26,083 nucleotides of DNA from a virus (Duplodnaviria > Caudoviricetes). Both the position numbers and the translations under genes were made by a program. The stretch is from IMG/VR virus record IMGVR_UViG_3300027323_000004, positions 1-26,083 of that record; one strand, 5' to 3'. This document shows, one piece after another, positions 1-26,083 of this stretch (positions within the stretch are counted from its first letter, which is position 1; each line of letters opens with the position of its first letter). The notes beneath the pieces are model-generated. The model did not search any database and was not told the DNA's origin. It saw only the letters and a list, made by a program, of their open reading frames with translations.

Positions 1-2
1 AA

Positions 3-377
3 GAACTCGATACCTTTAATCCAGACTGGCACAATGACCTGGCTGTTACCGAGATAAGCGAGTATATCTACAACGCGGCCAGCCCGTTACATTATTATGT
101 TACGCCACCCGTCCATACCATCACTGCTGTTTATGTTGAGATGCGCCTTGCTACCAATCATGTGGCGGTGGTGGATGAAAATACAGATGTGCCCATCATT
201 GAGCAATATACACCGGCATTAGTCGAATGGTGTTTGTATCGTTTATTTAGTCGAGACAGTGAAAAATCGCCTAATTATGCAAGAGCGGCAAAACATTATT
301 CACAATTTTTTCAGATATTGGGTGAGAAAGTTGCCGTAGATGCAACGGTTGATCCGAAAGTTATTGAGAACTTGTAG
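3..377 (+). CDS. Phage head-tail adaptor / tail tubular A-like protein (DUF6682-like), 5'-truncated by the window edge
   Basis: The frame is open from base 3 (ELDTFNPDWHNDL...YIYNAASPLHYYVTPP...VEMRL) into the tracked ORF 141-377 (PALVEWCLYRLFSRDSE...A..HY..F...LG). Motifs and position upstream of tail genes fit podovirus adaptors. Confidence 0.7.
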   Translation, partial: ELDTFNPDWHNDLAVTEISEYIYNAASPLHYYVTPPVHTITAVYVEMRLATNHVAVVDENTDVPIIEQYTPALVEWCLYRLFSRDSEKSPNYARAAKHYSQFFQILGEKVAVDATVDPKVIENL

Positions 378-386
378 AGAATAAAC

Positions 387-1670
387 ATGGCTGAAATATT
401 TACAAATTTTGGTACAAGTACATTAGTGGGTAATGCGGCAATAGGCTCAACTGCTCTAACTGTACAAACCGGAGAAGGTTCCAGGTTTCCCGCTCCATCA
501 GGCGGTGATTTCTTCCGGGCGCTTTTGTTTAATAAAATCACCGCTGAATATGAATTTGTTGTAGTCACGTCACGCCTTGGTGATGTGTTTACCTGTGCAG
601 CAACAACAGTGGCCTTTAATGCAGGCGATATAGTTGAAAACAGGCCAAGCAGTGAATTTTATAACAGCCTAAGCAGTATCACTGGCGCGAGCATTCAGAG
701 CGGCAGTTACTTTTATGGCGTCGATACGGGGGCGCCGGATAGTTATCTTGCTGCGATGACCCCTACAGCACTCACACTTACGGCAGGACAGGAAGTACGG
801 ATTAAAATAGGAACCGGTAATAACAGTACGGGTGGTGCCTGTACGCTCAAACTGGACGCTTTAGCTGCCAGGTCAGTCATTATGGAAGATGGCTCAAACC
901 CACCGGCCAATTCAATTAAGGCCGGTAAAATCCATACCTTTGTTGATAACGGGACGGCTTATATATTCCGGCCAGTGGGATTAGCTTTAACCGACACCGC
1001 ATTTGATGCGCTTAATAAGCAAATAAAAAGAGTGGCCGCAGGGTCAGCAAGTACCGATGTTGCAACGATTGGCGGCACAGAAATCCTTAGTAATAAAACA
1101 GTAGAAAACGGGTTATTTACTGGCACACAACAGGGCTTTGCCGGTGACGTTAGCGGCAATTCCAGCACAGCAGATACATTAAGTACCGCAAGAACCATTG
1201 CCGTTAGCGGCAGTGTCAGTGGCGATGCTGCGTTTGATGGCTCCGCTAATATTACTATTAATGCAGCTCAAGCTGCCGATTCAATCAATTCATCCCATAT
1301 TCAAGATAATACGCTGACATTTGCCGATGATTTAAACCGCACAGATTCAAGCAGTGATAGATCTTTTAACACTTCCGGTGTATTGGTACCTGTCGGGGTA
1401 TGGAATATAACCGGTAAAAACAGAGTATTTAATCGGCTTAATCCTTCGATAAGAAACTATTCAGTTGTGGTTGAAACTCACAATGGGCCAACAGGTGATT
1501 GGCAAGCACTGTTTACGCTATTTTCTCACACGGAAGAAGACGATGACACAGGAGTATTTTTTACTACTGAAACAAGGGCTTCAGCGCAAGTAATCTCTGA
1601 CGGCACTAACGTAAGAATAAAGGGGTTTAATTTAGAAAACCTTGTTCTAGCTAAAAAGATTTATGCTTAG
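387..1670 (+). CDS. Tail fibre / receptor-binding protein
   Basis: Rich in G/A/T/S. Has an N-terminal 'TALTVQTGEGSRFP...EFVVVTSRLGDVFT' phage module, a 'DTGAPDSY...STGGACTLKLDAL' segment and the fibre repeat 'GNSSTADTLSTARTIAVSGSVSGDAAFDGSANITI'. Followed by a chaperone-like gene. Confidence 0.75.
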   Translation: MAEIFTNFGTSTLVGNAAIGSTALTVQTGEGSRFPAPSGGDFFRALLFNKITAEYEFVVVTSRLGDVFTCAATTVAFNAGDIVENRPSSEFYNSLSSITGASIQSGSYFYGVDTGAPDSYLAAMTPTALTLTAGQEVRIKIGTGNNSTGGACTLKLDALAARSVIMEDGSNPPANSIKAGKIHTFVDNGTAYIFRPVGLALTDTAFDALNKQIKRVAAGSASTDVATIGGTEILSNKTVENGLFTGTQQGFAGDVSGNSSTADTLSTARTIAVSGSVSGDAAFDGSANITINAAQAADSINSSHIQDNTLTFADDLNRTDSSSDRSFNTSGVLVPVGVWNITGKNRVFNRLNPSIRNYSVVVETHNGPTGDWQALFTLFSHTEEDDDTGVFFTTETRASAQVISDGTNVRIKGFNLENLVLAKKIYA

Positions 1671-1678
1671 GAAGAAAA

Positions 1679-2227
1679 ATGTATTATACAAAAGTAGATA
1701 AAAACGGTGTGCCTGATGTTTATTTTATAACATCAAAGGGCCATAAAAGCGATGAAATACCAAAAGGCATGGTACATATGCCTGCCAGTATTTTTAATCG
1801 ACACAATAAAGACGCATTGGCACAGCAATGGACAGGCAGTAAGTGGATTGACTATGTTGAACCGGTAGTCGATATCGACCCGCTGCCTTATTTAAAACAG
1901 GCCGCAAACAATGAAATCCGTTACAAATTCAAACAGGCGACATTAGAGCCTATTGTGATAGACGGCGTTGAATACCACGGCGATTTTGAATCGTGGGTGA
2001 GATTAAATGAAGCTAAAAACCTGGCAGTAATGGCAAAGGTTGATAATGTTGTTTTTTATGCGGTAGATAATACCGCGCAAAAACTGACGCTGAATGAAGC
2101 AAAAAATATCGTGCTTATTATTGGCAGTAATTATCAAATGAAATTAGCGCGTAAACAACAATATTTGAACGATATTGAAAATATCGCCGACATTAATGTA
2201 ATAAAAGAATTTATCGTAGAGTATTAA
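1679..2227 (+). CDS. Tail fibre assembly/chaperone-like protein (DUF4376-like C-terminus)
   Basis: 'QWTGSKWID' followed by 'LKQAANNEIR...IDGVEYHGD...AVDNTAQKLT...ARKQQYLNDIE'; lies directly downstream of the fibre gene. Confidence 0.65.
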   Translation: MYYTKVDKNGVPDVYFITSKGHKSDEIPKGMVHMPASIFNRHNKDALAQQWTGSKWIDYVEPVVDIDPLPYLKQAANNEIRYKFKQATLEPIVIDGVEYHGDFESWVRLNEAKNLAVMAKVDNVVFYAVDNTAQKLTLNEAKNIVLIIGSNYQMKLARKQQYLNDIENIADINVIKEFIVEY

Positions 2228-2232
2228 ACCTC

Positions 2233-4266
2233 GTGTCGATAATCAGCATAAAAAAGTTTAACGGTATTGCGCCAAGATATGCAAAACGAAAACTGCACCC
2301 TTCATTTGCACAAGAAGCATTAAACTGTGATTTATGGAGTAATGAAGTCCGCTCATTACGCAGCAGTGTGATTGTTGACGTGCCCGGTAAAGAGGGCGAC
2401 ATTCAAACGATACACAAGCTCGGGCCATTATTTTTACACTGGAATGAAGATGTTGATGTGGTTCGCTCCCCGTTATCATCCAGTGATAGTGACCGAATAT
2501 ATTACTCTGGTCATTATGGTATTAAATCGACTAATTTAACATTAGCGAGTAATGGCGCAGGGACAAACTACCCGCTTGACTGGTATCGTTTGGGCTTGCC
2601 TGCGCCGGATAATGCGCCAGCATTAAGCGTGACCGGTGGTTCTGGCACCACCATTACCCGTGATTACGTTTACACCTACGTCACTGCATGGGGTGAAGAA
2701 AGCGCGCCCTCGCCCCATGTCACCATAACGGGTTTTGTTGATGGCTCATGGGATTTATCCGTCATGGATATTGCGCCATTAAATACCGGTACGATTACAA
2801 ACATTGCTATAGGTGGTGGAGTCGCCACTTTTACGGTGAGTGCCGCGCATTTTCTTGAAACAGGTGACTATGTTAATTTTAGTAACATTGTTGGTACCGG
2901 TGATTTACCGGATACCTTCAATAATGCCAATCCTTTACCTGTCACTCGGCTAACGGCCACCACGTTTAGTGTAGCCTTGTCACCTTCTGGCACTTATACA
3001 TCTGGTGGCACGTGGACACGTGAAGCTAATCTACAAGTGACCAATATGACTAAGCGGATTTACCGGACGGTATCGGGCAAGTTTCGTTTCGTTACTGAAA
3101 TACCCGTCGCGCAAACCACTCATAACGATACACTTGATGACACGCTCTTAGGCGAAGAGCTGCCGAGTATTGACTGGACCAGTCCACCACAAGATATAAA
3201 AGGGTTGATTGGTTTAACTAATGGGGTAATAGCCGGGTTTAAAGGCAATACTTTGTATTTATCTGAGCCCTTCATGCCACATGCGTTCCCGACAGGTTAT
3301 GATCAAAATTTCTCTTATGAGATTGTTGGTCTTGCTACAGTCGGTTCAACTATTATCGTTACCACAAAGGGTAATCCTTATATCGTAACCGGCAATGATC
3401 CTGCGTTTATGGGTGCTGATGAACTGGATTTTTTCCAGGCATGTGTTTCTAAGCGTTCAATTGTTAGTATAAAAAACGGCATGATATACGCCTGCCCGGA
3501 TGGCTTGGCTTACATATCTTCATCTGGTGCGCCCAGCATTATTACCCGCAACTGGTTAAAAGAAATTGACTGGCGTGAATACAATCCTTCGTCAATGAAT
3601 GCAGTAGTCCATGACGACCGTTATTATGTGTTTTTTGAAGGTGGTCTGGATAATGATGGCGGGGCTTCGCGAAGGGGGGCGCTTGTTTTCGATCCCTCAG
3701 AGCCAGATTCAACCTTAACCGTATTAAGCGTCTACGCAACAGCCGCTTATAATCATTTAGAAGACGGTAATTTATATTTAGTTGATGGCGATTTTATTGT
3801 TAATTTTGGCAAAGGCGGCGGTTTTATTACCGCACAATGGAAATCAAAACGTTTTATCCTGGGAACGCAAACAACCATGCAGGCAGCCCAGGTTAAGTTT
3901 TCGGCTGCCGGTGGTATTGCCCTGGTAGACAAACCGGCTGAAATTGCCAAAGTTGTGGCATTTTTGGACGCTAAAGATAATTCTGTTAATGGATCATTTG
4001 GTGGTCATGCCGTTGGAGAGTTTGCGGTGGGTTCTGGCCCCTACATTGACACAACAAAAGATATTAGCGGCAGCAGTCTTTCAGCAACCTTTAAACTTTA
4101 TGTTAATGGTGAACTGCATTATGAACAGCCATTAACTGATTCCAGACCGTTTAGATTGCCCGGTGGTTATAACGCTGATGAATACGAAATTGAACTGTCT
4201 GGAAGTGGGATGAACTTCCATGAAGTAACGATTGCTGAAAGCATTTCAGATTTACAAAAAGCATGA
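2233..4266 (+). CDS. Tail nozzle / tubular protein B-like (virion stabilisation) protein
   Basis: 677 aa, GTG start. Motifs 'FNGIAPR', 'YVYTYVTAWGEESAPSP', 'LYLSEPFMPHAFP', 'CVSKRSIVS...YACPDGL' and 'WKSKRF...PFRLPGG' are typical of this podovirus family. Confidence 0.75.
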   Translation: MSIISIKKFNGIAPRYAKRKLHPSFAQEALNCDLWSNEVRSLRSSVIVDVPGKEGDIQTIHKLGPLFLHWNEDVDVVRSPLSSSDSDRIYYSGHYGIKSTNLTLASNGAGTNYPLDWYRLGLPAPDNAPALSVTGGSGTTITRDYVYTYVTAWGEESAPSPHVTITGFVDGSWDLSVMDIAPLNTGTITNIAIGGGVATFTVSAAHFLETGDYVNFSNIVGTGDLPDTFNNANPLPVTRLTATTFSVALSPSGTYTSGGTWTREANLQVTNMTKRIYRTVSGKFRFVTEIPVAQTTHNDTLDDTLLGEELPSIDWTSPPQDIKGLIGLTNGVIAGFKGNTLYLSEPFMPHAFPTGYDQNFSYEIVGLATVGSTIIVTTKGNPYIVTGNDPAFMGADELDFFQACVSKRSIVSIKNGMIYACPDGLAYISSSGAPSIITRNWLKEIDWREYNPSSMNAVVHDDRYYVFFEGGLDNDGGASRRGALVFDPSEPDSTLTVLSVYATAAYNHLEDGNLYLVDGDFIVNFGKGGGFITAQWKSKRFILGTQTTMQAAQVKFSAAGGIALVDKPAEIAKVVAFLDAKDNSVNGSFGGHAVGEFAVGSGPYIDTTKDISGSSLSATFKLYVNGELHYEQPLTDSRPFRLPGGYNADEYEIELSGSGMNFHEVTIAESISDLQKA

Positions 4267-4466
4267 GTAAAAAACTAACACAAATACCGTCAATATCTAC
4301 TTTGTCATCAATACAAGACCCGAATTTAAAACGGTTTTTATTGGCGATAAAAGCACAAGTTGAAGGGATGCAAAGAGATGTTAACCGGGTAGGCACGAGC
4401 ATTAAGCGCCCGAGTGTGCAGGATATGATAGATGCTGGCGTGGTAAACGCGGATAAAATAAAATGA
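4263..4466 (+). CDS. Small hypothetical virion-module protein
   Basis: 67 aa; overlaps both neighbours by ATGA, consistent with translational coupling. Confidence 0.6.
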   Translation: MSKKLTQIPSISTLSSIQDPNLKRFLLAIKAQVEGMQRDVNRVGTSIKRPSVQDMIDAGVVNADKIK

Positions 4467-5029
4467 ATGCCCAATGTTTTCTTAATCCAGTTACAGCTTA
4501 TCGTTTTAACCCTGTTGTTGTTACTTTTGGTTGTAAAGAAGTAGCGCTTAGTCATAAAGACAAAATTAGAAGGGTTGCTGAGACCTTTTTTAATAGCCCG
4601 TATCATAATCGAAAAGATATAACGACATTTGCTGATTACATACAATCGTTGCCCGAAAATTTAGGCGAAAATCCATATCCATTATTCCATGTATTTGCTG
4701 ACGGGGTTTATTCGCGTGAAATTCATATTCCTGCGGGACATATTATTGTTGGCAAAATACATCGTTTTGAAAGCATGGTTTATGTGATGAAAGGGAAACT
4801 ACTTGTTGCTGATGAATTTGGTATTAAGATGGTAACTGCTCCAGCGCAATTTGTATCAAAAGCAGGGGTTCAGCGTATTGCATATATTTTAGAAGACACA
4901 GTATGGATGGATGTTCATCACACCGATAAAACAACGGTGACTGAGGCAGAAAAGGCGTTATTTTTTAATTCACATAAAGATTTGAATTTAGTTGGAAATA
5001 TTGGAGATTTATTATGTCAGCAGCAATAG
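4463..5029 (+). CDS. Phage cupin-fold protein
   Basis: 'HVFADGVYSREIHIPAGHIIVGKIH...KGKLLV...APAQFVSKAGVQRIAYILEDTVWMDVH' matches a cupin-like family often found just before ejection-protein genes. Confidence 0.7.
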   Translation: MNAQCFLNPVTAYRFNPVVVTFGCKEVALSHKDKIRRVAETFFNSPYHNRKDITTFADYIQSLPENLGENPYPLFHVFADGVYSREIHIPAGHIIVGKIHRFESMVYVMKGKLLVADEFGIKMVTAPAQFVSKAGVQRIAYILEDTVWMDVHHTDKTTVTEAEKALFFNSHKDLNLVGNIGDLLCQQQ

Positions 5030-5826
5030 CCGGTATAGCGATAGGCGGGGCAAGCCTGCTTATGGGCGCAGAAGCGCAAGGTGATGCAAGTGATGCAGCG
5101 AGAGCGCAACAGGCAGCATTAAATGAACAAAACCAGCTTGCACGAGAACAGTGGGAGCAATACTCAGAAAACATTCTGCCGCTTGAAATAGAAGCGCAAG
5201 AGCTGGGGATTGATGCACGAAAACTAGCACAACAGCGCGGGGAGGATGATTATAAGCTATACACTGACTTTTACCGCCCGGTTCAAGAACAATTCGCTAC
5301 GATGGCTCAGGAGGGGGTGCGCGATCAGACTGACAGGGCTACTCGTGAAGCCGCTGAAACCGTAGCCGGTCAATTTGATGTTGCACGTGGAACCGAACAA
5401 AGAAACTTAGAGCGCCGTGGTGTTCGTCCAGATTCAGGAGCGTACCGCAGTAATGAGCGTCAATATGGTCTAGCTGAGGCAAAAGCCAGTTCTGGCGCTA
5501 TTAACCTTGCGCGTGAGAATGAAAAAGACCGGGTTGAAAATGAAAACTTTAGCCGCTTATCGGTTGCCAGTGGTCGCGCCCCTGGTGGCAACAGGCCAAC
5601 GCAAGCCTCTGGTGGAACCAGTTTATCGCCAACGGCTTCACTTTCCGCATACGGCGGCATAGCCAGCCAATACGGCAATATAGCAAACAACAATGCCGCG
5701 AACGCAGGCGGTATTGTGCAGGGTGGTTTAGAGCTTGCTGGTCAGATATATAACATGAGAGCTCCCGCTACTAATGCATGGGATGATTACGGTGTCACAG
5801 AAGCAGATTACAATGCTTATTATTAA
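5014..5826 (+). CDS. Internal virion / DNA ejection protein (small)
   Basis: Hydrophobic Gly/Ala N-terminus (MSAAIAGIAIGGASLLMG), Q/A-rich coiled region and G/N/A-rich tail; first of three progressively larger genes after the nozzle. Confidence 0.65.
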   Translation: MSAAIAGIAIGGASLLMGAEAQGDASDAARAQQAALNEQNQLAREQWEQYSENILPLEIEAQELGIDARKLAQQRGEDDYKLYTDFYRPVQEQFATMAQEGVRDQTDRATREAAETVAGQFDVARGTEQRNLERRGVRPDSGAYRSNERQYGLAEAKASSGAINLARENEKDRVENENFSRLSVASGRAPGGNRPTQASGGTSLSPTASLSAYGGIASQYGNIANNNAANAGGIVQGGLELAGQIYNMRAPATNAWDDYGVTEADYNAYY

Positions 5827-5837
5827 AGGTAATTATT

Positions 5838-7475
5838 ATGAGTAGCACATACGGTTTAGGTAGTGTATTAACAGGTGCATCACGCGCAATGCGTAACATT
5901 AAGGCCGATTATCGTGCTGATGAAACTTATAATCAGGGGTTAGAAGATGCAGAGCGATCACGCGAATACCAACAAAGTCGGCGTGAACGCCAGCAAGTTT
6001 TAGATGAAAGGAACGATGATTCTTATGTACGGGCTGATGTAAATTATGGCAGACAAGAAAAAACCTACCAGAGAGCGGAGATGGGAAGAAAGGTCAGAAG
6101 CGCTTTTATGATCTCTGGTGATATTTCTGGAATAATGCCACTTTATAACTCGATAGATGATGGCAACCAAATCACAAACATAGAAAAACCAAAAACCAAA
6201 AACGGTAAGTATTTAATTACTTTTCAGATAAATGGTCAAGATAAAACAGCGCCTATGAGTCGTGATGAAATCGGCATGGCTCTTACAGGCATAACAAATC
6301 CTAATGAAATAACAAGAATGGAAGCAGAGCAAGCGAAAGCAGTGCGAGCACAGGAAGACAAATTAGCGCAAATAGGTTTGCAAAATACCGGTAGTTTAGC
6401 CGTTGCCAACGTTAGAGCTGGTGGTGAGACCGGGGCAAGCAAAGCACAGGCACAACAGAATAAAATAAGTAAGGAGCGGGTAGATTATCACACAAAAAGA
6501 GGCGATATTACACAGACAGCACTAGATACAATGGGCTTTCAGTATGTATCTAAAGCTGACGCTTCTTCCCGGATAGGGGTGCTTGGTGTGGCTTACGAGA
6601 TTGCTAGAAATGGCGATAGAGCCGGTGCATCGCGTGACGCACAAAGAGACTTGCTTGTATATGCAAAACAAGCAGAAAAGATTGTAAACGAAGAGTTTGA
6701 AGAAGGTGTTGAAATAGGCGTTATCCCGGAAGATGAATGGAAAGAGGAGCGAGTTAGGCTTGTGCTGGAATCCATTGTCGATGAACGCTTAAACCAACTA
6801 CAGCAGACCGGTACAACTAACACAAAAAGCGAAACACAGCCTAAAAAACTGACGCAGGAGCAATACTATGAAAAAGCAAAAAAACTCGGTTGGCCAGACG
6901 ATATAATCCAGCAAAAAATGCAGGAAGATATTAAGGCAAATAAAGTTGAAACAAAGGCCAATAACGCTCCAATTGAAACGCCTGCGCCAGAAAATGCAGT
7001 GGCACAGGGTGGGTTAGAGCATGGTCAGACGGGTATTGACCCAGCAAAGGATACCTTGGACAAGGCTTTAGATACAACGGTTGTTGCAATGGCTGATGAT
7101 ACCGAAATTAGCGAACCAGAAAAGCCAGATCAGGGGTTATCAGGCGGGTATTCGTCTGGTATTACAAAATCAAAATCAAAGCTGGACGCAATTAAAGCAG
7201 ATATACAGGATTTATTGCCAGAGGAACCCGATTTTGGAGGGGGCATTTCTCAGATCAGAAAAAGACAGGTACACGGTAATAAGGTTAGAGGTGCGGCGCG
7301 GCAGGTCAAACAACGATTAAATAGCAGAACAGGTAATTTGAAAGGCTTGTCGCCTGAGACAGTCCGGCTTGCCTTGCTTGATAGTTCGTTAGTCAGAAAA
7401 TTAACGAAGAAAAAAATAGCCATTATTCGTAAGTATCTCAATAGTGAGAAAATCACAATTGCAAGTAATAATTAA
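5838..7475 (+). CDS. Internal virion / DNA ejection protein (medium)
   Basis: 545 aa, AAGG RBS, 'GLGSVLTGA' N-terminus and charged helical composition; assignment rests mainly on synteny. Confidence 0.55.
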   Translation: MSSTYGLGSVLTGASRAMRNIKADYRADETYNQGLEDAERSREYQQSRRERQQVLDERNDDSYVRADVNYGRQEKTYQRAEMGRKVRSAFMISGDISGIMPLYNSIDDGNQITNIEKPKTKNGKYLITFQINGQDKTAPMSRDEIGMALTGITNPNEITRMEAEQAKAVRAQEDKLAQIGLQNTGSLAVANVRAGGETGASKAQAQQNKISKERVDYHTKRGDITQTALDTMGFQYVSKADASSRIGVLGVAYEIARNGDRAGASRDAQRDLLVYAKQAEKIVNEEFEEGVEIGVIPEDEWKEERVRLVLESIVDERLNQLQQTGTTNTKSETQPKKLTQEQYYEKAKKLGWPDDIIQQKMQEDIKANKVETKANNAPIETPAPENAVAQGGLEHGQTGIDPAKDTLDKALDTTVVAMADDTEISEPEKPDQGLSGGYSSGITKSKSKLDAIKADIQDLLPEEPDFGGGISQIRKRQVHGNKVRGAARQVKQRLNSRTGNLKGLSPETVRLALLDSSLVRKLTKKKIAIIRKYLNSEKITIASNN

Positions 7476-7488
7476 AGAGGTTAAAAAA

Positions 7489-7770
7489 ATGAAATTAATA
7501 AATAATATGCTTAAAGGGTATCTTGAAAAACATGGCTATATAGTTTTTAAACCGCTTTGTGAAATACAAAAAATTGTTGAACATACAAGTGATGTAGAAG
7601 AAGTGAAGGTTGATCCGTTGTTTGAAGAAGCGTTTAGTATTGACGAAGATATTGCGATTCAACTTTATGATGCCAATGCATTAAATGCTGATCTTCAAAA
7701 AGAAATTAATGAACTTAAAAAAACCATGCATGTTGACACTGAACAAGCGATTGTTAAGTCTGCTTTGTGA
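7489..7770 (+). CDS. Hypothetical protein, paralogue of 18952-19239
   Basis: GAGG at 7477-7480 favours the ATG at 7489 (93 aa). Shares 'MK.INN.L..YLEKHGY' and 'SIDEDIA.QLYDANA.N..LQKE...LKK' with the - strand copy. Confidence 0.7.
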   Translation: MKLINNMLKGYLEKHGYIVFKPLCEIQKIVEHTSDVEEVKVDPLFEEAFSIDEDIAIQLYDANALNADLQKEINELKKTMHVDTEQAIVKSAL

Positions 7771-7811
7771 TTTTGACATAATATTTTATCCTCCATAGCT
7801 AAACCCTCTAC

Positions 7812-7833
7812 AGCCCGTTAATTCGGGCTTTTT
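7812..7833 (+). terminator. Rho-independent terminator
   Basis: AGCCCG-TTAATT-CGGGCT followed by a T run, in the gap before the giant ORF. Confidence 0.65.
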
Positions 7834-7890
7834 AATGGTAGAAAGCTGATTTAATATAAGGTTAAATTCTTAGATAAATCTATTGAGATA

Positions 7891-10800
7891 TTGAAAATGC
7901 CCGAAAACAGCGCTCAAGCCAGTAAATACGACTCTTCTTCTTTCTTTGAAGAGGAAAGTAGCCCATCTACAGACTTAGTACAGTATGATTCTTCTGGTTT
8001 CTTTTCAAACGACTCAGAAACAGATGATAGCAAAAATCAAAATAACGCTTTTGCGCCATACTCTGATGAATCAAATTTTGATGCGTCTTTGCTTAATAAC
8101 CTGCCCTCATTTGAACAAGAGCCTGTGGCGAAAAAAACTGGAAGTCGTGGTCTTATTGGTGAATTTGCCCGAACGATTGCCGATGTGCCAACTTATGCTA
8201 AGGGTAAAGTAGCCTCTGTTATTGAAGGTGATACTCCTTACGCTGAATACAATCGGATGGATGAATGGCGAAAAGAAGCAGGCGAGTTGCTCGAAAAACG
8301 TATCTCAGAACCCGGCGTTAATGAAAAAATATTATTTGGCTATACGGCTAAAGACTTCAGAGAATTAGGCAATAATCTTGCTTTTTCAACTGTTTCAATG
8401 GCCGCTGGGCTTACTGGCGCTATAGCTGCCGCACCAATCCCTGTGCCTGGTACATCATGGGCTGGCGGTGGATTAGCGTCAGGAGTGGCAGCGCAAAGAA
8501 TGGCAACAAATGAATTTTTAACATCAGCGGTTGATGTTAAAAATAGAGAGCGCGAGTTTACTGGCAAATCGCCGATGACCGATGCCGAAACCAAATCATA
8601 CACAAAAACAATAAGAGGGTTAGCTAATGAATCTGGTTACTGGGAAGCAGTGCCGGAAGCTATTGGTAACGTTGCTGGATTAAAAATAATTACAGCGCCT
8701 TTAAGGCAGTTTTTAGGAAAAAACGTTGCATCACGGCTAGTAACAAAATTAAGTTCAGTATATGGCGTAGAGTTTGCCACGGAAACGGTGACCCAAATCG
8801 GGCAGGGTAATGTTGCCGTTGATGCTGGATTGAGCGATAAAGAAAAAAGATCGTTTACAAGCCCTGCTGATGTTTTTGAAGCGTTTAAAGAAATCGCCCC
8901 GGCAACTTTTTTATTAACAACTGTCATGGGGGGAACGGTAGGCACTGGCGTTTATGGTTACAACCGAACAATAGGCGACCCTAAAAAAGCAAAAATTATT
9001 ATAGCCTCAACACTAGAGGGAAATCTTGAGTTAATACCTACCAAAAAACTAAACACGATTATTAGCAGCGCTGAAGATGTTTTTAATCGAAGAAAAGGCG
9101 ACGAAAAGTTAAAAGATGCAATAAGCGCACTAAAGGGGGAGCTTGCATCAAGAGGTGGCACTAATAAAGATATTAAGCAAAAAAGCGATAATACCGAGGA
9201 TATTACCGCCGTTGAAGGTGATATGCCTGTTTCGACTGATATTGATCCTGAATTGGTTAAAGCAGGTAACGAACGAATCAAAGCCAGGTTTGCGCCTGAT
9301 AGTGATGTTTCTGAATTAGTTAAAGCGGATAATAAAAAGATTGGCGAAACAGAAAAAGAAATTTCAAGTATTGATACCAGTGACTTTGGCAAACCTGTAA
9401 GGGGAGCAAAAGGGGCAGCCGGTGAAACAGAGAACAGTATTGATTTTAACGAGTCAGATATTGAGGCAGATCAAGAAGATAAACTAACGCTTGTAGCCAA
9501 AAACCAACAAGGCATAAAAGACAATAACAGTATTGATTTTGAGTATGTTGATACTAAAACGGGTGAAAAGAAAGCGCCGGAGTCTGCTTCAGACTGGTTT
9601 GATGCGGCACACCAGATTGATTACGAAACACCAAAACAAAAGGAACGTAGTTTCGATGAACTGGTTGAGTCGCACAATTCTCGTGATGTACGCAGTGGAT
9701 TAAGGCAGTTACGCAAACAGGAAAAAGAGCTATCCAAAGGTGGTAATGATGCGTTTTCCATCATTGCACAAGCTGGTGGGGTTGATCGGCAAAGTGCCAT
9801 TGACGAAGGCGTAGATCCAGAAGACATTAAAAAACTGAAAGCGCCGGTATTTGGCAAGACAGTGTTTCCGCATAATGGCGGCAGGGGGGTTGACGATATT
9901 GGTGAGCTACTGCATGAATACGGCTTTGCCGGTGAAGATGGAGAACGGTTAGATAAAAACGCAGTATTAGAAATTCTTCATGCGGGTATTAATGGAGAAA
10001 AAACCTATTCACCTGAAGAAGCTGTGGCACAGGCAGACGCGAATGCAACGCTGGATTACATTCGGCCATTAATTAAAAAAGGCGAGTCACGAATAAAAGA
10101 CTTTAAAGACTATAAAGAATTAAAAGAAAAATACGGTGTTGATGTTGCTGATTTTATGTACAACAATCGCCGTGATAACGATTCATTTGAAGAAGCCTAC
10201 AATGAATGGGAAGCAACAGATAATGATTTAAACGAATATGAAAATGATTATACTGAGTATACAACTTCGCTTGATTCGGTTGAGTCGGAAAAAATAAGCA
10301 AAGAAGCCGATGCCTTAGCAAGATTGGCAGACCTGGCAGAAGAAAAAGTCGGGGAAGCTCAAACTAATGCCGTTGTAGATGCGCTGGGTACAGAAGGTGT
10401 TGAAACAAAAGACATTGCACGTGCTTTATATGAATTAGTTATTAGTGAGGATAAAACCAATGAAAAAGGACAGGAAAATCGACAAGAGCAAAGTGAACCT
10501 GGTAGCAATGCACGTATTGCACCAGCGCAGACAGCGCCGGAAGCAGAAACAATCAAGCCAGAAAGAGCAAAATCAGGGAACTTAAAAAAGAAAAAGCTGA
10601 TTGATAAAGCGGCACACGAAGCAGCGACCAGCCCTGAAAACAATCTGGTTGAGCCTGCCACTGGACAAAAAGAAGCCGAAACCAGCAACATCTATCAACT
10701 TAGTAAAACATCTACAGAGTCGAATAATAAATGGCGCAACATTAATCTTGAACGTACTACGCCTGATAAAAAAGACATTAAACTAATCGAGTCTGTACAA

Positions 10801-13800
10801 AAAGCAAAAGAAAGTGGCGTTAAATCATATAGAGAAGCCGTCGATTTTGTTAGAAAAGACCTGGGTGACTTCATCCCTGAAAACATTGAAAATGGCGTAG
10901 ATGGCGGTGCAGTTCAAACAGAAATATCTAACGCATGGCAATATATTGATAATCAAAATTTTAAGAAAAAAATAGTAGAAACGAAAACTAAACTTAATTT
11001 TGTTGTTGGTCAAAAAATAGGAAAAATAACACCAAACACAGGAAAAATGATTCGTGGTGTCTCGATTGACTCAATTACAAATGATGGTTATGTAGTAACC
11101 GGCGTACTTGGCAATAAACGCGCTAAACTTACATTAGATGCGGTTTCTTTAAAAAGAGCTATTGACAGGGCAAATCCAGAAGGGAAAAAGGACAGCGAGA
11201 GCGACCTACTAGATACATTCTTCAACGACGGCAATGATACAAAAAATAAAAAACCTATAGAAGTATCTGACCACGCAGGCAACAGGGATAAAGATATTGC
11301 AGAATTAAACGCTGTTATTACGTTTCTTGAGTCACAGCACAAAACAGTTTCAGGTAATGCGCCAAAAGATCATAAAGGAAACATCGAATTCGATAATGGC
11401 AATAAAGTAAATATTGGAAAACTCAATCGTAAAAAACATGGGCAAGTATTGCAAAGCATAGCAAGCGACATTAAAGCAGTTAAAGGATGGGTTGAAAAAG
11501 TAACAAACGGTGACAAATCACTTAAAGATATTAAGGCAATCTTGTTTGAAAATAATGACACATTGGCGAAACAATGGGCTAATACATTCAACGAAGCTGC
11601 CAAACCTTTACAATCAAACACACAAACCTTTACAACAGAAGCCGCAAAACAAGCTGAACCCACTGTTAAGTCGGAAACTACCCCTGTTACCGACATAAAC
11701 AAAAGCATTAAGACAGAAACTGGCAAAACTCAAGAAAAAACAAAACAGGAAGAAGCCAAGACAAAAGAATCTAACGAACTAACTGCAACTAAAGTACTTG
11801 ATGACGCTGCCATTACCGGAAAAGACCGCCTTGATGCTATTAGCAAATTTCGCAGTGGTGAATACACGCTGGATGATTTGAAAGCGGCTTACCCTGCTGA
11901 CAAAACTCAAAATAAAGAAACAGAGGTAAAAACTGATACGGTTGATAAAGAATCAAAAACCAGTCAAGAAAATAAAATAAAGACTGGAGCCGTAATTGAC
12001 AAGGCTGACAATAAAGCCGTTAAATCAAAAGCTAACCAAGAAACAAAAAAAGATGATATGGATCAAGTTTCTGGTGAGAAGATTGAAGACTTCGGTGAGA
12101 AAATAGGCGGTTCCAGAAAAGATGCATGGTCTGGATTTAGAGAGCAGGTAGGCAAGAATCTATCTCAAGATGAACTTGAAACTTTGCCACTAAGCAAGTC
12201 ATTTCCTGAGCCAAACTATAAAGCATTGGCAGCTAATGGTGCGGATAAAACGGCGCTTGCGGCTATCAAGGTAATGCGTGACGAGATACCAACAAAAGGG
12301 CGAACTCTGTACAAAAAAGCACGTTATGTTGAAGCGGTTAAGTTGGCGCGTAATACTGCTAATAGTATTCTTGATAGTGATAGCTTCGCCGATAAATTCA
12401 TTTCTGGTCTGCGTGAGAATGAAAACCTATCTAAACTAGCTGACCGTATTGATTTGCTGATTGAGTTCGGGTTTCCTGAAAGCGGTGCCAGCTTAAAAGG
12501 CGTGACGCTCGAAAAAGTGCATTATACTATCTGGAATGGTGAGAAAAATGTAACAAAATGGGTGGTTGATGTTACCGCTAAAAGTAAGGAATCGTTTGGC
12601 GGCATGGGTGGAAATATTATACAAGCCGATACACGAGAAGAAGCCATTGCTGCATTAAAAAAACATGCAGAGACAATAGAAAATCAGCCAAAAGGTAAGC
12701 GTGTAACAAAGTTTGATGTATATAAGTACCGTGGCACAGAGGGTAGTCGTGGCTGGATAATTGGTAAAAAGATCGGGCGGAACCATGCTGACCTTGCAGA
12801 AGGGTTTGAAACATCGGCTGAAGCAAGGGCTTATGTTAATGAAAACCAGCAGGAAATAGAAGATAAGTTAGAAAAGTTCAAAGCGATTCCAAAACATAGG
12901 AAAGACGTTAATACTGCTCGTTTAGGTGAAGATTATCGTAACGGTAAGAATGTAACGGCTGAAGAATTTGCAGATACATTCGGGTTCCGTGGCGTTGAAT
13001 TTGGTAATTGGGTTGGTCAGGAAAAACGCCAGCAAGACATTAACGATGCCTACGATGGGCTGATGGATCTGGCTAAACTTCTGGATATACCGCCTAAATC
13101 ATTATCGCTGAATGGAGAACTTGGTTTAGCCTTTGGTGCGCGTGGAATTGGTGGTAAAGATGCAGCTAAAGCGCATTATGAGCAAGATAAAATCGTCATC
13201 AATCTGACTAAGAAAGATGGTGCCGGATCGCTTGCTCACGAGTGGTTTCATGGCTTAGATAATTATTTCTCAAGAATACGTGGTGAAGGCGCGTCCTTTG
13301 TTACTGAGCGCCCACGAGAACTGTTAAATAAATCCATCCGTCCTGCGATGGTAGCAAGGTTTAAAGGCATATCTGATGCAATTAAAGAATCAGGTCTGCC
13401 AAAACGCGCAAGGATACTCGATGGCAAGCGGACAAAAGATTATTGGGGAACCATGCGAGAAATGGCAGCGCGTTCTTTTGAAAGTTATGTTATTTCAAAA
13501 TTAAAAGAAAAAGACATATCAAATGACTACCTGGCTAATATCGTATCTCAAGAATACTGGGAAGCATCTGAAGCATTAGGCATGGAAGAAAAGGATAGCT
13601 ATCCTTATGCTCAAGCTGAGGAGTTGGATTCTATCAATGGCGCTTATGATGAATTTTTTAATGAAGTAAAAACCAAAGAAACCGAAAAAGGCACAGCGCT
13701 TTACTCCCGTCATTCTGTAGCGCAAAATAGAAAGACCGCACCCGGTATTTCTTTAAAAACTGCACAGGACGCTATCAGTGAATTTAAGTCACAACACAAA

Positions 13801-16800
13801 GGCTACCCCTTCGGTATCAAATTCCGAGTTTATAAAGATAAGGAAGCAGCTTTTGGCAAGGACGAAGTTGAACGCCTCAGACGTGAAGAAGGCGTCACCA
13901 ATATTGGCGGTGCATATTATGGAAACACAGGCGAAGTTATCCTTATCGCTAGCGACCTGCATAACTTCGAGGACGCACTATCGACCCTCCGGCATGAAAT
14001 ACTGGCTCACCACGGCCTTAACCTCTTTTTTAAGGCTGTTAAACAAAAGATAATAGACCGGATCAAGGCTTCTCGTAATGAGCGCAGTCTGAAAAAACTA
14101 TGGGCTGAGATTGATAATGACTATCGTGGTCAAACTGAGGACATAAAAGCCGAAGAAGTCCTTGCTCGTATTGCCGAAAACAAACTCGCCCGATTAAGCA
14201 AGCTGTGGAACGATCTGATTCAGATGATTCGCAATTTCCTGATTGATAAAGGCTGGCTCACTGACAAAGTTACAAAGGGTGAATTAATCCAGCTCGTGCA
14301 GGATATAAGCACGTCAATTGCGCGTGGTGCAGATCAAAAGACTTTCCCTGAGTCTGACTTGCATACCGGGCTGGAAAAGGCGCAGTTAAGTAATGAAGCC
14401 GATCATATTTTCTACTCACAAATGCACCGCGTATTGGCCGATAAACTACAAGGCAAAGGTACGGGTGCTTCCTACGCGAAAACCATAACTGCATTTGTTA
14501 ATAAAGGTCAGTTCAAAAAAGAAGAATACGAGTGGTCTGGCGTTGATGAATGGTTAAAATCCAATGCCATGAAGAAAATAACTAAATCTGACGTGCTGGA
14601 TTATATTACGGCTAATCAGATTCAGATTAAAGAGGTTGAGAAGGGCGATCAATACGAGGTTGTTCTAACCGGTGAAACGCAATATTTTGACTCATTAACC
14701 GATGCTAAAAATGCGCTTAAAAGAGAAAATGAGTGGATAGATGAAGACTCATCTTCAATTGATATAGAAGATGATTATATCAGCGTATACGACCATGAAA
14801 ATGAAATATTCAGAGCGGATAAAGATGGTGGTGAATGGGCGTACGGGAGAGTGTATATTGATAAAGCAGACTTACAGAGAGGCAGCAAGGATGACGCGAT
14901 TGAAGAGGCCAACGCAGAAGTAGAAAACATTAAAGAGCAGTGGCGAGGCGAAATATCAGAAGAGCCTATCTTGACTGAAGATGGTTATGGCGACTCTACA
15001 AAATTTTCAAACTACCAGCTACCAGGCGGAGAAAACTACACAGAGTTGTTGTTGGTGCTGCCTGCAAAAACCGCACTTCCAAGAACAAATTACAAGAAAA
15101 TCCCACCTGTAAACCATGAAGGAACTGTTAGCGAAAGAAAGTGGCATATTGTAGACGGTGCTGGAAATCTTATTGAAACTGCAAATAACGAAATAGGCGC
15201 GAATAATCAACTTAATCTTCTTGTCGAATCGTCAAAAAGTCGTAATGAATATCATGGTACCCACTACGACGAACCAAACATCCTAGCTCACGTCCGTTTC
15301 GATGAGCGTATTGATGCTGATGGTAAGCGGGTATTATTCCTGGAAGAAGTGCAATCTGATTGGCATCAGGGAGGCCGCAAAAAAGGATATATTAAAAATG
15401 ATGGGATGGAGCTTATTGCCTTTAGAGAAGAAATGAAAGCCAAGTACGGTGGTGATGCGTGGTGGACAGCAAGAAATGCAAATGAAAGGGATAAGGATGT
15501 AAGATTAGTGTTAGCTGCTAACGGTGTACCAAACGCACCCTTCAAAACCACATGGCCTATGCTGATAATGAAGCGCATGATAAGAGAGGCGACTACTCGT
15601 GGCTTTGATAAAATCGCGTGGACTACTGGCGAACAACAAAATGAGCAGTACGATTTAAGTAAACAGTTAGATGAATTATCGGTTTTAAAGAGAAGCGATG
15701 GCGAATGGATCGTATCTGGATCGAAAGATGGTTCGCAAATCATACAAAAAAGCACTACTGAAACTGGTCTAAAAGATTTAATAGGTAAAGATTTAGCGGA
15801 AAAAGTAATTAAACAAAAAAAATCAGACTCAAAAGCAGTAAATGTTGTAAAACTTAAAGGTATTGATCTCAAAGTTGGCGGCGAAGGCATGAAAGGATTT
15901 TATGATTCCATGCTGCCTAAAATGGTTAATAAGTATGTTAAAAAATGGAATAGCCGGGTAACAGGAACAACGATTGAAACACCAGGCTACGCATTAGGCG
16001 AAACACAAGCTGTACATGCAATCCCAATAACCGACAAGATGCGCGGCTCTGTGACGCAGGGTCAGCCGTTGTTTAGTCGTAAGGGTGGTGAAACCCATAT
16101 AGATAGCGACTCACAGCCATTAACTAATGAGGAAACATGGGATACACACGAAACACTTATTGAGAAACTTGAAGCAAAGGCTATTTATCGCTGGAATCGG
16201 ATAGCGAAGCTCCAAAAGAAGATACACGGTGAGCATAATACGCCTGCACAATCAGACGCGATAAAAAAAGAAGCCACTTTTTATGGCAAAGTTGGCGAAG
16301 GGTTTGAAATAATTGAGCGTGAATATCTTGATCCTGCGATGGAAGTATTAAAGAATAATGGTTTAAAGCGCCAGGATCTTGAACAGTGGATGTACGCCGT
16401 TTTTGCACCAGAGCGTAACGCGTGGGTACTCCAAATTGATAAATCTAATCCGAAGGGTTCCGGGATCACTGACGCAGAAGCTACCGCCATCAAAAACAAG
16501 TTTTCATCGGATGAACAAATAGCATTGAAGCAAGCGGCTGTGCATATTAGAGCTATGCTTGACGATAATATGAATATGCTGGTTAAGCATGGTGTTATAA
16601 CAGAAAAAATCAGATCAACTTTAAAGAAAAAATATCCAAACTACGTGCCACTACAAGGGAATAAAGAGGAAGAAGCATTATTATCGGCGCTAACCGGGAA
16701 GAAGTTTGATATTAGAGGAACGGGGCTTAAGCGCGCGCTAGGCCGTGTAACACCCGCTGAAAACATACTACCTCATGCCATTGCTAAAGCAGAGGCAGGG

Positions 16801-18813
16801 GTGATACGCTCAGAGAAAGCTACTGTTGGTCAAGCTATTGCTAATTTGTATATGGACGCGCCAGATCCTACGATATGGAAACTATATAAAGTAAAAACAA
16901 AGCAATCTGTTGACGCTCAGGGGGAATTGTTCGAGGAGCTGCTTGACGAGATCAGTGATATTGGCAAGTTTGCATCTAATGTAACAACGACTAAAAAAAC
17001 ACTTCGGAATGGGAAAGTGGTTAATAGCATTGATCCAGCATGGATGAATAAACCCCATATTTTTGCATTCAGAATGGGTGGCGATCAATATTATCTTGAT
17101 ATAAAAGATGAGGCACTTAACCGCCAGCTTAAAGGACTTGGTGTGCTTGAGTCAGGGCCGCTTGTCCGTGTTCTGGCTTTAGTAAATCGCTATCTTGCGG
17201 CTATATATACATCGTTTAACCCGGACTTTATATTTACAAATTCTATGCGTGATATTCAAATGGCGATTACAAATATTGCATCACAGACCGGACACCTTGA
17301 AGGTATGCACGATAATCCTGAAAAAGTGATGAAGGGACTGAAGAGTGAAGTATTAAAAAATTGGGGGCCTTCGTTAAAAGCGGTATGGATGCACGAACGC
17401 GGTGAAGGCGCTGATACAGAAGTTGGAAAATATTATAATGAAATGCGAAAAGGCGGTGGTAAGGTTGCCTTTTATTCCATGCGGGATATTGAAAGCCTAA
17501 AGGCTCGCCTGGATCGTAAAATTAAATCTGAGGGTGTGACAAAATCAACAATAAATGGTGCGCTTGATTTTGTTTCTAATCTAAACTCAGCGGTAGAAAA
17601 CGCTGTTAGATTATCAGCTTATATGGTACTGAGAAAACGCAAAATAAGCATACAGGACGCGGCTTTTGTTGTTAGAAATTTAACCGTAGACTTTAATAGA
17701 AAAGGTGAGTCGGCATCTGTGGCAAATGCATTGTGGTTATTTTACAATGCATCAATTCAGGGCGCGAGGGTGTCTATTAATGTTGGCGAAAGGCTGATTA
17801 AAAGCAACAAAGGACGAGCGTTTTTAATCGGAACAGTAGCAACAGGGTTTATGCTCGCTGAAATAAGTCGGCAAGCGCTGGGTGAGGGCGATGATGACCG
17901 TGATAAGTGGGATGCAATACCGGATTATATGAAACGCAGAAACCTACTGCTTGCATATGGCCCTGGTGATACAGACATTGTTAAATTTACATTACCTTAT
18001 GGTTTGAACTTAATCCCCAATATGGGTTACTGGCTTAATGACCTGATGCATTATGGAATTAGTGATGGAGTTAAAGGCAAGTCTCCACTCGCAGTTGCTA
18101 AAGAAGCGCTAATTTCCACTGTTTCAGCAACAAATCCAATAGGCAATGTTTATCCTACAATCATAACGCCTATTGTTGATGTTAGTATTATGAATGAGAA
18201 CTTTGCTGGGTATCAGATAAATAAAGAGCATGGGTCATTTGAGAAGCCGCGCAAGCCCGATTCTGAAACACACTATCCATCATTTAATAAATCATGGGAA
18301 AAAACTATTGCATCAACGATGAATAGTATTACTGGTGGTAATGAATATTCAGCCGGATTAATTGATGTGGCTCCTGGAACAATCCGCTACGCATGGAACT
18401 ATGTTACAGGCGGGCTTGGCGCAACAGTAGGGCGCATGGCTGCACTAGCTACAGATGCACAGACAGGCTTTGAAAATACTGAGCCTTACAGAATTCCAAT
18501 TATAAGAAACTTCACAGGTGGGCTGTCAAAATCTCAGGTTGGGCGAGATTACAGGAAAAACGTACAGGAATCGCTTGAATTTATGGAGGAAATAAAAAAT
18601 TCGACAGCAAGTGAAAGAAAGAAACTAATAAGAGAAAACCGACATAAATTTAAAATCGGCAGAATGGCTATAGCTTCAGAGAAAAAATTATCAAATATAT
18701 ATAAAATGCGTAATAGAGCCAGGGCTGCCGATAAAGATAAATTTGTTGAAAAAGCTAACAGCAGAATAAAAGGTGTTCAAAATAAATTCAATAAGGTGTT
18801 TTATGCTAACTGA
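7891..18813 (+). CDS. Giant polyvalent internal virion protein (LPD5-, LPD1-, zincin- and LPD38-like domains)
   Basis: 3,640-aa ORF (TTG 7891 or ATG 7897). 'IEDFGEKIGGSRKD' (~12080), 'FGFRGVEFGNW...GSLAHEWFHGLD...EMAARSFE' (~12980-13490), 'LRHEILAHHGL...EEVLA' (~13990), 'LFLEEVQSDWHQ' (~15340), 'VDFNRKG...LFYNASIQG...LPYG...TGGLG...IPIIRNF' (~17690-18520). Confidence 0.85.
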   Translation: MKMPENSAQASKYDSSSFFEEESSPSTDLVQYDSSGFFSNDSETDDSKNQNNAFAPYSDESNFDASLLNNLPSFEQEPVAKKTGSRGLIGEFARTIADVPTYAKGKVASVIEGDTPYAEYNRMDEWRKEAGELLEKRISEPGVNEKILFGYTAKDFRELGNNLAFSTVSMAAGLTGAIAAAPIPVPGTSWAGGGLASGVAAQRMATNEFLTSAVDVKNREREFTGKSPMTDAETKSYTKTIRGLANESGYWEAVPEAIGNVAGLKIITAPLRQFLGKNVASRLVTKLSSVYGVEFATETVTQIGQGNVAVDAGLSDKEKRSFTSPADVFEAFKEIAPATFLLTTVMGGTVGTGVYGYNRTIGDPKKAKIIIASTLEGNLELIPTKKLNTIISSAEDVFNRRKGDEKLKDAISALKGELASRGGTNKDIKQKSDNTEDITAVEGDMPVSTDIDPELVKAGNERIKARFAPDSDVSELVKADNKKIGETEKEISSIDTSDFGKPVRGAKGAAGETENSIDFNESDIEADQEDKLTLVAKNQQGIKDNNSIDFEYVDTKTGEKKAPESASDWFDAAHQIDYETPKQKERSFDELVESHNSRDVRSGLRQLRKQEKELSKGGNDAFSIIAQAGGVDRQSAIDEGVDPEDIKKLKAPVFGKTVFPHNGGRGVDDIGELLHEYGFAGEDGERLDKNAVLEILHAGINGEKTYSPEEAVAQADANATLDYIRPLIKKGESRIKDFKDYKELKEKYGVDVADFMYNNRRDNDSFEEAYNEWEATDNDLNEYENDYTEYTTSLDSVESEKISKEADALARLADLAEEKVGEAQTNAVVDALGTEGVETKDIARALYELVISEDKTNEKGQENRQEQSEPGSNARIAPAQTAPEAETIKPERAKSGNLKKKKLIDKAAHEAATSPENNLVEPATGQKEAETSNIYQLSKTSTESNNKWRNINLERTTPDKKDIKLIESVQKAKESGVKSYREAVDFVRKDLGDFIPENIENGVDGGAVQTEISNAWQYIDNQNFKKKIVETKTKLNFVVGQKIGKITPNTGKMIRGVSIDSITNDGYVVTGVLGNKRAKLTLDAVSLKRAIDRANPEGKKDSESDLLDTFFNDGNDTKNKKPIEVSDHAGNRDKDIAELNAVITFLESQHKTVSGNAPKDHKGNIEFDNGNKVNIGKLNRKKHGQVLQSIASDIKAVKGWVEKVTNGDKSLKDIKAILFENNDTLAKQWANTFNEAAKPLQSNTQTFTTEAAKQAEPTVKSETTPVTDINKSIKTETGKTQEKTKQEEAKTKESNELTATKVLDDAAITGKDRLDAISKFRSGEYTLDDLKAAYPADKTQNKETEVKTDTVDKESKTSQENKIKTGAVIDKADNKAVKSKANQETKKDDMDQVSGEKIEDFGEKIGGSRKDAWSGFREQVGKNLSQDELETLPLSKSFPEPNYKALAANGADKTALAAIKVMRDEIPTKGRTLYKKARYVEAVKLARNTANSILDSDSFADKFISGLRENENLSKLADRIDLLIEFGFPESGASLKGVTLEKVHYTIWNGEKNVTKWVVDVTAKSKESFGGMGGNIIQADTREEAIAALKKHAETIENQPKGKRVTKFDVYKYRGTEGSRGWIIGKKIGRNHADLAEGFETSAEARAYVNENQQEIEDKLEKFKAIPKHRKDVNTARLGEDYRNGKNVTAEEFADTFGFRGVEFGNWVGQEKRQQDINDAYDGLMDLAKLLDIPPKSLSLNGELGLAFGARGIGGKDAAKAHYEQDKIVINLTKKDGAGSLAHEWFHGLDNYFSRIRGEGASFVTERPRELLNKSIRPAMVARFKGISDAIKESGLPKRARILDGKRTKDYWGTMREMAARSFESYVISKLKEKDISNDYLANIVSQEYWEASEALGMEEKDSYPYAQAEELDSINGAYDEFFNEVKTKETEKGTALYSRHSVAQNRKTAPGISLKTAQDAISEFKSQHKGYPFGIKFRVYKDKEAAFGKDEVERLRREEGVTNIGGAYYGNTGEVILIASDLHNFEDALSTLRHEILAHHGLNLFFKAVKQKIIDRIKASRNERSLKKLWAEIDNDYRGQTEDIKAEEVLARIAENKLARLSKLWNDLIQMIRNFLIDKGWLTDKVTKGELIQLVQDISTSIARGADQKTFPESDLHTGLEKAQLSNEADHIFYSQMHRVLADKLQGKGTGASYAKTITAFVNKGQFKKEEYEWSGVDEWLKSNAMKKITKSDVLDYITANQIQIKEVEKGDQYEVVLTGETQYFDSLTDAKNALKRENEWIDEDSSSIDIEDDYISVYDHENEIFRADKDGGEWAYGRVYIDKADLQRGSKDDAIEEANAEVENIKEQWRGEISEEPILTEDGYGDSTKFSNYQLPGGENYTELLLVLPAKTALPRTNYKKIPPVNHEGTVSERKWHIVDGAGNLIETANNEIGANNQLNLLVESSKSRNEYHGTHYDEPNILAHVRFDERIDADGKRVLFLEEVQSDWHQGGRKKGYIKNDGMELIAFREEMKAKYGGDAWWTARNANERDKDVRLVLAANGVPNAPFKTTWPMLIMKRMIREATTRGFDKIAWTTGEQQNEQYDLSKQLDELSVLKRSDGEWIVSGSKDGSQIIQKSTTETGLKDLIGKDLAEKVIKQKKSDSKAVNVVKLKGIDLKVGGEGMKGFYDSMLPKMVNKYVKKWNSRVTGTTIETPGYALGETQAVHAIPITDKMRGSVTQGQPLFSRKGGETHIDSDSQPLTNEETWDTHETLIEKLEAKAIYRWNRIAKLQKKIHGEHNTPAQSDAIKKEATFYGKVGEGFEIIEREYLDPAMEVLKNNGLKRQDLEQWMYAVFAPERNAWVLQIDKSNPKGSGITDAEATAIKNKFSSDEQIALKQAAVHIRAMLDDNMNMLVKHGVITEKIRSTLKKKYPNYVPLQGNKEEEALLSALTGKKFDIRGTGLKRALGRVTPAENILPHAIAKAEAGVIRSEKATVGQAIANLYMDAPDPTIWKLYKVKTKQSVDAQGELFEELLDEISDIGKFASNVTTTKKTLRNGKVVNSIDPAWMNKPHIFAFRMGGDQYYLDIKDEALNRQLKGLGVLESGPLVRVLALVNRYLAAIYTSFNPDFIFTNSMRDIQMAITNIASQTGHLEGMHDNPEKVMKGLKSEVLKNWGPSLKAVWMHERGEGADTEVGKYYNEMRKGGGKVAFYSMRDIESLKARLDRKIKSEGVTKSTINGALDFVSNLNSAVENAVRLSAYMVLRKRKISIQDAAFVVRNLTVDFNRKGESASVANALWLFYNASIQGARVSINVGERLIKSNKGRAFLIGTVATGFMLAEISRQALGEGDDDRDKWDAIPDYMKRRNLLLAYGPGDTDIVKFTLPYGLNLIPNMGYWLNDLMHYGISDGVKGKSPLAVAKEALISTVSATNPIGNVYPTIITPIVDVSIMNENFAGYQINKEHGSFEKPRKPDSETHYPSFNKSWEKTIASTMNSITGGNEYSAGLIDVAPGTIRYAWNYVTGGLGATVGRMAALATDAQTGFENTEPYRIPIIRNFTGGLSKSQVGRDYRKNVQESLEFMEEIKNSTASERKKLIRENRHKFKIGRMAIASEKKLSNIYKMRNRARAADKDKFVEKANSRIKGVQNKFNKVFYAN

Positions 18814-18889
18814 AGCAATTTTTATCTATGTCGTACTATTTCTTGTCGTGGCTATTGTCCATGGTATTTCTTTGTGGCTTAATAGATGA
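18803..18889 (+). CDS. Putative 28-aa single-pass membrane peptide
   Basis: AAGGTG 4 nt before the ATG at 18803; overlaps the giant gene's stop; MLTEAIFIYVVLFLVVAIVHGISLWLNR. Too short for the ORF track. Confidence 0.4.
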   Translation: MLTEAIFIYVVLFLVVAIVHGISLWLNR

Positions 18890-18951
18890 TCTTATAAAAT
18901 CGTATCCTGCTTGCGTTATTCTATCTTGCTTGGCAGTAGCAACGGCAGGGG

Positions 18952-19239
18952 TCAATCTTTAACTTCAATATTAAGTAATTTTTTAAGAACATCAGCTTCT
19001 TTTTGCAAGACATTATTAAACGCATTGGCATCATAAAGTTGTTGTGCAATATCTTCATCTATGCTCATGGCTTCATCGACAATATCCGAATGGATTATTC
19101 CACGTAATTCAAGATGATCTTCAAATTCTGCCTGCGGTATCCGGTTAAGTATATGGTGGTACTGATCAAGGCTCGGCGCTTCGATGAAGTAGCCGTGTTT
19201 TTCGAGGTATCGCCTAAGTAGGTTGTTAATTATTTTCAT
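18952..19239 (-). CDS. Hypothetical protein, paralogue of 7489-7770
   Basis: 95 aa, ATGA-coupled to the upstream gene, with clear protein similarity to the + strand copy. Confidence 0.7.
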   Translation of the reverse strand: MKIINNLLRRYLEKHGYFIEAPSLDQYHHILNRIPQAEFEDHLELRGIIHSDIVDEAMSIDEDIAQQLYDANAFNNVLQKEADVLKKLLNIEVKD

Positions 19240-19655
19240 TGCTCACTCCACGGCTCTAAACAAGGCAACTTATCAACCTCTCGGTATTTCCCTGGTAATG
19301 TTAATACTTTACCGTTTTGTGTCCACACAGTAATAATAAAGCCACCGCCCTGGTCTGTATCCGGTAATAGCCGGTCGGTCTGGTCTGTTACCAGGCACAT
19401 TGAAAAAGGGGAGTTGGTATGATCTTCAAACAGTAATTCAATGGCTTCGCGGTTGTGTTCTGCCCATTGACCACGTGAGACAATAACCATATCAGCGGTT
19501 TTCATTTCAGTTATAAAATTCAACCAGCTATCCGGCACTAACAATCGTCCTGCCCCAGCATTCCATGATAAATAGCAAAAACCTTTTTGAGCGTGGTCGC
19601 TATCCCAGTAATTTGTATCAACTATTTCCTGACCATTGTTTCCGATTGTTATCAT
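19236..19655 (-). CDS. Conserved phage/MGE hypothetical protein
   Basis: Probable start MITIGNNGQ (ATG 19655), which removes the overlap with the HNH gene. 'TNYWDS.HA..G..YLSWNAGA.RLLVPD...ELLFED' resembles a recurrent MGE family. Confidence 0.65.
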   Translation of the reverse strand: MITIGNNGQEIVDTNYWDSDHAQKGFCYLSWNAGAGRLLVPDSWLNFITEMKTADMVIVSRGQWAEHNREAIELLFEDHTNSPFSMCLVTDQTDRLLPDTDQGGGFIITVWTQNGKVLTLPGKYREVDKLPCLEPWSEQ

Positions 19656-19689
19656 TTTCAAAAGCGCCTTATAATATTTGTTAAATAAT

Positions 19690-20301
19690 CTAAGCGTATT
19701 TCCATCGAAAGTCACCGACTTTAGACAGCTTGCGTTTACAGCATTTCGATATGCTTGAGTTGTCACATCCTGTCTCACGAAACGCTTTGTTTTGCGAGTA
19801 ATATTCTGCAATGAAATTACCGTCTAAATCCATTTGAACGACAGCTTTAAGCTTTTTTTTGTTTATTCCTGCTTTCATGTCAGCATGTCCTTTTGCCTTA
19901 TTTTCTGACCATGTAATCCATTGAATGTTGTCAAAAGTATAAGGCTTGTAATCATCAACTCTGTCAGCACTAGGCACAAAATCTTTTTTGTAACCAGATT
20001 TTACCCATTGCTTATAAAGCCGGTTGAATTTTCGTTTAGCTAACGCCCACGCCCGAAATTCATCTAATGTGTAGCACGGAACTGGGTGGTTTTTTTTCTT
20101 TGAACGGGCGCGTTGACTGTAATAAATATTCGATAATAACCGATATTTAGTATGACTTTGCTCTTTTTTCAGTTTATCAGCACATGCTTTACAGCAGCGC
20201 TGTAATCCATTTTTTTTTCTCCTATCTGGATAAAACTCCGATAACGCATTTACTTCGCGGCACTTTGCACAAATTTTAGTGATAAGATTCTTGTAGGTCA
20301 T
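19690..20301 (-). CDS. HNH-type homing endonuclease-like protein with N-terminal Zn finger and C-terminal NUMOD1 domain
   Basis: CAKC...CKAC; 'PSADRVDDYKPYTFDNIQWITWSENKAK' (beta-beta-alpha-metal-like); 'KAVVQMDLDGNFIAEYYS...A.RETG...SSISKCC...GDFRWKY' (NUMOD1). GGAG RBS. Confidence 0.75.
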   Translation of the reverse strand: MTYKNLITKICAKCREVNALSEFYPDRRKKNGLQRCCKACADKLKKEQSHTKYRLLSNIYYSQRARSKKKNHPVPCYTLDEFRAWALAKRKFNRLYKQWVKSGYKKDFVPSADRVDDYKPYTFDNIQWITWSENKAKGHADMKAGINKKKLKAVVQMDLDGNFIAEYYSQNKAFRETGCDNSSISKCCKRKLSKVGDFRWKYA

Positions 20302-20469
20302 AGCTTGTCAACTCCAAGTTGTGATTTAGGGGCAGGTAGTTATCGCTACCTGTTTCCGATTATATAATTTATGTGTTATTCTATTTCCGAACTGTATTGT
20401 AACTATTTGTTTCATATAGACGAAAAGTGACGTTTTTGACAGTAGTCAATACCATACAATCTACTTTAA

Positions 20470-20482
20470 AATCAACATTTTA
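20470..20482 (+). promoter_or_regulatory. IHF binding site, left of the att core
   Basis: AATCAA-CATT-TTA matches WATCAANNNNTTR exactly. Confidence 0.6.
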
Positions 20483-20501
20483 ACGCAGTTTGTCCTGGTA
20501 T

Positions 20502-20546
20502 TTGACATGGAAGAGGTCGGTGGTTCGAATCCACTCGTGCCTACCA
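20502..20546 (+). mobile_element. attP: attP core: 3' half of tRNA-Val(GAC), not a complete tRNA
   Basis: TTGACAT anticodon loop, T-arm GGTGG-TTCGAAT-CCACT, acceptor 3' strand CGTGCCT-A-CCA. No 5' half upstream. Lies about 70 bp past the integrase stop. Confidence 0.88.
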
Positions 20547-20550
20547 ATTA

Positions 20551-20563
20551 AATCAAAGACTTA
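20551..20563 (+). promoter_or_regulatory. IHF binding site, right of the att core
   Basis: AATCAA-AGAC-TTA matches WATCAANNNNTTR exactly. Confidence 0.65.
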
Positions 20564-20614
20564 CGTTGTTTTTGATATTTTTATTTGGCAAACTTTTTCA
20601 ATAGATTTTCCAAA

Positions 20615-21655
20615 CTACATTGAAATTTCTGTCCATTTTACTGAATCGTCGTCTAAATACACATCTGTCATGCTTTCTTTTGCATGTCCTAATAAAGCCT
20701 GAATAAATGCTTTAGAATATCCTTGTTGTTCATATTGTCTTGCTCCCAGTGATCTAATTTCATGGAAGGTTACGTTTTCTACGCCTGCCAATTTTGCATA
20801 TTTGGCAAAAGTCTTGCTGAGAAAGTCCGGTTTTACGCTGTTATCCAGTTTTTGTTTATCGTTTGCTCTACGTTTTGAATGACGATGCAGGATATAAGGG
20901 GAGAGTGGAACGGTTTTTGTGGCTTTAATAGACTTTGATAATTCAGGCCACATTAAAATTTTGAGATTAGCGGATTCTTTACCGGCTGATTTTGATTGCT
21001 GAATGTAAAAATAACTGCCTTTAATATCTGCGTAACGCATGGCACACAGATCACCACGCCGCTGCAAGCTAATCCTGGCTAATTCCATAGTGTTTTTGAA
21101 CCACTGGTCTGCTACATCATGTATTAGCTTGTAAGATACGCCTGTAAGCCGCTCTCGCTGTCTTTTAGGTGCGCGCTTACGCAAGGTTGCTTCGGCACAG
21201 TTAAATTGTACTAAGCCCTCAGAAATGGCGTATTTGAATATGTCTATCCACAGTTGACGGTGCTTGATGTAGGAATGCGGTTTAAATCTGGCTAAAAAAT
21301 CTTTCAGGCTCAATACGGTAACGTGCTGTATTGGGGGGAATTGCCCCTTGTATTGGTTTAATTTTTGTTTAATTGCCTTAATAGTTACTGGTCTATATTC
21401 TTTTGTTGGCAAATAATCTTTAACAAAATCATCTAATAGCGTGTCAAAATCTCCAGCTGTGCCTAATAAACCATAATCACACTGTTTTAATAATTGTGCG
21501 TTGGTGTCTTTTGCCAGTCTTATTGCTTCTGCGCGTGGCCGATTAACCGATATGGCACGTTTTGTAATCGGGTGAATGTATTTGAAGTAGCGACCATTAG
21601 GATAAAGGTTATCTGGCAGGTCGAGATTCCGTTTTTGTCGTCTGGGCATTGACAT
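20615..21655 (-). CDS. int: Lambda-type phage integrase (tyrosine recombinase)
   Basis: N-terminal arm-binding domain 'DLPDNLY....YFKYIHP.T'; catalytic QRRGDL, QQSKS, FHEIRSL, LLGH and DVY; adjacent to attP. Confidence 0.93.
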   Translation of the reverse strand: MSMPRRQKRNLDLPDNLYPNGRYFKYIHPITKRAISVNRPRAEAIRLAKDTNAQLLKQCDYGLLGTAGDFDTLLDDFVKDYLPTKEYRPVTIKAIKQKLNQYKGQFPPIQHVTVLSLKDFLARFKPHSYIKHRQLWIDIFKYAISEGLVQFNCAEATLRKRAPKRQRERLTGVSYKLIHDVADQWFKNTMELARISLQRRGDLCAMRYADIKGSYFYIQQSKSAGKESANLKILMWPELSKSIKATKTVPLSPYILHRHSKRRANDKQKLDNSVKPDFLSKTFAKYAKLAGVENVTFHEIRSLGARQYEQQGYSKAFIQALLGHAKESMTDVYLDDDSVKWTEISM

Positions 21656-21658
21656 AGA

Positions 21659-21853
21659 TTAACCCCTTAACATGGTGTTTTTCAAATTATCATCCGGAAC
21701 ACGCTCATTTTCGATGTGGGCGTAATAAGTGCCGGTCACGATCCTTTCCCCTGGAATCACCCCTAAGTCTATGTATCGTTTAAAAGTATTACTAGACACC
21801 TGAAATGAATCAGGCGTTTGTAAGTACTCTTGATATTTGACTTTTTTTATCAT
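21659..21853 (-). CDS. Probable excisionase (winged HTH)
   Basis: 64 aa directly upstream of int; 'SSNTFKRYIDLGVIPGERIVTGTYY' is Xis-like. Confidence 0.7.
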   Translation of the reverse strand: MIKKVKYQEYLQTPDSFQVSSNTFKRYIDLGVIPGERIVTGTYYAHIENERVPDDNLKNTMLRG

Positions 21854-21871
21854 GGCAAATATTAAATATCT

Positions 21872-22168
21872 TTATATTGCTCTAACAGGCGGCATTGATT
21901 TTCGGATACCCGCTAAAATACCAGACATGCCAATTCGTTCTTTCCACAATTCGCCATCAACAATCACGCGATACTGATCTATACGGCCAGACTTCATCAG
22001 TTCAAACAAATGCACTTCTTCGCCAAAGTCGTAATTTGTTATTAATATTGATTTTCGTAGTTCTGGTAATTCTTTAGGATACTCAGGCGTTAGTGATTCC
22101 AGGCGTATTCGCTCCTTCGCTGATCTCATTGCCGCGCACTGCTTCGCTTTTGCTGTTTGTCTGTACAT
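21872..22168 (-). CDS. Conserved phage hypothetical protein
   Basis: 98 aa; 'AAMRSAKERIRL...YP.ELPELR...YDFG...RID.YRV.VDG..W'. Confidence 0.65.
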   Translation of the reverse strand: MYRQTAKAKQCAAMRSAKERIRLESLTPEYPKELPELRKSILITNYDFGEEVHLFELMKSGRIDQYRVIVDGELWKERIGMSGILAGIRKSMPPVRAI

Positions 22169-22215
22169 TATTTACTCAGCACCTTGCAAGCTCTTCATAT
22201 TCTTCTGTTATAAAC

Positions 22216-22857
22216 CTAAAACATTGCAGCCTGTCTAGTCTCACGGTCAAACCGTTCCATAGCTGCATCGTAATAATCTTTGTCAATTTCACACCCTACG
22301 AAGTCACAGCCAAAGTAATGGGCGGCTATTGCACTGCTCATTGATCCAGCATGTGTGTCTAATATTCTCATGTCAGGCGTGGCATAGTTTTTTAAGAGCC
22401 ACTTATAAAGTTGCACAGGTTTTTGTGTTGGGTGTATTCTGTTTTCTGGTTGTTGTTTTTTAAAACCATTCCATAACCATTCAAACATCATTGCTGGCTT
22501 ATCTAATGTTGTCGATGCAAGTTCAAAACGGGAATAATTGCCAGAAGTTTTTTTATCCCAACAGATCACACCTCTTGACGGCCAAACCTGTTTAAAATAA
22601 TTAGCTCCCCATATTATTTGCTCATTAGACACTCTTTTTAGCTCTTCAAAATATTCTGTATTTGGGGGGCATTTATCCCACTCTGGACTATGGTAATTTT
22701 TATCTATTGGCGAACTCCACCTATCGCTATTAGCTGCCCCGCTTTGCCCTTTAATCCCAATGCCATAAGGCGGATCAACAATAGCCAAATCAAAGCTATT
22801 ATCAGGCTGGTTAGCCATGTACTCCATACAATCAATATTTAGTAATTCTATTGTCAT
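22216..22857 (-). CDS. DNA N6-adenine/N4-cytosine methyltransferase, beta class (cassette 1)
   Basis: 'DCMEYM...FDLAIVDPPY', 'IIWGANYF', 'HPTQKPV.LY.WLL' and 'ILDTHAGSMSS...GCEIDKDYY'. Confidence 0.93.
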   Translation of the reverse strand: MTIELLNIDCMEYMANQPDNSFDLAIVDPPYGIGIKGQSGAANSDRWSSPIDKNYHSPEWDKCPPNTEYFEELKRVSNEQIIWGANYFKQVWPSRGVICWDKKTSGNYSRFELASTTLDKPAMMFEWLWNGFKKQQPENRIHPTQKPVQLYKWLLKNYATPDMRILDTHAGSMSSAIAAHYFGCDFVGCEIDKDYYDAAMERFDRETRQAAMF

Positions 22858-22877
22858 TCTGTTATCCTAAAAACGGT

Positions 22878-22938
22878 TTATAACAAGGCAATTAAGCGCG
22901 ACGGCAAAACACGCCGCGCCTTATTTTTATCGTTAGTT
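22878..22938 (+). repeat. attC: attC-like site 1
   Basis: R'' TTATAAC - AAGGC - L'' AATTAAGC - GCGACGGC AAAACAC GCCGCG - L' CCTTATT - TTTATC - R' GTTAGTT (61 bp). Confidence 0.85.
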
Positions 22939-23106
22939 GCCTAAGCTCGCATCTTTGATTCTGCGTTTGCGAAGCCTGGTCTCATGTTTCCGCATCTCAT
23001 CCAAATCATCTTTATGCACATAAAAATCATTACGTTTAAACAAACCGCCCGCGCTTAATCTAGCGCGGCGGTCTGACTGTCTTTGTTTGTTTGTTAATGC
23101 AGTCAT
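22933..23106 (-). CDS. 57-aa basic protein, putative ribbon-helix-helix-like regulator (cassette 2); missing from the ORF track
   Basis: MTALTNKQRQSDRRARLSAGGLFKRNDFYVHKDDLDEMRKHETRLRKRRIKDASLGN*. ATGA-coupled to the upstream gene; its TAA stop lies in R' of attC1. Confidence 0.7.
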   Translation of the reverse strand: MTALTNKQRQSDRRARLSAGGLFKRNDFYVHKDDLDEMRKHETRLRKRRIKDASLGN

Positions 23107-23360
23107 TTTATTAATTTTCCGGCTCCTAACTCATTGTATCTAAACTCCATGCGAGCGCCATTTTTACCATAAGCTGTAGCATCTATTGTTTGCTTAAATC
23201 TTGTCAGTGCAGCGTCACTACTAACGTTGTCTGGTATATTAGTTATACGCCTTATCTGCAAAGATGCGCTATTAAAATCACAGGTTTCAGATCGTGGATC
23301 ACCGAGGGTTGTACAAACAGACATTATTTTTACTGTTGTTTTTACCATTATTGATTTCAT
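23103..23360 (-). CDS. Hypothetical protein (cassette 2)
   Basis: 85 aa, tightly packed between its neighbours, with a GGAAG RBS-like sequence upstream. Confidence 0.6.
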   Translation of the reverse strand: MKSIMVKTTVKIMSVCTTLGDPRSETCDFNSASLQIRRITNIPDNVSSDAALTRFKQTIDATAYGKNGARMEFRYNELGAGKLIK

Positions 23361-23362
23361 TT

Positions 23363-23800
23363 TTAATCTCTTCCTTCGATTGCTGCTTTGTAACCAGCGC
23401 TATTTTTTATGCGCTCATGCTTTTCAGTTTCTTCGCGTTCGTATTCTGCTTTTTCTTTTTCAACTTCTTCTGGGTATTTTTCAGCCCACTCTTTTTGAGC
23501 TTCTTCAAGAGCCATTCTTGCTTTTATTATCCGGCTAGGGTCTGAGTAGCTAGCATTTTCGGCATTGTATAACTCACTCATTGCTTTGCCGATTATTTGA
23601 CTATGGTCTTTTTCTGTCTGAGTACGCTCATCAATGTTTTCGATTTTGTATGATAAGCACTCGCCTTTGCCTGCTTTAAGCGTTGCTGCTTTTATCTGAT
23701 CAAACATTGGATCAGATATGCCACCAGGAAATTTATCAGTTATATTAATAATCTCAGTATGGCCTTCAGGTCTTTTGATTTTTATAGTTGTTTTTCTCAT
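23363..23800 (-). CDS. Hypothetical charged protein (first gene of cassette 2)
   Basis: A strong RBS GGAGAAGGA favours the ATG at 23800 (MRKTTIKIKRPEG..., 145 aa) over the tracked TTG start. Confidence 0.7.
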   Translation of the reverse strand: MRKTTIKIKRPEGHTEIINITDKFPGGISDPMFDQIKAATLKAGKGECLSYKIENIDERTQTEKDHSQIIGKAMSELYNAENASYSDPSRIIKARMALEEAQKEWAEKYPEEVEKEKAEYEREETEKHERIKNSAGYKAAIEGRD

Positions 23801-23847
23801 ATCCTTCTCCGTTTTTTGGTTTCGCCCTTTGCTCAACCTATAACTAT

Positions 23848-23876
23848 ATATTACTCCTGTTACCGGTAACAGTCAA
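23848..23876 (-). promoter_or_regulatory. Sigma70-like promoter with a 16-bp palindromic operator
   Basis: TTGACT-N17-TAATAT on the - strand; perfect palindrome CTGTTACCGGTAACAG (23857-23872) covers the spacer and the edge of the -35. Confidence 0.72.
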
Positions 23877-23920
23877 GAGATAAACGCCAAATAATAGAAA
23901 TAAGTTACAAATAAAACGGC

Positions 23921-23992
23921 AACTAACAAAACGCTGCACCGGAATTTTGTTACGCTGCGCTTCACAAAATCCCGTGAGCTGCATCGTTATGC
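23921..23992 (+). repeat. attC: attC-like site 2
   Basis: AACTAAC - AAAAC - GCTGCACC - GGAATTTTGT...ACAAAATCC - CGTGAGC - TGCATC - GTTATGC (72 bp). Confidence 0.85.
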
Positions 23993-24304
23993 GTCAGGAA
24001 CATTTACCGTATGCTCAAAGTCAATGTAGTCGCCACAATGTTTATCTCCACTGCATAAACACGCACCTGGATGATTTAAACGACCACGCTTTGAGCAAAA
24101 TTGCACCATCGCCGGGAGTGTCGGGTCATACGAAACATCGCGCAACCAAAATACCTGGCCGTTAGCAGTGGCCTGTTTCTTGGCTATATAATTATCAGTA
24201 AAATCAAGGAATTTACAGGCATTGAAACGCATAACAAGGCATTCAACTGGACTTGCTGTTTCAGTGGGCTTTTTAACTTCTGTGTTTTCGTTCATGTTCG
24301 TCAT
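23987..24304 (-). CDS. Cys-rich hypothetical protein (cassette 3) whose start lies inside attC3
   Basis: GGAG at 24314-24317, then ATG 24304 (MTNMNENTE...); TAA stop in R' of attC2. Confidence 0.65.
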   Translation of the reverse strand: MTNMNENTEVKKPTETASPVECLVMRFNACKFLDFTDNYIAKKQATANGQVFWLRDVSYDPTLPAMVQFCSKRGRLNHPGACLCSGDKHCGDYIDFEHTVNVPDA

Positions 24305-24359
24305 GTTATTTATCTCCAGCGCTCGCATTCCGCAAGCAAGTTAATTTAATCGGTTATAA
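24229..24359 (+). repeat. attC: attC-like site 3 (long)
   Basis: GCATAAC - AAGGC - ATTCAACT - GGACTTGC...GCAAGCA - AGTTAAT - TTAATCG - GTTATAA (131 bp). L''/L' pair perfectly with the canonical extra C. Confidence 0.82.
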
Positions 24360-24668
24360 CTTAACACCCAAATCATCAGCCATCATGTTGCCATTTATGT
24401 CTGTAAACCCATCAATCCATGTAAACAGCTCACCGATTGCCGGACCCTCGTCATCAAATAATCCGTAATCTGACATTAATGATCTTGCTGCTTTACATAT
24501 ATCAGTGCAATCATCGCACTGTTTAAATGTCATAAAATCACCATCCCATTTACCAGTGATGTTTAAATATTTATCACCTGGCTTTATTGTTTTATGACAC
24601 TCGCAGCATTTATGCTCAATTCTTGCTGTCGGCGTTGTTTCGTTGTAAATTGTCGGTAAATCGCACAT
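24354..24668 (-). CDS. Phage Zn-finger protein (cassette 4)
   Basis: 'TARIEHKCCECHKTIKPGDKY....GKWDGDF.TFKQCDDC'; TAA stop in R' of attC3. Confidence 0.75.
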   Translation of the reverse strand: MCDLPTIYNETTPTARIEHKCCECHKTIKPGDKYLNITGKWDGDFMTFKQCDDCTDICKAARSLMSDYGLFDDEGPAIGELFTWIDGFTDINGNMMADDLGVKL

Positions 24669-24683
24669 GAATTTAATCCAAAG

Positions 24684-24771
24684 TTATAACAATAAAATTA
24701 ACGCAGACCGCCCATACGCTGTTTGGTTTCAACCAGGCTGTGCAGCGGCTGGTTATTAAAAGTCGTTATGT
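24684..24771 (+). repeat. attC: attC-like site 4
   Basis: TTATAAC - AATAA - AATTAACG - CAGACCGC...TGGTT TC AACCA...GCGGCT - GGTTATT - AAAAGTC - GTTATGT (88 bp). Confidence 0.8.
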
Positions 24772-25017
24772 TGTAACAATTCCGCCGCAGTACGGGCAGT
24801 AAACAACGCCATTATCAAGTATTTCACCACCCTCAAAATTCCAGCCATTGCCACACGTTGTTTGGTAATAACCATCGTTATCAAATGTCCAATTGCATTC
24901 ACGAGCCAGTTCGTCAACAGCCTCCCTTAGTATGTTTGCTGTTTTTCTGCTTGCTACATGCGGAGCCATTCCCCTGACTAAATCTCTACCAATATTTACA
25001 ATTTCAATTCTGTTCAT
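24766..25017 (-). CDS. Phage Zn-ribbon protein (cassette 5)
   Basis: 'CNW.....YYQTTCG...F...........YCPYCGG'; GGAG RBS; TAA stop in R' of attC4. Confidence 0.75.
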   Translation of the reverse strand: MNRIEIVNIGRDLVRGMAPHVASRKTANILREAVDELARECNWTFDNDGYYQTTCGNGWNFEGGEILDNGVVYCPYCGGIVTT

Positions 25018-25031
25018 AATTTAAACTCCAA

Positions 25032-25105
25032 ACATAACAAGGCGCATTAAGTCGGACATTTTGTCCGCTGCGCTCCCAAAATTCCGCTTATGCGCGACGT
25101 TATAT
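25032..25105 (+). repeat. attC: attC-like site 5
   Basis: ACATAAC - AAGGCG - CATTAAGT - CGGACATTTTG...CAAAATTCC - GCTTATG - CGCGAC - GTTATAT (74 bp). Confidence 0.85.
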
Positions 25106-25480
25106 GGCTATAGGTAATTCGCCGTCAGGCAAAATCCACAGCCAGTAAATATTGTGGTAATCCTGCACTTTTGTAACTGCTGGATAAAATTCGACTCCAG
25201 TAGCGTCGTCACCAAACAATTCGTTTTTTATCGCCTGCATTTCGCGCCAGTGGTTGGGTATCGGTTTATCATCATGCCGCTGCACCATTGCTTTTATTGC
25301 AGTTATTCCGCCAGTCATATTCGCGTTATCATCAATCATCACAACATATCGGTTGTTCTTAAATGCTCTCGTCATCCAATCAGGATGGCTTTGCAAATTC
25401 AAATCAACAGGCAACAATTTACCTCTCGGTTTTTTCAGTAGCTTTCGTGCTGCTGATTTTTGTGCTTTATTTCTACTCAT
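25100..25480 (-). CDS. Conserved phage protein, DUF7694-like (cassette 6)
   Basis: 'QRHDDKPI..HWREMQAIKNELFG....GVEFYP......D..NIYWLW'; TAA stop in R' of attC5. Confidence 0.7.
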   Translation of the reverse strand: MSRNKAQKSAARKLLKKPRGKLLPVDLNLQSHPDWMTRAFKNNRYVVMIDDNANMTGGITAIKAMVQRHDDKPIPNHWREMQAIKNELFGDDATGVEFYPAVTKVQDYHNIYWLWILPDGELPIAI

Positions 25481-25491
25481 GTAAAATCACC

Positions 25492-25516
25492 ATATAACAA
25501 GGCGGTCAACTCGGAC
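25492..25516 (+). repeat. attC-like half site 6 (left arm only)
   Basis: ATATAAC - AAGGC - GGTCAACT - CGGAC, with no correctly spaced L'/R' downstream. Confidence 0.7.
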
Positions 25517-25527
25517 ATTCATTCTCA

Positions 25528-25716
25528 TTAAAATGCTCCTGTAGCTATTTTTTGTACGCTAGACCCTGGTACTCCGGTTATTCGGCTTATGCCTTCAAGC
25601 GTCAAAAATCCATGATTATTTACTTTACCAGTGCCTCGGCAAAACCAGTATAAATACGTAACCAGGCAACGGGTTGCTCTGCTGTGTTTTAGTCTGTTAT
25701 TTGTGTGATTAGTCAT
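25528..25716 (-). CDS. Small HTH-like protein
   Basis: 'TLEGISRITGVPGSSVQKIATG' is HTH-like; TAATG-coupled to the upstream gene. Confidence 0.55.
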   Translation of the reverse strand: MTNHTNNRLKHSRATRCLVTYLYWFCRGTGKVNNHGFLTLEGISRITGVPGSSVQKIATGAF

Positions 25717-26081
25717 TAAGCAGCCTTATCCTGTTGCAGTTTTATATACAATTCATCAACCGCTTTTAGCAGTTTCTTTTGTACGCGAAGCGCCACCGCT
25801 TTCAGTTTTTTATCCTCAACTAACGGCATGTTTTGTATAGCTGCTTGGACATCATCAGCGTAATCACAAAGCACCCGTTCCGGGGACAATTCATTTGGTT
25901 TTTCAATATGCTTTTTAATTAATTCTGGTTGCGCATCTACTGGCTGCTCAATACGTTTCGCTTCAACACGTTCTGCTTCAAGTCTTTCAGCTTCAATACG
26001 CAGATCTTCAACACGTTCTGCTTCAAGTCTTTCAGCTTCAATACGCAGATCTTCAACACGTTCTGCTTCAAGTCTTTCAGC
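25716..26081 (-). CDS. C-terminal part of a coiled-coil phage protein (5'-truncated by the window edge; not in the ORF track)
   Basis: Open frame (AERLEAERVEDLRIE)x2-AERLEAERVEAKRIEQPVDAQ...KLQQDKAA*. Confidence 0.7.
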   Translation of the reverse strand, partial: AERLEAERVEDLRIEAERLEAERVEDLRIEAERLEAERVEAKRIEQPVDAQPELIKKHIEKPNELSPERVLCDYADDVQAAIQNMPLVEDKKLKAVALRVQKKLLKAVDELYIKLQQDKAA

Positions 26082-26083
26082 TT
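25961..26083. repeat. Perfect 45-bp in-frame tandem repeat (at least 2.7 copies)
   Basis: Unit CTTCAACACGTTCTGCTTCAAGTCTTTCAGCTTCAATACGCAGAT starts at 25961, 26006 and 26051, with a 15-bp sub-period. Confidence 0.95.

What the first reader, a model, noticed from the sequence alone, without database searches (positions are those of the whole stretch)
22207..25516. Phage early region built as an array of integron-like attC gene cassettes, with no IntI in view
Seen: the gaps between the small early genes are imperfect palindromes with attC architecture (R'' ..TAAC, 5-6 nt spacer, 8-nt L'', variable hairpin, 7-nt L', 6-7 nt spacer, R' GTTA..) at 22878, 23921, 24229, 24684 and 25032, plus a half site at 25492. 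They delimit six units carrying a DNA methyltransferase, a three-gene operon, a Cys-rich protein, two Zn-finger proteins and a DUF7694-like protein. Known: attC clusters lacking an integrase (CALINs) are described in bacteria and, to my knowledge, are considered rare in phages. Inference: the cargo looks like ordinary phage early genes, so this may be a phage-specific cassette pool shuffled by a host IntI in trans or by an unrecognised ssDNA recombinase.
Basis: partly seen in the sequence, partly recalled or inferred. Interest (0 to 1): 0.93.

Follow-up and report, generated by a model that had tools for sequence, protein, structure and literature searches.

The report
Phage cassette dock without integron integrase
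A temperate phage keeps six blocks of early genes as integron-type cassettes, set backwards, behind a conserved docking site beside a small unknown gene instead of an integrase; the same site heads ordinary cassette rows in bacterial chromosomes, so the host's integron enzyme likely loads it.

Summary
Confirmed and extended. Five attC sites pass a covariance model built only from bacterial sites (E 1e-9 to 1e-4); the sixth is degenerate. Each R'' matches the R' that opens its own cassette 7/7 (6 of 6), as expected of G^TT recombination. All genes lie opposite to the textbook direction. The phage integrase is lambda-type; no IntI was found in the ~31.6 kb held. New here: the array starts at an attI-like dock (palindrome CTTGCAAG, 16 nt, G^TT at 22207) next to a 98-aa gene of an unnamed family. 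That dock precedes the gene in 91 of 102 distinct loci. Relatives with identical flanks carry six different first cassettes, one gained exactly at G^TT. In two Thalassotalea genomes the dock core equals the genome's own attI beside intI. Cassettes run backwards in viral contigs (16 reversed, 2 forward, 15 unclear) and forwards in chromosomes (52 forward, 0 reversed, 13 unclear). Phage attC clusters are published (Qi 2023), and this scan noted inverted arrays on other DNA (33 findings); the dock-plus-gene module was in neither. No recombination was shown experimentally, and the small protein's role is inferred.

The parts
20615..21655 (-). Lambda-type phage integrase (346 aa) with arm-binding domain; not an IntI
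   Evidence: PF00589 + PF09003; no TIGR02249 hit; only 56 of 323 positions of an IntI profile match, 7.9 bits
21659..21853 (-). 64-aa ORF in the excisionase position (function inferred from position only)
   Evidence: no family hit
21872..22168 (-). 98-aa gene of an unnamed family, in the place intI holds in an integron (diverging from the dock)
   Evidence: 238 clusters at 50% identity; third codon positions vary most; predicted helix, four strands, helix, pLDDT 82
22183..22213 (+). attI-like dock: palindrome CTTGCAAG 22183-22190, putative L box 22195-22201, 5-nt spacer, crossover G^TT at 22207
   Evidence: same layout in 91 of 102 distinct loci of the 98-aa family; core equals resident attI in two Thalassotalea genomes
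22208..22932 (+). Cassette 1: DNA methyltransferase 22216-22857(-) plus attC 22878-22938
   Evidence: 45.0 bits
22933..23986 (+). Cassette 2: 57-, 85- and 157-aa genes (-), a promoter-like site 23876-23848(-) enclosing a CTGT-N8-ACAG palindrome, plus attC 23921-23992
   Evidence: (40.2 bits)
23987..24353 (+). Cassette 3: Cys-rich ORF (102-113 aa by start choice) whose start codon and ribosome site lie inside its own long attC 24229-24359
   Evidence: (25.7 bits)
24354..24765 (+). Cassette 4: 104-aa Zn-finger-like gene (-) plus attC 24684-24771
   Evidence: 35.0 bits; an allele with 9 substitutions and a contig break at 24353 in run X4
24766..25099 (+). Cassette 5: 83-aa Zn-finger-like gene (-) plus attC 25032-25105
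   Evidence: 33.0 bits; stands as a separate piece 24764-25102 at depth 109 against 58-71 for neighbouring pieces in run X4
25100..25592 (+). Cassette 6: DUF7694 gene 25100-25480(-) plus degenerate attC 25492-25592 (R'' and L'' intact, R' damaged); probably fixed in place
25716..26083 (-). 3' end of a RecE-like exonuclease gene; L001 continues it into recT, cI, cro and a replication initiator, so the array lies in the exo-xis part of a lambdoid early operon

Best explanation
The region is an array of six integron-type gene cassettes, with genes on the opposite strand from textbook cassettes, headed by an attI-like docking site and a small conserved gene but no integron integrase, and it is likely loaded and reshuffled in trans by the host's IntI. 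Shown: attC architecture, G^TT junctions, a conserved dock, different cassettes at identical docks in relatives, a dock core equal to a resident attI. Inferred: IntI recombines the folded bottom strand of a cassette's attC with the dock, adding new cassettes at 22207, the far end of the phage's leftward early transcript. Inferred: reversed genes are kept because only they are read from that transcript, so no Pc is needed. Inferred: this layout also puts the recombinogenic strand on the lagging-strand template of a fork coming from the initiator region, which would favour excision. Inferred and weakest (about 50%): the 98-aa protein binds the dock palindromes, as a regulator or helper.
For: Covariance model hits 5 of 5. 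R''/R' match 42 of 42 for own-cassette pairs against 4-6 of 7 for array pairs; 2 of 720 permutations reach this. Across 161 distinct cassettes behind docks (the window's five included): 126 match 7/7 with their own R', 16 with the downstream R'. Dock in 91 of 102 distinct loci by a strict pattern, 100 of 102 by a relaxed one. Six contigs 99.9-100% identical over about 1 kb left of the dock carry six different first cassettes; L128 equals the L131 array plus one 725-bp cassette inserted at G^TT. Dock core CTAATAAGCTG^TT equals the attI core beside intI in the same genome in G001 and G008. Read sets: one contig of run X9 (depth 3.6) joins attC4 at 24764 to 22207; in X4 pieces break or run on unlike at 24353, 24764 and 23988. 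Orientation 16 reversed to 2 forward in viral loci, 0 to 52 in chromosome-type loci. Bottom-strand and lagging-template rules: PMC5371416, introduction and section 6. IntI1 recombines 5 of 6 tested phage attC sites: PMC9892861.
Against: No recombination assay. Only ~31.6 kb of the phage is held, while the 98-aa protein lies on a contig of 58,876 nt, so a phage-encoded recombinase elsewhere is not excluded. The host is unknown. Four of 10 dock-bearing genomes had no IntI over the cut-off (one has split IntI hits, two are MAGs), and 6 of 7 in a family sample is no different from the base rate of 146 of 201. The window's L box is far from the Thalassotalea one. Of 36 true intI loci none had the dock palindrome. 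Six viral loci have the dock and a cassette but no 98-aa gene within 520 nt, so the gene is not needed in cis. The read-set joints are single contigs of low depth or may come from co-occurring phages. Loci are related, so the orientation counts are not independent.
Confidence: 0.78

Rival explanations
1. A relic: a complete integron was captured once and lost intI; the 98-aa gene is a passenger of the old platform and the array no longer changes.
For: The last attC is degenerate. All well-covered runs (X2, X4, X6, X7) hold the same order. Loss of intI is a listed origin of CALINs (PMC4889954, passages).
Against: Near-identical phages differ by whole cassettes at the dock. No IntI or remnant beside any dock locus in 196 loci searched; the one full IntI was in L004, which is not a dock locus (many flanks are short). 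Reversed phage-type genes are not what a captured bacterial array would hold.
Confidence: 0.08
2. A phage-encoded recombinase (the resident lambda-type Int, or an unseen enzyme, perhaps helped by the 98-aa protein) moves the cassettes without the host's IntI.
For: A tyrosine recombinase lies 550 nt from the dock, and an integrase-sized gene also follows the small gene in L015, L018, L051 and L055. About half the genome is unseen. Some dock-bearing genomes show no IntI.
Against: The Int has an arm-binding domain and barely matches an IntI profile. Most dock loci have unrelated neighbours, such as housekeeping genes or NinG/RusA-like genes. [quoted passage not shown]
Confidence: 0.1
3. The array grew by chance insertion of cassettes at a secondary (attG-type) site; the palindrome is only the operator or ribosome region of the 98-aa gene.
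For: IntI inserts cassettes at short GWT sites across genomes (bioRxiv 10.1101/2022.09.11.507474, passages). The palindrome copies overlap the gene's upstream region.
Against: The crossover sits 15 or 16 nt from the palindrome in 91 loci across several bacterial groups, and in two genomes its core is identical to a true attI. A 3-base consensus cannot give this.
Confidence: 0.04

Closest known systems
CALINs in phage genomes (Qi et al. 2023, PMC9892861; main text parts 1-4 of 7 read to the conclusion, supplement searched for four terms)
   Same: Clusters of attC sites without intI in phage early regions, often with a DNA methyltransferase; 17 in 10,705 genomes; attC sites active with IntI1.
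   Different: The text I read does not remark on genes opposite to attC, and names an attI only for a Shewanella prophage that also has intI. My model shows their TJE1 array is canonical (3 sites) and their MW202573 array reversed (3 sites plus 1 weak; first 30 kb searched), and neither has the 98-aa gene or the dock.
Sedentary chromosomal integrons of Alteromonadales (intI, attI, Pc, cassette array)
   Same: Same attC families. Same layout at attI: palindromes, then L box, spacer, G^TT. Small gene diverges from the site as intI does.
   Different: No intI; a different palindrome; several copies per chromosome at unrelated places; in phages the genes are reversed and read towards the dock.
CALIN, SALIN and attG insertion in bacteria (Cury 2016, PMC4889954; Loot, bioRxiv 10.1101/2022.09.11.507474; passages only)
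   Same: Cassette clusters served by an IntI encoded elsewhere are proposed there.
   Different: Those sites are short and unconserved; Cury states that attI could not be searched for. Here a dedicated conserved site with its own gene heads the clusters.

Membership tests
attC site | R''/R' cores with conserved AAC/GTT, paired L boxes, extrahelical bases on the L'' arm, 57-141 bp | tested here: met
   5 of 5 full sites, 61-131 bp; sixth site degenerate
attC site | Scores on an attC covariance model | tested here: met
   Own model from 38 non-window sites, 25.7-45.0 bits. IntegronFinder's model was not available
attC site | Bottom strand recombined by IntI | not testable with these tools
   needs an attC x attI assay
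Integron gene cassette | Unit bounded by G^TT crossovers, R'' complementary to the cassette's own R' | tested here: met
   6 of 6 at 7/7; 2 of 720 permutations
Integron gene cassette | Gene typically on the attC top strand (usual, not obligatory) | tested here: not met
   all eight cassette genes on the bottom strand
CALIN | Two or more attC sites and no intI nearby | tested here: met
   5 sites in 2.2 kb; no IntI in the window or L001; rest of the genome unseen
Complete integron | intI gene beside attI | tested here: not met
   98-aa gene in that place; nearest recombinase is lambda-type
Complete integron | attI: fixed site receiving the first cassette, with L and R boxes and no hairpin | tested here: met
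   by sequence comparison only, activity untested
Complete integron | Pc promoter reading into the array from attI | tested here: inconclusive
   no + strand promoter-like match between 21800 and the dock; the scan found 12 sites against 12.5 expected by chance
Known DNA-binding folds (for the 98-aa protein) | Sequence or fold match to a described family | tested here: inconclusive
   best Z 4.5, rmsd 2.3 over 48 residues, not above background; see Tried and rejected

The most novel reading that the evidence does not exclude
A widespread, undescribed 'satellite integron': a two-part platform of an attI site and a small protein that binds its palindromes and recruits or gates the host's IntI. 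It is shared by phages and chromosomes. Phages use it to hold a mirror-image cassette pool made from their own early genes, which would make phage early regions a place where new cassettes are created.
Probability: 0.35. Interest if true: 0.92.

Novelty: new variant of a known kind. Interest (0 to 1): 0.76.

Why it matters
It gives an origin for part of the unexplained integrase-less cassette clusters: a dedicated, searchable docking module rather than decay. It suggests phages borrow the host's integron enzyme to vary their early genes, here including a methyltransferase of the kind that blocks restriction. Cargo genes exist both free and in cassette form, which bears on how cassettes are made, stated as unknown in PMC4889954. 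A 98-aa family tied to attI would be a candidate integron accessory protein that is easy to test.

Tried and rejected
Rfam scan of 18800-26083: one unrelated sub-threshold hit. Nucleotide search of the array in 50,697 annotated phage records: only short methyltransferase matches; attC5 in plasmids: 4 partial matches at 77-80%. 98-aa protein: no Pfam hit for 28 aligned members or for the family domain in 31 more (fusions to HNH, UbiA and an integrase tail look incidental), no PDB sequence match, no Foldseek match in viral or PDB libraries, no fold above background in the wide search, Atlas hits only 'hypothetical'. An AP2/arm-binding-like fold was my guess from the topology and was not supported. 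Complex prediction of IntI with the small protein of the same Thalassotalea genome: no verdict. No RNA holder listed. Enrichment of IntI in module-bearing genomes: uninformative. Longest-ORF orientation calls were unreliable in GC-rich DNA and were replaced. The idea that crossover occurs at R'' on the other strand was rejected: the left end has no hairpin, cassette 3's gene starts inside the attC to its right, and shared pieces begin at R'. Terminator-like repeats were rejected on the R''/R' pairing and the model scores. Runs X10 and X11 hold only small shares and were not used for habitat. A PADLOC scan of the cargo was not obtained, so defence or counter-defence roles are open. Eight paper searches found nothing on reversed phage cassettes or on this dock; the library lacks most subscription papers, and bioRxiv supplements were closed.
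Full report
Setting. The window is part of a lambdoid temperate phage: structural genes on +, early genes on -. Locus L001 is 100% identical over 15,466 nt and adds about 5.6 kb with a RecE-like exonuclease, RecT, CI- and Cro-like repressors and a replication initiator. The array therefore lies between exonuclease and integrase, the stretch that in lambda (recalled) holds accessory early genes. The integrase at 20615-21655 has an arm-binding domain, no TIGR02249 hit and 7.9 bits on a profile of 36 IntI proteins. No IntI was found in six-frame translations of the window or L001. The file G000 is only the window; the 98-aa protein is on a 58,876-nt contig, so about half of the genome is unseen.

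The sites. The five full sites are the only ones above threshold in my scan and the only clear hits of a covariance model built from 38 bottom strands taken from bacterial genomes and metagenome contigs. Those 38 were picked from 60 found by my own scanner, so the model inherits its bias. All hits are on the - strand, so the recombinogenic bottom strand is the coding strand of the genes: the reverse of Figure 1 in PMC5371416. Five of six cassettes end in a TAA inside the R' box; the methyltransferase stops 3 nt from it. Folding energy beats shuffles for only 2 of 5 sites. The site at 25492 reads as a damaged full site to 25592.

The units are cassettes. Each R'' is 7/7 complementary to the R' at the start of its own unit, including the lone GTTATAA at 22207, and only 4-6/7 to the R' of its own hairpin; 2 of 720 permutations reach 42/42. 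This is what joining of circles at G^TT leaves behind.

The dock. Searching with the 98-aa ORF left of the array gave 137 loci. After dropping 14 with under 70 nt upstream and 21 duplicates, 91 of 102 have a palindrome of the type CTTGCAAG 15 or 16 nt before a GTT; a relaxed pattern finds 100. Left of G^TT the sequence is conserved; right of it, it is not. Six contigs that are 99.9-100% identical over about 1 kb on the left have six different first cassettes, and L128 is the L131 array plus one 725-bp cassette at the dock. Over 161 distinct cassettes, 126 match their own R' 7/7 and 16 match the downstream R' 7/7. The module also lies in chromosomes of Thalassotalea, Pseudoalteromonas, Shewanella, Glaciecola and Burkholderiales MAGs, up to four matches per genome, among unrelated neighbours. 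In G001 and G008 the dock core CTAATAAGCTG^TT is identical to the attI core beside the genome's intI, and the dock arrays carry the same attC families as true integrons. True attI sites of that family also have palindromes just before the L box, but other ones; none of 36 intI loci had the dock palindrome. The reverse search, from the DNA motif, gave 38 matches in 35 viral loci: 6 with the gene, 10 with a matching first attC, 4 with both. So the dock can stand without the gene, and many matches are probably chance.

Orientation. Behind docks, viral cassettes were 16 reversed, 2 forward, 8 open both ways and 7 uncalled (n = 33, four from this phage). Chromosome-type cassettes were 52 forward, 0 reversed, 3 both, 10 uncalled (n = 65; the soil contigs were classed as chromosomal from their dock type and neighbours). 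Unclassified metagenome contigs were 9 forward, 8 reversed, 15 unclear. In 10 other viral contigs found with a generic attC pattern, 26 of 36 sites have a reversed ORF stopping in R' and 3 a forward ORF stopping in R''. The loci are related, so these are not independent counts.

Read sets. In X9 one contig (depth 3.6) joins attC4 at 24764 to 22207: a circle of cassettes 1-4 or another order. Another (depth 6) has cassette 3 followed by a different methyltransferase allele. In X4 cassette 5 stands as a piece 24764-25102 at depth 109 against 58-71 nearby, and loose ends fall at 24353, 24764 and 23988; X4 may be the source sample. These are single contigs and may come from other phages sharing cassettes. 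X2, X4, X6 and X7 otherwise keep the window's order.

Cargo. Three relatives of cargo genes in other viral contigs (DUF7694 at 60%, the 104-aa gene at 47% and 37%) have no attC within 1.5 kb; cassette 5 had no relative beyond this phage. A 71%-identical methyltransferase is in the reversed array of L014. So the cargo is ordinary phage early genes in cassette form.

Mechanism. Shown by sequence: cassettes, dock, exchange at G^TT in relatives. From established integron biochemistry (PMC5371416, sections 4 and 6 read): IntI recombines folded attC bottom strands with double-stranded attI, and more so when the bottom strand is on the lagging-strand template. Inferred: a host IntI acts in trans. New cassettes enter at the end farthest from the leftward promoter. 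Reversed genes are kept because that transcript reads them. If the origin lies in the initiator region as in lambda (recalled), the bottom strand is the lagging template. The 98-aa gene is protein-coding by its substitution pattern and forms 238 clusters with conserved Arg, Asp and Tyr residues. Binding to the palindromes is my best guess; no family or fold supports it.

Prior work. Qi et al. (PMC9892861) report 17 phage CALINs and IntI1 activity for 5 of 6 sites. One of their arrays is reversed on my model and one canonical, but the text I read does not remark on it. Cury et al. (PMC4889954, passages) list trans action as a possible origin of CALINs. PMC13323075 (passages) adds nothing on phages. 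This scan had 33 earlier notes on reversed phage arrays and several on integrase-less docks or small genes at attI; three sequence look-ups found none for this gene or dock. I could not tell whether the small gene of e1-9935245 is related.

Verdict. A real phage CALIN, of a published kind, with two features I did not find in print: reversed genes as the rule in phages, and a conserved attI-plus-small-gene platform shared with bacterial chromosomes. New variant of a known kind; interest 0.76.

Noticed in passing
window 23857-23872: The only CTGT-N8-ACAG palindrome of the window (LexA-box consensus, recalled) lies inside a promoter-like site at the head of cassette 2; the three-gene cassette may be SOS-controlled or autoregulated.
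   Followed up: partly
window 23804, run X6: A loose end resembling a type I-E CRISPR repeat (recalled) follows window sequence: possibly a host spacer against cassette 2 (one contig).
   Followed up: no
window 24684-24757, runs X2, X6, X7: attC4 has a near-identical second copy with other flanks at similar depth; perhaps a second array in the unseen part of this phage.
   Followed up: no
window 23814-23855, runs X2, X4: The promoter region of cassette 2 is shared with another sequence context.
   Followed up: no
window 24229-24328: The N-terminal ~25 residues of the cassette 3 protein are encoded by the attC itself; similar leaders are seen in L051 and L055.
   Followed up: partly
window 25933-26083 and L001 5506-5695: A 15-bp unit repeated in a 45-bp period encodes a charged repeat in the RecE-like exonuclease.
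   Followed up: no
window 7444-7770 and 18952-19239: Two related small ORFs flank the 3640-aa polyvalent protein gene (LPD5, LPD1, LPD38); 78% identical over 100 nt.
   Followed up: no
L174, L177, L178, L190, L191, L208: Viral contigs with the dock and a cassette but no 98-aa gene; L190 starts with the same 14 nt as the first cassette of L131.
   Followed up: partly
L150-L152, L162, L163, L225-L250: True attI sites of this marine family carry two or three palindromes directly before the L box, differing by genome.
   Followed up: partly
L004: A contig of the viral collection with a full IntI (E 1e-86) next to an attC.
   Followed up: no

What the first reader, a model, noticed from the sequence alone, without database searches (positions are those of the whole stretch)
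22207..25498. All six cassettes have perfectly complementary ends, as expected from circular intermediates
Seen: the GTT-starting sequence at the left of each unit is the exact reverse complement of the sequence ending in AAC at its right. The pairs are GTTATAAACC 22207 / GGTTTATAAC 22875 (10 bp), GTTAGTTGCC 22932 / GGCAACTAAC 23918 (10), GTTATGCGT 23986 / ACGCATAAC 24227 (9), GTTATAACTT 24353 / AAGTTATAAC 24681 (10), GTTATGTT 24765 / AACATAAC 25031 (8) and GTTATATGG 25099 / CCATATAAC 25490 (9). Within a single attC the R''/R' match is much shorter. Known: integron cassettes show this pattern because crossover at G^TT splits the circular attC. Inference: each unit was inserted independently as a circle, and the array is recent or still active, so these are not simply terminators.
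Basis: partly seen in the sequence, partly recalled or inferred. Interest (0 to 1): 0.85.

Follow-up and report, generated by a model that had tools for sequence, protein, structure and literature searches.

The report
Reshuffled backwards integron cassettes in phage
A temperate marine phage carries six integron gene cassettes whose matching ends are the ordinary mark of cassettes; what is unusual is that every gene points backwards, the same cassettes sit beside other neighbours in related assembled DNA, and they stack on a conserved docking-like site, likely moved by the host's integron enzyme.

Summary
Observation confirmed: all six end pairs are exact (8-10 nt; within one linear attC only 4-5; 1 of 720 pairings scores as high). 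It is the normal signature of integron cassettes: 37 of 50 units in candidate-host arrays show it, so it does not by itself prove recency. The array lies in the early operon of a temperate phage with a lambda-type integrase and no IntI in the part seen, and all cassette genes are antisense to the canonical attC direction. Contigs from sequencing runs join units 1 and 5 and a variant methylase cassette to other neighbours at the GTT; no single-cassette circle or precise deletion was seen. The left end is an attI-like site before a conserved 98-aa gene; relatives dock different cassettes there. 19 of 29 genomes sharing the phage's tRNA-Val attachment core encode IntI. Phage CALINs are published (Qi 2023); my searches found no paper on the reversed layout, although this scan noted it many times on other DNA.

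The parts
20502..20549 (+). 3' half of tRNA-Val, attP-like core of the phage
   Evidence: No whole tRNA; a 45-nt stretch is exact in 33 loci of marine and other Gammaproteobacteria MAGs; tRNA 5' halves appear as loose ends in runs
20615..21655 (-). Lambda-type phage integrase, not IntI
   Evidence: PF00589 plus arm-binding PF09003; TIGR02249 13 bits against cut-off 265
21659..21853 (-). 64-aa ORF, excisionase by position (inferred)
   Evidence: ORF list; no family hit
21872..22168 (-). 98-aa ORF (ORF98), conserved, always found behind the docking site, in the position where intI sits in an integron
   Evidence: 29 proteins incl. self; 221 clusters; no family or fold assigned; same upstream site in 7 of 7 loci aligned
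22169..22213 (+). attI-like docking site, crossover G at 22207; on the minus strand TAAC-N7-TAT followed by the palindrome CTTGCAAG
   Evidence: Not a hairpin (z +0.55); same geometry as candidate attI sites beside host intI; different cassettes docked in L175, L176, L180
22208..22932 (+). Cassette 1 with attC1 (22878-22938); N6/N4 DNA methyltransferase 22216-22857 on the minus strand
   Evidence: 10-nt ends; attC E 4.7e-9; PF01555; joined to an attC4-type site in run X9
22933..23986 (+). Cassette 2 with attC2 (23921-23992); three minus-strand ORFs (23363-23800/23836, 23103-23360, 22933-23106), perhaps with its own promoter
   Evidence: 10-nt ends; E 4.6e-12; promoter-like match 23876-23848 not above chance; leader reused in L173
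23987..24353 (+). Cassette 3 with long attC3 (24229-24359); minus-strand ORF starting inside attC3 (24328) or, more likely, at the ATG in the R'' box (24232)
   Evidence: 9-nt ends; E 6.6e-6; relative L171 aligns from residue 33; followed by a variant methylase cassette in X9
24354..24765 (+). Cassette 4 with attC4 (24684-24771); 104-aa Cys-rich phage protein 24354-24668 on the minus strand
   Evidence: 10-nt ends; E 5.3e-5; phrog_7314; unitig starts at 24353 in X4
24766..25099 (+). Cassette 5 with attC5 (25032-25105); 83-aa phage protein 24766-25017 on the minus strand
   Evidence: 8-nt ends; E 3.7e-7; phrog_10312; unitig 24764-25102 in X4 and X5
25100..25592 (+). Cassette 6 with degenerate attC6 (25492-25592, no crossover G); DUF7694 protein 25100-25480 on the minus strand
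   Evidence: 9-nt ends; E 0.5; PF24746
25716..26083 (-). End of a YqaJ/lambda-exonuclease gene; upstream part of the early operon
   Evidence: Continued in identical contig L001 with a Bet-like gene and a LexA/cI-type repressor

Best explanation
This is an array of six integron-type gene cassettes inside the early operon of a temperate phage, each gene lying backwards relative to its attC site, likely inserted one at a time as circles by the host's integron integrase at an attI-like site at 22207. Shown: the matched ends, five attC sites, their polarity, the reversed genes, no IntI in the part seen, and the same boundaries beside other neighbours. Inferred from established integron chemistry: IntI cuts the folded bottom strand at G^TT; a circle's attC has matched R'' and R', and insertion splits it, leaving one half at each end of the unit. 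Inferred: new cassettes enter at the dock next to ORF98 and push older ones rightwards, so the broken attC6 marks the old end. Inferred: because the genes face the dock, they are read from the phage's own early promoter, in line with the recombination genes, xis and int, and need no Pc promoter. Inferred: the enzyme is the host's IntI acting in trans.
For: Exact cognate ends, 1 of 720 pairings. A model built only from 33 candidate-host attC sites hits five window sites, E 4.6e-12 to 5.3e-5, all with the folding strand on the minus (coding) strand. In host arrays the longest ORF is canonical in 45 of 55 units; in viral loci it is reversed in 42 of 49, and 83 of 84 non-self attC hits lie on the strand of the query gene. 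Run X9 (another study): an attC4-type site joined to unit 1 with 5 ambiguous letters, GTTAT, depth 3.6; attC3 followed by a diverged methylase cassette in exact register, depth 6. Runs X4 and X5: a unitig 24764-25102 equal to cassette 5; X4 has a unitig starting at 24353. The dock holds different cassettes with 12-, 10- and 8-nt matched ends in L175, L176 and L180. 19 of 29 genomes with the attP core encode IntI and hold attC sites 76-90% like these. Two complete relatives with dock and array have no IntI match. Phage attC sites recombine with IntI1 in Qi 2023 (PMC9892861, results read).
Against: No circle junction or precise deletion in the 8 runs laid; all are contigs and the tables were cut. 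The two X9 joints are single low-depth contigs found at 85% likeness, so they probably come from related phages rather than this genome. The only other assembly found is identical over 15,466 nt. The window is 43% complete, so a phage recombinase is not excluded. Folding beats shuffles only for attC2 and attC5; attC3 does not take the attC fold at minimum energy. The first extra base reads as A or C on the folding strand in four of five sites, where the sites described by Nivina 2016 have G. The host is inferred from a conserved tRNA stretch only. L177 has the dock but no matched cassette next to it. Relatives of units 4 and 6 mostly lack attC sites (L002, L089-L091, L097).
Confidence: 0.72

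Rival explanations
1. The cassettes are real but are moved by a phage-encoded recombinase in the unseen part of the genome or supplied by co-infecting phages, not by host IntI.
For: Only about 31.5 kb of the phage was seen (window plus L001/L083); identical proteins occur on a 58,876-nt contig that I could not read. Earlier scan notes mention phage arrays beside their own IntI or Xer-type recombinases (unchecked).
Against: Two complete relatives with the same dock have no TIGR02249 match at all. The attC sites are close to those beside host intI genes.
Confidence: 0.13
2. The units were once inserted by IntI but are now frozen, and phages swap them by Red-type homologous recombination that uses similar attC sequences as boundaries.
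For: The phage encodes an exonuclease and a Bet-like protein upstream. attC4-type sequence recurs in the same communities. attC6 is broken.
Against: Unit 1 lies beside the dock here and beside an attC4-type site in X9, and these share only 5 nt. Cassette 5 has different neighbours 1 nt left and 3 nt right of its G positions, too little homology. All six ends are still exact.
Confidence: 0.11
3. The hairpins are terminators or RNA-processing signals between phage genes, and the matched ends are chance.
For: They lie between co-directional genes; homologous genes occur without attC elsewhere.
Against: 1 of 720 pairings; matches to a host attC model and to sites beside intI; the terminator scan marks none of the five sites on the coding strand; one ORF reads through attC3.
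Confidence: 0.02
4. The whole array was captured as one block from a host integron.
For: Qi 2023 describe Vibrio prophages that carry pieces of chromosomal integrons.
Against: The genes are phage-type, reversed unlike most host cassettes, and none of the ten non-methylase ORFs tested was found in the host loci held. The dock-ORF98 module recurs in other phages with other cassettes.
Confidence: 0.02

Closest known systems
CALINs in bacteriophage genomes (Qi, Rajabal, Ghaly, Tetu, Gillings 2023, PMC9892861; parts 2-4 of 7 read plus term search, supplements not seen)
   Same: Cluster of attC sites without intI in a phage; cassettes include a DNA methyltransferase of the same PHROG families (phrog_67, phrog_23224) as in their phage TJE1.
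   Different: In TJE1 the three attC sites are canonical to their genes; here all genes are reversed. The passages read give no attI-like dock for the virulent-phage CALINs and no population evidence of reshuffling.
Integron gene cassettes and attC sites (definition in ACID, PMC2674596, passages read; strand selectivity in Nivina 2016, PMC5027507, passages read)
   Same: R''-L''-L'-R' layout, G^TT boundary, cassette defined by its circular form, more stable folding strand on one side (minus strand lower in energy for 5 of 5 complete sites).
   Different: Genes are coded on the folding strand, start just behind or inside their own attC and stop in the R' GTTA (5 of 6 units). No Pc or intI beside the array.
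Sedentary chromosomal integrons of marine Gammaproteobacteria MAGs (e.g. G012, G003)
   Same: attC sites 76-90% alike; cognate ends of 8 nt or more in 37 of 50 units; candidate attI with the same TAAC-N7-TA[TG] geometry.
   Different: They have intI next to attI and mostly canonical genes; here a 98-aa ORF of no known family stands where intI would be.
attG and SALIN insertions (bioRxiv 10.1101/2022.09.11.507474, passages read)
   Same: IntI inserts cassettes at double-stranded non-attC sites with a GWT core; the GTT at 22207 fits.
   Different: The site here is conserved across seven loci and reused for different cassettes, so it behaves as a maintained dock rather than a chance target.

Membership tests
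Integron gene cassette / attC | R'' (..AAC) and R' (GTT..) boxes enclosing L''/L' inverted repeats with extra bases on one arm | tested here: met
   Five sites hit a host-built covariance model, E 4.6e-12 to 5.3e-5; attC6 fails (E 0.5)
Integron gene cassette / attC | Cassette ends complementary as in the circular form | tested here: met
   6 of 6 units, 8-10 nt
Integron gene cassette / attC | One strand folds into the recombinogenic hairpin | tested here: inconclusive
   Minus strand more stable in 5 of 5, but z below -2.9 only for attC2 and attC5; attC3 misfolds at minimum energy
Integron gene cassette / attC | Unit moves with boundaries at G^TT | tested here: met
   Two joints in X9, unitig edges in X4 and X5, different cassettes at the dock; low depth, contigs only
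Integron gene cassette / attC | Recombined by an IntI; free circles form | not testable with these tools
   Needs a recombination assay or raw reads; no circle joint in the 8 contig sets laid
Canonical cassette architecture | ORF on the top strand, upstream of its attC | tested here: not met
   All 8 cassette ORFs lie on the folding strand; host control canonical in 45 of 55 units
Complete integron | intI gene next to the array | tested here: not met
   Neighbouring integrase is lambda-type, TIGR02249 13 bits against 265; genome only 43% complete
Complete integron | attI site at the head of the array | tested here: inconclusive
   Non-hairpin conserved site with attI-like geometry; function untested
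Complete integron | Pc promoter driving the cassettes | tested here: inconclusive
   Promoter scan at chance level, 12 against 11.2 expected; genes face the dock, so a Pc there could not drive them
CALIN (cluster of attC lacking integrase) | Two or more same-strand attC within 4 kb and no neighbouring intI (IntegronFinder) | tested here: met
   Five attC within 2.3 kb; no IntI in the window or in the 23-kb overlapping record
Intrinsic terminator | GC stem followed by a T run on the transcribed strand | tested here: not met
   None of the five attC sites is listed on the minus strand

The most novel reading that the evidence does not exclude
Phages run an integrase-free integron of their own: a portable module made of an attI-like dock and the small ORF98 protein, which regulates or assists host IntI, collects phage accessory genes packaged as back-to-front cassettes and trades them between co-occurring phages one gene at a time.
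Probability: 0.3. Interest if true: 0.8.

Novelty: new variant of a known kind. Interest (0 to 1): 0.55.

Why it matters
The matched ends as such are textbook. The array matters because it offers a site-specific route to phage mosaicism: small early genes, including an anti-restriction-type methylase, packaged as cassettes and swapped at single-base precision, probably by a host enzyme better known for collecting anti-phage and resistance genes. Reversed genes also bear on the open question of how cassettes are made, since the same methylase family occurs canonical in TJE1 and reversed here. The dock-ORF98 module gives a concrete site and protein to test.

Tried and rejected
Circles and precise deletions: none in 8 of 12 listed runs laid; contigs drop rare forms and the tables were cut, so this is no evidence of absence. 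No RNA holder was listed. Close sister phages in IMG/VR: the integrase, a unit-5 DNA pattern and the unit-5 protein found only the identical record; the cultured-phage collection gave only short methylase matches. Rfam: one sub-threshold hit on the tRNA fragment, none on the array. Promoter scan at chance level. My first heuristic attC scanner missed attC1 and scored attC4 low, so I replaced it with a covariance model. The model's training sites were chosen by that pairing heuristic, so its covariation counts are not independent evidence. The longest-ORF rule picks the wrong strand in some units (e.g. L159 7418-7591), and some viral loci are near-duplicates (L030/L033, L008/L009/L045), so the counts are approximate. 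ORF98 function: no Pfam family, solved relative or Atlas hit above 0.8; model pLDDT 68; best Z 3.9 against solved chains and no viral match; a Foldseek search of the PDB was not obtained. ORF98 had a clear match in 1 of 400 genomes of the candidate host class, plus one marginal hit. The first 50 kb of phage H101 gave no attC hit; the rest and P12002L were not checked. Paper searches for a reversed layout found nothing relevant (listings only). The supplements of Qi 2023 were not seen and may show orientation for the other 16 CALINs.
Full report
1. The observation. Of 720 ways to pair the six left with the six right ends, only the true one reaches the summed match of 56 (next 51, mean 34.3). 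Of 199 GTTA words elsewhere in the window, 4 find an 8-nt partner at cassette distance and none a longer one. In-silico circles of units 1-5 fold with a longer R stem. The feature is real.

2. What the window is. Virion and tail genes and a 3640-aa polyvalent protein fill the left part. Then come the 3' half of a tRNA-Val (20502-20549), a lambda-type integrase with an arm-binding domain (TIGR02249 13 bits against a cut-off of 265), a 64-aa ORF, a 98-aa ORF and the array. An assembly identical over 15,466 nt continues with an exonuclease, a Bet-like gene and a repressor. The array therefore lies in the early operon of a temperate phage; the record is 43% complete. The cassette genes are phage-type: a DNA methyltransferase, DUF7694, phrog_7314 and phrog_10312.

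3. Are the sites attC, and which way do they face? A 45-nt stretch of the tRNA core is exact in 33 loci of 29 Gammaproteobacteria MAGs. Nineteen of the 29 encode IntI above the cut-off, and several hold sites 76-90% like attC1, 2, 4 and 5. I built a covariance model from 33 host sites only. It finds five window sites at E 4.6e-12 to 5.3e-5, all with the folding (bottom) strand on the minus strand; a sixth site scores E 0.5 and lacks its crossover G. All eight cassette ORFs are on the minus strand, so they are antisense to the canonical direction. Controls: in host loci the longest ORF is canonical in 45 of 55 units, and three of the ten exceptions lie in a Mu-like prophage; an attC5-like site in a Vibrio plasmid follows a plus-strand gene in the window's plus orientation. 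In 90 viral or metagenome loci fetched through cassette-gene relatives, 28 have hits; 83 of 84 hits lie on the query gene's strand, and 42 of 49 units have a reversed longest ORF. In the window the last ORF of 5 of 6 units stops in the GTTA of the left boundary, and starts lie 18-27 nt behind R'' in four units. Against: only attC2 and attC5 fold better than shuffles, and attC3 misfolds at minimum energy.

4. Do matched ends mean recent? Not alone. Matches of 8 nt or more occur in 37 of 50 host units (3.1% of non-cognate pairs) and 35 of 48 phage units (5.8%). The cassette is defined by its circular form in the literature (PMC2674596, passage). This part of the finding is ordinary.

5. Direct evidence of movement. 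Eleven of 12 listed runs hold the stretch or part of it; I laid eight, all contigs. In X9, from another study and not marked as a possible source, one contig (depth 3.6) joins an attC4-type site ending at 24764 to unit 1 at 22207 with five ambiguous letters, GTTAT. Another (depth 6) joins unit 3 and attC3 to a methylase allele with 17 differences in 134 nt, with 48 letters between, exactly the register of a cassette that starts at G^TT. In X4 and X5 one unitig spans 24764-25102, which is cassette 5 to within 1 and 3 nt; in X4 its depth is 109 against 64 and 70 for neighbours, in X5 155 against 147 and 117. X4 also has a unitig that starts at 24353 and a variant of unit 4. Unitig edges at 22198 and 22183 imply a branch just after the GTTATA of the left site (inference). 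X4 and X5 may be the source samples. No single-cassette circle or precise deletion appeared in the tables shown.

6. The left end. The 45 nt left of unit 1 do not fold (z +0.55). On the minus strand they read TAAC-N7-TAT, then the palindrome CTTGCAAG, then the start of ORF98. The same arrangement precedes ORF98 homologues in all six other loci that I could read: four viral loci, one prophage with a variant core and a Pseudoalteromonas plasmid. TAAC-N7-TA[TG] is also the geometry of candidate attI sites beside host intI genes (a shared motif in 4 of 13 loci) and of the Shewanella attI quoted by Qi 2023; it occurs at 3 of 207 TAAC words elsewhere in the window. The cassette docked there differs: 12-, 10- and 8-nt matched ends in L175, L176 and L180, the last with a canonical HNH gene; L177 has no matched cassette. 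Two complete phages with this module have no IntI match. ORF98 is a stand-alone family of 221 clusters with no assigned family or fold. The seven sites are homologous, so they are not independent counts.

7. Mechanism. Shown: anatomy, polarity, boundaries beside other neighbours, a conserved dock. From established knowledge: IntI recombines the folded bottom strand, and this fixes cassette orientation (PMC5027507, passages); IntI also uses double-stranded GWT sites (10.1101/2022.09.11.507474, passages); phage attC sites work with IntI1 (PMC9892861). Inferred: host IntI inserts circles at 22207, older cassettes move right, and the reversed genes fall in line with the phage early transcript. I put this at 0.72; a phage recombinase 0.13; frozen cassettes swapped by homologous recombination 0.11; terminators 0.02; block capture 0.02.

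8. Comparison and novelty. It is a CALIN in a phage, a kind published by Qi 2023. I checked one of their cases: TJE1 has three attC sites canonical to genes that include the same methylase families, so phage-type cassettes are in print but in the normal direction there. Seven paper searches listed nothing on reversed phage cassettes; the library lacks most subscription journals, and I did not see the supplements of Qi 2023. This scan has noted reversed phage arrays in at least 42 findings on other DNA, some with attI-like docks; none concerns this genome or ORF98. I tested polarity and the dock myself. Verdict: new variant of a known kind, interest 0.55. The matched ends alone would score about 0.15; the reversed layout, junction evidence and dock-ORF98 module carry the score.

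Noticed in passing
window 21872-22213; L175, L176, L177, L026, L178, L180: A 98-aa ORF of no known family is preceded in 7 of 7 loci by the same attI-like site and a TGCAA palindrome, at different genome positions in phages and on a plasmid.
   Followed up: yes
L164 4720-5647 (G022:C111): A Mu-like prophage (Gam-like protein, late activator) in a Thiotrichaceae MAG with IntI carries three reversed cassettes with attC4-like sites.
   Followed up: partly
L178 1800-2070: A prophage array with variant cores (GGTGG and GTTGG in place of GTTA) and what looks like an empty cassette with 9-nt matched ends before the ORF98 homologue.
   Followed up: no
window 23780-23932; L173 59-280; runs X1, X4, X5, X7: The leader of cassette 2 is reused: L173 has it before a different gene, and four runs have a variant joined to an attC4-type site.
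   Followed up: partly
window 20502-20549: attP-like 3' half of tRNA-Val with phage genes on both sides, so the contig is the unintegrated form; exact in 29 Gammaproteobacteria MAGs.
   Followed up: yes
window 7444-7770 (+) and 18952-19239 (-): Two similar short ORFs with a shared start (..INN.L..YLEKHGY..) flank the 3640-aa polyvalent protein gene in inverted orientation.
   Followed up: no
window 25933-26083: Tandem 15-nt coding repeats in the exonuclease gene's C-terminal part break the assembly here.
   Followed up: partly
L182 1-1520 (phage TJE1): The published CALIN is canonical, and its ORFs read about 30 nt into their attC sites.
   Followed up: partly
L161 3776-4189 and 6450-6739: attC4-like sites with small reversed ORFs inside a mostly canonical host array.
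   Followed up: no
L177 before the ORF98 site; L005, L018, L023, L051 after the methylase: Other reversed arrays also end in non-hairpin TAAC-N7-TA[GT] sites without ORF98.
   Followed up: partly

Follow-up and report, generated by a model that had tools for sequence, protein, structure and literature searches.

We identified, in the genome of an uncultured phage, six integron-type cassettes in an array, with all of their genes on the attC bottom strand, so that each gene is inverted relative to its own site. The window, meaning the entire linear virus record IMGVR_UViG_3300027323_000004 (26,083 nt, 43% complete), carries this array at 22207-25592, where five intact attC sites and one decayed attC site accompany six cassettes and eight ORFs. 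The array is real, inverted, and apparently mobile. Our best explanation, held with considerable confidence, is that these bottom-strand cassettes form a likely integrase-less version of a phage integron, likely shuffled by an IntI acting in trans. Many other uncultured phages share this layout, some with their own IntI, which likely makes it a phage version of the gene-shuffling system. The presence of the same design with an intact IntI in related phages was not visible to the original prediction.

Virion genes in the record run rightward, and from ~18.9 kb onward all genes run leftward. A lambda-type phage integrase (20615..21655, minus strand) with Arm-DNA-bind_1 and Phage_integrase domains is separated from the array by 550 bp and adjoins a tRNA-like attachment core at ~20502-20548. 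This enzyme is not an IntI, scoring 13 bits against TIGR02249 (cut-off 265). The sole Rfam match was tRNA-like and fell at the attachment site; ARAGORN called no tRNA gene. Throughout the array, a twin contig (G001) matches this one at 100% identity. No IntI was found in the 26-kb contig or in G001 (records 43% and 39% complete), which makes provision of the enzyme in trans likely. A 98-aa gene occupies the place where relatives have intI. Searches for close relatives of the integrase and of the 157-aa and 83-aa cassette ORFs returned only this phage or marginal matches, and the methyltransferase gave the only match when the array was compared with cultured phages by BLAST.

Recombination by IntI takes place at G|TT on attC bottom strands that have folded. 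Five intact sites with + as top strand display R''-L''-L'-R' boxes with conserved AAC/GTT and score 20.4–59.8 bits on the - strand: attC-A (22878..22938, 61 nt, 30.1 bits), attC-B (23921..23992, 72 nt, 59.6 bits), attC-C (24229..24359, 131 nt, 20.4 bits), attC-D (24684..24771, 88 nt, 32.9 bits), and attC-E (25032..25105, 74 nt, 59.8 bits). The decayed attC-F (25492..25592, top strand +, 17.7 bits on -, E 0.013) retains its R'' and left L box, has a damaged R', lacks a stable fold, and is likely immobile. The original prediction had confined the array to 22878-25105; the sites there are real, and the true array runs beyond them, from 22207 to ~25592. Six co-oriented attC sites within 2.7 kb and no intI in 26 kb (record 43% complete) make this a CALIN. 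The - strand folds better than + in 5/5 intact sites, and relative to shuffled sequences folding is strong for B and E (z ~ -3), weaker for A, C, and D (z ~ -1.2), and absent for F. None of the 20 largest families listed by a repeat finder consists of these attC sites, which is evidence against their homologous recombination with one another.

The left end of the array is a bare core site (22207..22213, +, crossover after 22207) that complements R'' of attC-A and may be the insertion point, attI- or attG-like. It lies 38 nt from the next start, a spacing as in phage attI, and matches the motif of those sites only partly. The attC model found nothing to the left of this core. A scan for promoter-like sites, whose total equals chance, gave no match on + just left of 22207. 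A Pc at that position would run antisense to every cassette ORF.

Because attC cores are symmetric, polarity needs an outside calibration. One attC pattern scanned in host genomes gave at least 121 loci, 108 of them parsed and 74 unique. The pattern was drawn partly from window sites, so the high scores of attC-B and attC-E are not fully independent; the calibration of polarity on host sites stays independent of the window. Among the host matches listed, the gene left of attC is on the top strand in 57/74 cases and on the bottom strand in 2/74 (15/74 uncalled). Wherever a locus gave an IntI-like match (12/12), intI is a bottom-strand gene located on the R'' side. A bottom-strand model trained on 49 of these host sites, selected because their left gene is canonical, places all six window sites on -, at 17.7–59.8 bits, with a best + score of 10.4. 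The model, the host calibration, and a 339-nt assembled piece described below agree that + is the attC top strand. All eight ORFs are therefore bottom-strand genes, and the central claim of the original prediction is confirmed. That claim had been argued from an extra base in the left L box and from spacer asymmetry. The first holds: the polarity-setting unpaired base is on the left arm of + in 6/6 sites (hand parse), with the usual G as bottom-strand unpaired base in only two of six. Left and right spacers in the five intact sites measure 5/6, 5/6, 5/7, 5/7, and 6/6 (hand parse), so the predicted 5 versus 6–7 is present in four; spacers of 5/5 occur in 60/108 host sites among the matches listed. 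The spacer argument is weaker because strand choice at attC depends on the first unpaired base rather than on the spacer, according to the portion of PMC2727003 available to us.

Cassette 0 (22208-22932, 725 bp) encodes a 213-aa DNA methyltransferase of the N6_N4_Mtase family (22216..22857, -) whose stop TAG at 22216 lies 8 nt inside the core end, and whose homologues are found in arrays adjoining phage IntI. Cassette 1 (22933-23986, 1054 bp) carries three ORFs (22933..23836, -): one of 157 aa whose start is likely 23800, one of 85 aa, and finally one of 57 aa with its stop in R' of attC-A. None matched a PHROG, or a Pfam family over cut-off, and the 57-aa protein offers only a weak MazE-like lead. 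The leader of cassette 1 has similar sequence in the phage locus L324 and in contigs of sequencing runs X1 and X7. A promoter-like site at 23848..23876 (-; 9/12 consensus bases, in a region whose count is at chance level) contains a 16-bp perfect palindrome, 23857-23872, that is likely an operator, and cassette 1 appears from these motifs to carry its own promoter.

Cassette 2 (23987-24353, 367 bp) holds a 113-aa ORF (23987..24328, -) that begins inside attC-C, likely at the ATG of 24304, which follows GGAG; its stop lies in R' of attC-B. Cassette 3 (24354-24765, 412 bp) encodes a 104-aa Cys-rich phage protein (phrog_7314; 24354..24668, -) with its stop in R' of attC-C; in L236 a homologue occupies the first cassette ahead of a phage IntI, and others occur without attC in L321 and L322. 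Cassette 4 (24766-25099, 334 bp) encodes an 83-aa phage protein (phrog_10312; 24766..25017, -) stopping in R' of attC-D, and cassette 5, from 25100, a 126-aa DUF7694 protein (25100..25480, -) stopping in R' of attC-E, with a 60% homologue free of attC in L319. The absence of attC from 3/3 phage loci with homologues of the 126-aa and 104-aa proteins indicates that the cargo consists of ordinary phage genes.

All eight ORFs were predicted to lie on -, and they do: their codon scores of 9–45 exceed those of overlapping + ORFs (best 5.8), and 0/8 follow the canonical layout, on the attC top strand upstream of their own attC. Stop codons built into R' had been claimed for five of six cassettes, and the last-ORF stops at 22933, 23987, 24354, 24766, and 25100 indeed coincide with the TTA of R'. 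Against a background of 11/200 TTA triplets that end a minus-strand ORF of at least 50 aa in 18900-26083, this has p ~3e-6. In 6/6 cassettes R' and R'' agree at each of the 7 nt, where the chance of a 7-nt core match is 0.054 per junction (179 surveyed sites) and 2/720 permutations match fully. Each unit is ordered as stop codon, gene or genes, start, and then its own attC. The strand call, the host calibration, and an assembled unit of ORF 4 with attC-E all bear out the mirror-image design, with attC at the 5' end of the gene.

Viral arrays in general are oriented in the same manner. The same attC pattern gave at least 80 loci in viral contigs (71 parsed, 49 unique), one being this phage; gene strand was called by codon score, since calling by ORF length is noisy for short or GC-rich phage genes. 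Among the viral matches listed, the gene left of attC is on the bottom strand in 35/49, on the top strand in 9/49, and uncalled in 5/49. Six of the nine top-strand cases come from seven records taken by their id as derived from isolate genomes. The stop falls exactly at R' in 28/49 viral versus 9/74 host sites among the matches listed (Fisher p 1.8e-7). When viral loci were chosen for a relative of the cassette 0 methyltransferase and independently of attC, 79 such loci yielded 86 model matches in 27 of them, with the bottom strand equal to the gene strand in 85/86. The survey of viral attC sites and ORF orientation that the original prediction had called for thus favors inversion: near these methyltransferase genes 47/53 cassettes are inverted, none is canonical, and six are uncalled, with 29 stopping in R' (19/27 loci; near-copies and most single-site loci dropped). 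In host arrays, taken from 27 of the at least 121 loci for long flanks and at least two model matches, and with training sites as central sites, 81/109 cassettes are canonical, seven have short, weak bottom-strand calls, and 21 are uncalled. A stop in the downstream core is found in 29/47 inverted viral and 17/81 canonical host cassettes.

Assemblies from several runs suggest that the cassettes move. Run X4 contains a separate 339-nt contig (24764-25102) that comprises ORF 4 and attC-E at the 5' end of the gene, with a depth of 109 against 64–70 for the flanking pieces, and a further contig starting at 24353 with a depth of 129. The edges of the 24764-25102 piece define the unit as a gene together with the attC at its 5' end. 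Run X4 may be a source of this DNA; X9 carries no such mark. Run X9 contains a contig in which 79 nt of attC-D run into 22207, with 5 letters common to both sides, as expected from either a 2558-bp circle or a changed order; a second has cassette 2 before a variant methyltransferase cassette 0, and a third leaves cassette 4 at 24764. Each of these joins is a single short contig, at depths from 3.6 (attC-D join) to 6 (cassette 2 join). Joins and piece edges at 22207, 24353, 24764, and 25102 are, over these few contigs, consistent with the G|TT crossover. The ends of cassettes 0 and 4 show 0 differences in their alternative neighborhoods. As for attC-B, 70 nt of it are identical in the phage locus L020, whose genes are unrelated and whose cargo differs, and it is 92.6% like a host attC over 68 nt. 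A skip from 23932 to 24685 in runs X1, X4, and X7 was considered as a deletion and rejected, with 18 differences in its left part; we read it as another cassette sharing the leader and attC-D.

An IntI over the cut-off occurs in 3/50 viral records searched (G016, G024, and G042; 372–419 bits, cut-off 265), on contigs that also carry genes for primase, head, tail, or integrase proteins. Each of the three has intI after the array, as a bottom-strand gene to which the cargo points, with the first crossover 27–44 nt from the start of intI. G016 and G042 have a phage integrase just beyond intI, a position like that in the window, and that of G042 is of the same kind as the window's (27%). Aligning these three proteins led to 310 viral relatives, of which the best 80 of 310, leaning toward those three, were fetched. 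Within these best 80 of 310, 90/94 attC model matches near viral IntI lie on the intI strand, i.e., intI is on the bottom strand. After one truncated match and ten below 20 bits were dropped, the 83/94 matches kept made 36/40 loci callable: 33 with inverted cassettes upstream of intI on its strand, two tied, and one canonical. A shared phage attI motif is present at 11/13 loci inspected. In one group of relatives attI is ~27–48 nt from the intI start, which leaves little room for a Pc or an intI promoter. Among records at least 90% complete, 1/19 has an IntI over the cut-off, and most viral arrays are without an enzyme of their own. A quick tree with many open forks mixes IntIs of inverted arrays and hosts in several groups rather than one clade and does not support a single origin of the former. 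LexA-like boxes precede 4/33 inverted phage intI genes and 4/9 host intI genes, a contrast that is suggestive only, with rough start calls.

The accessible text of Qi et al. 2023 (PMC9892861) reports 17 phage CALINs and shows that IntI1 recombined phage attC sites with a preference for the bottom strand. Phage CALINs such as TJE1, PH101, P12002L, and ctTUS972 resemble this array as attC clusters without intI, often with methyltransferase cassettes. TJE1 and PH101 are termed typical there, the complete integrons listed are host or class 1 types, and the main text and part 1 of the supplement do not remark on inversion of phage cassettes. Two bottom-strand sequences given in that accessible text lie on the coding strand of PH101, so its array is inverted; by our own check ctTUS972 is also inverted, and TJE1, with one model match, is canonical. 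As far as the accessible text of Bouvier et al. 2009 (PMC2727003) describes them, canonical integrons share the attC anatomy and polarity, G|TT crossover, and matching core ends. They are also alike in having intI on the bottom strand behind attI, as do the relatives of this array, but here the cargo is on the bottom strand, attC is at the 5' end of the gene, and the stop is in R' rather than R''. Inverted-integrase integrons, e.g., in Treponema (Cury et al. 2016, PMC4889954, accessible part), likewise have intI and cassette genes on one strand; there intI is flipped relative to attC onto its top strand, whereas the viral relatives flip the cargo and keep intI on its usual bottom strand (90/94, best 80 of 310). 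In attG insertions (Loot et al., 10.1101/2022.09.11.507474, as far as accessible) a bare GWT site can likewise seed cassettes away from an integron, but the orientation of a gene to its own attC is unchanged. The accessible portions of PMC8876359, PMC8618304, PMC13366799, and PMC13676570 contain nothing on inverted phage cassettes. Overall, a search outside which most subscription papers fell found no description of such cassettes or of phage integrons with this layout.

We propose that IntI would bind the folded bottom strand and cut at G|TT as in bacteria, so that the chemistry would be the same and only the cargo turned round. The intI gene would always be on the bottom strand behind attI, and attI and intI would sit inside a one-way early operon. 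Cargo in such an operon could be expressed only from the intI strand, which is the likely reason for the inversion. A single leftward transcript would read the oldest cassette first, the newest last, and then intI. In the present phage IntI may be borrowed from the host or a co-infecting phage and act in trans. As originally predicted, we infer that a leftward phage transcript reads the array, all neighboring genes pointing left. It follows from geometry that the cassettes would be antisense to Pc and silent in a host integron, with cassette 1 as an exception. Several observations count against this explanation: IntI is missing here, in the twin, and in 18/19 near-complete records; the left end carries the phage attI motif only in part; A, C, and D fold weakly, and the usual G occurs in two of six sites; each X9 join is one short contig; and IntIs of inverted arrays do not form one clade. 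Inversion is, moreover, not universal, as the cassette that carries a related methyltransferase in TJE1 is canonical.

Another recombinase, either the adjacent lambda-type integrase or an unrecognized phage enzyme, might move the inverted cassettes instead of IntI. The lack of IntI here and in 18/19 near-complete records and the position of the integrase 550 bp away speak for such an enzyme. We consider it improbable, as the window integrase combines an arm-binding domain with a tRNA-like attachment core of its own, 33 viral loci (best 80 of 310) pair the same arrays with IntI-like genes, and IntI1 recombined the PH101 sites (PMC9892861, accessible text).

It is likewise improbable that ordinary host cassettes were dropped by IntI into attG sites of the phage, a few inverted by chance. 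Short GWT sites can receive insertions by IntI in both orientations (10.1101/2022.09.11.507474, accessible part), the left end of the array fits GWT, attC-B closely resembles a host site, and TJE1 looks like such a case. This process predicts arrays that are canonical, as in hosts (81/109), yet 8/8 ORFs here and 47/47 called viral cassettes are inverted, and homologues of the cargo are plain phage genes without attC.

Relics of attC, kept between phage genes as translation or RNA-structure signals and no longer recombining, would account for the ORF that starts inside attC-C, the decay of attC-F, the weak folding of A, C, and D, and the identity of the twin array. Relics would not be expected to retain matching core ends in 6/6 cassettes, or alternative neighbors with 0 differences over the cassette 0 and cassette 4 ends, which indicate recent exchange at the crossover, and this account is very improbable. 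That + is the recombinogenic bottom strand and the array canonical, as symmetric 7-nt cores and a TAA inside RYYTAAC (a usual canonical feature) might suggest, is scarcely credible given the model scores, the host calibration, the unit of ORF 4 with attC-E, and the lack of any site left of cassette 0.

Integrons have been treated as bacterial tools and lately as stores of anti-phage genes, and attC strand choice has been explained as a way to line genes up with Pc. Beyond the integrase-less form preferred above for this array, we put forward, as a proposal that could fall either way, that phages run their own mirror-image integrons. These would have their own intI and compact attI in an early operon and draw on a pool of ordinary phage genes traded between unrelated phages, with opposite polarity acting as a firewall. 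If true, host cassettes, anti-phage ones included, would be antisense in phage arrays and phage cassettes antisense in host arrays, even though one enzyme would move both. The genesis of cassettes becomes testable, since members of one gene family are found both with an attC and without, identical attC bodies accompany different cargo, and the stop lies in whichever core is downstream. A widespread reversed design with intact IntI would mean that phages shuffle their own accessory genes, methyltransferases included, with the same machine, and would give a site-specific route to phage mosaicism.

A perfect 16-bp palindrome (window 23857-23872) overlaps the promoter-like site of cassette 1. Its sequence agrees with the LexA box pattern, to which the window contains no other match. 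In a related leader assembled from sequencing runs X1 and X7, however, eight positions within or next to the palindrome differ, which points to an operator for the small regulator encoded by cassette 1 rather than a LexA box. Just downstream of cassette 2, a 46-codon frame (23844-23984, - strand) begins inside attC-B, the second attC site from the left, 2 nt past the cassette-2 stop. Such a frame could carry ribosomes across the attC-B hairpin; its codon score is negative.

A 99-nt inverted repeat lies at window 7624-7722 and 18979-19077, where a pair of short ORFs resembling one another, of 108 and 95 aa, face each other and flank the gene of a 3640-aa virion protein. Within the last gene, a 15/45-nt tandem repeat (25933-26083) codes for a charged repeat, and the contig end falls inside it. 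The region at about 20502-20548 is likely an attP core and matches a host tRNA gene over the 3' portion of that gene; in several runs, loose contig ends at the attP-like core run on into tRNA sequence.

Related loci displayed several layouts of integron integrase (IntI) and array. G016, one of the phage records with an intact IntI, has a second inverted array (L213 12232-12582) in the opposite orientation to its first, headed by a near-copy of the G016 attI insertion site and with no adjoining intI. The viral locus L256 has a canonical-type array downstream of its IntI, an inverted-integrase layout, and a host IntI with canonical cassettes (L128) was placed among phage IntIs in a fast tree with many open forks. 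Virus Rctr41k (KX853513) encodes an IntI-like gene annotated xerD (L299 4680-5678; 42% to P0001), and its record contained no attC model matches, as was likewise the case for several viral IntI relatives near it in the tree.

Site bodies also recur with other cargo. Five inverted-type attC sites occur in the phage locus L020 (2043-3654), whose genes appear Mu-like from our reading of their translations, and one body is identical to attC-B. The fourth site, attC-D (window 24684-24757), is common to another cassette in runs X1, X2, and X7 through a shared 54-nt piece, and there the same site body carries different cargo.
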